Shown here piece after piece: positions 1 to 64,000 of a DNA stretch of 64,000 nt. Position numbers and translations under genes: made by a program. The DNA lies in NCBI GenBank assembly GCA_964553685.1, contig CAZKLB010000002.1, positions 62,890-126,889 of the forward strand, in the 5' to 3' direction. The stretch comes from an uncultured Marinoscillum sp. Lineage in GTDB: Bacteria > Bacteroidota > Bacteroidia > Cytophagales > MED-G16. The notes under the pieces were generated by a model. That model was not told the DNA's origin and searched no databases. It worked only from the letters and a program-made list of their open reading frames with translations. How positions within the stretch are numbered: the first letter of the stretch is position 1; each line of letters starts with the position of its first letter.

Positions 1-1380
1 TATTCTATGATTGAGCCTGAAATAAAAAAAATATCTTCATTTAATCAATTAAAAACTTTATATAAAAATTATGCAAACAATAAAATTATAGCAAAATATT
101 ATGGAAGAAGTTTATTGAAAGAGTATCTGAGCGATGAAATAATTGATGAAATAACCGAAATTTTAGATTTAGTTGAAAGAGATGAACTTTTTGTCGTTGA
201 AAATAAAAAGTTTAGAGTTGCAGTATTACTTCCATTTATGTTTGATGGTTTTGATAATGATAATTTTATTAAAAATAATAATTTCATTATGGATCTATAT
301 TCAGGTATTCTTTTTGGCCATAAGAATTATGATTCTATAAATTCTATGATCGATATAATACCTTTTGATACAAGAAGAGATCCTATAGTAGTCAGAAAAA
401 TAATCCAAGAGGGAAACTTAGATAATGTCGATTTGATAATTGGACCTCTCTATGGTAAACCAATTGAAATAATAAAACAATTCTGCTTGGAAAATAAAAT
501 TTTAATGATAAATCCATTATCAAGTAATAATAAAATAATTGATGATAATAGATACAGTTTGCTTTTCAAACCGTCAATAAAAACAGTAGCTCAAAAAGCC
601 TCCGAATATTCGATAGATAGATTTAATACAAATAAAAATACAATTATATTCTATGAGAATAATTTTCAAGACTCCCTGATTGCTAAAATTTATTATGATA
701 ATCTTGAGAAGAATGGCTTTAACATTATTTATTCTAAATCTGTTTCAAAAGATGATTCAAGATTGATTTTAGACTCACTTGCAAGTACATATGAAGAAAT
801 GTTATCTGATTCTATTTATGATACTTTGAAGAATATATCGGGAATTTTAATAAAGGATGGGAGAGGGATAGATGAATTGGATACAGCCTATAAGTATATT
901 GAAAAATTTTATATTGAAGAGGATAGTATTGGTCACGTATTTGTTTCATCAAAAAATTCATTGTTTGCCTCTAATATTATTAGTGCTGTAGACATAAGAA
1001 ATGATACTATTCCAGTTTTAGGTTTTGAGGACTGGTTAAAATTTAATTTAATTTCAATAAATCAATTTCAAGATTTAGATATATCACTGATAAGTCCATC
1101 TTTTTCTAATTCGCTAGATGAAGATTATAAATATATAGAGGAATATTTTATAGATAATTATCGGAGAAAACCCTCAAATAATTTCATTATTGGAGTAGAA
1201 TTAATAAATATGATTATTGATATTAATAAAAGTTATGGCAGATACTTCCAATTTGGGTTGAGAAATGAAAAATTGATAAAAGGCAAAATTTCAGGAGGGT
1301 CCTCATATCTGAGAGCAAATGATAATCAAATCGTACCAGTTATTAAAGTTGTAGAGTCTGATATTATCAAAATAAATTAG
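1..1380 (+). CDS. Periplasmic-binding-protein type 1 (LIVBP-like) domain protein, probably 5'-truncated by the window edge
   Basis: The ORF is open from base 1 (TAT TCT precede the first Met at 7 with no stop). There is no signal peptide at that Met. Segments such as IIGPLYGKP and KILMINPLSS resemble the PBP1 fold. The family call is from memory only. Confidence 0.4.
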   Translation, partial: YSMIEPEIKKISSFNQLKTLYKNYANNKIIAKYYGRSLLKEYLSDEIIDEITEILDLVERDELFVVENKKFRVAVLLPFMFDGFDNDNFIKNNNFIMDLYSGILFGHKNYDSINSMIDIIPFDTRRDPIVVRKIIQEGNLDNVDLIIGPLYGKPIEIIKQFCLENKILMINPLSSNNKIIDDNRYSLLFKPSIKTVAQKASEYSIDRFNTNKNTIIFYENNFQDSLIAKIYYDNLEKNGFNIIYSKSVSKDDSRLILDSLASTYEEMLSDSIYDTLKNISGILIKDGRGIDELDTAYKYIEKFYIEEDSIGHVFVSSKNSLFASNIISAVDIRNDTIPVLGFEDWLKFNLISINQFQDLDISLISPSFSNSLDEDYKYIEEYFIDNYRRKPSNNFIIGVELINMIIDINKSYGRYFQFGLRNEKLIKGKISGGSSYLRANDNQIVPVIKVVESDIIKIN

Positions 1381-3152
1381 TCTATTTTATATTCAATTCT
1401 CATTTGAAAGGGATCAAATCTTTTACTTTTTGTAAATGAGTGAATTAACCAATTATCTTTTTCATTAAATAGAGGATTAATTTTTAAACCTGTTTGTTGA
1501 AGTGAAACAAGTAATTTTTCAATTTCTGTTTTTTGTTTTGGATATTCTACCAACTGAAATTTTTCTAAGTCAGCTAATTTGGAAGCTATATTTATGGCAT
1601 CGTTAAAATCACCAATAACATCTACTAAGTTCAGATCTTTACCTTGGTTGCCATAATAAACTTTACCTCTTGCTAGTTTATCAACTTGATCTTTTGTGAT
1701 ATTTCTTCCTTTGGAAACTACATCTAAGAAATCATCATAAACCTGATTGATTCCTCTTTGAACAAGATTTCTCTCATCATTAGTAAGTGGTCTTGAGAAA
1801 TCAATTTCACCAACATTATTATTAGTTTTAATTTCATCGACACTAATTTTTAATTTCTCTTTGATTAAAGTTGATAACTCAGGTAATATTCCAAATACTC
1901 CAATTGAGCCAACTATAGAACCTTCTGAGGCTATAATAGTATCAGATGGCATTGCTATAAAATATCCTCCGGAAGCACAAACATCAGACATGTATGTTAC
2001 AAGTGGCTTTTTTGCGGCAAGAAGCTCCAGCTCTCTTGTTATTAAATCTGAGGCGAAAGCACTACCACCTCCAGAGTTAACATACAAAATAACAGATTTG
2101 ATATTTTTATTTTTTCTAATTTTTTTGATATCCTTAATTATTGTTTCAGAATATATGCCATCATCTCCTGAACCTGGTAAAATATCACCTATAGCATATA
2201 GAACAGCTACTTTATTTTTATTGTATCTATTTGTCTTTTTTAATGATTTTCTATAGTCAAAAAGGTTAACTTCATTATATGAGGAATCAACTTTAATCTT
2301 AAGGTATTCTTCCATTTGATCTTCATATAGTAAGCTATCAACTAAATTATTAGCTAATGCATCTACTGCTAGTTCTGTATTAAATTTTTCAATTTCACTT
2401 AATAATTTATCTTCAGATATTTCTCTTGAATTAGATATATCTTCAAGATAATTTTCCATTCTATAATTTAAAAGATTTAGGTATTGCTCTTTATTTTCTT
2501 CGCTAAAATCATTTCTTACATATGTTTCTGCTGCTCCTTTATACTCACCCACTCTAAATAGTTGAATATTAATACCTAGTTCCTCAAATAAATTTTTATA
2601 GAAGAATGAGTTGATACCAAAACCACTTACGCTTATAAAACCTGGAGGTGAAATTGCTATAAAGTTTGAAATTGAAGATATGTAGTAAGCATTTTTTGTT
2701 TGTAGGTCAGAAAACGAATATATTGGTTTTGTCTCTTTAAAATTTTTAAGTAAATCTCTAACTTTTTTAGATTTATTGAAGCTTAGTGTTACATTTTCGA
2801 GATTTAAATAAATACCTTTTATATTATCATCATCTTTGGCTGATTCTAGAATACTTTCGAAAGATTTTAAGCTTATTTTTTGTTGTGTATTTGAGTTATC
2901 AAGTATAGGAATAGGAAGCGGTAATTCATTTAAATTAAAATCTAATTCTGAGGGTTTGGTATCTCTATCTCCAATGATACTTAGGTTATTAATGTATAAT
3001 AACGAATTTGGTTCAATTGTTACCTCTTTTTCAGTATCTGATGAAAATAATGCAGATACTATACTAATTAGAAAAATAATCATGAATAAACTGATAAAAA
3101 AAGTAATTACACCCTTAATCGCACTCTTTAAAATATTTTTAATAAAATTCAT
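1377..3152 (-). CDS. sppA: Signal peptide peptidase SppA, 67K type (S49)
   Basis: 591 aa with an N-terminal TM anchor and two S49 repeats. Motifs include VNSGGGSAFASD and CASGGYFIAMPSD. Confidence 0.85.
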   Translation of the reverse strand: MNFIKNILKSAIKGVITFFISLFMIIFLISIVSALFSSDTEKEVTIEPNSLLYINNLSIIGDRDTKPSELDFNLNELPLPIPILDNSNTQQKISLKSFESILESAKDDDNIKGIYLNLENVTLSFNKSKKVRDLLKNFKETKPIYSFSDLQTKNAYYISSISNFIAISPPGFISVSGFGINSFFYKNLFEELGINIQLFRVGEYKGAAETYVRNDFSEENKEQYLNLLNYRMENYLEDISNSREISEDKLLSEIEKFNTELAVDALANNLVDSLLYEDQMEEYLKIKVDSSYNEVNLFDYRKSLKKTNRYNKNKVAVLYAIGDILPGSGDDGIYSETIIKDIKKIRKNKNIKSVILYVNSGGGSAFASDLITRELELLAAKKPLVTYMSDVCASGGYFIAMPSDTIIASEGSIVGSIGVFGILPELSTLIKEKLKISVDEIKTNNNVGEIDFSRPLTNDERNLVQRGINQVYDDFLDVVSKGRNITKDQVDKLARGKVYYGNQGKDLNLVDVIGDFNDAINIASKLADLEKFQLVEYPKQKTEIEKLLVSLQQTGLKINPLFNEKDNWLIHSFTKSKRFDPFQMRIEYKID

Positions 3153-3154
3153 AG

Positions 3155-3865
3155 TTATATATATTTTTTGTTAGCATATATTAGATCATCCTTAGTATCA
3201 ATACTAAAGCTATCATATTTAGTTGTTTTTATTTTAATTTTTAATCCGTTTTCTAACCATCTTAATTGCTCAAGTGATTCTGCTATTTCAAGTGGAGATG
3301 GCTCTATAGAGATAATCTTATCTAATATCGATGGGGTATATGCATAAATACATATGTGTTTATTGTATAAATTATTCTTGTTATTAAAAGGAATTAGTGA
3401 TCTTGAAAAATATAATGCTTCATCATTTAAATCTTTAACAACTTTCATCACAGAATTATTTTCTAATTTTTTAGAGTATTTTTCTTCTTTTACTAGGGTG
3501 CAAATTTCATTTGGATATTTACATATTTTTATTAAATCATCTATCTGATTACTTTTAATAAATGGTTCATCTCCTTGTATATTTATTATAAAATCACACT
3601 TAAGATCAATTTTTTTATAAGCTTCATGTACTCTTTCTGTTCCATTAATTGGATTATTTGAAGTTAATATTGCCTTTCCAAAATTAGAAACATGATCATA
3701 AATTTCATCATTAGGAGTTGCAACAAATAGATCATTTAATTGTCCACATTTAATTGCAGACTCATAAACTCTTTGAATCATTGATTTATTACCTAATTTA
3801 ATAAGAGGCTTTCCAGGTAGTCTAGTTGACTCCATTCTTGCTGGAATAATTCCTATAATTTTCAT
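3155..3865 (-). CDS. kdsB: 3-deoxy-manno-octulosonate cytidylyltransferase (CMP-KDO synthetase)
   Basis: The N-terminus MKIIGIIPARMESTRLPGKPL and the NIQGDEPF motif match the family. 236 aa. Confidence 0.9.
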   Translation of the reverse strand: MKIIGIIPARMESTRLPGKPLIKLGNKSMIQRVYESAIKCGQLNDLFVATPNDEIYDHVSNFGKAILTSNNPINGTERVHEAYKKIDLKCDFIINIQGDEPFIKSNQIDDLIKICKYPNEICTLVKEEKYSKKLENNSVMKVVKDLNDEALYFSRSLIPFNNKNNLYNKHICIYAYTPSILDKIISIEPSPLEIAESLEQLRWLENGLKIKIKTTKYDSFSIDTKDDLIYANKKYI

Positions 3866-3868
3866 TTA

Positions 3869-5206
3869 TTATTTCTTATTAACTTTTAGGCTACCTCCTT
3901 CATTACTTACGACTTTAACTTTACTATTTTTTTCAATAAAACCTCCTGAACTCGTTGCGTCATAAATTTCTTCACCAATAATTATTTTACCACTTGGTCT
4001 TAAAACAGTATATGCTTTCCCTATTTTTCCAACTAAATTATCAGGATATTTATTTGAGATATAACCCATTGATGTGTCTTGAGTTTCATCTAAAGAGATA
4101 TTTTTGAATGCTTTGGAACTTGTAAACCTTAAACCGCCAAAGAGAATTAAAATTCCAAAAGCAAAAACTGAAATTAGAACTGAAAGACTTGCATTCATAA
4201 TATCTCTTGATATAACAAAAGTAAAATCAAACATATCATTATTAAGCATTATCAAGATCAGAGAACTTACGGAAATAATTAAACCAGAAACTCCAAAAAT
4301 TCCAAAACCAGGAATTACAAAAACTTCTACTACAATTAGAATTATCCCCAAAAAGAAAAGAACAATTTCCCAATTTTCAGCAACCCCATTAAGATAATAT
4401 GGTGTTAGATATAGAATTAAAGCAATAATTGAAGCAATAATTGGAAAACCTACTCCAGGGGTTTGGAGTTCAAAATATAAGCCTCCCATAATTAAAAGAA
4501 TTAAAATACTGCTCACTATAGGGTTTAAAAAAATCGAAATTATATTTTCGGCTGAACCTAATTCAAACTTTGTAATTTCATAATTTTCTATTCCCTGTCT
4601 TTCCATGATTTCATCTACTGAATTTAATTCTGCATCACAAAAACCATATTCTATAGCTTCTTTTGTTGAAAATGTTATGACTTTCCCTTCTTGAGAAATA
4701 CTATCAACTTTAATATCCTCATCAACCATAGCTTCAGCAATCTTTGGATCTCTTCCTTTTGCTTCAGCAGTTGATCTCATTATTGACCTCATATATGATT
4801 GATATTTATCAGGTGCTTGAGCCCCATCTCCTGTAACAACAGTAGCAGCACCAATACTCGCTCCACTACTCATATAAATGCTATCACAAGCAATTGAAAT
4901 TAAAGCTCCAGCAGATGCTGCATCCTTATTTATCCATACGTAGATTGGTTTTTCAAAATCTAAAATTCTAGTTCTAATATCATCTGCATCATTAACTGCT
5001 CCTCCATAAGTATCCATCTCAATAACGATTATGTCATAATTTTCATTTTTTGCTTCATCAATTAAGAGTTTTGTATAACGATTAGTTCTAGGATCAATAT
5101 TTGATTTCACTTCTGCTAAAAGTATTCTTTTATTCTCTTTCTGAGCGTTAACAAAAAAAGGCAGTAGTGTAAATGTTAATAAAACCTTCAATATATTTAC
5201 TTGCAT
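3869..5206 (-). CDS. NfeD-family membrane-bound ClpP-class serine protease (long form)
   Basis: Signal peptide, then a ClpP-like domain (DTYGGAV, AASAGALIS), a central block of 4-5 TM helices and a C-terminal OB-like tail. Confidence 0.75.
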   Translation of the reverse strand: MQVNILKVLLTFTLLPFFVNAQKENKRILLAEVKSNIDPRTNRYTKLLIDEAKNENYDIIVIEMDTYGGAVNDADDIRTRILDFEKPIYVWINKDAASAGALISIACDSIYMSSGASIGAATVVTGDGAQAPDKYQSYMRSIMRSTAEAKGRDPKIAEAMVDEDIKVDSISQEGKVITFSTKEAIEYGFCDAELNSVDEIMERQGIENYEITKFELGSAENIISIFLNPIVSSILILLIMGGLYFELQTPGVGFPIIASIIALILYLTPYYLNGVAENWEIVLFFLGIILIVVEVFVIPGFGIFGVSGLIISVSSLILIMLNNDMFDFTFVISRDIMNASLSVLISVFAFGILILFGGLRFTSSKAFKNISLDETQDTSMGYISNKYPDNLVGKIGKAYTVLRPSGKIIIGEEIYDATSSGGFIEKNSKVKVVSNEGGSLKVNKK

Positions 5207-5221
5207 AATATTTAAATTTTG

Positions 5222-5743
5222 ATGATAAAGTTATTAAAAATTGGCCTATTTATTATTCTTATTTCTATCAATACAATTTATTCCCAAAATAGAAATTATC
5301 ATATAGTCATAAAAGGAGAAACTATTTATTCTATATCTAAAAAGTATAATTTAAGTATTGAGGAAATTAGATCTTTTAATAAATTAGAATCAAATACCTT
5401 ATCGATAGGACAAAAAATTTATTTAGAAGAAAACATAGAAAAAAAAGAAGTAGAAACTAACACGATAAAAGAAGAAGGTTTTGCATCAACAATATCTGTT
5501 GAAGATTCATCAGAAAAGTATTTAGCACTCCATAAAACAGCAAGTATTGGAACTATAATTTTTGTAAAAAATCAAATGAATGATAATATGGTAATAGTGA
5601 GAGTAATTGGTAAACTTCCAGAAACTGGAGTTAATGATAAAATTTCACTTAGGATATCAAAGATTGCGTTTGAAAAGTTAGATGCTAAGGATGAAAAAAT
5701 ACCTGTTGAGTTGACTTACGTTAACGATAATAATGAAAGATAA
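5222..5743 (+). CDS. LysM domain protein with a possible RlpA-like double-psi beta-barrel C-terminus
   Basis: Signal peptide and LysM motif HIVIKGETIYSISKKYNLSIEEIRSFNKL. The ORF-track start at 5219 is TTG, and an ATG follows at 5222. Confidence 0.6.
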   Translation: MIKLLKIGLFIILISINTIYSQNRNYHIVIKGETIYSISKKYNLSIEEIRSFNKLESNTLSIGQKIYLEENIEKKEVETNTIKEEGFASTISVEDSSEKYLALHKTASIGTIIFVKNQMNDNMVIVRVIGKLPETGVNDKISLRISKIAFEKLDAKDEKIPVELTYVNDNNER

Positions 5744-5814
5744 TTTAAAAAAGTAATTTAAATTATTTTATGTAAGATATATGACATATATTGCGGCCTA
5801 ATTTAATATAATTT

Positions 5815-6009
5815 ATGAATACAGGTAAAGTAAAATTTTTCAATCCTACTAAAGGATACGGTTTTATTATCGAAGATGGTAGTGAAACTGAACACTTTGT
5901 TCACTCAACTGGTTTAATTGATCAAATCGATGAAGGAGACTCAGTTGAATTCGAATTAGTTGATGGTAAAAAAGGAAAAATTGCTGGGAACGTTAAGAAA
6001 GTATCTTAA
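5815..6009 (+). CDS. Cold-shock protein (CspA family)
   Basis: 64 aa with GKVKFFNPTKGYGFI (RNP1) and HFVHS (RNP2-like). Codon usage looks biased toward highly expressed genes. Confidence 0.9.
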   Translation: MNTGKVKFFNPTKGYGFIIEDGSETEHFVHSTGLIDQIDEGDSVEFELVDGKKGKIAGNVKKVS

Positions 6010-6017
6010 CATTCTAG

Positions 6018-6641
6018 TTATTTCCATTTTCCAGGATCTTCTCTCCAGTTTTTAAGTTTTTCAAGCTCAGACTCAGTGATATATTTCTCTTGGAGTGCTA
6101 TCTCCATGAGATCATTGTAGTAGTATATGCTATTTGTATCACAACTGATGCTTTGGAAGTTATCTTTTGATATCTTAAATCCATAATTAAAAATGGATAG
6201 AACACTGAGGACCTTAGAACCACTCTCTCTAATTGCCTCAACCGACTTAATTGAACTTCCACCGGTTGAAATTAGGTCTTCAATTAAAATTATTCTAGAA
6301 TTTTTTTCAAGTTTTCCCTCTATCAAATTTTTCATTCCATGAGATTTATTCTGTGATCTAACATAGATAAAGGGAAGATTTAGTGCATCTGCCACTAAGG
6401 CACCTTGAGGAATTCCTGCGGTAGCTACACCTGCTATTACATCAACTTCTTTATATTTTGCTTTTATAATATCAACTAGTCTTGAGGTTATTTTTTTTCT
6501 AATTTTTGGATATGATAATGAGATTCTATTATCAAAGTATATGGGAGATTTCCATCCTGATGCCCAAGAAAATGATTTATAGATACTGATTTTAATTGAA
6601 TTAATTTTTAATAAATCATTTAATAATTCAAGAGATTTCAT
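6018..6641 (-). CDS. pyrE: Orotate phosphoribosyltransferase
   Basis: 207 aa with the PRPP-binding loop IILIEDLISTGGS and an FKSGWKSPIYFD-like segment (SWASGWKSPIYFD). Confidence 0.85.
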   Translation of the reverse strand: MKSLELLNDLLKINSIKISIYKSFSWASGWKSPIYFDNRISLSYPKIRKKITSRLVDIIKAKYKEVDVIAGVATAGIPQGALVADALNLPFIYVRSQNKSHGMKNLIEGKLEKNSRIILIEDLISTGGSSIKSVEAIRESGSKVLSVLSIFNYGFKISKDNFQSISCDTNSIYYYNDLMEIALQEKYITESELEKLKNWREDPGKWK

Positions 6642-6686
6642 ATTTTAACAAAACTAAGATTAATTTTAATAATCTAACCTGATTAT

Positions 6687-7358
6687 ATGAAAACAATTTT
6701 TGTAAATGATATTCAAATAAATTTTAAAAAATTTAATAATCTAAAAATTCGAAATGAGGATTTTGATACTCTAGTTGATGGCTCCTCTGGAATTGTTACA
6801 AAAAAACTTTTTTCTCGTGTCTTAATTTATGATGCAACAATTGCTACTATAGTGGATTTGTTAAAAAAGATGACAGATAAAAAGTTTAAAAAAATTTATT
6901 CAATTACTATAACACTCAAGAGATTTAAGTATGTTTTAAAGCAGGTAAAAAAAATGTTTAAAATTATTAAAGCTGGAGGAGGAGTTGTTAAAAATAACAA
7001 TGATCAAATTTTATTTATCTATAGGCTAAAAAAGTGGGATCTTCCTAAAGGGAAGTTAGATAAAGGTGAAACTATAAGGGACTGTGCAAAACGTGAGGTA
7101 GAGGAGGAGACTAAGGTTAAGGTTAATCTTAAACAAAAAATTATATCAACCTGGCATACTTATACAAGAAACAAAAAATTTATTTTAAAAAAGACTACCT
7201 GGTTTAAAATGGATTGTGTTGATGATTCAAAGATGAAGCCTCAAAAAAAAGAAAAAATAGAAAAGGTTGAGTGGATGGATAATAGTACGATTAAAGAAAT
7301 TTTGCTCAGCTCTTACAAGACATTAAATCATGTTATGATTGAATATTATAAGAAGTAA
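6687..7358 (+). CDS. NUDIX hydrolase
   Basis: Nudix box GKLDKGETIRDCAKREVEEETKV in the C-terminal half. Confidence 0.8.
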   Translation: MKTIFVNDIQINFKKFNNLKIRNEDFDTLVDGSSGIVTKKLFSRVLIYDATIATIVDLLKKMTDKKFKKIYSITITLKRFKYVLKQVKKMFKIIKAGGGVVKNNNDQILFIYRLKKWDLPKGKLDKGETIRDCAKREVEEETKVKVNLKQKIISTWHTYTRNKKFILKKTTWFKMDCVDDSKMKPQKKEKIEKVEWMDNSTIKEILLSSYKTLNHVMIEYYKK

Positions 7359-7367
7359 AAATTATAT

Positions 7368-8582
7368 CTAAATTGACGAGATAACTTTTAATAATTTTTC
7401 TACTTCTTTTTTAGTATTATACAGTGAAATACCAAGTCTGGTAACACCTCCTCTTTTTTCTAAATTTAATTTTTTTATAGCTTGAATGGCATAAAAATGA
7501 CCATCCCAAGCACAGATATTTTTTTTGGCTAGTTCTTTACAAATTTCATTTGCAGTTTTATTTTTATGAATAAATGAAACAGTAGGTGTTCTTTTTTTTG
7601 ATGAGAAATCTGGCCCAATTACCTCCAAATTTTTTATTTTTTTAAGTCCATTATATAGATAAGATGCAAGATGATATTCATGAGCTCCAATCTTTTGAAA
7701 TGCATCATCAAGTTTTTCTCTTAATGTATTTCCTTTTCCAATCGAAGATATGAAATCAATAGATTTTGATACACCTGCACATGCTGCATGATTAAGTGTT
7801 CCAGTTTCTATTTTGTAAGGCCCATCTTGTTCTTGAACGATAAGATTATCTGTTTTTAAAGTATTTAACAAATCAGGTTTTGAGTATAAAATTCCAACAT
7901 GTGGACCGTAAAATTTATATGCTGAACAAAGTAGAAAGTCACAATCAAATTTTTTAACATCTATCAGGAAATGTGGAGCATAGTGTACCGCATCAAGTAA
8001 AAAAAGTAAATTATGTTTTTTTATTAAGTTTTTAATAAACATAAAATCATTCATCGTTCCAAGTGCATTAGAAGACATACCCATGGCAACCATTACTGTC
8101 TTATTATTTATCTTTTTACTGAAATCGTTATAATCTAGTTCCCCATTTTTTTTAAGATTAACACTAACAACATTTATTCCTAATTCTTGAAATGTTTTCC
8201 ACGGACCTCTGTTCGCTTCATGATCAAGTTCAGTTATTATGACCTCATCACCTTCATTAAATTTTTTAGATAAAGCTTTAGATAAACTGAAATTAAGGGT
8301 TGTCATATTATTTCCAATTGAAATACAATCTTTATTTTCAGCACCAAGAAAAATTGATAATTTTTCTCTTACTTCATCCATAACTTCATCTGTTTCAATA
8401 CTAGTTATAAATTCTCCATGGGTGTTTGCATTTGATTTTTTATAGTAATCCGAAATTCCACTAATTACTATTTCTGGAACTTGGGTTCCTCCAGGTCCAT
8501 CAAAATATATAATTTGATCGTCATTTAAATTTTTTCTAGATAAAGAGGGAAATTGCTCTCTTAAATAACTAAGGTCTTGCAT
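7368..8582 (-). CDS. Class V aminotransferase / cysteine desulfurase-like protein (VC1184-type subfamily, from memory)
   Basis: N-terminus FPSLSR...IYFDGPGGTQVP and the PLP-fold pattern (CSAYKFYGPH contains the candidate Lys). 404 aa. Confidence 0.7.
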   Translation of the reverse strand: MQDLSYLREQFPSLSRKNLNDDQIIYFDGPGGTQVPEIVISGISDYYKKSNANTHGEFITSIETDEVMDEVREKLSIFLGAENKDCISIGNNMTTLNFSLSKALSKKFNEGDEVIITELDHEANRGPWKTFQELGINVVSVNLKKNGELDYNDFSKKINNKTVMVAMGMSSNALGTMNDFMFIKNLIKKHNLLFLLDAVHYAPHFLIDVKKFDCDFLLCSAYKFYGPHVGILYSKPDLLNTLKTDNLIVQEQDGPYKIETGTLNHAACAGVSKSIDFISSIGKGNTLREKLDDAFQKIGAHEYHLASYLYNGLKKIKNLEVIGPDFSSKKRTPTVSFIHKNKTANEICKELAKKNICAWDGHFYAIQAIKKLNLEKRGGVTRLGISLYNTKKEVEKLLKVISSI

Positions 8583-9870
8583 AATACTTTTGATAAATAT
8601 ATATAGGAATAGATAATGATAATAATATGATACCTGATATTATTGACTCAATCCCAACACCAATAATCATCCAAATGCAGAATAAAAATGCAAATATACC
8701 TGTAGCTAACGATCCTGAATATTCTGAAAGAGATTTTTTATTCTTAAATACATTAATTATTTCTGATAAAGAAATAAAAAAATATAATATTAATGTGCAA
8801 AATGTGGATGTAAGAATAAGATAAGTGAAAATATTTGTTAATCCCTTTGTATAATTTAAACATAATAGAATAATAACGAGGATTATTGAGATGATAAGGC
8901 CTTTAGTTGGAACTCTGTTTGAGCCTTTATCTGAAAAAATGCTTCCAAGCAATTTTTTTTTTGCCAGACTTCTAGGGATTTCAATTTGAAGTAATGTCCA
9001 ACCATTAAGGCAACCTAATCCTGAAATTATTGCAAAAATAGCAATAATGCTTTTAGCACTTTCACCTAGTACGAAACCCATTGCATCAGCATAAGGTGCA
9101 TTAGACAAAACTATTTCACTTGGACTCATTATTCCTATAATAGCAATGCTTGATAATACATATATTAAAAAAGTTAGACTTGTTCCAATCATTGTAGCTT
9201 TTGGGATCGTACTTTTTGGATTTTTAATTCCATCAGCTGGTATGGTTGCAGACTCAATACCTAGAAAAGCAAAAAATGTAAGGGCTGTTGTAATAGTAAG
9301 AGCTTCTAAGTTTGTCTCTTGTGAAATATTGATAGGAGTAAAATTTGAGAGATTAAAAACAAAAAATCCAATTATTATCGTAGCAAGTAATGGAATAATT
9401 TTAAGTATTGTTGTTATGAATTGAAATTGCCCAACTTTTTTAATGCCAAATGCATTAATTATTCCTATTAAAATTATTATAAATACGGCAAAAGATAAAC
9501 TTAATACAGGATCATTTAAGTTTTTTATAAAAATTGTTGAGTAGCTTGTTACGGCTATTGCTAAACTAGCATTGACTAGTAAAATTGATATCCAATACCC
9601 CCAAATAACAAAGAATCCAATAAATTTTCCAAAGCTTTTCTCTGTGTAGTGAAAAGGACCGCTTTCACCAGGATATTTTTTACTTAGCTTTCTAAATATG
9701 GAAGCTAAAATAAATGCCATAATCCCAGAAATTATCCAACCAAAAATACTAATAGATCCATATTTAGATAGAGAGACTGGAAGCATAAAAATTCCAGCGC
9801 CAATCATATTGCCCATTACAAGGCTAATTGATTCTTTTAATTCTATTTTATTATTTTTTATATTGTTCAT
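8569..9870 (-). CDS. APC-superfamily amino acid/polyamine antiporter-like permease
   Basis: About 12 TM segments. The motif LVMGNMIGAGIFMLPVSL resembles the AdiC/PotE-type APA family. Overlaps the downstream class V aminotransferase by 14 nt. Confidence 0.8.
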   Translation of the reverse strand: MNNIKNNKIELKESISLVMGNMIGAGIFMLPVSLSKYGSISIFGWIISGIMAFILASIFRKLSKKYPGESGPFHYTEKSFGKFIGFFVIWGYWISILLVNASLAIAVTSYSTIFIKNLNDPVLSLSFAVFIIILIGIINAFGIKKVGQFQFITTILKIIPLLATIIIGFFVFNLSNFTPINISQETNLEALTITTALTFFAFLGIESATIPADGIKNPKSTIPKATMIGTSLTFLIYVLSSIAIIGIMSPSEIVLSNAPYADAMGFVLGESAKSIIAIFAIISGLGCLNGWTLLQIEIPRSLAKKKLLGSIFSDKGSNRVPTKGLIISIILVIILLCLNYTKGLTNIFTYLILTSTFCTLILYFFISLSEIINVFKNKKSLSEYSGSLATGIFAFLFCIWMIIGVGIESIISGIILLSLSIPIYIYQKYYARP

Positions 9871-9894
9871 TGATTTTCAATATAATCTTTTTAG

Positions 9895-11370
9895 ATGAGT
9901 AAGCCTGTATATTTTTTAGGTATTGATCTTGGAAGTTCTGCAGTTAAAATAACAATATTTGATGCTTTAGCTGGAAGAACAATTGATACCATAACATATC
10001 CAGAGAAAGAAATGGAAATAGTTTCAAAAGAGATAGGATGGGCTGAGCAGGACCCTAATTATTGGTGGCGATGTATCGAAAAAGGACTATTGAAATTAAA
10101 AGATAGAAATAATATGAAATCCATAATATCCATTGGAATTTCATATCAGATGCATGGACTTGTAGCTGTAGATATAAATGGAAACTCAATTATTCCTTCA
10201 ATAATTTGGTGTGATTCTAGAGCTGTAGAAATAGGAAAGAATGCTGAAAAAAAAATAAAAAGAGAAGTCTTAGAAAGTCAAATACTTAACTCACCTGGTA
10301 ATTTTACAGCATCTAAACTAAGATGGATATACGAAAATGATAAGGATTCATTTTCTAAAATTCATAAAATTATGTTGCCAGGTGACTTCATAGCATTTAA
10401 AATGACAGGAAAAATCTCAACAACACCATCTGGATTATCTGAGGGTATAATGTGGGATTATCAATCTAATTCTATCAATAATGAAATTTTAGAAGTTTAC
10501 GATATTAATAAATCTCTTATTCCAGATATAGTAGATTCTATAGGCAGCCAAGGAAATTTATCTGAGAAAATTTGCGATAAGTTTGGTTTTAATAGAAGCA
10601 TAAAAATTTCTTATAGATCAGGAGATCAACCAAATAATGCTTTTTCCCTAAATGTTTTAAATCCTGGTGAAATTGCAGCAACAGCTGGTACCTCTGCAGT
10701 AATCTATTGTGTAACGGATAAAAATATATATGATAAAGATGGTAGAATAAATACATTTCTTCATTGTAATAATTCAATTTCAAAAAAAAGAAATGGTTTA
10801 TTGTTATGTATAAATGGCTCTGGAATAGCATACTCATGGATTAAATCTCTTTTAAAAGTATCCTCATATAAAGAAATGGATGAGAAATCTGAAGAAATAG
10901 ATGGTTCAAAAGGATTGAAATTTTATCCTTTTGGTAATGGTGCGGAAAGATTATTTAATAATAAAAATATTGGATCACACTTAGTAGGATTAAATTTTAA
11001 TAACCATACTCATTCTCATATAATAAGATCAACATTAGAGGGAATTGCATTTTCAATGACTTATGGTATAGAGCTTCTTAGAGAGTTTGGTGTTCATGTA
11101 AATACTGTCAGAGTTGGTAATGCTAATTTATTTTTAAGTAAAATATTTAGAGATGCATTTGTTAATTCTTCAAATATAAAATTACAACTATATGATACTA
11201 ATGGATCAGAGGGTGCGGCTAGAGGGGCAGCTCTTGGAAGTGGTTTTTTTAATACAGAGATGGATGCGTTTTCAAAACTTAAAATGATAAAGGAGATTCA
11301 TCCTGTTAAAGGTGAAGATTATATGCGAGAGTATGAAAATTGGAAAATTTTTTTAAATAAACTAAATTAA
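9895..11370 (+). CDS. xylB: Xylulokinase (FGGY carbohydrate kinase)
   Basis: FGGY N-terminus FLGIDLGSSAVK. 491 aa. Lies 5 nt upstream of xylA. Confidence 0.8.
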   Translation: MSKPVYFLGIDLGSSAVKITIFDALAGRTIDTITYPEKEMEIVSKEIGWAEQDPNYWWRCIEKGLLKLKDRNNMKSIISIGISYQMHGLVAVDINGNSIIPSIIWCDSRAVEIGKNAEKKIKREVLESQILNSPGNFTASKLRWIYENDKDSFSKIHKIMLPGDFIAFKMTGKISTTPSGLSEGIMWDYQSNSINNEILEVYDINKSLIPDIVDSIGSQGNLSEKICDKFGFNRSIKISYRSGDQPNNAFSLNVLNPGEIAATAGTSAVIYCVTDKNIYDKDGRINTFLHCNNSISKKRNGLLLCINGSGIAYSWIKSLLKVSSYKEMDEKSEEIDGSKGLKFYPFGNGAERLFNNKNIGSHLVGLNFNNHTHSHIIRSTLEGIAFSMTYGIELLREFGVHVNTVRVGNANLFLSKIFRDAFVNSSNIKLQLYDTNGSEGAARGAALGSGFFNTEMDAFSKLKMIKEIHPVKGEDYMREYENWKIFLNKLN

Positions 11371-11375
11371 AAATT

Positions 11376-12707
11376 ATGTCAGTTATAATAGGTAAGGAAG
11401 AATATTTTAAGGAAATAAATGAAGTAAAATTTGAGGGAGTTGATTCTGACAATCCACTAGCCTATAGATATTATGATGAAGATAAAATGGTTTTAGGAAA
11501 GCCTATGAAAGATCATTTTAAATTTGCTATTGCATATTGGCATTCCTTTGTTAATACTGGAAATGATCCTTTTGGACCAGGTACTAAGCAATTCCCATGG
11601 TCAAAATCATCAGATGTTTATGAAAGAGCTCATAATAAGATGGACGCAGCATTTGAATTTATTTCTAAGTTAGGCCTTGAATATTTTTGTTTTCATGACT
11701 TTGATTTAATCGATGAAGGAAAAAGTTTAATAGAGTCTGAGGAGAGATTAGGTAAAATAGTTGAATACGGAAAAAATAAAATAAATTCAAGTAATATAAA
11801 GGTCTTGTGGGGAACTGCAAATCTTTTTTCAAATCCAAGATATATGAATGGCGCAGCAACTAACCCTAACTTTGATGTTTTGTCATATGCTGGAGCTCAA
11901 GTAAAAAATGCTTTAGATGCTACCATAGCTCTTGGGGGTGAAAATTATGTTTTTTGGGGTGGAAGGGAAGGATATTCTTCGTTAATAAATACTAACATGA
12001 AGAAAGAGTTAGATAACTTGGCTAAATTTCTTCATATGGCTAAGGATTACGCCAGATCAAAGGGCTTTAAAGGCTGGTTTTTTATTGAACCTAAACCCAT
12101 GGAGCCTTCTAAACACCAGTATGATTTTGATGCAGCAACAGTTGTTGGGTTTTTAAATGAATATGACTTACAAAAAGATTTTAAACTAAATATTGAAGTT
12201 AATCATGCTACTCTTGCAAGTCATACCTTTGATCATGAGTTGCAGGTTGCTGCAAATGCAGGTATGCTTGGTAGTATTGATGCTAATAGGGGTGATTATC
12301 AAAATGGATGGGATACTGATCAGTTTCCAAACAGTATTTATGAAATTATTGAGGCTTTGTTAGTAATAAATAGATCTGGTGGTTTACAAGGAGGGGGTAT
12401 TAATTTTGATGCAAAAACTAGAAGAAACTCAACAGATTTGATAGATTTATTTTACTCTCATATTGGAGCAATTGATTTATTTTCTCGGTCTCTATTAATA
12501 ACAGAAAAAATTATAAATAATTCTGAATATATAGATATTTTAAACTCAAGGTACTCATCATTTAATAAGGGTAAAGGAAAAGATTTTACAGATGGAAAAT
12601 TAAATCTTAATGATTTGTATAACCATGCAAAAAATAATGGCGAACCAAAATTAATATCAGGAAGACAAGAGTTTATTGAGAATTTAATTAATAGAAATAT
12701 TTTCTAA
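11376..12707 (+). CDS. xylA: Xylose isomerase (class II)
   Basis: Motifs FCFHDFD, FWGGREGY, FFIEPKPMEP and NIEVNHATLA. 443 aa. Confidence 0.95.
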   Translation: MSVIIGKEEYFKEINEVKFEGVDSDNPLAYRYYDEDKMVLGKPMKDHFKFAIAYWHSFVNTGNDPFGPGTKQFPWSKSSDVYERAHNKMDAAFEFISKLGLEYFCFHDFDLIDEGKSLIESEERLGKIVEYGKNKINSSNIKVLWGTANLFSNPRYMNGAATNPNFDVLSYAGAQVKNALDATIALGGENYVFWGGREGYSSLINTNMKKELDNLAKFLHMAKDYARSKGFKGWFFIEPKPMEPSKHQYDFDAATVVGFLNEYDLQKDFKLNIEVNHATLASHTFDHELQVAANAGMLGSIDANRGDYQNGWDTDQFPNSIYEIIEALLVINRSGGLQGGGINFDAKTRRNSTDLIDLFYSHIGAIDLFSRSLLITEKIINNSEYIDILNSRYSSFNKGKGKDFTDGKLNLNDLYNHAKNNGEPKLISGRQEFIENLINRNIF

Positions 12708-14167
12708 TAATTAAATAAACCAATTAAAAGATAAATAATAGCTGTGATTGAACCTGAAAATAAGGCATAAGGTAATTGTGTTTTAACGTGGTCAATATGG
12801 TCACTTACTGATGCCATTGAGGATATTACAGAGCTATCAGAAATTGGAGAACAATGATCACCAAATACACCTCCACCAAGCGCAGCAGCAACAGCAAGAG
12901 ATGTTTCTATTCCCATTTGATTTGAAATTGGTACAGCTATTGCTATCATAATGGCAAATGTGCCCCATGATGTTCCAGTAGAAAAAGATATAAAACAACT
13001 AGTGGTAAATAATAAAAATGGAACCAGTTGTGGAGATATTATATTATTCAAAGCATTCGAAACATACAAACCTGTCCCTAACTCATTACATAAATTTCCA
13101 ATTGCAAAAGCTAACATTATTAAAATTGATAATGGCATCATACCAGACATTCCTTTAATAGAATATTCGATTATTTCTTTCGCTGTTAAAATTTTCTTAA
13201 ACAAATAAAATACTGATGAAACAGTCAAAGCAATAATGACTGAGTATAACACAGATGCTGAACCCGATGCATTCTTCATTACATCAAAAAATGTAATTTT
13301 TTCCATGCTTGGTTCGTAACCAGTATAAAATAGCATTAGTATCATTGATAAGACCATTGTTATTAATGGAATAAACATATTTATTGGTTTTTCTTCGATA
13401 CCTTTTTTAGTACTTATTATTGTAATATCATTAGAAACCATTGGTTTTGAACCTTTGTTAAATATTTTTCCTTTTTCCGTTCTTTTCTCAGCAACTTTCA
13501 TAGGTCCAAAATCTTTTCCTGAGAGAATCATCACAATTAGAAAAATGATTACAAAAATTGGATAGAAATTAAATTGAATTGAACTAGCTAATGTATAAAA
13601 CGGATTTTCAACTCCTTGAGCTAATAAAAGTCCCATTATAAATGCTCCCCAACCATTAAATGGTATCAATAATTTTGATGGTGCAGAGGTGGAGTCAGCA
13701 ATAAATGCAAGTTTTTCTCTTGATATTCTGAGTTTATCAAATAGAGGTCTAAATATAGTTCCGACTGTCAAAGCCGATATATTAGACTCAACAAATATTA
13801 AAATACCAGTCAAGGAAGCAAAAATTTGAACTTTTTTTCTGCTATGATTTATATTTGACTTATCAGTACTAAATCTATTTTTTACACTATCAATAAAGCC
13901 AGCAATTCCTCCAGAAATTTGAATAAATGTTATTAAGGATCCAACTAGGAAGGTAAATAATACAACTCTTGTATTTCCTTTGTCTGAAAAAACATTTACG
14001 ATACCGTCAATTGTAAATAGTATTCCTTTAAATAGATTCCAATCTCCAATTATTAACCATCCAACAAATATTCCAGTTAGAAGTGAAATAAACACCTGTT
14101 TAGTTCTTATCGCAAGTATAATTGCTATGAGAGGTGGGACTAAAGATAGAAAACCATAGTTATCCAT
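12704..14167 (-). CDS. nhaC: Na+/H+ antiporter, NhaC-like
   Basis: 487 aa polytopic membrane protein with an NhaC-like layout. The family call is from memory. Confidence 0.65.
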   Translation of the reverse strand: MDNYGFLSLVPPLIAIILAIRTKQVFISLLTGIFVGWLIIGDWNLFKGILFTIDGIVNVFSDKGNTRVVLFTFLVGSLITFIQISGGIAGFIDSVKNRFSTDKSNINHSRKKVQIFASLTGILIFVESNISALTVGTIFRPLFDKLRISREKLAFIADSTSAPSKLLIPFNGWGAFIMGLLLAQGVENPFYTLASSIQFNFYPIFVIIFLIVMILSGKDFGPMKVAEKRTEKGKIFNKGSKPMVSNDITIISTKKGIEEKPINMFIPLITMVLSMILMLFYTGYEPSMEKITFFDVMKNASGSASVLYSVIIALTVSSVFYLFKKILTAKEIIEYSIKGMSGMMPLSILIMLAFAIGNLCNELGTGLYVSNALNNIISPQLVPFLLFTTSCFISFSTGTSWGTFAIMIAIAVPISNQMGIETSLAVAAALGGGVFGDHCSPISDSSVISSMASVSDHIDHVKTQLPYALFSGSITAIIYLLIGLFNY

Positions 14168-14181
14168 ATCTCAATATTAAT

Positions 14182-14189
14182 TAAATTTG
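14182..14189 (+). promoter_or_regulatory. Bacteroidota-type -7 promoter box (TAAATTTG) for the lipase gene
   Basis: Exact TAnnTTTG match 19 nt upstream of the GTG start at 14209. Confidence 0.4.
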
Positions 14190-14208
14190 TTAAACTATTT
14201 TTTAATAA

Positions 14209-15381
14209 GTGAATAAACTTAAACATCTTATATTCTTATTATTTTTTATATTTTCATGTTCTAATGAAGAGATAAATAATGTTTATTTAGATGGATGGAC
14301 TAAACTTTTTTCAATTACCAAAGAAAATATATTAACAATAGTAGGGGAGTCAGATTTTGATAATTTGAGAGACTATCTTAAATATGATATTAGTGTATAT
14401 ACAATAACTTACTTCACAACTTATAAAGGCTCAAAAATTCGTGCTTCTGGGTTAGTAGCTTTTCCCGATTCAAATACAGGAATGCCAATTTTAAATTTTA
14501 ATCATGGGACAACGTCTTTACATAGTGATGCACCCACAGAGGATTTATTACAGTATAGTTTTTTTTCAAATGCAGCTAGCGCAGGATATATATTTGTTAT
14601 TCCTGATTATTTAGGTTTTGGTGTATCAGATGATATCGTTCATCCATATTATAGATCTGATATAACAGGTCAGACAGTAGTTGATATGATACTTGCAACT
14701 AAGGAATTAGCTTTGAAGGAGGGATTTAATTTTAATGGTGATGTATTTTTATCTGGTTATTCAGAAGGAGGTTTTGCTACAATGGCTGCTCATCATAACA
14801 TTGAAAATAAAAATTATAGTGGTATTAATTTAGTTGCTTCTGCTCCAGCAGCGGGAGGATACGATATAACAGGCATGCTAAATTATTTTATTGGATTAGA
14901 GACCTATCATGTACCATATTATATTGCTTATGTTGCTATGGGTTACAAGACATCATATGACTGGGATTTGCCATTAAATAGTATTTTTAATGATAAATAT
15001 GCCGATATATTGCCTGACTATTTTAATGGAAAATATTCTGGAAGTGAGATCAATAGTGTTTTAAATGATACAATTAGTGTCCTACTTACAAGTAATTTTA
15101 TAAATAATACGTTTTCAGATCCAAATCTTAAAATAATTGTGGATGCTTTTGATGAAAATAGTTTAGATTCTTGGACGCCAAAAGCAAAAATGTTTATGTA
15201 TCATGGTACAGCTGATGTCACAGTTCCTTATCAAAATTCAGTTGATACATACGATAATTTTATTATGAATGGAGCTAGTACTTCAACCATAGAATTTATA
15301 CCATTGCAAGGTGAAAACCATTCATCTGGATCTATTCCTTACATTATGGATCTTTTCGATAGATTTAACGAATTAAAATAA
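14209..15381 (+). CDS. Secreted lipase / alpha-beta hydrolase lipoprotein
   Basis: GTG start, lipoprotein signal LLFFIFSC, and nucleophile elbow GYSEGG. It resembles the secretory-lipase family. Confidence 0.55.
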   Translation: MNKLKHLIFLLFFIFSCSNEEINNVYLDGWTKLFSITKENILTIVGESDFDNLRDYLKYDISVYTITYFTTYKGSKIRASGLVAFPDSNTGMPILNFNHGTTSLHSDAPTEDLLQYSFFSNAASAGYIFVIPDYLGFGVSDDIVHPYYRSDITGQTVVDMILATKELALKEGFNFNGDVFLSGYSEGGFATMAAHHNIENKNYSGINLVASAPAAGGYDITGMLNYFIGLETYHVPYYIAYVAMGYKTSYDWDLPLNSIFNDKYADILPDYFNGKYSGSEINSVLNDTISVLLTSNFINNTFSDPNLKIIVDAFDENSLDSWTPKAKMFMYHGTADVTVPYQNSVDTYDNFIMNGASTSTIEFIPLQGENHSSGSIPYIMDLFDRFNELK

Positions 15382-15385
15382 AAAT

Positions 15386-16507
15386 ATGATTAGATACGTC
15401 ATACTACTTTTATTAATTGGATGTAATAGCAACAATAAAATTAATTTTATAGAGAATAATGTAAGTTTTATAAAATCAAAATTTGTCCCAGATTCTAGAG
15501 TAGGTATTTTTAAAGTTGATGCGTCCAAGTCTAACAATTTATATACTTTAAGGGGGGAGACTAATATCTTAAAAGCTAAGGATGAATTGATAAATATTCT
15601 ATTGGATAATAATATTCAATTCACTGATAGCATTAAGGTTTTACCTGACTACTTATATAAATATGGAATAATAAATAATTCTGTAGGTAATCTTAGAGGA
15701 TTACCGTCACATTCTTCAGAATTAGTATCGCAAGCTGTGTTAGGCACTAAATTAAAAATACTCAAGAAAAAAGGTGAATGGTATTTAGTACAGACACCTG
15801 ATAATTATATCTCATGGATCGACCATGGTGGAATAAAAGTTTTAAATGATGAAGATTTTGATGCCTATTATCAAAATAATTATGTCTTTACTGATGTATT
15901 TGGCTTTTCATATGAATCTTTGAATAAAGAAAAAATTGTTTCAGATCTAGTATTAGGAACAATATTAAATGTATCTGAATTTAAAAATAATTATGCAAAA
16001 ATTAGATACCCTGATAGTCGGTATGGTTGGGTAGATAAAAATAGCATCAAAAAAATATCTGAGATTAATGAAAACAATCTTTCGAAATCTAATCTTTTAA
16101 ATTCATCTTTAAAATTAATTGGCATACCATATTTGTGGGGAGGAACATCTAGTAATGGTTTTGATTGTTCCGGTTTTACAAAAACAATTTATAAAATGAA
16201 TGGATTAATTATTCCAAGAGACGCCTCACAACAAATCTTTGAAGGTAAGCTTGTTGATGATAACAGAAATTGGAAAAATCTTGAAGTAGGGGATTTGATG
16301 TTTTTTGGATACTATAGAGATGGAAAAAGAAGAATTGATCATGTAGCTATGTGGATTGGTAATAATAAATTTATTCAAGCTTCTAAAAATGTTAGAATTA
16401 GTTCAGTTGATCCAGATAGTAGCATTTATGATAAATATCACATGGATAAATATTTTGAATCAAGAAGAATTATTGGAAATCAAACGGCAGGGATAAAGCT
16501 TTTATAG
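15386..16507 (+). CDS. NlpC/P60 cell-wall peptidase with SH3b-like N-terminal domains
   Basis: Catalytic Cys context GFDCSGFTKTIY and His context IDHVAMWIG. Confidence 0.8.
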   Translation: MIRYVILLLLIGCNSNNKINFIENNVSFIKSKFVPDSRVGIFKVDASKSNNLYTLRGETNILKAKDELINILLDNNIQFTDSIKVLPDYLYKYGIINNSVGNLRGLPSHSSELVSQAVLGTKLKILKKKGEWYLVQTPDNYISWIDHGGIKVLNDEDFDAYYQNNYVFTDVFGFSYESLNKEKIVSDLVLGTILNVSEFKNNYAKIRYPDSRYGWVDKNSIKKISEINENNLSKSNLLNSSLKLIGIPYLWGGTSSNGFDCSGFTKTIYKMNGLIIPRDASQQIFEGKLVDDNRNWKNLEVGDLMFFGYYRDGKRRIDHVAMWIGNNKFIQASKNVRISSVDPDSSIYDKYHMDKYFESRRIIGNQTAGIKLL

Positions 16508-16981
16508 TTTCTCTAGATTCATAATTCGTTCTACAAACTTTTTACTTGTAAAATCAATACCACTATTTATTCTGAATTCTTCATCACCATTTTTATTAAA
16601 TATTATTGTAGTTGGGAGACTATAAGCATTAAAAAATGATAGGTCGTTATTTGATTTTAAAAATTTTAAATCGAATTTTCGTTTATCAATAAATTCTTTT
16701 ATTCTATCAATTTTTTCATTTGAGATAGCAAAAATTTTAACTTTTTTACCAATAAATTTTTCTTTTGACTTTTCAAGACTTTCAAACTCTGCAATACATG
16801 GCTTGCACCATGTTGCCCACAAATTTAATATTACTACATTTCCTTTTTCATCATTAAGCTTTATCTCATTTCCTTCTAAATCAACTATATCGGGTATATA
16901 ATCAATATTTTTTTGATTATTATGATTTGAACACGAGGTATATAAGAAGGTTATTGCGATAAAGTATATAAGTTTTTTCAT
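16502..16981 (-). CDS. TlpA/ResA-like periplasmic thiol-disulfide oxidoreductase (lipoprotein)
   Basis: Thioredoxin motif WATWCKPC and lipoprotein signal LYTSC. Confidence 0.8.
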   Translation of the reverse strand: MKKLIYFIAITFLYTSCSNHNNQKNIDYIPDIVDLEGNEIKLNDEKGNVVILNLWATWCKPCIAEFESLEKSKEKFIGKKVKIFAISNEKIDRIKEFIDKRKFDLKFLKSNNDLSFFNAYSLPTTIIFNKNGDEEFRINSGIDFTSKKFVERIMNLEKL

Positions 16982-17016
16982 TTGTTCATATCTTTACGTA
17001 TTAATTTATACATTAT

Positions 17017-17559
17017 ATGAAAAAAATTATATTATTTCTTTTGTTTATTGTCACTCAAAATAATTTATTTTCTCAGTCTTTTTACTCGGAAATACAAGTT
17101 AATGGTTTAACATGTGCCATGTGTTCTTATTCAACCCAGAGAAGTCTTGAAAGATTAGATTTTATTGAGTCTATAACACCAGATTTAGAAGCCACCTCAT
17201 TTAAATTAGAGTTTAAAGAAGAAATGTTTGTAGATTTTGATCTTATTCAGGAAAAGGTAGAGGACGCTGGATTCTTCGTTGGAAAAATTGATATCATCTT
17301 TAGTGAGGAAATATCTGCAATTAATGATAAGCATAAGTTTATAGAAAATAATTTATTTCATTTTTTTTCCGATAAAGAATTAAAGTCAAATATTTTTTCA
17401 TTGGTAGATAAAAATTTTGTTAGTAAAAGTCAGTTTAAATCTTTATCAGATAATACTTCACATTCGTGTTATTTGACCGGAAGACATACTAAATCATGTT
17501 GTTCACACCATGAAAATATGAAATCCGATAAAGTATATCATTTACGAACTAGCCTCTAA
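17017..17559 (+). CDS. Exported heavy-metal-associated (HMA) domain protein with a Cys/His-rich tail
   Basis: Signal peptide, HMA motif GLTCAMCSYS, and C-terminal SHSCYLTGRHTKSCCSHHENM. Confidence 0.65.
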   Translation: MKKIILFLLFIVTQNNLFSQSFYSEIQVNGLTCAMCSYSTQRSLERLDFIESITPDLEATSFKLEFKEEMFVDFDLIQEKVEDAGFFVGKIDIIFSEEISAINDKHKFIENNLFHFFSDKELKSNIFSLVDKNFVSKSQFKSLSDNTSHSCYLTGRHTKSCCSHHENMKSDKVYHLRTSL

Positions 17560-17580
17560 TTGATAATTGCTTGAAAAATT

Positions 17581-18429
17581 ATGAATTATAAAAGCATATT
17601 ATTCTTTTTTTTATTTTTTTCATACCAACAATTAAAATCACAGGAGTTATATATTAATACAGAGCCGGCTAGTCTTATACCAAAGGGGACAAAAGTTGTA
17701 AGACTTCATCATCATACATTTTTTTTGAATGAGACCAACACACCGAGCTCATTTTCAAATGCTAAAGTTTTAATTCCATCAATCTCATATGGGATATCAA
17801 AAAAAATAATGGTTAGTGCTAGTTTTCAATTCTCAAATAATCCGTATGATATACAAAAAAACTTTGCTTTTAATGGATTTAAATTATATTCTAAACAAAG
17901 AATTATATCAACTGATAAAAATAAATACCATACAAGATTATCATCATTTATAAAATATGCTAATCATGGCAAGTGGTATGCTCCAAATTATAAATATCTT
18001 AAAAATAATTATGATCTAGATTTTCAAGATTCTGGGTTAGAAGTCGGATTAATAGCAACTCAGTTGATAAATAAACTTGCTGTCTCAGTAACTTCAGGAT
18101 TTGGTATTATATCAAATAGAACATCAGATGGATCTTATGATGACAAAAACTTTAATTCCTTTCATAACTCGATATCAGCTGGATATTTACTTTTTCCAAG
18201 AAAATATAAGTCATATAAACAGACAAACCTTAATGTTTATTTGGAATATTTAACTAGTACCATTCTTAGCAAGGAACACCCAGCCATTTACAAAAAGTTT
18301 ATGTCAACACTTGCGCCAGGTATTCAATTCATAATAATGTCAAGATCAAGACTTGATTTTGGATATAAGATTAGATCTAAAAACTCACCAAATGAATTTT
18401 TAGTGAAATTAACTTATATACTTTACTGA
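17581..18429 (+). CDS. Putative outer-membrane beta-barrel protein
   Basis: Signal peptide, alternating beta-strand pattern and an aromatic C-terminal residue (..KLTYILY). No family recognised. Confidence 0.4.
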   Translation: MNYKSILFFFLFFSYQQLKSQELYINTEPASLIPKGTKVVRLHHHTFFLNETNTPSSFSNAKVLIPSISYGISKKIMVSASFQFSNNPYDIQKNFAFNGFKLYSKQRIISTDKNKYHTRLSSFIKYANHGKWYAPNYKYLKNNYDLDFQDSGLEVGLIATQLINKLAVSVTSGFGIISNRTSDGSYDDKNFNSFHNSISAGYLLFPRKYKSYKQTNLNVYLEYLTSTILSKEHPAIYKKFMSTLAPGIQFIIMSRSRLDFGYKIRSKNSPNEFLVKLTYILY

Positions 18430-19449
18430 CTAATCCTCAATAAGATACGTCCCTTTATAAACATTAAATCCATCATTAGACCAATATGCTAGTTTGGGTT
18501 CATTTCCCTTCTTTTCTTTTATAGATGCACAACCAACTGAACCATCTTTTCCAAGGGCAACTATTTTATCATTAAAATTTATATTTTTAGTTCCTCCATT
18601 TATATCAATTATTCTTTTACAGAGAGCTTCACATGCCTCTTGTGGTGATTTACCATTTCTCATCTGTTCAACAACGAAAAATGATCCACAAGTTCTAATG
18701 ATTTCCTCACCTCTTCCTGTTGCTCCAGCAGCACCTACCTCATTATCAACATACAAACCGGCACCGATTATAGGGGAATCTCCAACTCTTCCTGGAATTT
18801 TATAAGCAAGCCCACTCGTAGTAGTTATACCCGCAACGTCGTTTTTTGAGTCTATGGCAAGGACATTTATTGTACCTGTTGTTCTTTCCAAATCATAATT
18901 TCCATCAGAGGGTGGAAACCAATCATCTCTATCGGAAAGGTTTTCTTTCCATCTTAACCATATTTTTCTTGCTCTATCAGTAAGTAAGTTTTCAATTTTA
19001 AAACCGTGAACTCTAGCAAATTCTTGAGCACCTTTTCCAACGATATGGATATGGTCTGTTCTTTCCATTACAAGTCTAGCAACTGAACAAGGTGTTTTGA
19101 TTCCCTCTAAAGCAGCTACTGAACCACAGTTATGAGTTGGTCCATACATAATGGATGCATCTAGTTGAACAATTCCATGTTCATTTGGTAATCCTCCGTA
19201 ACCAACAGAAGTATCATCTGGGTCTAATTCAGTTACGTTTGCTGACTTTTCTATTGCATCTAATAACGTTCCGCCTCCCGAAAGTATATCCCAACCAGGT
19301 TGAAGAACCTTTTCTCCCCAAATCTCACCTCTACTGCATAAAATGACTGGGCCTTTGCTTTGATTTGCTGTTGCGTTTAAACTATTAATGAGAGGTACTG
19401 TTGCACCAATTGCAGATATATTTTTTATAAATTTTCGTCTTGTTGTCAT
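18430..19449 (-). CDS. Glycosylasparaginase / isoaspartyl peptidase (Ntn hydrolase), Tat-exported
   Basis: Tat signal MTTRRKFIKNISAIGA. Motifs TTTSGLAYKIPGRVGDSPIIGAGLY and GAAGATGRGEE. Confidence 0.8.
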   Translation of the reverse strand: MTTRRKFIKNISAIGATVPLINSLNATANQSKGPVILCSRGEIWGEKVLQPGWDILSGGGTLLDAIEKSANVTELDPDDTSVGYGGLPNEHGIVQLDASIMYGPTHNCGSVAALEGIKTPCSVARLVMERTDHIHIVGKGAQEFARVHGFKIENLLTDRARKIWLRWKENLSDRDDWFPPSDGNYDLERTTGTINVLAIDSKNDVAGITTTSGLAYKIPGRVGDSPIIGAGLYVDNEVGAAGATGRGEEIIRTCGSFFVVEQMRNGKSPQEACEALCKRIIDINGGTKNINFNDKIVALGKDGSVGCASIKEKKGNEPKLAYWSNDGFNVYKGTYLIED

Positions 19450-20120
19450 AATTCTAGGTTCTTAAGTTTATTAACATATTCACTAATATAAATATTCTTA
19501 TTTTTAGATCTATATTGGAGTATCCATCTTGGATGTGGTAAAACAATAACATCTTTAAAAAAGTTATATTCTTTATTTATCATTTCAAAAAAATTAATAT
19601 TTTTTCCTTTTCCAATTACAACACAGGTATCCGAAGTGCCGATGGTTTTTATTTGTGATTTTATCCACAGAACAATTTTATTTTTCCATTTTTTTAATAA
19701 TTCATTATCATCATAATAATTTAAATTTTTACCATCTCTTACAAATCCATATGGGCAAATACTAGTAATAAAAAAGTTTTTATAAAAAGATTTTAGATTT
19801 CCGTATGATAAAATCATTTCATAAATAAATTTAGAGCTCATTTCTCTTTTTTTAGGAAATTCAGTCTCAATATTGCACTCTTTAATTAAGTTGTAAGGAT
19901 CAGTGAATGGGATTCCTGTTAACCCTCCTCCAAATCTTCCAGGATTAATACCAAAAATTAAAATTCTTCTTTTTGAGTCGTTGAAATACTTATTATAAAA
20001 AGAAAATAAAATAGAATTTACCTCTTTACTGTGGTAAGGATCTAAAATCTCAATATTTTGAGGTAGAGAAGCTGGTTCAAGACTATTAAAAAAATTAATA
20101 ATCTTATCGCAAGTTTTCAT
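19446..20120 (-). CDS. Uracil-DNA glycosylase superfamily protein (SMUG-like / DUF4918-type)
   Basis: The motif ILIFGINPGRFGGGLTGIPFTDP resembles SMUG motif 1, and LPHPRW sits near the C-terminus. Overlaps the upstream gene by 4 nt. Confidence 0.6.
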   Translation of the reverse strand: MKTCDKIINFFNSLEPASLPQNIEILDPYHSKEVNSILFSFYNKYFNDSKRRILIFGINPGRFGGGLTGIPFTDPYNLIKECNIETEFPKKREMSSKFIYEMILSYGNLKSFYKNFFITSICPYGFVRDGKNLNYYDDNELLKKWKNKIVLWIKSQIKTIGTSDTCVVIGKGKNINFFEMINKEYNFFKDVIVLPHPRWILQYRSKNKNIYISEYVNKLKNLEL

Positions 20121-20127
20121 TAAAGAA

Positions 20128-20730
20128 TTATTCTAATGTCTTAGAGAATCTTTTTAAATGTTCCTCTGGCATTGTATCAACTTGGAAAGAAATAATAACA
20201 TTCGACCAAATCATAACAACATTTGCAACTTTATTATCATTTGCATCAATCCTATATGTTAATCTTTCAATATTAGTATCCCAGATAAATGGGTCAACAT
20301 CAATAGACTGCGCAAGATCTTTATTGTATGCATCCATATCAATCTTGCCATCTACATAGTAAGCATATGGGTATTTTACGGCTGAATTTAAATCTATTGT
20401 CCACTTTCCATCAGCTCTTGGAGTCATAGCTATTGAATACTTACCAGCTTTAATTTTTTTACCTCCTATCATTACATCGGTTGAAAAAATAATAGTAGTT
20501 GGACTGTTAGCACCTGCTCTCCATATTTCATCGTATGGAACTAAATCTCCAAATATTTTTCTCCCTTTTACTCCTGGAGAGGAATAGTAAATTGATATTT
20601 TAGTCATCCCAACATTTTGAGTAACAGATGCTTGAGGACTTGAAACAGGAGCTAAATACTCTCTTGCTGTTTGGCTATGTACATTAAAAGATAGTACTGA
20701 TATTATAAAAGTTAAGAATAAATTTTTCAT
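20128..20730 (-). CDS. DUF2911 domain protein (secreted)
   Basis: Signal peptide and the pattern SPQASVTQNVG...GDLVPYDEIWRAGANSPTTI typical of DUF2911. Confidence 0.7.
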   Translation of the reverse strand: MKNLFLTFIISVLSFNVHSQTAREYLAPVSSPQASVTQNVGMTKISIYYSSPGVKGRKIFGDLVPYDEIWRAGANSPTTIIFSTDVMIGGKKIKAGKYSIAMTPRADGKWTIDLNSAVKYPYAYYVDGKIDMDAYNKDLAQSIDVDPFIWDTNIERLTYRIDANDNKVANVVMIWSNVIISFQVDTMPEEHLKRFSKTLE

Positions 20731-20787
20731 AGATTTTTTATTTAATGATAATTTTTTTTTGGGGGGATCACAAGGAAAGTCATTAAT

Positions 20788-21309
20788 TTATTGTTTAGAT
20801 AAAGAATAATCTCCTCTTAAAATTTGCCACCATCTCTCAAAACTTGAAGGTCTGTGGAAAGTACCTCTTAGTATATAAGGATCTCTTCTAAATCTTGTCT
20901 CTTCAAATTTTGTTCCTTCTTTCCACCTTAGGTCAGGCCATTCATTACAAACTGCAGATGAATTTGTCCTATTTAAACAATCCTGATATGAACCATCGTT
21001 GGATATAAATTCTACTTCAATAAATTCTACCCATCCGTAAACATCAATTTTACCTGTAATTCTAAAAGTATTGTTGGAATCATCGTATGAAGAAAATCCA
21101 CTAAAAGAACATTCATCTGATGTTTCGATGACGAGTGTTTGTTTATTTTTCTTATTTTTAGCTGAATAAGGTCTATCATAAACTAATTCTCCTTCCCAAA
21201 CTCCAATCATTTCTTGAGAAGCAGTAGCACAGTCAATTTGACCTCCATCTGAGCACCTGTATGTGCTACTTGCCAAAAAAATAAACATATAAATTATGAG
21301 GAGTTTCAT
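20788..21309 (-). CDS. Small secreted Cys-containing protein, paralog A (unknown function)
   Basis: Signal peptide MKLLIIYMFIFLASS. Colinear with the 22216-22734 product, sharing YGWVEF, CN.WP..RW..GTKF.E.RFR.DPYIL and five conserved Cys. Confidence 0.6.
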   Translation of the reverse strand: MKLLIIYMFIFLASSTYRCSDGGQIDCATASQEMIGVWEGELVYDRPYSAKNKKNKQTLVIETSDECSFSGFSSYDDSNNTFRITGKIDVYGWVEFIEVEFISNDGSYQDCLNRTNSSAVCNEWPDLRWKEGTKFEETRFRRDPYILRGTFHRPSSFERWWQILRGDYSLSKQ

Positions 21310-21318
21310 TAATTTTTT

Positions 21319-22212
21319 TTACCAAAGTGGGGTTGGATAAGTTTTATTTTCAACTAGTTTTTTAATTTCCTTTTTTACGAATAGACTATCTTCAGCATAA
21401 GTAACACCAAACCAACTTTCATCAGTATTTTCAACATGGACATAATCACTTGAAATATCATCTAGTACGTCAGGTATTAAAAATTCACTTTTAATGTCAT
21501 CGATATTATTTTTCAAAAAATTATTAAAATCTGACCTAAGTTTAGTGAAAACAGAATTTTGAAATCCAATAAGATTCATTGCAACTTGAGTTCCAATAGA
21601 CATTTCAACATTGTTATTATTATATACTCCTCTTAATTTATTTCCTATTCTCACTATTTCATGAGTTTCTTTAATATCAATTAATTTATTACCATCGATT
21701 TTACAGACTCCTCTAGATACACCTCCAAAATCAGAAAGAGTGTTCTCAATGTCATAACTAACCATCGTCGCCTTAATGTTATTTTCTTCAATATGTTTTA
21801 AAGCTCGACTTATTTTTTTAAAGGCTCCTCTGCCATAAAAATCGTCAGCATTAATTATTGCAAAAGTGTTATTAATATAATTTTCACAACAAAGAACAGC
21901 GTGACCTGTGCCCCAAGGTTTTTCTCTTCTTTTGGGATATTTAAAATTTTCAAGTCCATAACAAGGATCTTGAATTACTACTTGGACAGTAATACCATTA
22001 ATGTTATCAAATAACTTAAGATATTTTTCTTCAAAATACTTTCTCAGTTTTGGAGAGGATAGTATGACAATTTTATTGAAACCCGCCTTAATAGCATCAA
22101 ATATTGAATAATCCAATATTGATTCGTTGTTTGGACCAAAACTATCTACTTGTTTTAAACCACCATAACGACTTCCCATACCACCAGCCATGATAAGTAG
22201 GGAGTAGTTCAT
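21319..22212 (-). CDS. Sugar-phosphate nucleotidyltransferase family protein (cytoplasmic)
   Basis: The N-terminal loop LLIMAGGMGSRYGGLKQ is a variant of the G-x-G-T-R signature of NTP_transferase. No signal peptide. Confidence 0.7.
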   Translation of the reverse strand: MNYSLLIMAGGMGSRYGGLKQVDSFGPNNESILDYSIFDAIKAGFNKIVILSSPKLRKYFEEKYLKLFDNINGITVQVVIQDPCYGLENFKYPKRREKPWGTGHAVLCCENYINNTFAIINADDFYGRGAFKKISRALKHIEENNIKATMVSYDIENTLSDFGGVSRGVCKIDGNKLIDIKETHEIVRIGNKLRGVYNNNNVEMSIGTQVAMNLIGFQNSVFTKLRSDFNNFLKNNIDDIKSEFLIPDVLDDISSDYVHVENTDESWFGVTYAEDSLFVKKEIKKLVENKTYPTPLW

Positions 22213-22215
22213 TTT

Positions 22216-22734
22216 CTAGTCTTTTGTAAGAGTAAATGTGCCTCTGATAGTACTATTCCATCCTCCACCAGCTGTGAAAAATTCACCTTGTAAGATATAA
22301 GGGTCTGTTCTAAATCTTGCCTCATTGAACTTTGTACCAGGTCTCCATCTCACATAAGGCCACCTATTACATGGGTTATTCCAATTGGAACCATTTCCAA
22401 CACATCCAGTATATTCTCCACCATCATATTCATACTCAGTTTCCATAAATTCAACCCACCCATATTTATCTACTGTACCAGAAACTACAAATGTTGTATT
22501 CGCTTCCTTGAAGGTATTAATTCCCTGAAAAAAACAATCATTAGAAGATATTATAGAAAGTGTTACTTCATGTGTTTCGCCATTTGCTGACCAACTTGTA
22601 TAATCGGCTCTACCTTTCCACGTCCCAATCATCTGTTGCGCAGCACTACTGCAATCAATTGTAGCTTCAGGTTCACTACATCTATATGTTGAACTCGCAA
22701 GAATTATAAAAATTAGTGTAGTTAGTAATTTCAT
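22216..22734 (-). CDS. Small secreted Cys-containing protein, paralog B (unknown function)
   Basis: Signal peptide MKLLTTLIFIILASS. Roughly 40% identical by eye to the 20788-21309 product. Confidence 0.6.
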   Translation of the reverse strand: MKLLTTLIFIILASSTYRCSEPEATIDCSSAAQQMIGTWKGRADYTSWSANGETHEVTLSIISSNDCFFQGINTFKEANTTFVVSGTVDKYGWVEFMETEYEYDGGEYTGCVGNGSNWNNPCNRWPYVRWRPGTKFNEARFRTDPYILQGEFFTAGGGWNSTIRGTFTLTKD

Positions 22735-22778
22735 AGCACAAAATTAATAAAGTTTTTATATGAAATCAATAACGAAGT

Positions 22779-22809
22779 TTTAGATAATATGTTTTATTAC
22801 TCAGATTAC
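22779..22809 (+). promoter_or_regulatory. Candidate shared cis-element, copy 1 (TTTAGATAATA at 22779-22789 and TTACTCAGATTAC at 22797-22809), upstream of the SSF symporter
   Basis: Both short motifs recur exactly in the proteorhodopsin promoter region but in swapped order. A near -7 box, TATATTTA, follows at 22814-22821. Confidence 0.3.
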
Positions 22810-22837
22810 TTACTATATTTATAATAATCAATATTTT

Positions 22838-24613
22838 ATGCAAATATCTACATTAGACTGGGTAATTATTTTTTCATTTTTTGCTTTGTTCATTTTAATT
22901 GGTCTTTACTATTCAAAGAGATCTGGACAAAGTTCTAAAGAATTTTTCTTGTCAGGTAGAGATATGCCTTGGTGGCTTCTTGGAATTTCAATGGTAGCTA
23001 CCACATTTTCAGCAGATACTCCAAATCTGGTAACAAATATCGTAAGAGATTCAGGGGTCTCAGGAAACTGGGCCTGGTGGGCATTTCTTATAACTGGAAT
23101 GATGACAGTTTTTTTGTATGCAAAACTATGGAGGAGATCTGATGTATTAACTGATTTAGAATTTTATGAAATTAGGTATAGTGGTCCAGAGTCTACTTTT
23201 TTAAGAGCCTTCAGAGCTATATATTTAGGAGTTTTTTTTAATGTCATGATCATGGCAACGGTTTGCTTGGCAGGTATCAAAATCGGTGGTGTATTATTAG
23301 GACTAACACCATTTCAGTGTGTATTCTATTCTTCCTTAATCACTGTAATTTACAGTTCGCTCGGTGGATTAAGAAGTGTGATTATAACCGACCTAATCCA
23401 GTTTGTGTTAGCAATGGTTGGCTCTATTTGGGCATGTTATTATTTAATAAATCTTGATCAAATAGGAGGTTTAGACGCGCTTATTAACAATCCTTTAATT
23501 ATTGATAAGCTTAATTTTCTACCTGATTTTAATGATTATGATTCATTAGTTACAATACTAATCATTCCAATAGCTGTGCAATGGTGGGCGGTATGGTATC
23601 CAGGAGCTGAACCTGGGGGTGGTGGATATATTGCTCAGAGAATGCTATCAGCAAAAGATGAGAAAAACGCAATATATTCCACTTTACTTTTTAACATAGC
23701 TCACTATGCTGTTAGGCCATGGCCATGGATTTTAATCGCTTTATCTTCAATTATTATATATCCTCAACTTTCTGATATTTCTAATCAATTCCCTAACGTA
23801 GATAAATCTATAATTGGTAACGATATTGCATACCCTGCAATGTTATCACTGCTGCCTGCCGGTTTACTTGGTTTGGTTCTTGCATCATTAGCTGCTGCGT
23901 TTATGAGTACAATATCAAGTCATCTTAACTGGGGTGCTTCATATATTTCAATTGATTTCTATAAAAGGTTTATTAAAAAAAGTGCTTCAGAAAAAGAAAT
24001 TGTATTAATTGGTAGAATTTCAACCGTTTTATTAATGGTAATAGCGGGATTCGTTGCATTGGAATTACAGGATGCTCTGGAGGCATTTAGAATTTTACTT
24101 CAAATAGGAGCTGGTACAGGTTCAATATTTTTATTGAGATGGTTTTGGTGGAGAGTTAATGCATATAGTGAAATTACAGGAATGATTGTTTCATTTGCTT
24201 TAGCAATATATTTTAAATGGTTTCATGAAGGTATTTTTCAGTTTTCATTTAAACCTCATGAAGAATTATTATTAAGTATTGCTATAACAACATCATCATG
24301 GATTTTAATTACACTCTTAACAAAGCCTACAAAGAAAGAAAAATTATTAGAGTTTTATTATAAGATAAAGCCTTATGGAATTGGCTGGAATGGTTTTTTG
24401 AGTATAAATAATTTAGTCAAGTTTAATGGTAAGGAATCTCCAATGAAAGATCTTCTTTTAATGTTTATCTGTATTATTATTGTATACTTTGGCTTATTTG
24501 GTTTTGGGTATATATTGTATGGAAAAATGCTATTTGGCACTATAATGCTAATAATATCTTTTGTTTTATCGATTACTGCAAATAATATTATGTCTGGACA
24601 ATATAAAGACTAA
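22838..24613 (+). CDS. Sodium:solute symporter family (SSF) transporter
   Basis: 591 aa with about 13-14 TM segments. SSF-like segments include GRDMPWWLLGISMVATTFSADTP and GGYIAQRMLSAKDE. Confidence 0.85.
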   Translation: MQISTLDWVIIFSFFALFILIGLYYSKRSGQSSKEFFLSGRDMPWWLLGISMVATTFSADTPNLVTNIVRDSGVSGNWAWWAFLITGMMTVFLYAKLWRRSDVLTDLEFYEIRYSGPESTFLRAFRAIYLGVFFNVMIMATVCLAGIKIGGVLLGLTPFQCVFYSSLITVIYSSLGGLRSVIITDLIQFVLAMVGSIWACYYLINLDQIGGLDALINNPLIIDKLNFLPDFNDYDSLVTILIIPIAVQWWAVWYPGAEPGGGGYIAQRMLSAKDEKNAIYSTLLFNIAHYAVRPWPWILIALSSIIIYPQLSDISNQFPNVDKSIIGNDIAYPAMLSLLPAGLLGLVLASLAAAFMSTISSHLNWGASYISIDFYKRFIKKSASEKEIVLIGRISTVLLMVIAGFVALELQDALEAFRILLQIGAGTGSIFLLRWFWWRVNAYSEITGMIVSFALAIYFKWFHEGIFQFSFKPHEELLLSIAITTSSWILITLLTKPTKKEKLLEFYYKIKPYGIGWNGFLSINNLVKFNGKESPMKDLLLMFICIIIVYFGLFGFGYILYGKMLFGTIMLIISFVLSITANNIMSGQYKD

Positions 24614-24662
24614 TTTTATTCTGAATTTTATTCTGAAAACAAAATAAATTTATAAAAACTTT

Positions 24663-24688
24663 TTACTCAGATTACCGTTTAGATAATA
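24663..24688 (+). promoter_or_regulatory. Candidate shared cis-element, copy 2 (TTACTCAGATTAC at 24663-24675 and TTTAGATAATA at 24678-24688), upstream of proteorhodopsin
   Basis: Exact 13-mer and 11-mer matches to the SSF promoter region. They lie immediately upstream of the -7 box. Confidence 0.3.
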
Positions 24689-24694
24689 AATGCT

Positions 24695-24702
24695 TAAATT
24701 TG
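24695..24702 (+). promoter_or_regulatory. Bacteroidota-type -7 promoter box (TAAATTTG, consensus TAnnTTTG) for proteorhodopsin
   Basis: Exact consensus match about 36 nt upstream of the ATG at 24739, inside a 125-bp intergenic region. Confidence 0.5.
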
Positions 24703-24738
24703 CATTAATTAATAATATTATTAACCAAACGATCAATT

Positions 24739-25470
24739 ATGAATACGTTAAATTTTATATTAGGAGCAAGTTTACAACCAGGTGATTTCACCGGTTTTAC
24801 TTTCTTCATAGGATCTGTTTCTATGTTAGCAGCTACTGTGTTCTTTTTAGTACAGCACGGACAAGTTGACAAGAAATTTAAAGATTCAATGCTTGTTGCA
24901 GCTTTAATTACTGGTATTGCAGCTGTACATTATTACTATATGAGAGATCAGTGGGCAGAAGGTCTTGGTTCACCAACTGAATTAAGATACGTCGACTGGA
25001 TCTTAACTGTACCATTGATGGTAGTTGAGTTTGCTTTACTTACTGGTGTAGGTATGAGAAAACTTTTCTGGGCTTCTGTGGTTATGCTTGTCACTGGATA
25101 TTTCGGTGAATCAGGTGTTACGGGAGTATTAGATGCTCAAACTTGGGGTGCTATCTCAGGTGCTGCATATTTCTACATGGCATACGAAGTAGGATGTTTC
25201 ACTGTATTTACAGGAAGCGGTCCTCAAGGTGATGTAGGTACTGCTTTAGCTAATGCTAAAGGTAAAATACCTGCTGCTGGTAAGATGCTTCAATGGTTTG
25301 TATTAGTTGGATGGGCAATTTATCCTCTTGGATATATGATGGGAACTGACGGATGGTATTCCGGTATGGTTTCTGGAATTCCATTTGACATGGATATTGT
25401 ATACAATATCGGTGATGCTATCAACAAAATTGGATTCGGTATGGCTGTATGGTCTGCTGCTAGAGACTAA
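24739..25470 (+). CDS. Proteorhodopsin, light-driven proton pump (DTE motif, Met at tuning position 105)
   Basis: Helix C RYVDWILTVPLMVVEF gives D97/T101/E108 equivalents with M at 105. AVHYYYM supplies the His75 equivalent. YNIGDAINKIGFG supplies the D227 and Schiff-base K231 equivalents. GWAIYPLGY is also present, and the protein has 7 TM segments. Confidence 0.95.
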   Translation: MNTLNFILGASLQPGDFTGFTFFIGSVSMLAATVFFLVQHGQVDKKFKDSMLVAALITGIAAVHYYYMRDQWAEGLGSPTELRYVDWILTVPLMVVEFALLTGVGMRKLFWASVVMLVTGYFGESGVTGVLDAQTWGAISGAAYFYMAYEVGCFTVFTGSGPQGDVGTALANAKGKIPAAGKMLQWFVLVGWAIYPLGYMMGTDGWYSGMVSGIPFDMDIVYNIGDAINKIGFGMAVWSAARD

Positions 25471-25493
25471 TTTTAATAGCTATTAATATTAAA

Positions 25494-25520
25494 GGTGAGG
25501 TTTTCCTCACCTTTTTTTTT
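25494..25520 (+). terminator. Rho-independent terminator after proteorhodopsin
   Basis: GGTGAGG-TTTT-CCTCACC perfect 7-bp GC-rich stem followed by T9, 24 nt after the stop codon. Confidence 0.8.
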
Positions 25521-25530
25521 ATATTTTCCT

Positions 25531-26406
25531 ATGATTTCTACCAACCAAGGTTTGATAACTTCTAAAATTGTAGGTTTAATATTTTCTTTATCACTTATTT
25601 TCTTTGATATTGGTAACACTTACTCTAGTATCATTTTTGTTTTAATAATGCTTACTATTGGTATACCTCACGGCTCAGTAGATCATATAATTGCCTTTCT
25701 AAATCCAAAATCTAGGAGGTTTAGGAGTAAGCTGAGTTTTTTTACCATCTATATAGCTTTGATAATAATAAATATTATAATATGGATATTTTCACCATTT
25801 ATGGGGTTATTTACATTTTTAATAATATCCTGTTATCATTTTGGTGAGACGCAGGTTATTGGATATAATTCAACGGATAATAAATTATTAAATTTTGTTG
25901 TTGGAGCCAATATTTTATTATCTCTTTTCCTAAATAATATATTTGAGTTACAAGAAATATTAATTGATTTCACATTTTTTAGTAGTCTGAATTTAGATGG
26001 ATATGAAAAGATTTTTTTTCTTTTAGTATCCGTCACAATTCTTATGATATCTGTGGTTCAATTTGACATAAAAAGAAAGGTTCCATTATATGCTGAGATG
26101 AGTATTCTCTACTTAATATTTTATCATACAGATATACTGACATCATTCTCTATTTTTTTTGGATTTTCACATTCTTTACCAATGCTATTGATGGAGTATG
26201 AAGAGATGAAGGAATCTAACTTTTTTAAATTTTATATTAAAACACTACCTTTTACAATTCTTGCTATACTTTTTGGTGGATTTTTATATTATTTTAATGA
26301 CAATTTAGTTACGACTGATAACTTAATATTATTTATTTTCATAATCATTTCTAGTCTAACATTACCTCATGTATTCATCATGAAAGATTTTGTTGAAAAT
26401 AAATAG
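25531..26406 (+). CDS. blh: Brp/Blh-family beta-carotene 15,15'-dioxygenase (retinal synthesis)
   Basis: Polytopic membrane protein with conserved His motifs GIPHGSVDH, CYHFGETQ, FGFSHSLP and LTLPHVF. The ORF-track GTG start at 25495 lies inside the terminator stem, so the ATG at 25531 is preferred. Confidence 0.85.
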   Translation: MISTNQGLITSKIVGLIFSLSLIFFDIGNTYSSIIFVLIMLTIGIPHGSVDHIIAFLNPKSRRFRSKLSFFTIYIALIIINIIIWIFSPFMGLFTFLIISCYHFGETQVIGYNSTDNKLLNFVVGANILLSLFLNNIFELQEILIDFTFFSSLNLDGYEKIFFLLVSVTILMISVVQFDIKRKVPLYAEMSILYLIFYHTDILTSFSIFFGFSHSLPMLLMEYEEMKESNFFKFYIKTLPFTILAILFGGFLYYFNDNLVTTDNLILFIFIIISSLTLPHVFIMKDFVENK

Positions 26407-26407
26407 A

Positions 26408-27109
26408 ATGGATAAAGACTATATAATTGATTTTCTTTCATATGAATGGATAATTGTAAATTCATTGTCTGTTTTATATTTAATTACTGTTCTTTTTGTC
26501 GGAAAGAAATTAGATGATGAAAATAGAAAAAAGTTTGCATATTACTTCGTCTATTTTTTTATCCTAGTTTATACAATATATCATTTCATGCATATTATTG
26601 ATGGTTCTTGGTCAATTCAAAAAAGGTTGCCATTTCATCTATGTGGTTTTTCATCTCTCATATTATGTTTTATATTATTTATCAAAAGGAAACAGTTTTG
26701 GTTTGAATTTTTATTTTATGCAGGAATTTTAGGTGGTATTAACGCTTTAATGACTCCGTTAATTGATCACTATACTGGAACTAAATTCTTCTATGTAGAA
26801 TACTTTTATAGTCATACATCAATAATAATTTTTCCGCTATATATGTATTATTATATGGATATGAATTTAACAAAGTATTCATGGTTAAAATGTTTTTTGG
26901 CTTTAAATATTCTTCTACTATTCATAATGCCACTGGATTTTTTAATCGATGCAAATTATATGTATTTAAAAAATCCACCAAACGTTAATCATCCACTTGT
27001 TTCAGGAGAGTGGCCCTACTATCTTATTACATTTGAATTTGCAGCTTTAATGTTAGTTTATTTCACATATGCTTTATTTAAAACCAAGCTTTTAACGAAC
27101 AAAAAGTAA
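26408..27109 (+). CDS. 7-TM integral membrane protein, YwaF/TIGR02206/TMEM164-like (function unknown)
   Basis: The ATG lies 1 nt after the blh stop; an alternative TTG at 26390 overlaps blh. About 7 hydrophobic segments. The motif RLPFHLCGF is recalled as the family His-Cys signature, from memory. Confidence 0.5.
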   Translation: MDKDYIIDFLSYEWIIVNSLSVLYLITVLFVGKKLDDENRKKFAYYFVYFFILVYTIYHFMHIIDGSWSIQKRLPFHLCGFSSLILCFILFIKRKQFWFEFLFYAGILGGINALMTPLIDHYTGTKFFYVEYFYSHTSIIIFPLYMYYYMDMNLTKYSWLKCFLALNILLLFIMPLDFLIDANYMYLKNPPNVNHPLVSGEWPYYLITFEFAALMLVYFTYALFKTKLLTNKK

Positions 27110-27130
27110 CATATAGCGTTATTATTTATA

Positions 27131-28189
27131 ATGAAAATAGGTTTTTTAAAAGATTCAGAACCAAGAGTTTCAATTACTCCATCCACTCTTGAGAAATATA
27201 TTGCATTGAACCATGATATTTTTATAGAAAAAAATGCTGGAATTCTATCTGGATTTTCTGACAGTGATTATGTTAATGCAGAATTATCTTCAAGAAATAA
27301 TATTTATGATAATTGTGACATAATAGTATCTGTCAACTCCTCTAGTATTGTATCATTTAATGGTTTGAAAAATAAATCGATCATATCAAATTTTAGTATG
27401 AATCCTGATAAACAAAATTTAAGTAAGGAGTTAATCAAAAGTAATATTACTGCCTACGATCTATCAATGATTCCAAGAACTACAATTGCTCAAAGCATGG
27501 ATATTTTATCTTCCATGGCAGGTTTATCCGGATATAAATCAATAATTAAGGCTGCCGAACTTATACCTAAAATATTTCCAATGACAATAACAGCAGCAGG
27601 AAGTATAAAACCAGTTAAGGTTGTTGTTTTAGGTGCAGGAGTTGCAGGTCTTCAGGCGATTGCTACAGCTAAAAGATTAGGTGCAATAGTTGAAGCATCA
27701 GACCCTCGTCAGGCGGCAAAAGAAGAGGTACTAAGCTTAGGTGCTAAGTTTATTGAGGTCAAGGGGGCTATTGAAGATGAGTCTGCTGGTGGTTATGCTG
27801 TAAAACAGTCTAAAGAGTACTTGGAAAAACAAAAAGAAGAGGTTTCAAAAAGACTTATAGAAGCAGATGTTGTTGTGACCACTGCTCAGGTTTTTGGTTC
27901 AAAGTCTCCAGTACTAATATCAAAAGATATTGTCAATAAGATGAAGCCAGGTTCCGTAATTATTGATTTAGCTTCATCTACTGGCGGTAATTGTGAGTTA
28001 ACCAAGGACTCAAAAATCGTCGTACAAAATGGAGTAAAAATAGTTGGAAATTCCTACCTAGCATCAGAACTATCACATGACGCCAGTAATTTATTTTCAA
28101 ATAATGTATTTAATTTCATTAGCTACATTATTAAAGAAGATAATTTAATTGATGAAAAAGATGATATTTTAAAAAGCTGTAAAATATAA
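27131..28189 (+). CDS. pntAA: NAD(P) transhydrogenase subunit alpha part 1 (dI)
   Basis: Alanine-dehydrogenase/PNT fold with Rossmann motif VVVLGAGVAGLQAIATAKRLGA. Confidence 0.9.
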   Translation: MKIGFLKDSEPRVSITPSTLEKYIALNHDIFIEKNAGILSGFSDSDYVNAELSSRNNIYDNCDIIVSVNSSSIVSFNGLKNKSIISNFSMNPDKQNLSKELIKSNITAYDLSMIPRTTIAQSMDILSSMAGLSGYKSIIKAAELIPKIFPMTITAAGSIKPVKVVVLGAGVAGLQAIATAKRLGAIVEASDPRQAAKEEVLSLGAKFIEVKGAIEDESAGGYAVKQSKEYLEKQKEEVSKRLIEADVVVTTAQVFGSKSPVLISKDIVNKMKPGSVIIDLASSTGGNCELTKDSKIVVQNGVKIVGNSYLASELSHDASNLFSNNVFNFISYIIKEDNLIDEKDDILKSCKI

Positions 28190-28191
28190 TT

Positions 28192-28506
28192 ATGAACGAA
28201 GTTTTAAATTTTTTAATTGAAAATGAGATACTAATATATCTTCTACTCTTTACAATACTTCTTGGATTTGAGGTAATTTCTAAGGTGCCCTCAGTTCTCC
28301 ATACACCACTAATGTCTGGGGCAAATGCAATTAGCGGAATTGTAATTTTAGGAGCTATAATTCTTATCAGAACGACGGATCCTAGTAATGTTTATACACT
28401 TATATTAGCCTCCTTAGCTTTATTAGTAGGTTCTATTAATGTTTTTGGTGGATTTTTTGTTACAAATAGAATGCTTGAAATGTTTAATAAAAAGAAGAAA
28501 AATTAA
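28192..28506 (+). CDS. pntAB: NAD(P) transhydrogenase subunit alpha part 2 (membrane, dII)
   Basis: 104 aa with 3-4 TM segments, sitting between dI and the beta subunit. Its stop overlaps the pntB start (TAATG). Confidence 0.85.
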   Translation: MNEVLNFLIENEILIYLLLFTILLGFEVISKVPSVLHTPLMSGANAISGIVILGAIILIRTTDPSNVYTLILASLALLVGSINVFGGFFVTNRMLEMFNKKKKN

Positions 28507-29882
28507 TGGAGAAAATTTTATTCTTAATATCTGCGTTTCTACTCGTTTGGGGCCTAAGGCTTCAAAGTGATCCTGCCTCGGCAAGTAAAGGAAATAAATT
28601 AGCTTCCGTTGGTATGCTAACAGCAATTTTGTCAGCAATCATTATGCCACTGGAAGATAGTTTTTCTAATTTAATTTGGATACTTATCCCCCTATCATTC
28701 TCAGCAATTGCAGGATACCTAATTGCAAAAAATATACAAATGACCTCAATGCCACAGATGGTTTCAATATTTAATGGTTTAGGCGGTTTAAGTGCTGTAC
28801 TTCTTTCATATGCTGAAATTAATAAGTGGATCAATTTTCCGGATAGTTATGATAGTACTGTTGTTATCATTCTCATATTAAGTTTATTTATCGGTTCTGT
28901 CGCTTTTACTGGAAGTTTACTTGCTTTTGCTAAGTTGGACGGATATAGGTGGTCAGAGAAACTCACGTTGCCTTTACAACACATTATCAACTTAATATTT
29001 CTGGTAGGGATAGTAGTTATGTCATACTACTTTTTAAATAGTTCTGATATTATTTATTTATACTCCATTATTGCTATTTCTCTGGTTTATGGAGTGTTTT
29101 TTGTTGCTCCTATTGGTGGTGCTGATATGCCCGTTGTTATATCTTTATTGAATTCTTTTACGGGAATTACTGCAGCATTAACAGGTATAATATTTGGTAA
29201 TATCGTTATGCTTCTTGGTGGTATATTGGTTGGTGCTGCTGGAACAATACTAACAATACTAATGTGTAATGCTATGAATAGGTCTCTTTTAAATGTATTG
29301 GTTGGTGGATTCTCATCCAGTGGATCATCTCAAAAAGGAAAAGAACAAGGTGATATTAAAGAAATATCAGATTCTGATTTTGCTGTACAACTTTTCTATT
29401 CGAGTAAGGTAATTATCATACCTGGATATGGATTAGCTGTCGCTCAAGCTCAAAAATTATGTAAAGAAATACAAGAAATTTTGGAATCTAATGATGTAGA
29501 GGTTAAGTATGCTATTCATCCAGTTGCAGGAAGAATGCCAGGTCACATGAATGTTTTGTTAGCTGAAGCTGATGTGGACTACTCTAAACTAATAGAATTA
29601 GATCAAGCTAATGAAGAATTTAATACAACTGATGTAGCAGTTATTATTGGAGCTAATGATGTTGTTAATCCAGATGCAATTGATGACTCCTCAAGTCCGC
29701 TTTACGGAATGCCAATTCTTAAAGTATGGGATTCAAAGTCTACGGTTGTATTAAAAAGAAGTATGTCTGCTGGATATGCTGGCGTTCAAAATCCTCTATT
29801 TTTTAAGAAAAATAATAACATGTATTTTGGAGATGCTAAGGATAGTCTTCAAAGATTATCATCAGAGCTTAAAAATCTATAA
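28506..29882 (+). CDS. pntB: NAD(P) transhydrogenase subunit beta (dII+dIII)
   Basis: Membrane N-terminal part plus dIII motifs PGYGLAVAQAQ, IHPVAGRMPGHMNVLLAEA and IGANDVVNP. Confidence 0.9.
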   Translation: MEKILFLISAFLLVWGLRLQSDPASASKGNKLASVGMLTAILSAIIMPLEDSFSNLIWILIPLSFSAIAGYLIAKNIQMTSMPQMVSIFNGLGGLSAVLLSYAEINKWINFPDSYDSTVVIILILSLFIGSVAFTGSLLAFAKLDGYRWSEKLTLPLQHIINLIFLVGIVVMSYYFLNSSDIIYLYSIIAISLVYGVFFVAPIGGADMPVVISLLNSFTGITAALTGIIFGNIVMLLGGILVGAAGTILTILMCNAMNRSLLNVLVGGFSSSGSSQKGKEQGDIKEISDSDFAVQLFYSSKVIIIPGYGLAVAQAQKLCKEIQEILESNDVEVKYAIHPVAGRMPGHMNVLLAEADVDYSKLIELDQANEEFNTTDVAVIIGANDVVNPDAIDDSSSPLYGMPILKVWDSKSTVVLKRSMSAGYAGVQNPLFFKKNNNMYFGDAKDSLQRLSSELKNL

Positions 29883-29895
29883 ATATTTTTTTAAA

Positions 29896-29919
29896 TTGAA
29901 CTTATGAGTAGAAGTTCAA
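29896..29919 (+). promoter_or_regulatory. Weak AT-rich hairpin enclosing the sulfatase start codon (possible pntB terminator or translational element)
   Basis: TTGAACTT-ATGAGTAG-AAGTTCAA 8-bp inverted repeat with the ATG at 29904 in the loop. A T-rich tract follows. Confidence 0.25.
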
Positions 29920-31430
29920 TACTTATTTTCTTTTTTTTAATTTCTTCTTGCAATTTTTTAGAAAATGATAAGCCAAACATAATTTTATTTTTTTATGACG
30001 ACTTGGGTTATGGTGAATTAGGCGTTTATGGACAAAAAATTATTCAAACTAAGAATATTGACAAGCTAGCTGAGAGTGGACTTAAGTTTACTAATTTTTA
30101 CACTGGATCACCTGTATGTGCCCCTTCAAGAAGTATTTTACTTACTGGTCTTCATGGAGGGCATACAAAAATCAGAGGTAATCATGAGTATGGTAGTAGA
30201 GGAGATGTTTGGGATTATAATAAAATGTCTGAAGATCCCAATTTGGAGGGGCAGTATCCAATTGGTAAGGAGGAGCTAATTTTCCCTAAACTTTTAAAAG
30301 GAAATGGTTATACAAATGGAATGGTTGGGAAGTGGGGTTTAGGCCCACCAAATTCTGAATCTGTTCCTACCGAAATGGGCTTTGATTATTTTTACGGTTA
30401 TAACTGTCAAAGAATGGCTCATAATCTTTACCCTCCACATTTATGGGAAAATAATGAAAAAGATATGCTTAATAATAAAATTGTATCTCCTAAATTAAAA
30501 CTTTTACCAGACCAAGACCCATACGATGAAAAAAACTATAGTGTTTTTAATCAGATTGACTATGCACCCGATAAAATGCATGTAAAAGCACAAGAATTTA
30601 TTGAAAGCAATAAGGATAATCCTTTTTTTCTTTATTATGCTAGTCCAATACCACATGCTCCCTTACAAGCACCAAAAAAACTTATAAATAAGTATAGAGA
30701 TATAATTGGTGAAGAAGATCCTTATTTGGGTAATGTTGGATATTTCCCTACTAGGTATCCAAGGGCTACATATGCTGCTATGATTGAATATATTGATATT
30801 CAAGTTGGTGAAATTGTAGAGCAACTGAAAAGATTAGATATTTATGATAATACTATCATTTTAATAACCAGTGATAATGGACCTACATATGCTGGAGGAG
30901 TAGACTTTGAATATTTTAATAGTACTGGAATTTTTCAAAACGACCCTAAAAGAATGAAAGGGTACACATATGAAGGAGGTGTTAGGGTACCTTTTATTAT
31001 ATCATGGCCCCAAATGGTTAAAAAAGGTAGAGTAGTTGATGATATATCCATTTCCTATGATATTTTTCCTACACTTGTTGAGTTAACAGGGTCTGATATT
31101 TTTTCATATTCTACAGATGGAGTTAGCTTAGTTGATATTATAAATGATGACAGTAAAATTATAAACAGAGACTATATTTATTGGGAGTTTCCCTCTTATG
31201 GTGGGCAGCAAGCTGCAAGAATGGGGAATTATAAAGCCATATTAATGGATATTAAAAAAGGAAATCAAAAAATTGAGTTATATGACCTTTCTGTCGATAT
31301 CAAGGAAGAAAATGATATATCTTTAGATTTTCCTGAGATAGTTAAAGAATTTGAAAATATTTTTAAGAAAGAACATGAAAAGTCTGATATTAAAAGATTT
31401 GAAATGGGCTATATTGATGAAGTAAAATAA
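29904..31430 (+). CDS. Sulfatase (Cys-type, formylglycine-dependent), lipoprotein
   Basis: Signal FFLISSC and sulfatase signature SPVCAPSRSILLTGLH. DNGP is present. Confidence 0.85.
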   Translation: MSRSSILIFFFLISSCNFLENDKPNIILFFYDDLGYGELGVYGQKIIQTKNIDKLAESGLKFTNFYTGSPVCAPSRSILLTGLHGGHTKIRGNHEYGSRGDVWDYNKMSEDPNLEGQYPIGKEELIFPKLLKGNGYTNGMVGKWGLGPPNSESVPTEMGFDYFYGYNCQRMAHNLYPPHLWENNEKDMLNNKIVSPKLKLLPDQDPYDEKNYSVFNQIDYAPDKMHVKAQEFIESNKDNPFFLYYASPIPHAPLQAPKKLINKYRDIIGEEDPYLGNVGYFPTRYPRATYAAMIEYIDIQVGEIVEQLKRLDIYDNTIILITSDNGPTYAGGVDFEYFNSTGIFQNDPKRMKGYTYEGGVRVPFIISWPQMVKKGRVVDDISISYDIFPTLVELTGSDIFSYSTDGVSLVDIINDDSKIINRDYIYWEFPSYGGQQAARMGNYKAILMDIKKGNQKIELYDLSVDIKEENDISLDFPEIVKEFENIFKKEHEKSDIKRFEMGYIDEVK

Positions 31431-31435
31431 TAAAA

Positions 31436-32830
31436 ATGAATAAAATAAATAGAAGAAATTTTTTAAAGAAAACATCATTATCTAGTGCTGCTATAGCAAC
31501 AGCATCAGCTCTTTCAAGTTCGGGTCGATCAAGTAAAAGAGACCAAAAGTCAGCATATATGGGTGATTTCAGAGCACCAAAATTAAATAATGTAAGAGTT
31601 GCATTCATTGGTGTTGGAGCAAGAGGTACAGGTCATGCTAAACAAATTGCTACAATAGATGGTACTGAAGTTGTAGGCATATCAGACTTATATGAGGATT
31701 TAGCAGAAAGATCTAGTAAAATTTGTAAAGAAATTGATGAGAAGAGACATCAAAATATAAAACTTTATCATTCAGGTGAAAATGATTGGATTAATATGCT
31801 TAAAGAATTGAAACCTGACGCTGTTTTTATATCAACTAACTGGGATAATCATGCACCAATGGTTCTTGAGTCAATGGAAAGGGGATCTCATGCATTTGTT
31901 GAAGTTCCAATGGCTACTAATATTGAAGATCTTTGGAAAATTATTGATACGTCTGAACGTACAAAAAAACATTGTATGATGATGGAAAATGTAAATTATG
32001 GAAGAGATGAATTAATGTTCTTAAATATGTGCAGAAAAGGTATAATTGGAGATTTTCTTCATGCAGAGGCAGCTTATATTCATGAGTTAAGATTTCAAAT
32101 GGAGGAACAAGAAAGAGGAACAGGTTCATGGAGGACCTATCATTATGCAAAAGGAAGAGGAAACTTATATCCTACTCATGGACTAGGACCGGTTGCACAG
32201 TATATGAATCTTGCTAGAGGTGATGATAATTTTAAATCCTTGATTTCTTATTCAACTCCATCACTTGGAAGAGAATTATATGCAAAAAAAAATTATTCAA
32301 AAGACCATAAATGGAATAAGTTAAATTATAAAAATGGGGATCTTAACACTTCAATAGTAAAAACTCATCTGGGTAGAACTGTTATGATTCAGTGGGATGA
32401 AACTAGTCCCAGACCGTATTCAAGACATAATTTAATCCAGGGAACAAAAGGTACACTTGCAGGATTTCCAACTAGAGTTGCTCTTGAAGGAGGGGTAGAG
32501 GGTATTACAAAAAACCATCATTCATGGGCACAAGGAGATGACATAAAAAAATTATATGATAAGTATGATCATCCACTCTACAAAAGAATTGGAGATGAAG
32601 CAAAAAAGATGGGAGGACATGGAGGGATGGATTTTATAATGAGATATAGAATTATTGAATGTCTAAGAAAAGGCCAGCCTCTTGATCAGAATGTGTATGA
32701 GGGATGTTTTTGGAGTGCAGTGACACCCTTAAGTGCTCTCTCTATAGAGAGAAATGGTGCACCACAAGCTTTTCCTGACTTTACAAGAGGTCAATGGAAT
32801 GTAACAAAAGAATTAAAAATTATATCCTAA
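31436..32830 (+). CDS. Tat-exported Gfo/Idh/MocA oxidoreductase-fold protein, GH109-like (NAD-dependent glycosidase family)
   Basis: Tat signal MNKINRRNFLKKTSLSSAAIATASA and Rossmann motif VAFIGVGARGTGH. The length and layout resemble alpha-N-acetylgalactosaminidase GH109 (from memory). Confidence 0.7.
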   Translation: MNKINRRNFLKKTSLSSAAIATASALSSSGRSSKRDQKSAYMGDFRAPKLNNVRVAFIGVGARGTGHAKQIATIDGTEVVGISDLYEDLAERSSKICKEIDEKRHQNIKLYHSGENDWINMLKELKPDAVFISTNWDNHAPMVLESMERGSHAFVEVPMATNIEDLWKIIDTSERTKKHCMMMENVNYGRDELMFLNMCRKGIIGDFLHAEAAYIHELRFQMEEQERGTGSWRTYHYAKGRGNLYPTHGLGPVAQYMNLARGDDNFKSLISYSTPSLGRELYAKKNYSKDHKWNKLNYKNGDLNTSIVKTHLGRTVMIQWDETSPRPYSRHNLIQGTKGTLAGFPTRVALEGGVEGITKNHHSWAQGDDIKKLYDKYDHPLYKRIGDEAKKMGGHGGMDFIMRYRIIECLRKGQPLDQNVYEGCFWSAVTPLSALSIERNGAPQAFPDFTRGQWNVTKELKIIS

Positions 32831-35800
32831 TTTTCCTCTCCAATAATTAATGGAGAATCAGTATTATCAAGTTCAACTTTCAAGTTTGGTAATTTTCCAA
32901 GTATAACATTTAATTCAACATCGAGTTTATCCATCATACTAGTTGCAATACTTAAACTTTGCTTGTGTTGTCCTGTAGGACCGTAAGTTGATGATAAGCC
33001 TCTTGATGCATTACTAATAAATGTACTTATAGTAGGATCATTGTCAAGGCCAATCTCTGACTTTGCGGAATTCCCATATACTTTAACACTAAGATTGTTT
33101 AGTTCCTCTAACAAATTAAATAACTTAGAGCTAAGGTCATTATTTTCATTTTTTGCCTTACTTAATGAAAGCCTCATAGCCTTTACAGTGTTTATATTAT
33201 CATTTAACTTTTTATAAAAGGCTTGTTGTCTATCTTGAATTTGAATTAAGTTTTCAGCATGGTTATTATATTCAGTATAAGACATTCCACTAAGAGTACT
33301 TCTATTTAAATCAACAACATTAAAATTTATTGGTCCATCTAAAATAGTTGAAACACCTTCAGAAACTTTAGTTAATGTTGCAGTATAAGATCCTGGTGAT
33401 GCAAGATGACCTGAACGAGAATTTCTCCATCCACCTCTTCCACTAGATGATCTCATTCTATCAGGATTTATTGCGTTTGACCTTGAATGCCTTAAATCCC
33501 AAGAAACTCTATTTAGCCCCTTAGATTTTGATCCATTTATCGAGTTAATTATATTCCCGTCTGTATCTTTTACTACCAACATAATTTTAGTGCCTTCTTC
33601 TCTAGATTCTTTTTCTAATGAATTCCAATCAATTCCAGGAATTTGTTGACCTTTTTTAATCATTTCTTTCTCTTTTTTTGATCTTTCAGACTTCATTGAA
33701 GGATAAGATTTAGATAAATGATATGTAAATACTGCGCCAAATTCAGGGTTGTCTGCAAAATAATAGTCCCCACCTGTATTTCCAACGGTACTTCTAGGAA
33801 TATACCAGAGAGCATCTCTTGTGTTAAATAATGCACCCTCTTGAGATAATCTCTCCGGAGACATTTCTCTTAGGGCAGAGTAGTCATCTAAGACAAAAAA
33901 TCCTCTTCCAAATGATGCTGCTACTAAATCATTCTCCCTTTTTTGAATTGTAATATCTCTAAATGATATTGTTGGTGCACCTGGTACTTTATGCCATTTC
34001 TTACCACCGTCAATTGTAACATAAATTGCTGTTTCTGTAGCGCAAAACATTAAATCCTTAGAGACATGATCTTGAACAAGTCTCCAAATAAGATTTCTTT
34101 TAGGAAGATTATTAGATATCGATGTCCAAGTTTCACCCAAATCTGTGCTTTTGAACAGATAGGGACTGAAATCACCTTCTTTATGATTATCAAGAGAAAC
34201 ATAAACTGTGTTCTCATCAAAATTATCAGCTTTTATATCATTAATAAATGTTCTTTCAGATAAACCTAGTCTTGTAACTGGAATTTTTTTCCATGAATCT
34301 CCTCCGTTAGTTGTTACTTGTATGATTCCATCATCTGTACCAACATATATAACTCCCTCTCTAACAGGTGACTCAGATATTGATGTAATTGTATTATAGT
34401 TAGACATGGCACCAAAATCCCAGGAATTATCAAATCCATGTCTTCTACCCATTATAGGTAAATTAAGTCTTTCTTCATTTCGCGTTAGATCTCCAGACAC
34501 TGGTTCCCAACTATCTCCTCTATTCTCAGACTTCCAAAGCCTTTGTGAGGCAAAATAAAGCCTTGATGGTTTATGTGGACTAACTAAAATAGGAGAGTCC
34601 CAATTCCATCTTTCATATTTCTCACCTTCTCTTGGTTGAGGCTGAATAAGAACTGCTTCTCCGGTTTTAAGATCAACTCTATGTAACACTCCTTGTTGAA
34701 ATTCACCATAAACAATATCATTGTACTCTGGATCAGTTGCTGTTTGATGACCATCAGCTCCAAGAATTTTATACCAATGTGCATTTCTTATGCCTTGTCT
34801 TTCGTCAGTTCTTGAGGGCCCTCCAGCAGAACCATTATCTTGTGTACCTCCAAAAATATGATAAAATGGAAATGCGTTATTTACAGCAACTTTATAAAAC
34901 TGAGTAATTGGTAAATTCTTATGATATTTCCATGTTTCAGCAAGATCAAATGACTCATAAATTCCAGCATCAGTTCCTACTAGCAAGTAATTAGGATCAT
35001 CATCTCTAAAAGCTATCGCATGATTATCTGAATGTTTTGCTCTCTCTGTTAATTCAACAAAAGTTCTACCCCCATCTTCTGAAGTTAATATTCTAACATT
35101 CATTAAATAAAGTCTATCAAATTTATGTGGAGATGCAAATAATTCTTGGTAATAATGTGGCCCAGTTCCATATCCAAGTGATAAGTCACTCATTTTTTTC
35201 CAAGATGATCCCCTATCTTCAGATCTATATACTGCACCTTTTCTTTTTTCTAATTCAACAGATGCATACAAAATATCTGGTTTCTGAGGAGATAATGTAA
35301 AACCAATTTTACCAGCATAGTTTGGCAATCCTGATTTAAGTTCCGTCCATGATTCCCCGCCATCTTCAGACCTATGAAGACCAGACTCAGGTCCTCCTCC
35401 CATTAGAGCTGCAACAGTTCTATGTCTTTGCCAAGTAGCAGCATATATTCTATCAGGATTACGTGGGTCCATATGTATATCAGTTACACCAGTCCATTCA
35501 CCTCCTCCTAAAACTTTTTTCCAATTTTTTCCTCCATCGATTGTCTTATATAACCCTCTTTCTCCACCCGGACTCCAAAGTGGTCCCTGAGAAGCAACCC
35601 AAATAACATCTGAGTTGTCAGGATGAATGATTATTTCAGATATATGCTCAGATTTTCTTAAGCCCATATTAGTCCAAGATCTCCCCCCGTCTTCGCTTTT
35701 AAAAATTCCATCACCATAAGCAACATGTCTACCACCAACATTTTCACCTGTGCCTAACCATATAATGGAAGGGTCACTAGGATCTATGGTTATACATCCT

Positions 35801-36099
35801 GTTGAGTATGTCGATTCTCTATCAAAAATAGGTTCATATGTTGTTCCTGAATTTTCAGTTTTCCAAACTCCACTTGATCCAGTGGCTACATACCAAACAT
35901 TATCATTTTCTGGATGTATTGCAATATCTGCAATTCTTCCAGATAAAAATGCAGGCCCTACATTTCTGAGTTTCATTGCTGAAAGCGAAAGAGATTTTTC
36001 CTCTGACTTAGTTGAAGTACTTGTATTTGCTCTTCTCCTTTGAGAGAATACGTCAAATATGAAAAGTGATAATAGAGAATATAAAAATAGTTTTTTCAT
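32827..36099 (-). CDS. BNR/Asp-box repeat (sortilin/VPS10- or GH74-like) double beta-propeller protein, secreted
   Basis: Signal peptide and repeated Asp-boxes SEDGGRSWT, TIDGGKNWK, SEDGGESWT, SEDRGSSWK, TNGGDSWK, STDLGETWT and TIDGGKKWH. The last 250-300 aa are non-repeat and coiled-coil-like. Confidence 0.75.
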   Translation of the reverse strand: MKKLFLYSLLSLFIFDVFSQRRRANTSTSTKSEEKSLSLSAMKLRNVGPAFLSGRIADIAIHPENDNVWYVATGSSGVWKTENSGTTYEPIFDRESTYSTGCITIDPSDPSIIWLGTGENVGGRHVAYGDGIFKSEDGGRSWTNMGLRKSEHISEIIIHPDNSDVIWVASQGPLWSPGGERGLYKTIDGGKNWKKVLGGGEWTGVTDIHMDPRNPDRIYAATWQRHRTVAALMGGGPESGLHRSEDGGESWTELKSGLPNYAGKIGFTLSPQKPDILYASVELEKRKGAVYRSEDRGSSWKKMSDLSLGYGTGPHYYQELFASPHKFDRLYLMNVRILTSEDGGRTFVELTERAKHSDNHAIAFRDDDPNYLLVGTDAGIYESFDLAETWKYHKNLPITQFYKVAVNNAFPFYHIFGGTQDNGSAGGPSRTDERQGIRNAHWYKILGADGHQTATDPEYNDIVYGEFQQGVLHRVDLKTGEAVLIQPQPREGEKYERWNWDSPILVSPHKPSRLYFASQRLWKSENRGDSWEPVSGDLTRNEERLNLPIMGRRHGFDNSWDFGAMSNYNTITSISESPVREGVIYVGTDDGIIQVTTNGGDSWKKIPVTRLGLSERTFINDIKADNFDENTVYVSLDNHKEGDFSPYLFKSTDLGETWTSISNNLPKRNLIWRLVQDHVSKDLMFCATETAIYVTIDGGKKWHKVPGAPTISFRDITIQKRENDLVAASFGRGFFVLDDYSALREMSPERLSQEGALFNTRDALWYIPRSTVGNTGGDYYFADNPEFGAVFTYHLSKSYPSMKSERSKKEKEMIKKGQQIPGIDWNSLEKESREEGTKIMLVVKDTDGNIINSINGSKSKGLNRVSWDLRHSRSNAINPDRMRSSSGRGGWRNSRSGHLASPGSYTATLTKVSEGVSTILDGPINFNVVDLNRSTLSGMSYTEYNNHAENLIQIQDRQQAFYKKLNDNINTVKAMRLSLSKAKNENNDLSSKLFNLLEELNNLSVKVYGNSAKSEIGLDNDPTISTFISNASRGLSSTYGPTGQHKQSLSIATSMMDKLDVELNVILGKLPNLKVELDNTDSPLIIGEEN

Positions 36100-36208
36100 G
36101 GTTAATGGTTTGGTTGTCTTTAAAATTCAAATTATAATATATAAATTTTTAATTATTTATTATATTATTTTTTTAGAATCATTAATTTTTTTTAGATATT
36201 TATAAAAA

Positions 36209-36601
36209 ATGATTATGGATTTATTAGAAGGTAACGGGATTATATATGTTTTTCAAGCTGTTATAGGTTTATCAGTACTGAGAGTTTGGTTAATAAATAT
36301 TAATAAACCATCAAAATGGAGAGGGGGTAATGCTTTATCAATGAAAGAGGAATTTAAAGTATACGGCTTACCAGATTGGTTTCTCTACATGGTAGGGTTT
36401 TTGAAAGTTACATTTTCATTAGGTCTTATTGTAGGTTTCTGGATTCCAGATACTATCGTTCCTTCTGCATTAGGTATTGCATTTTTTATGTTTTTTGCTA
36501 TCTTGATGCATTTGAAGGTAAAAGATCCAATAATTAAGTCTTTGCCTGCTACTACTTTTTTAGTTTTGTCAGTTTTAATAGTCTTATTTTTTGAAAATTA
36601 G
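36209..36601 (+). CDS. DoxX-like small membrane protein
   Basis: 130 aa with 4 TM segments and a DoxX-like layout. The call is weak. Confidence 0.5.
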   Translation: MIMDLLEGNGIIYVFQAVIGLSVLRVWLININKPSKWRGGNALSMKEEFKVYGLPDWFLYMVGFLKVTFSLGLIVGFWIPDTIVPSALGIAFFMFFAILMHLKVKDPIIKSLPATTFLVLSVLIVLFFEN

Positions 36602-37796
36602 GAATTATTTAGTTTTTATTTTTTTTCTATCTTCTTGTTTTAGCAACAATGACCTTAGAGAAATACACCTTGGTTTGGGGTCAGAATCTAGTGAACCCTT
36701 CTTATTATCATCCAAGGATAATCTATTTTTAAGTTGGACAGAGGAAAAAGAAGATTCGGTATTCCTCTATCAGGGAAAAATTCATAATGATAAGTTGATC
36801 GATAAAAAATTAATAAATAAAGGTGTTGATTGGTTTGTTAATTGGGCAGATTTCCCCTCAATTTCTTATAATGATATAAATGGTAATATGATGTCATTTA
36901 ATCTTAAAAAAAGCTCTGCAGCAACATTTTCATACGATGTTATTTACCATTTTAAAAATAATGGTAACTGGATAAATAAAAAAAAATTACACAATGACAA
37001 TACCTTTACCGAGCACGGTTTTGTTTCTATTCAACCATTTAATGAAGGTTTTATAGCTAGCTGGCTTGATGGTAGGAATACAAAACTAGATCCAAATTCA
37101 TCGGGGCATCATGGAAATGGTTCAATGAGTCTACGATCTGCAATAATCAATAATAATGGAGATATAATTGATGAAAATTTAGTTGACAATAAAGTATGTG
37201 ATTGTTGTCAGACGTCTATGACAATATCAAATGGGATCCCAATACTTGTTTACAGAGATAGAACAGATGATGAGAAAAGAGATATATCAATTTCAAGATA
37301 TGTCAATAATAAGTGGACAAAATCAAGGCCTATTAATGATGACAACTGGATAATTAACGGATGTCCTGTAAATGGTCCTAATATTGACTCCTATGAGGAT
37401 AATGTTGTTGTATCTTGGTTTTCTGCTTCAAATGGAATTCCAAAAGTAAATATTAAATTTTCAAATGATAGAGGAAGTTCTTTTGGTGATAAAATATTAG
37501 TTAATGATATTGATAAAACACCTATAGGCAGGGTAGATGTAGAGTTTTTAGATAAAGATGAAGTGTTAGTCAGTTGGTTATCTTCACTTAACGGAAAAGG
37601 TTATTTAAATATGAGAAAAATAAATCTGAAGGGAAGTCTAGGAGATATTATTTCATTAGATGATATATCCTCTCAAAGATCAACAGGTTTTCCTCAAATC
37701 GAGAAGTTTTTAAATGATATTTATATAAGTTGGACAGATAGCGATGGTAACTCAAAAAATGTAAAGACTTATAGACTACCTGTATCTTACCTTTGA
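36591..37796 (+). CDS. Lipoprotein with sialidase/BNR-like beta-propeller features (unknown function)
   Basis: TTG start overlapping the DoxX stop by 11 nt. Lipobox FFLSSC, Asp-box-like SNDRGSSF, and an unusual VCDCCQTS segment. Confidence 0.4.
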   Translation: MKIRNYLVFIFFLSSCFSNNDLREIHLGLGSESSEPFLLSSKDNLFLSWTEEKEDSVFLYQGKIHNDKLIDKKLINKGVDWFVNWADFPSISYNDINGNMMSFNLKKSSAATFSYDVIYHFKNNGNWINKKKLHNDNTFTEHGFVSIQPFNEGFIASWLDGRNTKLDPNSSGHHGNGSMSLRSAIINNNGDIIDENLVDNKVCDCCQTSMTISNGIPILVYRDRTDDEKRDISISRYVNNKWTKSRPINDDNWIINGCPVNGPNIDSYEDNVVVSWFSASNGIPKVNIKFSNDRGSSFGDKILVNDIDKTPIGRVDVEFLDKDEVLVSWLSSLNGKGYLNMRKINLKGSLGDIISLDDISSQRSTGFPQIEKFLNDIYISWTDSDGNSKNVKTYRLPVSYL

Positions 37797-37799
37797 TAT

Positions 37800-39767
37800 C
37801 TAATATAAAACAATGTTATCAAGATAAAATTTAGAGCTGTCATTAAATTGAAATGAAAATGACGAAATATCATTATCATTGATATCAATACTATAAGTTT
37901 TGAAGTTTATATCATTAATTTTTTTAAATCTTTTCTTGGTTAAATAATCGAACTTATAATTTTTAAGTTCAATGTTGGTATTGAATAGATTAAGGTTGAC
38001 AGTATCAGTTTTTTTACCTTTATTATTTAAAATAATATTAAAATTTGTTGAATCTAATGTGTTTGATATATCAAAACCTAAATTGCTAAATTTATTTATC
38101 TTGTTATTTAATATAAATTCAATATTAGATCTTCCATTTGATTCTATCTTAAAGGCAGAATTTTGTTGACTTTTACCACCCCTAAATACTAGATTTTCAA
38201 GACTATATTTTCCGGAGCTATCTACAGATATTTTTATTTCTTTATTTAAGAGAATATCATCACTCTCAAAATTATTAAGAATGAATTCAGAACTGTAACT
38301 ATATCTTGATATTATTTTTTTTGATTCGTTATCTGAGATTTTATAATCAAAAGAATTAATTAAAGCATCTCTACATCTCATATCCCTCTTAGAAATAAAC
38401 TCACTAAAATTGAATAAATAATATGATAAAATTTTTCTTTGATACCAGTCTGGTAAAATGTATTTATTATTTATTAAATATTTATTAGGGAATCCTACAT
38501 CATTTTTACCCCAAGAACTATTAAACTGAGAGTGATTGGCACCTTCAACTAAAATATTCACATTAATTAAGGAGTCTGATATATTTTTAATTCTATTTGA
38601 TTGTCGCAACCCAAAGAAACTCTCTTCATCAGAATCCATACTCCCCTGAATACTTAGGTAATTAGTATTTTCAAGCTCATAATTTCTCTTATATCTATAG
38701 TCTGTTGGTGCAATAGTTACTATTCCTATAATATTAAAATTATAGTCGAAAGGTAACTTTCCATTATCAGGAAAAGCAGATAGAGTATTATATCTTGATG
38801 CAATATTTACAGCTTCTCCACCCCTCGAATGGCCAGCTATAATTATTTTATTAAAATCAATTTTATTGTATAAAACAGATAAAGAATCTTCATTTAATTT
38901 TTTCAGGTAATTTAAGTTCTCGAGAAAATGCCATGCCCTTGTTGACATTTCATTTCCTCTAAAGTCACCCTCCCAGGACCCATTTAAAAAATTTTGATCA
39001 ATAGAATTTACAACATAACCATGTTTTGATAATAATTCGCCCAAGTAACTGTATCCATCGTCAGAAAATTCTTGCATTGAGTGATTTCCGTGGACAATTG
39101 AAATTATAGGAAACTTTCCATCAGATATTGGGACCCATAATCTTCCGTTTAGGGGAAGATTTTTTTTATCAAATCCCCAAAAATTTTCTCTCCAATTTAA
39201 TTTTGATTGGTTCCAATCAACATCCATAACATATGATGCATCTAAATCATAAGAAATAAAATTTGGATTTTTATACTCTTCTCTATGTTTATCTTTTCCA
39301 TTTGAATATGTATAATAATTAAAGGACAAATCTCCATTTTTAATAAAAAATGTATTGTTGTCACTTTCTATAACTAATTGTTTATCATCAAAGAAAAAAA
39401 ATGATATTACAATTAATATTGATAATCCTATAATTGCTTTGATTTTTTCTTTTCTTAATAAGAAAAAAATAATGTAAAAAAATAATAATAGAAATGTCAC
39501 ATATATCCATAGAGGTGTTGAGGAATAGATAGATTCTTTTAGGTATAGTAATATTATTATTGAACTAATCTGGACATAAGAATATGAGATGTAGTTTAAT
39601 ATTAAGTTGAGTAGATAATAAGCAATTATTAAAATAGAAAATATAATAACTGATGATAGAGGTCCAACATTAATAACTTCACTATTATATGAAGTGAAGA
39701 AAATCGATATAAGCGTTAGAAAAAGAAAGGATTTTTGATATCTATCTAATTGATTAAAGTAATTCAT
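37800..39767 (-). CDS. Polytopic-membrane-anchored alpha/beta hydrolase (GHSRGG nucleophile elbow)
   Basis: The N-terminal ~125 aa carry about 4 TM helices. The hydrolase domain has IIIAGHSRGGEAV. 655 aa. Confidence 0.55.
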   Translation of the reverse strand: MNYFNQLDRYQKSFLFLTLISIFFTSYNSEVINVGPLSSVIIFSILIIAYYLLNLILNYISYSYVQISSIIILLYLKESIYSSTPLWIYVTFLLLFFYIIFFLLRKEKIKAIIGLSILIVISFFFFDDKQLVIESDNNTFFIKNGDLSFNYYTYSNGKDKHREEYKNPNFISYDLDASYVMDVDWNQSKLNWRENFWGFDKKNLPLNGRLWVPISDGKFPIISIVHGNHSMQEFSDDGYSYLGELLSKHGYVVNSIDQNFLNGSWEGDFRGNEMSTRAWHFLENLNYLKKLNEDSLSVLYNKIDFNKIIIAGHSRGGEAVNIASRYNTLSAFPDNGKLPFDYNFNIIGIVTIAPTDYRYKRNYELENTNYLSIQGSMDSDEESFFGLRQSNRIKNISDSLINVNILVEGANHSQFNSSWGKNDVGFPNKYLINNKYILPDWYQRKILSYYLFNFSEFISKRDMRCRDALINSFDYKISDNESKKIISRYSYSSEFILNNFESDDILLNKEIKISVDSSGKYSLENLVFRGGKSQQNSAFKIESNGRSNIEFILNNKINKFSNLGFDISNTLDSTNFNIILNNKGKKTDTVNLNLFNTNIELKNYKFDYLTKKRFKKINDINFKTYSIDINDNDISSFSFQFNDSSKFYLDNIVLY

Positions 39768-40672
39768 TTTATATGATTATAAATTTCAAGAGATACCTTG
39801 GCCAAAAGATCAGCTCCTTTAACTTCATCATCAAGATTTTTTGATAGTAATATGAGAATATATTTTTTCTCATTATCTAAAAAAATTATTCCTGAATCAT
39901 GACGAACTCCTGAAATCCACCCGTCTTTGTGAGCTATTTCTAAATTTTTTGGGAGGTACTTAGGAATTATATCAGAATATTTTTGATTTTTTAAAATATT
40001 GACCATCTCATCTGATATATTTTTGTTAATTATTTTTCCATTTGCAAGATTCTCGTAAATAATTAATAAATCTTTTGCTGTAATTGTATTATTTAATCCT
40101 AAATCAAAAGCTTTTAAATCTCCTACTCCTCTTAGAACATTAATTTTATCAGCACCTATTTCACGCATAGAATTATTAATAGAAGTTGCGCCAATATAAT
40201 CTATCACAAGGTTTGTAGCAAAATTGCTACTTATTGTAATCATGTCGTAAACAAGCTCCTTAAGCGAAATATATTTCCCAATCATTTTATATATATTTTT
40301 ATCGCTGTCATCGAAATCTGATAGTTTAAAAACACTCCCATCAACAATGCTCTTAAATTCATTTTTAACTAGTATCGAATCATCCAATGAAACTTCACCA
40401 TTTAAGTGTTTTTTGAATACCTCAATCATAACAGGAGTTTTCATTGTACTTGCAGCATGGAATTCTTCATTTTCATTTATTAAAATTTCATTGCCATTGT
40501 CTAAATTTTTGAATGCTACAGCAAAAGTTCCTTTCTGTGATTCAAGCATTTTTTTTATCTTAATATCTAGAGAATCATTTCCATTATTATATGTGCATGA
40601 AAAGAAAAAAAAGATGCAAATAGTGCTATATAAAAGAATATTTTTCACTCTTGTTATTATTATTGGTGACAA
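39764..40672 (-). CDS. Class A beta-lactamase-related serine hydrolase (divergent)
   Basis: SxxK as AASTMKTP, an SDN-like ISSNFATN and a KTG-like HKDGW. N-terminal lipoprotein-like signal. Overlaps the downstream gene by 4 nt. Confidence 0.6.
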   Translation of the reverse strand: MSPIIITRVKNILLYSTICIFFFFSCTYNNGNDSLDIKIKKMLESQKGTFAVAFKNLDNGNEILINENEEFHAASTMKTPVMIEVFKKHLNGEVSLDDSILVKNEFKSIVDGSVFKLSDFDDSDKNIYKMIGKYISLKELVYDMITISSNFATNLVIDYIGATSINNSMREIGADKINVLRGVGDLKAFDLGLNNTITAKDLLIIYENLANGKIINKNISDEMVNILKNQKYSDIIPKYLPKNLEIAHKDGWISGVRHDSGIIFLDNEKKYILILLSKNLDDEVKGADLLAKVSLEIYNHIK

Positions 40673-40714
40673 TATAATTATTTTTAGATGATCAATTAAT
40701 ATATGTTTTAAATT

Positions 40715-41845
40715 ATGAGGCTATTATTTTTTCTTTTTCTATTTAATTATAATCTATTATCTCAAGACTTATACTTTCCAGATAATAAATGGAAGGAGGT
40801 TACTCCAGTTTCGCAGGGTTTGGACAATAAAAAAATAGAGGATGCTATTGCATTTGCCTTAAATAATGAGAACTCAGTTAATAGAGATTTGAGAATATCA
40901 ATAATAGAATCTTTTGGAAGAGAACCAAATTATGAGATAAAAGGTCCTACAAAAAAAAGAGGAGCTCCAAACGGCCTAATTATTAAAAACGGATTTATAA
41001 TTGGCAAATGGGGAGATACTGAAAGGGTTGATATGACCTTTAGTGTAACTAAAAGCTATCTTTCAACTGTCGCGGCTATAGCATTTGATAGAGGAATGAT
41101 AGGTTTAGACCACAAACTAAAAAATTATATATGGGATGGAAAGTTTGACGACCCCCATAATAGTAGTATTACATGGCACCATTTACTCAATCAATCTTCT
41201 CAGTGGTCTGGTAATCTTTTTGGCACCTATGATTGGGCTGATAGACCTCCAAATGATTTAACTCTCGAGGAGATAAAAAAGCAAAAATTACTACCTCCCG
41301 GAAAGGCATATAAGTACAATGATGTAAGGGTAAACCTACTATCATATTCATTGCTTAATGTTTTTAGAGAACCTTTACCTAAAATACTTAAAAAAAATGT
41401 GATGGATAACATTGGAGCATCAAGTACATGGAGATGGTATGGTTATGATCAGTCTATGTTAATAATGGATGGAGTAAAAGTCCAATCTGTAAGTGGTGGT
41501 GGTCATTTTGGTGGTGGATTATTTATTAATTCAAAAGATCACGCAAGATTTGGTTTATTATTTTTAAGGGATGGAATGTGGAAAGATAAAAGATTAATAT
41601 CAAATAAATGGATTGAGTTGATGACGGAACCATCTGAAAATAATGAGGCTTATGGCTATATGTGGTGGCTTAACAAGGGATATAGAAAGTGGGAAGGACT
41701 TGCTGAAAATATTTTTTATGGTGCTGGTTTTGGTGGAAATTACGTAGTTGTAGTTCCAGACCACCAATTAGTAATTGTTGCTAGGTGGATAGATTCCTCA
41801 AAAATCGGGGATTTGGTAAAGAGAGTAGTTGATGCTCATAAATAA
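40715..41845 (+). CDS. Beta-lactamase-fold serine hydrolase (SxxK superfamily)
   Basis: Signal peptide and FSVTKSYLSTVAAIA (S-V-T-K). Confidence 0.6.
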   Translation: MRLLFFLFLFNYNLLSQDLYFPDNKWKEVTPVSQGLDNKKIEDAIAFALNNENSVNRDLRISIIESFGREPNYEIKGPTKKRGAPNGLIIKNGFIIGKWGDTERVDMTFSVTKSYLSTVAAIAFDRGMIGLDHKLKNYIWDGKFDDPHNSSITWHHLLNQSSQWSGNLFGTYDWADRPPNDLTLEEIKKQKLLPPGKAYKYNDVRVNLLSYSLLNVFREPLPKILKKNVMDNIGASSTWRWYGYDQSMLIMDGVKVQSVSGGGHFGGGLFINSKDHARFGLLFLRDGMWKDKRLISNKWIELMTEPSENNEAYGYMWWLNKGYRKWEGLAENIFYGAGFGGNYVVVVPDHQLVIVARWIDSSKIGDLVKRVVDAHK

Positions 41846-41897
41846 TAGAAGTCTCTTTCTTTTTTGAAAATTTATAGGATAGTTGTAGATTAGATAG

Positions 41898-44258
41898 ATG
41901 AGATTTTTGACAATATTAACCCTGTTAACATCTCTTTTATCGTGTAGTCCAACCAAAACATTAAAATTAAATGATAAGGTTGAAGTACTTAGGGATAAAT
42001 TTGGTATAAATCATATTTATGCTAATAATCAAAGAGATCTTTTTTATATGCAAGGCTACCTAGCTGCTAGGGATAGGCTTTTTCAGTTTGAGATTTGGAG
42101 GAGACAAGCTACAGGAACAGTGTCCGAAATCTTTGGAGAGAGTGAATTAGAGAGGGATATAGGGACTAGACTTTTTATGTTTAGAGGAGATATTAAAGAA
42201 GAATTAAACCACTATCACGACGATGGTTATGAAATTATAACCTCCTACACAGATGGAATTAATGCATACATCAGTGAGGTGAGAAATAATCCAGAATCTT
42301 TACCAATAGAATTTAAAATTTTAGGTATAAGACCAGAAATCTGGACACCTGCTGATGTAATCTCTAGACATCAGGGATTACTAGGTAATATAGGGCTGGA
42401 ACTAAATATTGGAAGGGCAGTATCAAAAATAGGTGTCGATAAGGTAAAAGATCTACAATGGTTCCATCCAAAAGATCCCGAGCTTATACTAGATGAAAAA
42501 ATTACGGAAGAGGACCTTGATCAGGATATTCTAAAGTTATATAATGCATATAGGAAACCTGTAAAATTTAAAAAAGAATATCTACTAGAGGAGTTCAGAA
42601 AAGATGAGGATCTAGAAGTTTCTTTTTTAGAAAATAATAAAAATTTAGAAGATGAATTTAGTATTGGAAGTAATAATTGGGTTATTTCAGGAAAAAAGTC
42701 AGAGAGTGGGTATCCCATTTTAGCAAATGATCCTCACAGAACTATTGTAGCTCCTTCACTTAGATATTTAACTCATCTAGTAGCACCAGGATGGAATGTC
42801 ATTGGCGGTGGAGAACCTGAAATTCCTGGTATTTCAATTGGGCATAATGGTTACGGGGCATGGGGACTTACTGTTTTTAGAACAGATGCCGAGGACTTGT
42901 ATATATACGAATTAAATCCAGAAAATTCTAAACAATATTTTCATAAAGGTGAATGGGTTGACTTTAATATAATTAAGGAATCAATACCTGTAAAAGGAGG
43001 TGAAGATTATGAAATTGAACTATATTATTCAATTCATGGACCTGTGACATTAATTGATGAAAATAGAAATAGAGCCTATGCTGTAAGATGTGGATGGCTT
43101 GAAGTAGGTGGATCACCGTATTTGGCTTCTTTAAGAATGAATCAGTCAAATTCATGGGAGGAGTTTAGAGAAGCATGTAATTACAGCAATATTCCAGGAG
43201 AGAATATGATTTGGGCAGATAAGGATGGTAATATTGGTTGGCAGGCTGTAGGAATTGCTCCAATCAGAAATACGCATAGTGGTATGGTCCCAGTAATGGG
43301 TGATGGGAGGTATGAGTGGGATGGTTACCTACCAATAATTGAAAAACCAAATGATTTTAATCCAGATAATGAGTTTTTAGCTACTGCAAATGAAAATGTA
43401 ACACCACTTTCTTATGATAAGTGGAATGCGATTGGATTTTCGTGGGCCGATCCTTTTAGAGGAGACAGAGTTGATGAATTCCTTGTAGATTCTAAAAAAT
43501 TTACCATGCAAGATATGATTGACTTACAAGTAGATTATTATTCTCCTCCAGCATTTTATCTTACTGGTATGTTGAGCAGATTAATTAATTATGATGAAAA
43601 TTTCCTAAAAGAATATGATGATTACATATGGAGGTTGATAAAATGGGATAATAAACTTAATAAAAATTCTGTAGAAGCTACTATATACGTTAATTGGGAG
43701 AGAAACATAATCAATGAGTTTAATAAAGAATATGTTCCAGAAAAAGTAAAAGGATTGATAAGAGTTCAACTATTTAAGATCATGAATAAATTATATAATA
43801 TGGATGAAAAGTTGAGAAATAACTTTTTAAAAAAAACATTCATATCTTCGATCAATGATTTAAAATCAAAATTTGGAGATAAGACAGATGATTGGGTTTA
43901 TGGACAAGATGGATATAAACATATTAAAGTGAAACATCCTCTGGAAGAAATAGTGAATGATTCCATCTATAAAATTTTAAGTTTTCAAAAATACCCAAGA
44001 GGTGGAAACGGATATACTGTTGGGGCAACAGGTTCAAACTTAAGTCAATCTCATGGCGCAACTTTTAAAGTTATAATAGATACTAAAGACTGGGATAATT
44101 CATTAGCATCCAATTCTCCAGGTCAATCTGGAGACCCGAGTAGCCTATTTTATAGAAATCTTTATAAGGATTGGGCAGAAGATAAATACTTTAATTTACT
44201 ATACTCAAAAGAAAAAATTGAATCCAACCTTCATAGCAGAGAAACATTTTACCCATAA
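41898..44258 (+). CDS. Penicillin acylase family (S45 Ntn hydrolase), possible N-acyl-homoserine-lactone or other N-acyl amidase
   Basis: 786 aa with lipoprotein signal LLSC. The beta-chain nucleophile context is IGSNNWVISGKKSESGYPILANDPH. Confidence 0.85.
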   Translation: MRFLTILTLLTSLLSCSPTKTLKLNDKVEVLRDKFGINHIYANNQRDLFYMQGYLAARDRLFQFEIWRRQATGTVSEIFGESELERDIGTRLFMFRGDIKEELNHYHDDGYEIITSYTDGINAYISEVRNNPESLPIEFKILGIRPEIWTPADVISRHQGLLGNIGLELNIGRAVSKIGVDKVKDLQWFHPKDPELILDEKITEEDLDQDILKLYNAYRKPVKFKKEYLLEEFRKDEDLEVSFLENNKNLEDEFSIGSNNWVISGKKSESGYPILANDPHRTIVAPSLRYLTHLVAPGWNVIGGGEPEIPGISIGHNGYGAWGLTVFRTDAEDLYIYELNPENSKQYFHKGEWVDFNIIKESIPVKGGEDYEIELYYSIHGPVTLIDENRNRAYAVRCGWLEVGGSPYLASLRMNQSNSWEEFREACNYSNIPGENMIWADKDGNIGWQAVGIAPIRNTHSGMVPVMGDGRYEWDGYLPIIEKPNDFNPDNEFLATANENVTPLSYDKWNAIGFSWADPFRGDRVDEFLVDSKKFTMQDMIDLQVDYYSPPAFYLTGMLSRLINYDENFLKEYDDYIWRLIKWDNKLNKNSVEATIYVNWERNIINEFNKEYVPEKVKGLIRVQLFKIMNKLYNMDEKLRNNFLKKTFISSINDLKSKFGDKTDDWVYGQDGYKHIKVKHPLEEIVNDSIYKILSFQKYPRGGNGYTVGATGSNLSQSHGATFKVIIDTKDWDNSLASNSPGQSGDPSSLFYRNLYKDWAEDKYFNLLYSKEKIESNLHSRETFYP

Positions 44259-44263
44259 TAATT

Positions 44264-45676
44264 ATGAAAAAAATCATTAAAATTCTTTTTTTAAACTTTA
44301 TAATATTGTCATGTTCAACAACTGAGGAAAAACCTCCAAATGTAATTGTAATAATTAGTGATGATCAAGGTTATGCTGATGTTGGCTTTCACGGAAGTAA
44401 AGAGATTTTTACTCCAAATATTGATAGAATTGCAAAAAATGGAGTGGTTTTTTCGGAGGGTTATGTGTCGTACGCTGTTTGTTCTCCTAGTAGGGCAGGA
44501 CTAATAACAGGACGTTATCAAAATAGATTTGGATATACTAGAAATATATTACTAGCTCCGAAAGATTCTTTGATGGGTCTTCCATTATCGGAGCAAACCC
44601 TACCAGATGTACTTAATAATGTAGACTATAAGACTAAGGCAATAGGTAAGTGGCATCTGGGTGCGCACGAATCTTTGGTTCCAGAAAAAAGAGGGTTTGA
44701 TGAATTTTTTGGTTTCATTATTGGTGGTCATAGATATTTTCCTGAAGATTTAACTCTGAATGACTTGACTGAGGCAAGAAAACAAATGGATGGATATATT
44801 ACTAAGATTTATGATAACGGAAAAAGGATAGAAACTAAAAAATATCTTACCGAAGAGCTCTCTGACAATGCGGTAAAATTTATTGAGGATAACTCTGAAA
44901 ACCCTTTCTTTCTATACCTTTCGTATAATGCTCCACACACACCACTTCAAGCTACAAAAAAGGATTTAGAGAGGAATATGCATATTGATATTGAGAAGAG
45001 AAGGACTTATGCTGCAATGGTATCATCCATGGATGATGGTATCGGACTAATTCTAGATAAGTTAGATGAGAAAAAATTAACAGATAATACCATAGTAATT
45101 TTCTTCTCTGATAATGGTGGGGTTGAGTGGTACAATTTCTCAGATAATGGACCCTTGAGAGGAATTAAAGGGGATTTCTTTGAAGGCGGTATACGAGTAC
45201 CATTTGTCATGCAATGGCCAAATAAAATAAAGGCTGGTACTACATACGATAAGCCAATTATAGCACTAGATATTTTTCAAACTGTATCAGTAGCCGCATC
45301 TGCTGAAAAATATATTAAAAATGATACTGATGGTATTAATTTATTACCATATTTGACCGGTGAAAATTCTGGTTTACCGCATGAATATTTATACTGGAAA
45401 AATCCAGATAAAGATATTGATGTTGTAAGAGATGAAAGATATAAATATATAAGAATTAAAGATGATGAATTTATTTTTGATTTGAAGAATGATATAAGTG
45501 AGGAAATAAATATTATTAGTTCTTCCAAGCCTATTTATGAAAGACTAAAGTCTCAATTTAAAGATTGGGAGAAAGATATGATAGGTCCAGTTTTTATGGA
45601 TTTGGGAATGGGAAAAGAATACAATAAAATTAATCCTGACAGGTGGTTTAATTCTAGCCAAGAGACACAGAAATAG
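44264..45676 (+). CDS. Sulfatase (Cys-type, arylsulfatase A-like), lipoprotein
   Basis: Signal IILSC, signature YAVCSPSRAGLITGRY, and SDNGG. Confidence 0.85.
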   Translation: MKKIIKILFLNFIILSCSTTEEKPPNVIVIISDDQGYADVGFHGSKEIFTPNIDRIAKNGVVFSEGYVSYAVCSPSRAGLITGRYQNRFGYTRNILLAPKDSLMGLPLSEQTLPDVLNNVDYKTKAIGKWHLGAHESLVPEKRGFDEFFGFIIGGHRYFPEDLTLNDLTEARKQMDGYITKIYDNGKRIETKKYLTEELSDNAVKFIEDNSENPFFLYLSYNAPHTPLQATKKDLERNMHIDIEKRRTYAAMVSSMDDGIGLILDKLDEKKLTDNTIVIFFSDNGGVEWYNFSDNGPLRGIKGDFFEGGIRVPFVMQWPNKIKAGTTYDKPIIALDIFQTVSVAASAEKYIKNDTDGINLLPYLTGENSGLPHEYLYWKNPDKDIDVVRDERYKYIRIKDDEFIFDLKNDISEEINIISSSKPIYERLKSQFKDWEKDMIGPVFMDLGMGKEYNKINPDRWFNSSQETQK

Positions 45677-47291
45677 GCCAACCTTTGAACTGTTCTGATT
45701 TTTTCAGTGAAAGGTCTTGATATCTAGGCCAGCACTCAAATGTCACTTCCTTATTAGGTTTATCAAATTTAATTACTCCAAAACCAGCTCCGTTAGAGTT
45801 TGAATCAGGATTAGCATATGCGTGCATTGTAATTTTATTTTCAAATCCATCAAGATACCTACCATTCCAAGGCAATACCTTATTTGATTTTTTTCCTGGT
45901 TTACCATCTTTTGGCCACCACCACCTACTGTAATAATTATTTACCATAGCTGGAACAAGAAATGCCCATGGTCCATCCTCATACTCATCTACTCCGTGGT
46001 GGATTACTGTGGCAAGGTGTTGATCACCGGCAATATGAACGGCATTTGCTTTTTTTATTAGTTTCAGTGCCTGATTCCTTCCTCTCTGAGGCCAACCGTT
46101 AGAGTCAAGGTCTGCATGGAGTCTGTTATCTTCACTTCCGTGAAGGTGGGCTCCACCACAAAAACCAGTTTGAGACAAGACAGCTTTCATAATAGATTTT
46201 TTTTGGTTTTTACCCCACTCGCTAAGAAATTTATGTTGTCTTTTTCCAAGAAGGGTAAGTCCATCTAAATCAATTGATTTAGGATCATAATCTGGATTTC
46301 TTATGTGATCAGGTCTAGGCCCTTGTTGTGGTATCTTATTTTTAGGCCCAGACTTAAACTTTCTATCCTCAATAATTGCAAAATCAATATTTCCATATAC
46401 CAAATCAGTATAATAAACTCCAATTCCTTGTTCAATTGGTGTATTATCAAATGGATCAGGAAGATGACTAGTCTGAGCTCTCTCAACCATTTTAACATAT
46501 TCATTATGGTAAAAATAACCTCCATCATTTCCAGCAGGAGAGGAAGCAATTTTTCCATTTTCTCCCCATAAATTTCCTTGACCTATATCATGATCATCAG
46601 GAATTGTTATGCAAGGCCTTTCTCTGAATATATCTCGGAATTGCATACCAAATTTAAGCCAAGCAGCAGTATGTTCCTTATGGTCGTAAGACTGATCTCC
46701 TGCAAAAAAAAGAATGTCAGGATCAATATGATTTATATTCTTTACATATTCCTGTCTATCACCTCTGTCTTTATTGCTATTACATGAGAATGCAGCTAAT
46801 TTTATAATGTCTTTTTCTATTGGGTTTTTTCTTATTTTTCCCTCAAATTCAGCGTTTTTTCCATGTCTTAATCTATATCTTACATTTTTTGTGTCGTCCC
46901 AATTTTCAATTTTAAAGGTTGTAGACCAACCGATTTCATTAATTTCCTTTTTTTGAACCTCATTCCAATTTCCACTTTCATAAATTTCAAATTTTATATT
47001 TCGTGACTCATCTGGATATAGTGGAAAAAGTTGAGCTGTTAATTTTAAAACATTTTTGGAAAGAGTGTAAATTCCAAATGCAATAACATTATCTCTTTCT
47101 ACTTTAATATCAATAATTGGATTTTCAGGTCTATTCCACCAATCATTTGTTGAAAGGGTATCCAAATCAGAAAATGGTGATTTTTGGTATTCTTCTGATT
47201 TAGCGTTACTTGAAAAAAAAGAAGAAGAAGCAAGTGCAGCACCTGATAATGATGTCTTCTTAATAAAATTACGTCTGTTTAATTTACTCAT
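45654..47291 (-). CDS. Tat-exported PhoD-like metallophosphatase
   Basis: Tat signal MSKLNRRNFIKKTSLSGAALA and metallophosphatase motifs FAGDQSYDH, PDDHDIG and IAGDQHLA. Confidence 0.55.
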   Translation of the reverse strand: MSKLNRRNFIKKTSLSGAALASSSFFSSNAKSEEYQKSPFSDLDTLSTNDWWNRPENPIIDIKVERDNVIAFGIYTLSKNVLKLTAQLFPLYPDESRNIKFEIYESGNWNEVQKKEINEIGWSTTFKIENWDDTKNVRYRLRHGKNAEFEGKIRKNPIEKDIIKLAAFSCNSNKDRGDRQEYVKNINHIDPDILFFAGDQSYDHKEHTAAWLKFGMQFRDIFRERPCITIPDDHDIGQGNLWGENGKIASSPAGNDGGYFYHNEYVKMVERAQTSHLPDPFDNTPIEQGIGVYYTDLVYGNIDFAIIEDRKFKSGPKNKIPQQGPRPDHIRNPDYDPKSIDLDGLTLLGKRQHKFLSEWGKNQKKSIMKAVLSQTGFCGGAHLHGSEDNRLHADLDSNGWPQRGRNQALKLIKKANAVHIAGDQHLATVIHHGVDEYEDGPWAFLVPAMVNNYYSRWWWPKDGKPGKKSNKVLPWNGRYLDGFENKITMHAYANPDSNSNGAGFGVIKFDKPNKEVTFECWPRYQDLSLKKSEQFKGWPISVSLG

Positions 47292-47300
47292 TAAATAATA

Positions 47301-49265
47301 TCATTTGTATTTTTCAAACCATGTTAAAATTCTGTCGGATACGTCCTTTAAAAACTTCGGTTCCCTTGGACCGTGAGGTGTTCTAGGGTAAACAATCATC
47401 TCAGTATCAACACCTAATCTGTTTAGTGCTCTATAAAATTCCTGTCCTTGAGTAAAAGGTACTCTCAAATCATTAGCTCCATGAATTATTTGAGTTGGGG
47501 TTTTTGTGTTTTTAATTTGATAAATGGCTGAGTGTTTCTCATATGTTTCGTAATCTTCCCAAAATTCAGATCCCATATGACCAACTAAATAATCCTGTAT
47601 ATCAGTAGTGGTAACCATACTTATTAGGTTAGGAAGACCAGCACCCATACTTGCAGCAATAAATCGATTTGTTTTAGTTACTATAAAACTTGTAAGATAT
47701 CCTCCATAACTCCATCCCATAACAAATTGTTTATTAGGGTCACCTATTCCCATCTGAATTACTTTATCAACTCCAGATACAACATCTTCATAATCTCCGA
47801 ACCCCCAATCCTTGTAATTAGCATATCTAAAGTCTTTACCATATCCTGTGCTACCGCGAGGATTTGGTTTAATTGTGACGTAACCTTTCTCAGAAAAATA
47901 TTCTGTCATGTAGATTCCTGGTCTACCATTAAATCTTTCAGAAAAAACACCTGCTGGACCTCCATGAATTTGCAGTATTATGGGATATTTTGTCCCTTTT
48001 TTGTAATTTTTTGGATAAGTTAAAATTCCCTCAATTTCTAATCCATCAAAAGACTTCCATGAAATTATTTCAGTTTTTGATAGTTTAGGATACTCAAAAT
48101 TATTTATATCACTTAATTTTTCAAAAGATGGTTCCTTTGTATTAGAAATATAGACCTCTACAGGTGAATCTAATTTCTCATAGCAAAAAGCAATATTCTC
48201 CGATAATTTACTTTTAACTACTGATGTGATAACACCTTCATTATAGTTAATAAGTGACCATGAGATATAATTATCTCCGTTGACTGGTAAGAGTAATAGC
48301 TGTGATGTAGTTTTAATATTTTCTGAAATAATTAACATCTTATTATCGGTAGTCCAAGAGACTATTCTTGAGTCTCTATTAGGAGTATTTGATAGTTTAA
48401 CAATTTTATTATCTTTCAAATTATAAATATGGACATCCCTTAGACCAATTGGCTCCTCATTACCTCCTGATGATATAAACGCAAACTTCTTTCCATCTCC
48501 AGAAAAGATAGGATTTGAATCTAAACCTGGTCTAATCACTAAATTTTTTAAATTATCACCATTGGAATCTATAATAGAAATATCAGTATTTATGAATCCT
48601 GTGTTAATATTTGTATCCTCTTGATGTGAAAAAATTATTTTTTTTCCGTCAGGAGAATAGTTATAGTTATTTACTGTAAAACTTCCTTTTGTAATTTGAT
48701 GTACTGTATCCTCTAAAAAGCTATAGGTATAAATATGAGAATATTTAAAATTTTTATCTACCAATATTACATCCGTTTTATCTTCTTTAGACTTAGTTTC
48801 TTCCTCTGTATCATCATCACTTTTCAAAAATGAAATATTTTTTCCATCAGGGGACCACTGAATTGAACTGACGCCTTTCTTTTCTTCTGTAACTTTTCTT
48901 GGTTCTCCACCTAGTGTATTTATTATCCAAATTTGATTTTTTCCAGATCTTGAGGATAAAAACGCTATTTTTTTTCCATCGGGAGAAAATTTTGGAGAGT
49001 TGCTAGATTTAGAATTAAAAGTGTATTGAGTATTTTCTTTTGTATCAACATTTGTCACCCAAATTTGACTTATATACTCCGACTTTTTACGTTCCATAAT
49101 CGCTTCTCTAACGACATATGCAACTCGTTTTCCGTCATTGCTTATATCTGTCTGACTTATTGATTTAATTTTCATGCTCTCATCAGGACTCCAAACATTC
49201 TGAGAGAATACGGAGATAGAAACAAAATATATTGATAAAAAAATTAGTTTAGATTTTAAGTTCAT
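47301..49265 (-). CDS. S9 family serine peptidase with a TolB-like beta-propeller (acylaminoacyl/dipeptidyl peptidase type)
   Basis: Signal peptide, repeated SPDGKK propeller motifs, and a catalytic triad context of MGWSYGGYLT, HGANDLRVP and PRTPHG. Confidence 0.85.
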   Translation of the reverse strand: MNLKSKLIFLSIYFVSISVFSQNVWSPDESMKIKSISQTDISNDGKRVAYVVREAIMERKKSEYISQIWVTNVDTKENTQYTFNSKSSNSPKFSPDGKKIAFLSSRSGKNQIWIINTLGGEPRKVTEEKKGVSSIQWSPDGKNISFLKSDDDTEEETKSKEDKTDVILVDKNFKYSHIYTYSFLEDTVHQITKGSFTVNNYNYSPDGKKIIFSHQEDTNINTGFINTDISIIDSNGDNLKNLVIRPGLDSNPIFSGDGKKFAFISSGGNEEPIGLRDVHIYNLKDNKIVKLSNTPNRDSRIVSWTTDNKMLIISENIKTTSQLLLLPVNGDNYISWSLINYNEGVITSVVKSKLSENIAFCYEKLDSPVEVYISNTKEPSFEKLSDINNFEYPKLSKTEIISWKSFDGLEIEGILTYPKNYKKGTKYPIILQIHGGPAGVFSERFNGRPGIYMTEYFSEKGYVTIKPNPRGSTGYGKDFRYANYKDWGFGDYEDVVSGVDKVIQMGIGDPNKQFVMGWSYGGYLTSFIVTKTNRFIAASMGAGLPNLISMVTTTDIQDYLVGHMGSEFWEDYETYEKHSAIYQIKNTKTPTQIIHGANDLRVPFTQGQEFYRALNRLGVDTEMIVYPRTPHGPREPKFLKDVSDRILTWFEKYK

Positions 49266-49330
49266 TGTTGATAATTTTTATTGAATTAAAAATTAATTTA
49301 TTTAATTTAAAAAAAAATAAATCAATTGAT

Positions 49331-50563
49331 ATGAAAAAAATTATACTTTTTATCTCTCTCATTGTTGTTAGTTGTAATACTAACGTTGAAGAGGAAAATC
49401 CAATTAAAAAATTTCAAAGGGATCTTGTTGAAAGAGGCATCACTGGTTCAAATGTTGCTATGGTATATAAAAATGGAGAAATTATATATAATGAGATAGT
49501 AAATTCAGGAGCTGTTGGAGATTCAGATATAAATCAGAATACAATTTTTGCAATACACTCAATGTCTAAAACAGTTACAACAGTTGCAATGATGATTTTA
49601 CATGAAAGAAATCTATTTGAGTTAGATGATAATCTATCAAAATACTTGCCTGAATATGAAAATATTCAATGTAAAGGGTCTGAGGGTATTTACCCGTGTA
49701 ACAATAAAATTAAAGTTGTTGATTTATTAACCCACCGATCTGGATACACGTACTACGCAAAAAGTGGTTTAAATTGGTTAACTACAACACATACAGACCT
49801 CTATCCGGATTATATTAATACCTCAAGATTTAACAACTTAGATGATTTTTCTAAGGCTGTTGCAAAACAACCACTTGATTTTGAGCCTGGAACAATGTAT
49901 TCTTATGGTCTTAACCAAGCTATTTTAGGTAGGTTGGTTGAAGTCTTATCTGGGCAAACTTTCTACGGGTTTCTCAAAGAAAATATTTTTGACAAACTTG
50001 GAATGGATGATACAAAATTTCATTTAACAAATGAAGATAGATTAAGGTTTCAGCCTTTAAGAGTAAATATCAAATCAAAATCTGCATTTAATCAGACAGA
50101 TTACAACTTGAGTGGATTTACTGCTGCCCTGGATGGGTATTCATATGATGAAAAAAATAAAGCTCATTTTGGAGGGGAGGGTCTTGTTTCGACAATGAGT
50201 GACTTTTCTAAATTTTGTGAGATGCTTGTCAATGGAGGAATTTACAATAATGAGAGAATAATTACTGAGGAGAGTATTGATATTATGACAGATAAATATA
50301 CTAATGGTTATCCTGACCCTAATGAACCAAATGTTTTCCCAGATTACATAGGAAATTATTTTGGGTTTACATTTGTTGTATCTGAAGATCCTGAGAAAGA
50401 TGGATCTGGGGCAGGAAAAGGAACATATGGTTGGTCAGGTTATCATAATACTCACTTTTGGATTGACCCGCAAAATAATACTTACGGTTTATTTATGTCA
50501 AGATCAATTGAATTTGATTTTTCAATTAAGAAAAACTTTAAAAAGGCGGTTTATTTACAATAA
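49331..50563 (+). CDS. Beta-lactamase-fold serine hydrolase (class C-related), lipoprotein
   Basis: The preferred start is MKKIILFISLIVVSC at 49331, since the ORF-track start at 49265 abuts the divergent gene. SxxK as IHSMSKTVT. Confidence 0.7.
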   Translation: MKKIILFISLIVVSCNTNVEEENPIKKFQRDLVERGITGSNVAMVYKNGEIIYNEIVNSGAVGDSDINQNTIFAIHSMSKTVTTVAMMILHERNLFELDDNLSKYLPEYENIQCKGSEGIYPCNNKIKVVDLLTHRSGYTYYAKSGLNWLTTTHTDLYPDYINTSRFNNLDDFSKAVAKQPLDFEPGTMYSYGLNQAILGRLVEVLSGQTFYGFLKENIFDKLGMDDTKFHLTNEDRLRFQPLRVNIKSKSAFNQTDYNLSGFTAALDGYSYDEKNKAHFGGEGLVSTMSDFSKFCEMLVNGGIYNNERIITEESIDIMTDKYTNGYPDPNEPNVFPDYIGNYFGFTFVVSEDPEKDGSGAGKGTYGWSGYHNTHFWIDPQNNTYGLFMSRSIEFDFSIKKNFKKAVYLQ

Positions 50564-50572
50564 GAATTTATA

Positions 50573-52267
50573 ATGATTAAAAATATATTGATATTTTTTT
50601 TTACTTTTCTTACAGTAATATCATTTATTACTGAGAGTGAATCTTCGGTTGATTCTTCAAAGTTTAAAGAACTTGTCGAACAATTTAATAATAAAACTAA
50701 TGATCAAACTTTTAACCCAGATAGATCTGGTGAAACTTATATTTTTAAAAAGCTTGAAGAGACAAAGAAAGAGCTTGAAAGTTTAAGATCAATCGATATA
50801 AATAAATTATCTGATAAGGATCAAATTGATTATAAATTTATCGAAAGCATATTAGTTGGTAAAGAGATAGAATACGAGGAAATCCAATCTTGGAAAATGG
50901 ATCCCAGAGATTATATGAATTTTAGACAGATATCAAATAAAATTTATAGTACTAAATCATATGAAGAAATACTCGAGTATTTATTAAAATATTTACCTGT
51001 AGTTTTAAATGACTTAAAGTTTGCAATGCAACAAATTGATACCTATGTCCCTAGATTTCAAGAACTAGGATTGTTCATGGCAGAAAATTCAATTCCAATT
51101 TTTCGTTTAACTGTAAGTGAAATAACTTATGCTTATCAAGAGATGAATGATTGGGAAGAAGATGTTAGGATTAATAAAATTGATAAACTTAATACTGAGA
51201 TTAGAAATCAGTTAGAGTTATTTATTGATTTTTTGAAATATGACCTCCCAAAGAAAAATAAATCATCATTTTCAATTGGAAAAGAAACGTATAATAAAAT
51301 GCTTAAAAATCAGTTTCTTCTGAATTATGATGATGAGACATTATGGGAGTTTGGCTGGAAAGAGTTTAATAATACCCTTAATAAAATGGATGCATTAGCT
51401 AAAGAAATTGATCCCAACAAGTCAACAAAAGAATTACTGATTGATATAAAAAATGAATATCCTGACCCAGATAAAATGATTGAAGCTCATCAGTACTGGG
51501 TTGATAAGTCAGGAGAACATATCAAATCTAAAAAATTAATCCCAATACCTTGGAAGGAGAGAGTTCGTGTCGTTCCAAGAGAGGAATATCTTAGAAAAAC
51601 ATCATATTACGGTAATTTTTCAAGGTCTACAGGAAAAGATGAGGAGGGTTTCTTTACCTCCAAATGGAAAATAAACCCTTTCGAGGAAAGATGGGATCAA
51701 AAGACTAAAGATGAATACTTGGTTGAACACGATTGGGGAGTAATTATAGTAACTGCTCCGCATGAAACATATGCAGGTCATCACATTCAAGGTTTATATC
51801 AGATGCATAATCCTAGAGAACTTAGAAGGAATAATGGACTATCATTATTCAGTGAAGGATGGGGACTTTACAATGAGCAGCTAATGTTAGAGACAGGCTT
51901 TTATCCAGATAAAAAAATTAAACTTAGACAACTCCAGCTTAGATTATGGCGAAATGCTAGAGTTATATATGATGTTGGTATGCATACTGGTAAAATGACT
52001 TATGAAGAAGCTATTAAACTAATGACGGATAAAGTTGGTTTCTTGAGATGGGCAGCACAACTAGAAATAGATTCATCATCATCAAGACCTGGATATTTTA
52101 TAGGTTATTTTATGGGTATGATTGAAATATTGAAGATGAGAGAAGAGTATAGGAAGCTTATGGGTAACAATTATAAAATCTCAGATTTCCATGAGAAACT
52201 TTTAAAAATTGGAAATATGCCACCCTCACTAATGAAGCAAGAATTATTTAATAATAATGGACAATAA
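50573..52267 (+). CDS. DUF885 family protein (HExxH-like metalloprotein)
   Basis: Signal/anchor, with TAPHETYAGHHIQ matching the DUF885 signature as recalled. Confidence 0.65.
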   Translation: MIKNILIFFFTFLTVISFITESESSVDSSKFKELVEQFNNKTNDQTFNPDRSGETYIFKKLEETKKELESLRSIDINKLSDKDQIDYKFIESILVGKEIEYEEIQSWKMDPRDYMNFRQISNKIYSTKSYEEILEYLLKYLPVVLNDLKFAMQQIDTYVPRFQELGLFMAENSIPIFRLTVSEITYAYQEMNDWEEDVRINKIDKLNTEIRNQLELFIDFLKYDLPKKNKSSFSIGKETYNKMLKNQFLLNYDDETLWEFGWKEFNNTLNKMDALAKEIDPNKSTKELLIDIKNEYPDPDKMIEAHQYWVDKSGEHIKSKKLIPIPWKERVRVVPREEYLRKTSYYGNFSRSTGKDEEGFFTSKWKINPFEERWDQKTKDEYLVEHDWGVIIVTAPHETYAGHHIQGLYQMHNPRELRRNNGLSLFSEGWGLYNEQLMLETGFYPDKKIKLRQLQLRLWRNARVIYDVGMHTGKMTYEEAIKLMTDKVGFLRWAAQLEIDSSSSRPGYFIGYFMGMIEILKMREEYRKLMGNNYKISDFHEKLLKIGNMPPSLMKQELFNNNGQ

Positions 52268-53051
52268 GAAAAGGTTACTCATTAAGTATTCACTTGAATT
52301 TATTGTAATCGTGGTTGGTATATCTTTTACCTTTTGGATCGATGAGTGGAATAGGAATCGACTTGAAAAAATTCAACATATAAAAGATATAGAGTCAATT
52401 ATAGATGATTTAGAAAATGATTCACTTATTATTGGAAAGGTAAATGTTTCACTGGATACAGGAAGAATTAGGTCAAAAAGATTAATTGATTTAATTGAGT
52501 TAAGATCAGATAAAAAGATTACTTACAAAAAATTTTATGAGGGGATAATAAATGTTGGTTACGTTTGGACATATCAAACTTTCTTCATGACAGATGCAAC
52601 TTATAAATCCTTAATTTCTAATGGTAGGATTAATCTTTTCCCCCAAAAAATTCATAGTCTCATGAATAAATATTACGAGGCGACTGCTAAAAGAATTAGT
52701 GATCATAATAAAATTGTTGATGATATAGCAATTAAATACTATGGTTCATACCATCCTTTTGTCACGCTTTTTAGTTATGAAAATTTTAATAATAACATAG
52801 TTCAAGACGTTAGGCTAGGTGTTAGAGGAGGAGGGTTAAGTTTTGATAATTTATCAGAAAAAAAGTTTAAAAAATTTTTTGAAAATCCAGATATGAAAAA
52901 GCTTTATTCAAGTATTCATTTCTATTCAAATTCAATAAATCTAAGTAATAGAGTTGGTAACTATACCAGGAGAATTGTTGAATTAGATAGTGAGAGGGGA
53001 GAACTTTCAAAGTCAATACATCAATATCTTAATTTTTTGGTTAATGATTAA
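52257..53051 (+). CDS. Single-pass membrane protein of unknown function
   Basis: The N-terminal anchor LIKYSLEFIVIVVGISFTFWIDEWN resembles a flavobacterial DUF family (uncertain). Overlaps the upstream gene by 11 nt. Confidence 0.4.
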   Translation: MDNKKRLLIKYSLEFIVIVVGISFTFWIDEWNRNRLEKIQHIKDIESIIDDLENDSLIIGKVNVSLDTGRIRSKRLIDLIELRSDKKITYKKFYEGIINVGYVWTYQTFFMTDATYKSLISNGRINLFPQKIHSLMNKYYEATAKRISDHNKIVDDIAIKYYGSYHPFVTLFSYENFNNNIVQDVRLGVRGGGLSFDNLSEKKFKKFFENPDMKKLYSSIHFYSNSINLSNRVGNYTRRIVELDSERGELSKSIHQYLNFLVND

Positions 53052-53086
53052 GATTTGATAAATTTATTTCAATATAAACTTATACT

Positions 53087-53551
53087 ATGAAAAAAATACT
53101 ATATATATTTTTACCATTACTGATGTTTTCATGTTCTAAAGTGGATGAAAATAAAGCAGATAAAAAGATTATTAAAGACTCTGATTCTGATGATATAACT
53201 TTTATTATTGACTTAAAAGTAAACCCAAATTCTAGTGAAAACCTGGATGTATTTGTAAAAGAAATCACACAAAATGTAATTAATACTGAGGATTTTTGTC
53301 TTGAGTACGGATACTATCTTTCCGAAGACGGTATTTCTGTTACTTTATATGAAAAATATATTGATAGTGAATCTGCTGTAAAACATGGGCAAAACTTTAT
53401 GGAGGGTCCTTTTTTTGATAGATTTTTTAATCTTTTTACACTTGAAAAATTTATTGTAACAGGTCCTGCCTCAGATGAATTTAAAAACTTCACACGAGAA
53501 AATGGTTTTGTAATAGAATATAGAAATTCTGTTGATGGTTTTATTAGATAG
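53087..53551 (+). CDS. Small lipoprotein, possibly ABM/ferredoxin-like fold
   Basis: Lipobox LLMFSC. The fold guess is weak. Confidence 0.35.
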   Translation: MKKILYIFLPLLMFSCSKVDENKADKKIIKDSDSDDITFIIDLKVNPNSSENLDVFVKEITQNVINTEDFCLEYGYYLSEDGISVTLYEKYIDSESAVKHGQNFMEGPFFDRFFNLFTLEKFIVTGPASDEFKNFTRENGFVIEYRNSVDGFIR

Positions 53552-53555
53552 TATT

Positions 53556-55574
53556 ATGAAAAATAACATTCTTTTAATTATAGTTTTTTTATTTTCAAAT
53601 AATCTTTTCTCTCAAAATACCTTTGAAAATCTTGACGTCTTTAATTTACAATATGTTCAAGATCCCCAGATAAGTCCTGATGGTTCAAAAATAGTCTATG
53701 TTAGAACGAAGATGGATATCATGAAGGACGGTAGGTCCTCATCTCTTTGGATTATAAACACGGATGGTTCTAATAATCAAAAACTAACCTCTAATGATAA
53801 TAATGAGAGAACACCAAGGTGGAGCCCAGATGGGAGTAAAATTGCATTCGTCTCTAGCTCCGAGGATGCTAACGGTTCTGAAATATATGTTTACTGGTTA
53901 AATAACAATCAGTATTCTGTTATATCACAACTTGATAATTCTCCAAGAGGTTTAAGTTGGTCCCCTGACGGAAATTATATTGCATTTTCAATGTTTGTTC
54001 CTGATCGAGTTTTAACATTAGTTAGACCTCCAGCTAAACCTAAAAACGCAAAATGGGCAAAAAAAGCAAGGATTACGGATAGAGTTAAACATGAAGCAGA
54101 TGGATCGGGATATATGGAAAAAGGATTTTCACATTTATTTTATATAAATGCGAATGGAGGAGTTCCAAAACAAGTAACAAAAGAAAGCTATAATCATTAT
54201 TCTTTTGATTGGACTAAAGATAATAATAGTCTGATTTTCACTTCAAATTATAATGAAGATTGGGAATATGATTTTAGAAATTCTGAAATATATTCAATAT
54301 CGACAGATGGTTTGAGTTTTTCTCAACTCACTGATAGAAACGGTCCAGACAGAAACCCTATAGTGTCAAATGATGGAACAAAGATAGCTTATATTGGTTT
54401 TGATGATAAGGTTCAAACCCATCAGGTTTCTAGATTATATCTTATGAATATTGATGGTTCAGATAAAAAAGAAATAGTAACTAATTTAGATAGGAGCATA
54501 TCATCAATAAAGTGGGCTGGAGATGATTCTGGAATATACTTTTCTTACGATAACTATGGAAATACAAAAGTCGCATTTGTTTCACTTTCTGGCAGAGTTG
54601 AGACTCTAGCTAACAATTTAGGTGGAACCTCAATAGGTAGGCCTTATGGGGGTGGATCTTTTTCTATATCCAAATCAAAAAGTTTTTCTTACACTATAAC
54701 CTCTCCATATCATCCAGCTGATATTGCTTATTATGATGGAAAAAAAGTTAAACGACTAACAAATTTAAATAAAGATCTTCTAGACATTAAAGATCTAGGA
54801 TCAATAGAAGAAATATGGTATAAATCAACTATTGATGGAAGAAAAATACAGGGATGGATAGCAAAACCACCAGGATTTAAAGAAAATATGAAATATCCAC
54901 TTATTGTTGAAAATCATGGAGGACCAATAAGTAATTATGGAGATAGATTTTCTCCAGAAATTTTGCTTTACTCATCGGCTGGTTATGTAGTGTTTTACCC
55001 TAATCCAAGAGGCAGTACTAGTTATGGAGAAGAATTTGGAAATTTGCTTTATAGAAATTACCCGGGAGATGATTATCATGACGTTATGGATGGTGTTGAT
55101 GAAGTTTTAAGTTTGGGATATGTTGATGAAAATAAGTTATTTGTAACAGGCGGTAGTGCCGGTGGTATTATGACTGCTTGGATAATTGGAAAAACAAATA
55201 GATTTAAAGCTTCAGCTGTTATTAAACCAGTAATGAATTGGATATCAAAAACACTTGTTGCCGATAACTATTTTGGATATGCTCATTCAAGGTATGAGGG
55301 TCAGCCATGGGAAAACCCTGAGCACTATTGGAGTTTTTCTCCAATTTCATTAGTAGGTAATGTAGAGACACCAACCATGGTTATGGTTGGCACCAATGAC
55401 TTGAGAACACCCCCTTCAGAAGCTAAACAACTTTATCATGCTTTGAAACTGCGAAAAATTGAAACAGTTTATGTTGAAATTCCAGGAGCTTATCATAATA
55501 TTTCAAATAGACCAAGTCAACTTATTTCAAAAATTGATCACATACTATACTGGTTTAATAAATACTTAGATTGA
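53556..55574 (+). CDS. S9 family serine peptidase with a TolB-like beta-propeller
   Basis: The preferred start is MKNNILLIIVF. Repeated SPDGS propeller motifs and a triad context of TGGSAGGIMT, GTNDLRTP and GAYHNIS. Confidence 0.85.
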   Translation: MKNNILLIIVFLFSNNLFSQNTFENLDVFNLQYVQDPQISPDGSKIVYVRTKMDIMKDGRSSSLWIINTDGSNNQKLTSNDNNERTPRWSPDGSKIAFVSSSEDANGSEIYVYWLNNNQYSVISQLDNSPRGLSWSPDGNYIAFSMFVPDRVLTLVRPPAKPKNAKWAKKARITDRVKHEADGSGYMEKGFSHLFYINANGGVPKQVTKESYNHYSFDWTKDNNSLIFTSNYNEDWEYDFRNSEIYSISTDGLSFSQLTDRNGPDRNPIVSNDGTKIAYIGFDDKVQTHQVSRLYLMNIDGSDKKEIVTNLDRSISSIKWAGDDSGIYFSYDNYGNTKVAFVSLSGRVETLANNLGGTSIGRPYGGGSFSISKSKSFSYTITSPYHPADIAYYDGKKVKRLTNLNKDLLDIKDLGSIEEIWYKSTIDGRKIQGWIAKPPGFKENMKYPLIVENHGGPISNYGDRFSPEILLYSSAGYVVFYPNPRGSTSYGEEFGNLLYRNYPGDDYHDVMDGVDEVLSLGYVDENKLFVTGGSAGGIMTAWIIGKTNRFKASAVIKPVMNWISKTLVADNYFGYAHSRYEGQPWENPEHYWSFSPISLVGNVETPTMVMVGTNDLRTPPSEAKQLYHALKLRKIETVYVEIPGAYHNISNRPSQLISKIDHILYWFNKYLD

Positions 55575-55619
55575 TATTTAACAGTTTTTTAAATATATTT
55601 TGATTTAAATTTAAAATAT

Positions 55620-56150
55620 ATGAGAAAATTAATATTAATACTTATTACTTCATTTTGCTTTGCATGTACAAATAACCAGGGAGTTATGGTAACATTTGAT
55701 GATGAAAAGTCAAATTTAATCAGAGCTCATTATCAAAATTATCTTAGTAATGATATCGAAGGTTTAAAGTCTTTGTGGTCACCTGATTTAAAAATTTATA
55801 TGAATAATGTTGAATCTGCAGGTGTAGATGACATTGTATCATTAATAACAGCCCAACATGAAAATTTTAGTGACATATCTATGAGTTTTCAAGATGATGA
55901 AGGTGGTGAGGATTTAGGAATTTGGGTTCAAACTATAACATATCCAGCAAATAATGGATATCCTGAGACAACCATGACACAAACATGGTTTACATGGAAT
56001 GCTACAGGAAAAACAAGTGGCAATAATCTACAAGTACCAGCACATATTGGTTTCCAATGGGGTGATGGTAGGATTGTTAAAGAATGGCATAATTTTGATC
56101 CAAGTTCGATGATGGCTGAACTTGAGTTAGCTTCAGCACAGTCTGAATAA
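55620..56150 (+). CDS. Small lipoprotein, NTF2/SnoaL-like (weak)
   Basis: Lipobox SFCFAC and an IRAHYQNYLSNDIEGLKSLWSPDL pattern. Confidence 0.35.
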   Translation: MRKLILILITSFCFACTNNQGVMVTFDDEKSNLIRAHYQNYLSNDIEGLKSLWSPDLKIYMNNVESAGVDDIVSLITAQHENFSDISMSFQDDEGGEDLGIWVQTITYPANNGYPETTMTQTWFTWNATGKTSGNNLQVPAHIGFQWGDGRIVKEWHNFDPSSMMAELELASAQSE

Positions 56151-56170
56151 TAAGTAAGTTTTAAAAATCA

Positions 56171-56195
56171 AAAACCCTGCATGTCAGGGTTTTTT
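56171..56195 (+). terminator. Rho-independent terminator
   Basis: AAAACCCTG-CATGT-CAGGGTTTTTT hairpin with a T-run, 21 nt after the stop at 56150. Confidence 0.75.
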
Positions 56196-56247
56196 GTTAT
56201 TAAATATTATTATTATTTTTTAGATGTTAATTTTTATTAGTGCATAA

Positions 56248-58737
56248 ATGAAAAAAATTATTTTAGGAAATTTATTCTTTTTGATAATATTATTTTCAGT
56301 TAAACCTATTTCATTAACTGCCCAAGAAAATCAATTTTACTCCTCATCTAATATTTTATCAATGTTAGAAAAATTAGATGTATTTGGTAAAGTTCTATAT
56401 GTTGCAGCACACCCAGATGATGAAAATACAAGACTAATTGCTTACCTATCAAACGAAAAAAAATATGAGACTGCTTATTTATCATTAACCAGAGGTGGAG
56501 GAGGTCAGAATTTTATTGGTACACATCTTAAAGAGAATCTTGGACTTATCAGGACTCATGAACTTTTAGAAGCAAGAAAAATAGACGGTGGAAAGCAGTT
56601 TTTTTCTTCAGCAATTGATTTTGGTTTTTCTAAGGGACCAGAAGAAACTTTAAAATTTTGGGATGAGGAAAAGGTTTTATCAGATTTTGTTTGGATTATT
56701 AGAAAGTTTAGGCCTGATGTGATAATTACTAGGTTTAATCAAACCCCTGGTATTACTCATGGTCACCATACAGCTTCTACAATTTTAGCAAATAAGGCAT
56801 TTAATTTATCTGGTGATCCTTCAGCTTTTCCAGAGCAACTTAAGCATGTTAAAATATGGAATCCAAAAAGAATTTTTTGGAATGCTTCATTAAGGTTTCA
56901 GAGTATTGATGGGTTTGATAAGGATAAAATACTAAAAACAGATGTTGGTGTTTATAATAAATACCTTGGTAAGTCATATAATGAAATTGCTTCAGAGAGT
57001 AGGTCTATGCATAAAAGTCAGGCTTTTGGATCACTAAGAAGAAGAGGTAGTGAGCAGGAATTATTGTTATTAATTCAAGGAAGTACTGTTAAAAAGGATA
57101 TGATGGATGGTATTAAAACTTCATGGGATCGAGTAAACACAAATGAAATTCTAAATAAATATATTAATAATGCAAGAGATTCCTTCAACGTAAAAAAACC
57201 ATATGAAATAATTGATAATCTCTCTCTTGCTTACAGAGAACTTAATAAAGTAATCGATAGACATTGGAGAGAAATTAAAAAAAATGAATTAAAAGAAATA
57301 ATTAAGGCTTGTTCTGGCTTATTTTTTGAGTCATTATCCAACGTAGAAATTTCTGTGCCAGAAAAAGAAATAGAAATTTCTTTTGAAGCAATAAATAGGA
57401 GTCCGTACGATATTAAATTGGAAAAAGTAGAAATTATTGATAAAGAATATGTTATAAATAAAAAGCTTGAGGATAATATTTTTTTTCAATTAAATAAAAA
57501 AATAAAATTACCCAAATCAATGAATGTTTCAGAGAAATACTGGCTAAAAAATAAATCTAGTTTTGGAAATTATTCTATTGAGAATCAATTGTTAGTTGGA
57601 AACCCTGAAAATGAACCAACCTTAAATTCAAAGTTTACATTTAGAATTAATGGGCAGTTATTAACGTACAACTCGCCTGTTGTTTTTAAAATTAATAATC
57701 CAACAAAAGGAGATGATTATAAACCATTTAATATCGGAAATCCTGTTTATTTAAATCCTAAAAATAATATGGAGTTATTTATTAACTCAGAAAAAAAAGA
57801 TATCAGTCTAGAAATTAGATCCGGTATGGATTCCTTAAGAACAAGAGTTTTTCTAGATGTTGATGAAGATATAGAAGTTACACCAAGTTTTTATGATTTA
57901 AATTTTGATAAGGTCGGAGATGTAGCTTCCGTCAATTTTAATATATCATTACCTAATGATAAAAATTATACGAATAAAATTACTGCAAAAGCAGAATATG
58001 AAAAAAAAGAGTATGACAGGGGGATTGATATAATTTCATATGATCATTTTCCCACCCAAACAAGATTTCCAAAATCTGAAATTTCTCTAGTGAAATTTGA
58101 TCTAAATATTAAACATAATAAAATTGCCTATCTGATGGGTTCTGGAGATAAAGTTCCTGAATCCTTAAGATTAGTTGGTTTTGAAGTTGATGTTTTAAAA
58201 AAAGATAAGATTACGGTTTCTAATCTTAATTCATATGATGCTCTAATAATTGGGGTAAGAGCATTTAATTCAGATAAGACTTTAGGCAATATAAAATCAG
58301 AAATTATGAAGTATATGAACGAAGGCGGTAACGTAATTGTTCAATATAACACTTCCAGAAATATTGATGTAAATACATTTGCACCATTTCCATTTAAACT
58401 TTCAAGAAATAGAGTCTCTCAAGAAAACTCATTTGTGAAAATTTTGGATGATAAACATCCTGCATTAAACTATCCAAATAAGATCTCTCTTAATGATTTT
58501 GATGGATGGGTACAAGAAAGAGGACTATATTTCTCAAATAATTGGTCAAAAGAATATCAAACTATTATTTCTTCAAATGATGAGGGAGAGGATCCCAACG
58601 ATGGAGGTATTTTAATTGCAAAAGTAGGGAAGGGGCATTTTATTTATACATCTTATTCGTGGTTTAGACAGCTTCCTGCAGGTGTTGGTGGTGCTTATAG
58701 GATTTTCACAAATTTAATTTCATTTGGTAAAAAGTAA
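56248..58737 (+). CDS. Secreted PIG-L/LmbE-family deacetylase fused to a long C-terminal region ending in a class-I-glutamine-amidotransferase-like domain
   Basis: Signal peptide and PIG-L motif LYVAAHPDDENTRLIAYL, with HGHH later. The C-terminal segment YDALIIGVRAFN is GATase1-like. 829 aa. Confidence 0.7.
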   Translation: MKKIILGNLFFLIILFSVKPISLTAQENQFYSSSNILSMLEKLDVFGKVLYVAAHPDDENTRLIAYLSNEKKYETAYLSLTRGGGGQNFIGTHLKENLGLIRTHELLEARKIDGGKQFFSSAIDFGFSKGPEETLKFWDEEKVLSDFVWIIRKFRPDVIITRFNQTPGITHGHHTASTILANKAFNLSGDPSAFPEQLKHVKIWNPKRIFWNASLRFQSIDGFDKDKILKTDVGVYNKYLGKSYNEIASESRSMHKSQAFGSLRRRGSEQELLLLIQGSTVKKDMMDGIKTSWDRVNTNEILNKYINNARDSFNVKKPYEIIDNLSLAYRELNKVIDRHWREIKKNELKEIIKACSGLFFESLSNVEISVPEKEIEISFEAINRSPYDIKLEKVEIIDKEYVINKKLEDNIFFQLNKKIKLPKSMNVSEKYWLKNKSSFGNYSIENQLLVGNPENEPTLNSKFTFRINGQLLTYNSPVVFKINNPTKGDDYKPFNIGNPVYLNPKNNMELFINSEKKDISLEIRSGMDSLRTRVFLDVDEDIEVTPSFYDLNFDKVGDVASVNFNISLPNDKNYTNKITAKAEYEKKEYDRGIDIISYDHFPTQTRFPKSEISLVKFDLNIKHNKIAYLMGSGDKVPESLRLVGFEVDVLKKDKITVSNLNSYDALIIGVRAFNSDKTLGNIKSEIMKYMNEGGNVIVQYNTSRNIDVNTFAPFPFKLSRNRVSQENSFVKILDDKHPALNYPNKISLNDFDGWVQERGLYFSNNWSKEYQTIISSNDEGEDPNDGGILIAKVGKGHFIYTSYSWFRQLPAGVGGAYRIFTNLISFGKK

Positions 58738-61700
58738 ATGCTAAAAAATTTCATTAGACTATCTATATTTCTTATAATATGTAATATTTTTTCTTGTAAT
58801 GATTCCAATAAAATTAATTACAGAGATAAAAAAATTAATAAATCAATTTATAGCTATTCTTATAAATCTGGAAATTGGGATCACCCAAATTATAGAGAGC
58901 CTTTTAACTTCTTAGGTAACCATAGAGTAGTTGTGGAGTTACCTAAAAAGTCAGATGAAATACATCAAGTTAAAATTCCTTGGAGGAGAAGAGATGATTT
59001 ACCTAGTAAAAAAGATGTAATAATTATTAATTCAGAAACAGGAAAAGAAATTAGTGAAAAATATTTTTTAGATATTAATAATATGGAAGGTCATATCCTA
59101 TTCAGGCCTGAGATAAATTCGTTAAAATATTTTTTTTATTATCTCCCACATAAATCAACAGGTGGTTATTATCCTAAAGTTGAATATAAAAAACCTATCA
59201 CAAGTAATAATTTGGAATGGAATAATCAAATAAGAGATGTTTTAGGTAATATATCTTCAATTAAAAATGCACAAATAAAATCTTTTGAATCAATTGACGA
59301 CTTCCATTCATTTTTTCCAATGGAGGTTATATCTTCTGATGATGAAGTCGGTAGATATGTAAATAATTTTGATAAAGAAGTATTTATGTTTCCAGAATAC
59401 AGAAACTATCCAATCAGGATGATGGATTTCTTGCCTTTGAGATGGACTAATAATTTCAAAAATATTAATGGTTTAGAAGATAATGTCTCTATTGGAGAGT
59501 ATTATACATTTCAAATTGGTTTGTTTTCTCCAAATATGGATATAGATGATATTGAAATTTATTATTCAGATTTAAAATCAAATGCTAAACAGTATATATC
59601 AAAAGAAAATTTTACATGTTTTAATAAAGGTGGTACAGATCTTTTAGGAAATAATTTTATAAAGAAAGTTTCAGTCCCAAAAAATAAAGTTCAATCTCTT
59701 TGGTTTGGTCTTCAGGTACCAAATAATACTGTAAAAGGAAAATATAAATCTTATATAGTTGTTAAGCCAAATGGAATGAAACCTGATACTATTCATCTCA
59801 AGTTAAATGTCCAAAATAAATTACTAAAAGACTTCGGAGATAGTAATCCAAAAATGATGAGTAGACTTAGATGGTTAAATTCTAAAATAGGATCAGAAAA
59901 TGATTTAATTATAAAACCATTTGATAAAGTTGAAATCCAAGATAAATCTATTAAAATTCTTGGACGAGAAGTAATTTTAAATTCCTTTGGTCTTCCAGAT
60001 AATATATTATCATATTTCTCCCAGGAAATGACATATCTCAATGATAAGCCAAATGATATTTTATCTGGTGGTATGTCTCTAGATGTACTTGGAAATAATG
60101 GTAAAATTGAAAAATTTAAAAATCAAAAATTTGACCTGACTCAGAGTTCAGCAGCTAATGCTCAGTGGCAATCAAAAAATGTTTCTGAAAATTTTCTTAT
60201 GGATATTTTTGGTTTAATGGAGTATGATGGTATGCTAGATCTAAAAATTAGACTGATAGCAAAAAATAATAAACTGCTTGATGATATTAACTTCAGATTT
60301 TCAATGGTTAGAGATGCAACAAAATATATGTTAGGGTTGGGTAGAAAAGGAGGAGAATTTAATAAAAATATTAGTTGGAAATGGGATATTACTAAGCATC
60401 AGGAAGGGATTTGGTTAGGAAATGTTAACAAGGGATTACAATATGTCTTAAGAGATAATAAATATGAGAGGCCTTTAAATACAAACTTTTATCAGTCAAA
60501 GCCACTTAATTTACCTGAATCATGGTACAATGACTCAAAAGGTGGAATATTAGTAAATATTGATTCGGATGAGGTATTAATAAATAATTATTCAGGAGAT
60601 AGAATGGTTAAGGAAGGGGATACTTTACATTTTAATATTAGATTTTTAATTACGCCTTTTAAACTTATTAATATTAAAGAACACTTTAATACTAGGTTTG
60701 TACATAAATTTCTTCCAATTGATTCTGTTGAAGCACTTAATGGAACTATTGTTAATGTACATCACGCAAATGAAATCAATCCTTACATTAACTACCCTTT
60801 TTATAATCTAGAAAAGCAAAAAAAATATATTGATGACGCTCATGCCAAAGGCATAAAAGTTAAATTGTATAACACCATAAGAGAATTGACCTACAAAACC
60901 TATGAAATATTTCCATTAAGAAGTCTCGGAAATGAAATTTTTAATAGTGGAAAGGGAGGTGGCCATGGTTGGCTTCAGGAGCATTTAAAAAGAGATTATC
61001 ACTCAGCTTGGCATGCTGTCAATGTTAATGATGCATCAATCCTAAATAAGGGAACATCCAGGTGGACAAATTATTATATTGAGGGAATAAATTGGCTTGC
61101 TAAAAATAATGATATAGACGGACTTTATCTCGATGATATTGCTTTTAGTAGAAGTACGGTGAAGAGGATAGCAAGCGTCCTCAATAGAAATAGAGAATCT
61201 TTTGTAATAGACTTGCATTCTGCTAATCAATTTAATAACAGAGATGGATTTATTAATAGTGCGTTATTATATATGGAACATTTTCCTTATGTATCTCGGC
61301 TTTGGTTTGGGGAGTATTTTGACTATAATCTAAATCCAGATTTTTGGATGGCTGAAGTTGCCGGTATACCTTTTGGTTTAACAGGAGAAATGCTTGAGAA
61401 AGGTGGAAGACCATATCATGGATTAGTTTTTGGAATGACAACTAGAGTTTATCATAATTATAATCCAGGAAATTTGTGGAAATTATTTGAAGATTTTGGT
61501 ATTGCAGACAGTAGGATGATAGGTTATTGGGTAGATGATTCACCAGTAAAAGTTGATAATGAAAAAATTAAATGTACCATATACCAAAAAGATGATAAAG
61601 TTATGATTTCGATTGCATCCTGGTCAAATAAAGATGAATTTTTAAAATTAAATATAAACTGGAATAAATTAGGATTTGATAAATTTAAATCATCATTAAC

Positions 61701-61806
61701 TAGTCCTTTAATTTCTGATTTGCAGGGTAAATATAAATTTGAAATTGATGAAGAAATAAGGATTGAAAAAAATAGTGGAATTGTGTTAATACTATCTGAA
61801 AATTGA
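58738..61806 (+). CDS. 1022-aa lipoprotein of unknown function, possibly glycoside-hydrolase-like (TIM-barrel-like C-terminal half)
   Basis: The ATG immediately follows the TAA of the upstream gene. Lipobox NIFSC. Segments VNVHHANEINPY, KVKLYNTIRELT and IDGLYLDDIAFSR suggest a barrel hydrolase. The family is not securely recognised. Confidence 0.45.
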   Translation: MLKNFIRLSIFLIICNIFSCNDSNKINYRDKKINKSIYSYSYKSGNWDHPNYREPFNFLGNHRVVVELPKKSDEIHQVKIPWRRRDDLPSKKDVIIINSETGKEISEKYFLDINNMEGHILFRPEINSLKYFFYYLPHKSTGGYYPKVEYKKPITSNNLEWNNQIRDVLGNISSIKNAQIKSFESIDDFHSFFPMEVISSDDEVGRYVNNFDKEVFMFPEYRNYPIRMMDFLPLRWTNNFKNINGLEDNVSIGEYYTFQIGLFSPNMDIDDIEIYYSDLKSNAKQYISKENFTCFNKGGTDLLGNNFIKKVSVPKNKVQSLWFGLQVPNNTVKGKYKSYIVVKPNGMKPDTIHLKLNVQNKLLKDFGDSNPKMMSRLRWLNSKIGSENDLIIKPFDKVEIQDKSIKILGREVILNSFGLPDNILSYFSQEMTYLNDKPNDILSGGMSLDVLGNNGKIEKFKNQKFDLTQSSAANAQWQSKNVSENFLMDIFGLMEYDGMLDLKIRLIAKNNKLLDDINFRFSMVRDATKYMLGLGRKGGEFNKNISWKWDITKHQEGIWLGNVNKGLQYVLRDNKYERPLNTNFYQSKPLNLPESWYNDSKGGILVNIDSDEVLINNYSGDRMVKEGDTLHFNIRFLITPFKLINIKEHFNTRFVHKFLPIDSVEALNGTIVNVHHANEINPYINYPFYNLEKQKKYIDDAHAKGIKVKLYNTIRELTYKTYEIFPLRSLGNEIFNSGKGGGHGWLQEHLKRDYHSAWHAVNVNDASILNKGTSRWTNYYIEGINWLAKNNDIDGLYLDDIAFSRSTVKRIASVLNRNRESFVIDLHSANQFNNRDGFINSALLYMEHFPYVSRLWFGEYFDYNLNPDFWMAEVAGIPFGLTGEMLEKGGRPYHGLVFGMTTRVYHNYNPGNLWKLFEDFGIADSRMIGYWVDDSPVKVDNEKIKCTIYQKDDKVMISIASWSNKDEFLKLNINWNKLGFDKFKSSLTSPLISDLQGKYKFEIDEEIRIEKNSGIVLILSEN

Positions 61807-61813
61807 TTTTAAA

Positions 61814-64000
61814 TTATTTTTCACTCAATATATTATCAATTGATTCTACAACTAGTTTTACATCCTCCTTATCAAAACAAATTGGTGGTTTACTTTTAAT
61901 AACGTTATTATGAGGTCCATCTGTACCAACTAGAATATGTTTCTCCCTCAATCTATTTTTTAATAAATGTGCAAGTTTTCTATCAGGTTTTAAATTGTTT
62001 TCATTAATAATTTCTATTCCTAAAAATAGACCTTCACCTCTTACTTCACCTATTACTTTATGTTTATTTTTAAGCTTTTCTAATTCTTTTTTGTAGTATT
62101 TTCCAACAATTTTTGCGTTTTCTTGTAATTTTTCTTCTTCTATGATGTCTAGAACAGATGAGCCTACAGAACAAGAAACGGGGTTACCACCAAAAGAGCT
62201 AAAAAACTCAACGCCTTCACTAAATTTTGAAGCAATTTTGTCTGTAGTTATCACTGCACCGATTGGATGACCATTACCCATTGACTTTCCTAAAATAACA
62301 ATATCTGGAACTACATTATATAATTCAAATCCCCAAAATACTTTACCAAGTCTTCCAAAACCTGTTTGAACCTCATCACTAATACAAACACCACCATTAT
62401 CTCTTATTTTTTTATATACCTTTTTTAAATAGTTTTTTGTTAATGGAACCTGGCCTCCACATCCAAGAATAGGCTCACAAATAAATGCAGCAATATTTTC
62501 AACTTTTTTTATCGTATGATTAATCAAACTATTATCATTTTCATAATCTTTTTTTTTTGGCATAGGTACTACTGTTACATAGTCTTTTTTCCCTTGTCCT
62601 CTTACATGATTAAATTTATACGCACTTATGTCAGTTCCTCTTTGGGTATGACCATGGTATCCATTTTCCAAAACCATTATATTTTTATTCTTAGAATAGG
62701 CAAGAGCTAATTTTATGGCTAAATCACTGGCTTCACTTCCAGAGTTTACAAAGTATACTCTATTAAGAGATTTATTAAATTTTTTGAGAAGTTTCCTTCC
62801 GTACCTATTAATTATATCATAAAGATATCTTGTATTTGTATTTAATTTTTTCATCTGTTTTGATGCGGCTTCTATTACTCCAGGGTGACAATGACCAACA
62901 TGAGGGACATTATTATAAGCATCTAAATAACTATTTCCTTCATAGTCAAACATATACTGAAATGCTGATCTCTCCATCGCAATGGGTTCATCATAACTGA
63001 GAGAAAAAATTTTACTAATGACTTTACCTCTTTCTAACCTAATTTTTTTTGAATTGAGAGTTTTTTTTGACTCTATATTTAAACAATTTCTAAATTTATT
63101 CTCAACAAATCTTGGGCTGTATTTAATAAACTTTTTAAGCGTTTTCCATGCATTTTTTTCACTAATAAACGCATACTTATTATCAGGATTTATTTTTCTG
63201 GAGTGGGCTGAATTACATACGCTCATGCATAATTTAGCAGTGATTAGATAATAAAGTATAGAAATTTCATCATTATTTAGAGGAAGCTTTTTATGATATG
63301 AACTAAGTATATATGATGAGTTAGTAATAGGATCATCTTTGTCGTAAGCTCCATAGGTCATTGCTATGGCAACTTCGTTCACTAATTGAGTGTGTGCTAT
63401 ATCTCCAAAGTCTATTACTCCAGAAACACCCTTATCATTACATAAAATATTCCACTCATTTAAATCATTATGGATTATGGATTTTCTAAGATTAGGAAGT
63501 ATTGGAATTACAACCTCATCAAACTGTTGGAGAAAATAATTTACTAATTTTCTATCTCGAAAACTTTCAATATCCTTGATGAACTTTTTATTTAGGTGTA
63601 TATGTTGAATATCCCACTGCCAAACTCTTGATGAGATATATAAATCTTCGTAGTCTAGAATTGCTTTATTCATCTCAGCTGTAAAACTACCAAGTGATTC
63701 TAAAATTTTTTTTGTTTGATTTATGTCTCCAAGAAATGTACCATTAAGAAATGATAAAAGTCTTACTACATAAGTATTCTTTCCACTATTATAAATTTCG
63801 AAATATTCACCGTTCTTATTTTTTATTGGATTAGGATAAATTGAATTCTTTAAGTTTAGGTGTGCGAGAAGGTTATTTTCAGAATTAATCTGATTGATTA
63901 TATGCTTTGTGTATGGATACTTTTTAATTATATATTTAGAATTATTACAACTCCCTAAAAAATTTTCAGTATCGTATCCAGGAAGGTTAACTAACTTATC
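61814..64000 (-). CDS. Fusion of an aminoglycoside-phosphotransferase-like kinase and a class III aminotransferase of the AGXT2L/phospho-lyase type; the 5' end lies beyond the window
   Basis: Kinase motifs [12 protein letters not shown] and IDFGD. PLP domain with [19 protein letters not shown]. My hand translation of the minus strand shows the frame stays open from 63673 to 64000 (..[30 protein letters not shown]..), so the Met at 63673 is internal. Confidence 0.8.

Follow-up and report, generated by a model that had tools for sequence, protein, structure and literature searches.

Does the arrangement of two small, exported-looking proteins around a cytoplasmic enzyme reflect a functional unit, or the gene order that a streamlined genome has inherited? 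The question is raised by three minus-strand genes of an uncultured Marinoscillum sp., which we call B (the upstream paralog), NT (a nucleotidyltransferase) and A (the downstream paralog). A sequence-only reading of the window, the whole 64,000-nt stretch of DNA analyzed here, had suggested that they might form a functional exported-cytoplasmic-exported sandwich. Here we consider the paralogs, their predicted fold and N-termini, the enzyme between them, and the fate of this gene order in relatives.

Layout of the locus

The open reading frames agree with the layout described from sequence, with three closely spaced genes, NT beginning 3 nt after B and A 9 nt after NT (Table 1). None of the three carries a name in any source annotation. 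The accompanying claim of strong streamlining is also sustained, with a GC content of about 30% and about 98% of the window lying inside ORF calls, the latter figure being derived from greedy calls over the window. Across the whole window, same-strand gaps have a median of 5 nt, and 21 of 31 do not exceed 10 nt, so the spacing of the trio is not special.

Downstream of A lie genes with Pfam matches to DUF2911, the uracil-DNA glycosylase (UDG) family and the Asparaginase_2 family, which are clearly unrelated in function to the trio. The genes for proteorhodopsin and blh are found at a distance of 2 kb. Together, the trio and its three downstream neighbors probably form one compact co-transcribed unit. 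Its boundaries are putative, since a promoter and terminator scan found no terminator-like site in 18300-23000 and returned 31 promoter-like sites where 23.5 +/- 4.6 were expected, which is not a clear enrichment from a scanner that has no Bacteroidota promoter model.

Table 1. Coordinates of the trio, its downstream neighbors and the predicted signal sequences within the window.
Feature	Position	Strand	Remarks
Asparaginase_2-family gene	18430-19449	minus	Pfam match; 4-nt overlap (-4) with the UDG gene
UDG-family (uracil-DNA glycosylase) gene	19446-20120	minus	Pfam match; 7 nt gap after DUF2911
DUF2911 gene	20128-20730	minus	Pfam match; 57 nt gap after A
Gene A (downstream paralog)	20788-21309	minus	173 aa ORF
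A signal sequence, residues 1-18 (MKLLIIYMFIFLASSTYR)	21256-21309	minus	directly before the Cys19 codon, 21253-21255
Gene NT (middle gene, nucleotidyltransferase)	21319-22212	minus	297 aa ORF
Gene B (upstream paralog)	22216-22734	minus	172 aa ORF
B signal sequence, residues 1-18 (MKLLTTLIFIILASSTYR)	22681-22734	minus	directly before the Cys19 codon, 22678-22680

A and B are old paralogs of a new family

The outer genes had been described as colinear paralogs, and their full-length colinear alignment (45% identity, 66% positives, E = 3e-54) places the likeness far beyond chance. All of the motifs quoted for them are present (MKLL...LASSTYRCS, IDC..A.Q.MIG.W.G, YGWVEF.E.E and CN.WP..RW..GTKF.E.RFR.DPYIL.G.F), and 28 of 28 aligned family members retain all five of the cysteines noted as conserved (C19, C28, C67, C111 and C122, numbered as in B). 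At the DNA level A and B are 64% identical and their longest common exact word is 12 nt; the duplication is therefore old. A neighbor-joining tree separates the upstream (B) from the downstream (A) copies, each set forming a clade of its own, and dN/dS values of 0.02-0.13 for B and 0.07-0.39 for A indicate purifying selection on both, in line with the proposal that both copies of an old duplication have been maintained. B is the more conserved copy, with a mean ortholog identity of 74% as opposed to 59% for A, and it is present in every syntenic locus; A evolves faster, and several lineages have lost it.

The small proteins had been assigned to no recognized family, and the searches concur: Pfam, NCBIfam and PADLOC contain no match, and a PDB sequence-profile search with the family gave 0 matches at E <= 10. 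Nothing but noise came up in Pfam at E <= 1, and a match to UPAR_LY6_2 at E = 0.32 was discarded as noise-level. A family HMM scores B at 257 bits and A at 242 bits. The family is very small, with 26 clusters in a set of 5.8 billion proteins and 44 representatives in one of 1.84 billion, and the 1.84-billion-protein scan yielded no relatives outside the marine clade. In named genomes all 18 of 18 loci belong to low-GC marine Cytophagales MAGs labeled Marinoscillum or Flammeovirgaceae, and the number of family copies per locus varies from 1 to at least 5. One further hit of the HMM scan, the 1487-aa repetitive protein P0065, was rejected as a compositional false positive. The A/B family is a new, lineage-restricted sequence family whose predicted fold is a known one.

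A predicted calycin-like barrel

The AlphaFold2 model of B (pLDDT 84.4, pTM 0.76) presents a helix at residues 28-34 followed by eight strands (37-45, 54-65, 68-75, 81-88, 93-103, 134-140, 146-154 and 164-171), and together with Foldseek it predicts a closed, eight-stranded, antiparallel up-and-down beta-barrel. Foldseek ranks de novo barrels, streptavidin/avidin, nitrobindin, GID4 and a Bacteroides lipocalin highest, at a probability of about 1.0 (0.9-1.0 across the matches to streptavidin, nitrobindin, lipocalins and designed barrels) and with TM-scores of 0.44-0.50 when normalized to the query and 0.55-0.73 when normalized to the target. These fold matches are generic (E of at least 1e-3), so no function can be transferred from them. 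A search of the viral BFVD models likewise recovered nothing beyond generic barrels of giant-virus or uncultured-phage origin (E of at least 2e-3) and was uninformative. The earlier guess of a lipocalin-like fold thus finds support in the structural predictions, the profile searches having returned no family.

Five further residues are invariant in the family (G37, D89, G92, W93 and K171 in B numbering), and W39 is present in at least 90% of sequences. According to Flower et al., the calycin signature reportedly consists of a helix and a strand-1 G-x-W that packs against a basic residue of the last strand. The family carries the counterparts of these elements at the sequence level, with helix 28-34, G37, W39, and K171 closing the last strand. 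We detected no sequence homology to any described calycin family in Pfam, NCBIfam or the PDB profile search (E <= 10). A and B are most likely extracytoplasmic eight-stranded barrel proteins with a calycin-like fold, as judged from the model.

The N-terminus and the question of lipidation

An N-terminal signal sequence had been proposed for both small proteins, and the sequence features expected of one are in place. No substitution occurs at K2, R18 or C19 in 28 of 28 family sequences, and behind K2 lies a hydrophobic core of 11 residues, LLTTLIFIILA; the model of B places a helix at residues 4-14 and disorder at 17-21. The N-terminus therefore combines the basic n-region, hydrophobic h-region and invariant cysteine of a lipoprotein. 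What it lacks is the lipobox [LVI][ASTVI][GAS]-C, in place of which the family has the motif [ST]-[YW]-R-C. Among other lipobox-like N-termini in the window and the fetched loci, 36 of 38 have S, G or A at position -1 and 0 of 38 have R. The invariant arginine at this position is in conflict with the canonical lipobox and so with a straightforward lipoprotein reading of A and B; the two proteins may be lipid-anchored through an unusual T-Y-R-C motif.

The number of cysteines is odd in every subfamily, being 5, or 7 in the type found in tandem arrays. This odd count and the modeled disorder at residues 17-21 are both indirect hints of a possible acylation of Cys19.

NT is predicted to be a housekeeping enzyme

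The middle gene had been taken for a signal-less NTP_transferase, and we agree with this assignment. NT has no signal peptide, it matches Pfam PF00483 (NTP_transferase) over residues 6-182 with 32.7 bits against a cut-off of 21.2, and the N-terminal G-x-G-[TS]-R...K loop of that family is carried by residues 9-21 (AGGMGSRYGGLKQ) as G-x-G-S-R...K. NT also aligns end to end with PDB 3pnn_A (E = 9.4e-62 over residues 3-296). Its best scores against the GalU, RmlA and GlmU equivalogs of NCBIfam are 16-26 bits, against cut-offs of 292-658, and it belongs to none of them. A literature search found no paper describing 3PNN and nothing useful on a Bacteroidetes-type GalU. NT is predicted to be a housekeeping-type cytoplasmic sugar-1-phosphate nucleotidyltransferase of the 3PNN type.

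Gene order in relatives points to inheritance as the probable cause

The expectation that the triplet would be conserved held in part. B-NT-A recurs in many relatives, within a syntenic block (PR, SSF, B, NT, A, DUF2911, UDG, asparaginase) whose downstream genes are kept in all long loci, but A is absent in about one third of the syntenic loci and other arrangements exist. The loci without A (L013, L014, L015, L017, L020, L021, L042, L044 and L046, and also L056, L083, L092 and L099) are scattered over the B tree. A B-type gene lies directly upstream of NT in every NT-containing locus (>60 loci, down to 50% NT identity and with the L039 lineage included), and the adjacency must therefore be at least as old as the clade; B and NT may have a functional tie. 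NT homologs among the matches listed (at least 63% identity) all come from the same clade and share the same synteny.

In one divergent sister lineage (L037 and L039-L041) both small genes stand upstream of NT and a GalE gene follows it (S-S-NT-GalE; TIGR01179 at 414.9 bits in the L039 lineage). The position of GalE next to NT is a hint that NT makes a UDP-hexose. The small genes of the L039 lineage were duplicated independently.

Family members are also found where there is no transferase. At L097 and L098 four of them stand in tandem behind an OmpA-family gene; within 10 kb of these arrays there is no NT, and the only likeness found between the array loci and the window lies in the family genes. 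Solitary family genes occur at L025-L036, solitary copies lie between MarC and Pirin genes, and further members reside on phage-like contigs (L080, L072 and L077/78). Such independent occurrence is what the sequence-only reading had itself named as counting against its proposal, and the claim that the sandwich is a functional unit was not borne out.

It is nevertheless worth setting out what B-NT-A would do as a functional unit. The activated sugar or other phosphate-ester product of NT, or a glycoconjugate made from it, would be bound, carried or displayed beyond the cytoplasm by the two barrels, or would serve to glycosylate them. The unbroken adjacency of B and NT, kept with 3-8 nt gaps or overlaps, speaks for such a unit; so does the L039 lineage, which despite its divergence keeps the small genes before NT and GalE after it in a plausible envelope-glycan context, and the predicted barrel is a fold typical of small-ligand binders. 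Against this, A is dispensable, the small family thrives in settings that have no NT (tandem arrays, solitary loci and phage-like contigs), and the NT family, with at least 8000 homologous clusters, is >100-fold larger than the small family and occurs in taxa that lack it, among them presumably Porphyromonas gingivalis with 3PNN. A module would be conserved beyond synteny and have no independent parts, whereas here the SSF, DUF2911, UDG and asparaginase genes, clearly unrelated in function, are just as syntenic. Tight spacing is genome-wide, and the ORFs and Pfam matches of the cluster include no transporter, flippase or glycosyltransferase for moving or attaching a product. We regard this explanation as unlikely, and the functional reading of the sandwich as weakly supported. 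On balance we consider it probable that A and B arose by an old duplication within a new calycin-like barrel family, and that their position on either side of NT is inherited order and not a dedicated module.

Copies on phage-like contigs

A distinct clade of family members, 69-90% identical among themselves and 52-56% identical to B, lies beside a T4 gp44-type clamp loader on L080, a contig of 1.5 kb. The clamp loader matches phrog_168 at 6.7e-46, and its identity to the phage clamp loaders that match best, out of 2658 matching records, is 45-48%. Two scans of IMG/VR and a tblastn search of 50,697 GenBank phage records recovered no family member, so the link to phages rests on metagenome contigs. 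The 358-aa neighbor on L078 has no phage match.

A different explanation of the locus starts from these copies. The family would consist of variable surface proteins engaged in phage-host interaction as receptor, shield or decoy, T4-like phages would have captured a copy, and NT would be irrelevant. The captured copy would remodel the host surface or exclude superinfection, and the arrays and the loss of A would reflect an arms race. The clamp loader next to a distinct family clade speaks for such a history, as do close relatives of these copies beside GroEL-like, transaldolase and sulfotransferase genes of the kind that large marine phages typically carry, a highly variable copy number, surface-export-like motifs in several subfamilies, and a synonymous divergence at B that is unusually deep relative to the flanking genes in several close genome pairs. 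It is hard to reconcile with amino-acid evolution that is strongly purifying and not diversifying (dN/dS 0.02-0.39), or with the empty searches of IMG/VR and the phage records. A clear phage hallmark gene is confined to L080, the structural phage genes tested are all missing from L077/78, and surface exposure is itself a prediction. We consider this explanation very unlikely.

The boldest combination of these elements would make the family a new surface-anchored calycin-like class, attached via an Arg-Cys "lipobox" or another modification of the N-terminal cysteine and common to abundant, streamlined marine Cytophagales and the T4-like phages that infect them; on the phage side it would serve to remodel or to mask the surface of the host, and NT and GalE would load the barrel with an envelope compound derived from a nucleotide-sugar. 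This is speculation to which we give little credence.

Finally, the notion that the small ORFs are not real genes, or owe their likeness to a recent duplication or an assembly artefact, has nothing in its favor but small size and absent annotation and is already refuted by the exact B protein recurring on 133 contigs from independent samples (Tara and other surveys), by orthologs that range from 50 to 99% identity with the invariant residues kept, by dN/dS well under 1, by the DNA divergence of A and B, and by the confident model of B.

A model for A and B

For the favored reading, that of barrel paralogs in an inherited gene order, we infer a model that covers export, type of cleavage, disulfides, anchoring and ligand binding of A and B, as well as the lack of functional coupling to NT. 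A Sec-type signal sequence would direct A and B out of the cytoplasm and end in the invariant [S/T]-[Y/W]-R-C, after which a short, acidic, disordered stretch would act as a tether. Four of the invariant cysteines would brace the barrel, most likely paired into two disulfides in the periplasm, leaving the odd first cysteine, C19, as the most likely attachment point, that is, the N-terminally acylated cysteine of a lipoprotein with a non-canonical lipobox. In several subfamilies an acidic, surface-export-like signal would follow it. Alternatively, signal peptidase I might cut between A-S-S and T, and the product would be a soluble periplasmic protein. By either route, mature A and B would work in the cell envelope as small-ligand-binding or surface proteins, and their flanking of NT would stem from an inherited order of genes together with a single local duplication, in a genome that is almost without intergenic DNA.

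The host clade is an abundant one in surface ocean waters, and with a genome as small as this, a gene retained in duplicate is likely to be of importance. The family is new and joins a confidently predicted ligand-binder fold to an unusual, invariant T-Y/W-R-C processing motif, a variable copy number and phage-borne relatives. Should Cys19 indeed be lipidated, this motif would extend what is accepted as a lipobox in Bacteroidota; if it is not, the motif marks another conserved N-terminal feature. The locus also holds a caution for genome scans, as a spacing of 3-10 nt and a conserved order are the default in streamlined genomes and by themselves provide no evidence of a module.

Comparison with known systems

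NT keeps the G-x-G-S-R...K loop of sugar-1-phosphate nucleotidyltransferases such as GalU, RmlA and YngB, yet falls far under the NCBIfam cut-offs of the characterized GalU, RmlA and GlmU. Its full-length likeness is to the PDB 3PNN "conserved domain protein", presumably a Porphyromonas gingivalis entry and itself uncharacterized.

Phages encode envelope lipoproteins for superinfection exclusion, T5 Llp being one example. The L080 copy resembles Llp in being small, signal-bearing and Cys-anchored-looking, and it lies beside T4-like replication genes; unlike a true counterpart, it has no sequence relationship or demonstrated structural relationship to Llp.

The predicted up-and-down eight-stranded barrel after a short helix is shared with avidin/streptavidin, nitrobindin/THAP4, lipocalin-like bacterial proteins (BACOVA_00364, PDB 4GZV, is one) and GID4. 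At the sequence level, as in calycins, strand 1 of the A/B family carries G-x-W and an invariant lysine ends the last strand, and A and B are, like the calycin-type comparators, small and putatively extracytoplasmic. They differ from calycins in a 30-residue, cysteine-containing insertion between strands 5 and 6 (residues 104-133), in the five invariant cysteines and in the invariant T-Y/W-R-C motif at the N-terminus. No residues for binding biotin or heme can be inferred in A or B.

A parallel to the N-terminus is the lipoprotein export signal (LES) of Bacteroidota surface lipoproteins, experimentally defined as C-X-K-(D/E)2-X, or in a looser form as a polar or basic residue with two or more acidic residues behind it, directly following the +1 cysteine (Lauber et al. 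2016, PMC5080379). The A/B family shares with LES lipoproteins (PMC5080379) a short signal sequence, an invariant cysteine at about position 19 and acidic residues directly after it. From this cysteine onward the array type (CGKEEE) and the L039 type (CKKDE) match the LES exactly, B (CSEPE, with CDEPED or CKEPED in its orthologs) matches only approximately, and A (CSDGG) matches poorly. What sets the family apart from LES lipoproteins is the invariant arginine, preceded by tyrosine or tryptophan, that stands before the cysteine where a small residue is expected.

Organization of the triplet

The sandwich formed by two small Cys-containing genes, B upstream and A downstream of a nucleotidyltransferase gene (NT), is probably not a functional unit, as judged from five lines of evidence: gene spacing, synteny, the dispensability of A, alternative gene orders and the independence of the small genes from NT. 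The ORFs and an alignment of A with B bear out the coordinates, the spacers of 3 nt and 9 nt, the colinear paralogy and all the motifs described in the sequence-only reading; its proposal of an exported-cytoplasmic-exported unit is not supported.

Features of the window and of homologous loci (L-numbers) that carry small-family genes
Feature	Position	Strand	Remarks
B	22216-22734	minus	ORF, 172 aa
NT	21319-22212	minus	ORF, 297 aa
A	20788-21309	minus	ORF, 173 aa
T-Y-R-C codons	22678-22689 (B), 21253-21264 (A)	minus	end of putative signal sequence
DUF2911	20128-20730	minus	E = 1.2e-39; another secreted protein, function not known
Divergent neighbors of B	22838-26406	plus	symporter, proteorhodopsin-like gene, 303-aa gene
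Sodium:solute symporter (SSF), 591 aa	within 22838-26406	plus	divergently adjoins B
Proteorhodopsin-like gene	24739-25470	plus	Bac_rhodopsin in orthologous loci
303-aa gene	within 22838-26406	plus	ortholog matches beta-carotene dioxygenase family (BCD)
Tandem arrays	L097, L098; also L084, L086, L087, L089, L090, L091, L095		four to five paralogs
Copies on phage-like contigs	L080:596-1108; L072:1475-1978; L077:3729-4232; L078:5001-5504		

The window is about 98% coding by greedy ORF calls, with a GC content of about 26-36%, several gene overlaps of 1-20 nt and a median same-strand gap of 5 nt (10 nt or less in 21 of 31), so the gaps within the triplet are ordinary. No terminator-like site was found between A and the same-strand DUF2911, UDG-family and asparaginase-family genes. 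All long loci share the order proteorhodopsin, SSF (opposite strand), B, NT, A where present, DUF2911, UDG and asparaginase, the unrelated neighbors being conserved to the same degree as the triplet itself.

A is dispensable. It is missing from 6 of 17 representative genomes whose locus spans the NT-DUF2911 junction, where 44-96 nt remain, and from metagenome loci L013, L014, L015, L017, L020, L021, L042, L044, L046, L056, L083, L092 and L099. These loci are scattered over the B-gene tree (A is absent from L015 yet present in the closely related L061 and L063), which implies repeated loss. Other gene orders also occur. At L039:4785-7801, as in L037, L040 and L041, two tandem small genes precede NT, followed by GalE; the NT of this lineage is about 50% identical to that of the window, and, farther downstream, an inserted dienelactone-hydrolase gene separates DUF2911 from the UDG-family gene. 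In L097/L098 (8056-10579), four consecutive paralogs of ~190-220 aa, with 7 Cys and a perfect C-G-K-E-E-E resembling the Bacteroidota lipoprotein export signal (LES), lie directly 3' of a 469-aa OmpA-family gene in a chromosomal context (thrS-infC-rpmI-rplT ... SSF ... OmpA), and no NT occurs within 10 kb. Short contigs (L084-L091) carry up to five copies, and solitary genes of the type of library protein P0033 (L025-L036) are flanked by MarC and Pirin genes or lie near sulfatase and MORN genes. DUF2911 is constantly downstream of the cluster, and a second DUF2911 gene lies ~7 kb from the array in L097/L098.

NT lacks a signal sequence, bears a AGGMGSRYGGLKQ loop and scores 32.7 bits against Pfam NTP_transferase (threshold 21.2), in agreement with its initial description as a signal-less enzyme of that fold. 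It falls far under all NCBIfam equivalog cut-offs, GalU, RmlA and GlmU included. A full-length relative (E = 9.4e-62) is PDB 3PNN, an uncharacterised structural-genomics protein that a literature search found described in no paper and that we take to be from Porphyromonas, and NT homologs form at least 8000 protein clusters. Together, these results identify NT, at the level of sequence, as a widespread sugar-phosphate nucleotidyltransferase of no assigned specificity. One sister lineage has a bona fide GalE directly 3' of NT (TIGR01179, 414.9 bits against a cut-off of 262.3), which is a hint, not proof, that a UDP-hexose is the NT product.

Conservation of the triplet in relatives is partial: a B-type gene lies immediately upstream of NT in every one of the more than 60 NT-containing loci sampled, whereas A is missing from some. 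Although this adjacency favors a module coupled to NT, such a module seems unlikely given the repeated loss of A, the alternative orders, and a spacing and synteny equally seen for unrelated neighbors. Moreover, small-family genes also occur apart from the transferase, in OmpA-linked arrays, as solitary genes and on phage-like contigs. NT has relatives in Porphyromonas (3PNN); the profile-HMM scan found no small-family member outside the marine clade.

Relatives on phage-like contigs

Three metagenome contig groups bear a distinct small-family clade, 69-90% identical internally and 52-56% identical to B, with N-termini MKQFVLFLFIFLASSTWRCDEPED in L077/L078 and ...LVASSTYRCEEPEN in L080. The case that L080 is a phage contig is strong by gene content: next after the small gene comes a T4 gp44-type clamp loader (1136-1543; phrog_168 at 6.7e-46), for which tblastn gave matches to 2658 phage records, the best of them at 45-48% identity. 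The assignment is tentative for L072, where the small gene follows a GroEL-like gene (phrog_5725), and for L077/L078, where it sits amid a transaldolase and two sulfotransferase-like genes. This separate clade would suit a surface family that interacts with phage, but searches of IMG/VR and GenBank phages found no small-family copy, and we consider this role rather improbable.

Age and maintenance of the duplication

The A and B proteins are 45% identical over a full-length alignment (E = 3e-54), and their DNA is 64% identical with no common word longer than 12 nt, indicating an old duplication whose copies have not been homogenised by gene conversion. Purifying selection acts on both, with dN/dS in close genome pairs of 0.02-0.13 for B and 0.07-0.39 for A, and the original view of an old duplication with both copies maintained is thus sustained. 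A is the faster-evolving copy (its orthologs average 59% identity, against 74% for B, in 276 genome pairs), and an identical B protein is present on 133 independent contigs. That the small ORFs are unreal, or the duplication recent or an assembly artefact, can be dismissed with near certainty.

The B-type gene of L094 (730-1247) and the A-type gene of L085 (1326-1834) are each split into two overlapping ORFs, and the alignment to NT of L016 (6521-7412) falls into two parts, its tail matching poorly; frameshifts, pseudogenes or errors of sequencing may explain these cases. Synonymous divergence is mosaic across the syntenic block in pairs L010/L012, L019/L024, L019/L066, L069/L076 and L008/L010, with pS of 0.27-0.6 at B (often SSF too) versus 0.02-0.3 at the adjacent NT, A, DUF2911 and UDG, and pN at B of merely 0.01-0.03. 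This pattern points to B having recombined or retained old alleles, and could also stem from assembly or MAG mosaicism.

Family and predicted fold

A and B represent a new sequence family inside a well-known fold class. As first surmised, no recognised family matches them: no hit came from Pfam, NCBIfam or PADLOC, nor from a PDB profile search at E <= 10. The family comprises 26 clusters in 5.8 billion proteins; a profile HMM run against 1.84 billion representatives found 44 sequences, which include many fragments and a single false positive, with none beyond the marine clade. In species-representative genomes, 18 of 18 loci lie in low-GC marine Cytophagales MAGs or SAGs labeled Marinoscillum, Flammeovirgaceae or Marinoscillaceae. 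Three representative-library proteins (P0037, P0038 and P0042) join half of the small family to unrelated sequence, which in P0038 includes an N-terminal reverse-transcriptase-like Y-I-D-D motif; chimeric assembly or ORF miscalling is the probable cause.

An AlphaFold2 model built with a 28-sequence alignment was confident (pLDDT 84.4, pTM 0.76). In it a signal helix leads into disorder at positions 17-21 and then a short helix (28-34); eight beta strands follow, and 30 inserted residues (104-133) separate strands 5 and 6. Its Foldseek neighbors are eight-stranded up-and-down barrels (designed barrels, streptavidin/avidin, nitrobindin, GID4 and a Bacteroides lipocalin; probability about 1.0, target-normalised TM 0.55-0.73), in line with the lipocalin-like fold raised at the outset; at E = 1e-3 or worse, neither a specific homolog nor a function can be transferred, although the fold class of the model is clear. 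Residues K2, R18, C19, C28, G37, C67, F69, D89, G92, W93, F96, E98, C111, C122, R129, G150, G165 and K171 (B numbering) are invariant family-wide.

Discussion

On balance, we favor a model in which A and B are exported to the cell envelope as calycin-like barrels, stabilised by disulfides and probably tethered via Cys19, where they would bind small ligands or serve as surface components. In this model, their placement around NT would be a product of ancestry, of a single local duplication and of the compaction of the genome. It is conceivable, from the neighboring proteorhodopsin and BCD genes, that the barrels bind a retinoid or carotenoid. The bacterium is abundant in the ocean, and the family is marked by an N-terminal motif that is invariant yet unusual, by a copy number that varies and by its phage-borne relatives.

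The N-terminus (MK, 11 hydrophobic residues, then A-S-S-T-Y-R-C) reads as a signal sequence, ending in an invariant [S/T]-[Y/W]-R-C motif. A lipoprotein is suggested by the invariant Cys19, the Cys total, which is odd throughout the subfamilies (7 in the longer array type, 5 in the others), the unstructured residues 17-21 of the model and the acidic residues right after Cys19. The array-type C-G-K-E-E-E and the L039-type C-K-K-D-E fit the experimentally defined Bacteroidota LES, C-X-K-(D/E)2-X (PMC5080379). Conversely, canonical lipoproteins have a small residue at -1, where Arg is invariant in the small family and follows Tyr or Trp: S, G or A occupies -1 in 11 of 11 clear lipoproteins of the window and in 36 of 38 lipobox-like N-termini from the window and fetched loci, with Arg in 0 of 38. 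Cleavage by signal peptidase I between A-S-S and T appears equally plausible, and we lean only slightly towards anchoring at Cys19. The calycin signature combines G-x-W at strand 1 with a basic residue on the last strand, and the G37-x-W39 and K171 of the small family, at the corresponding strands of the model, resemble it.
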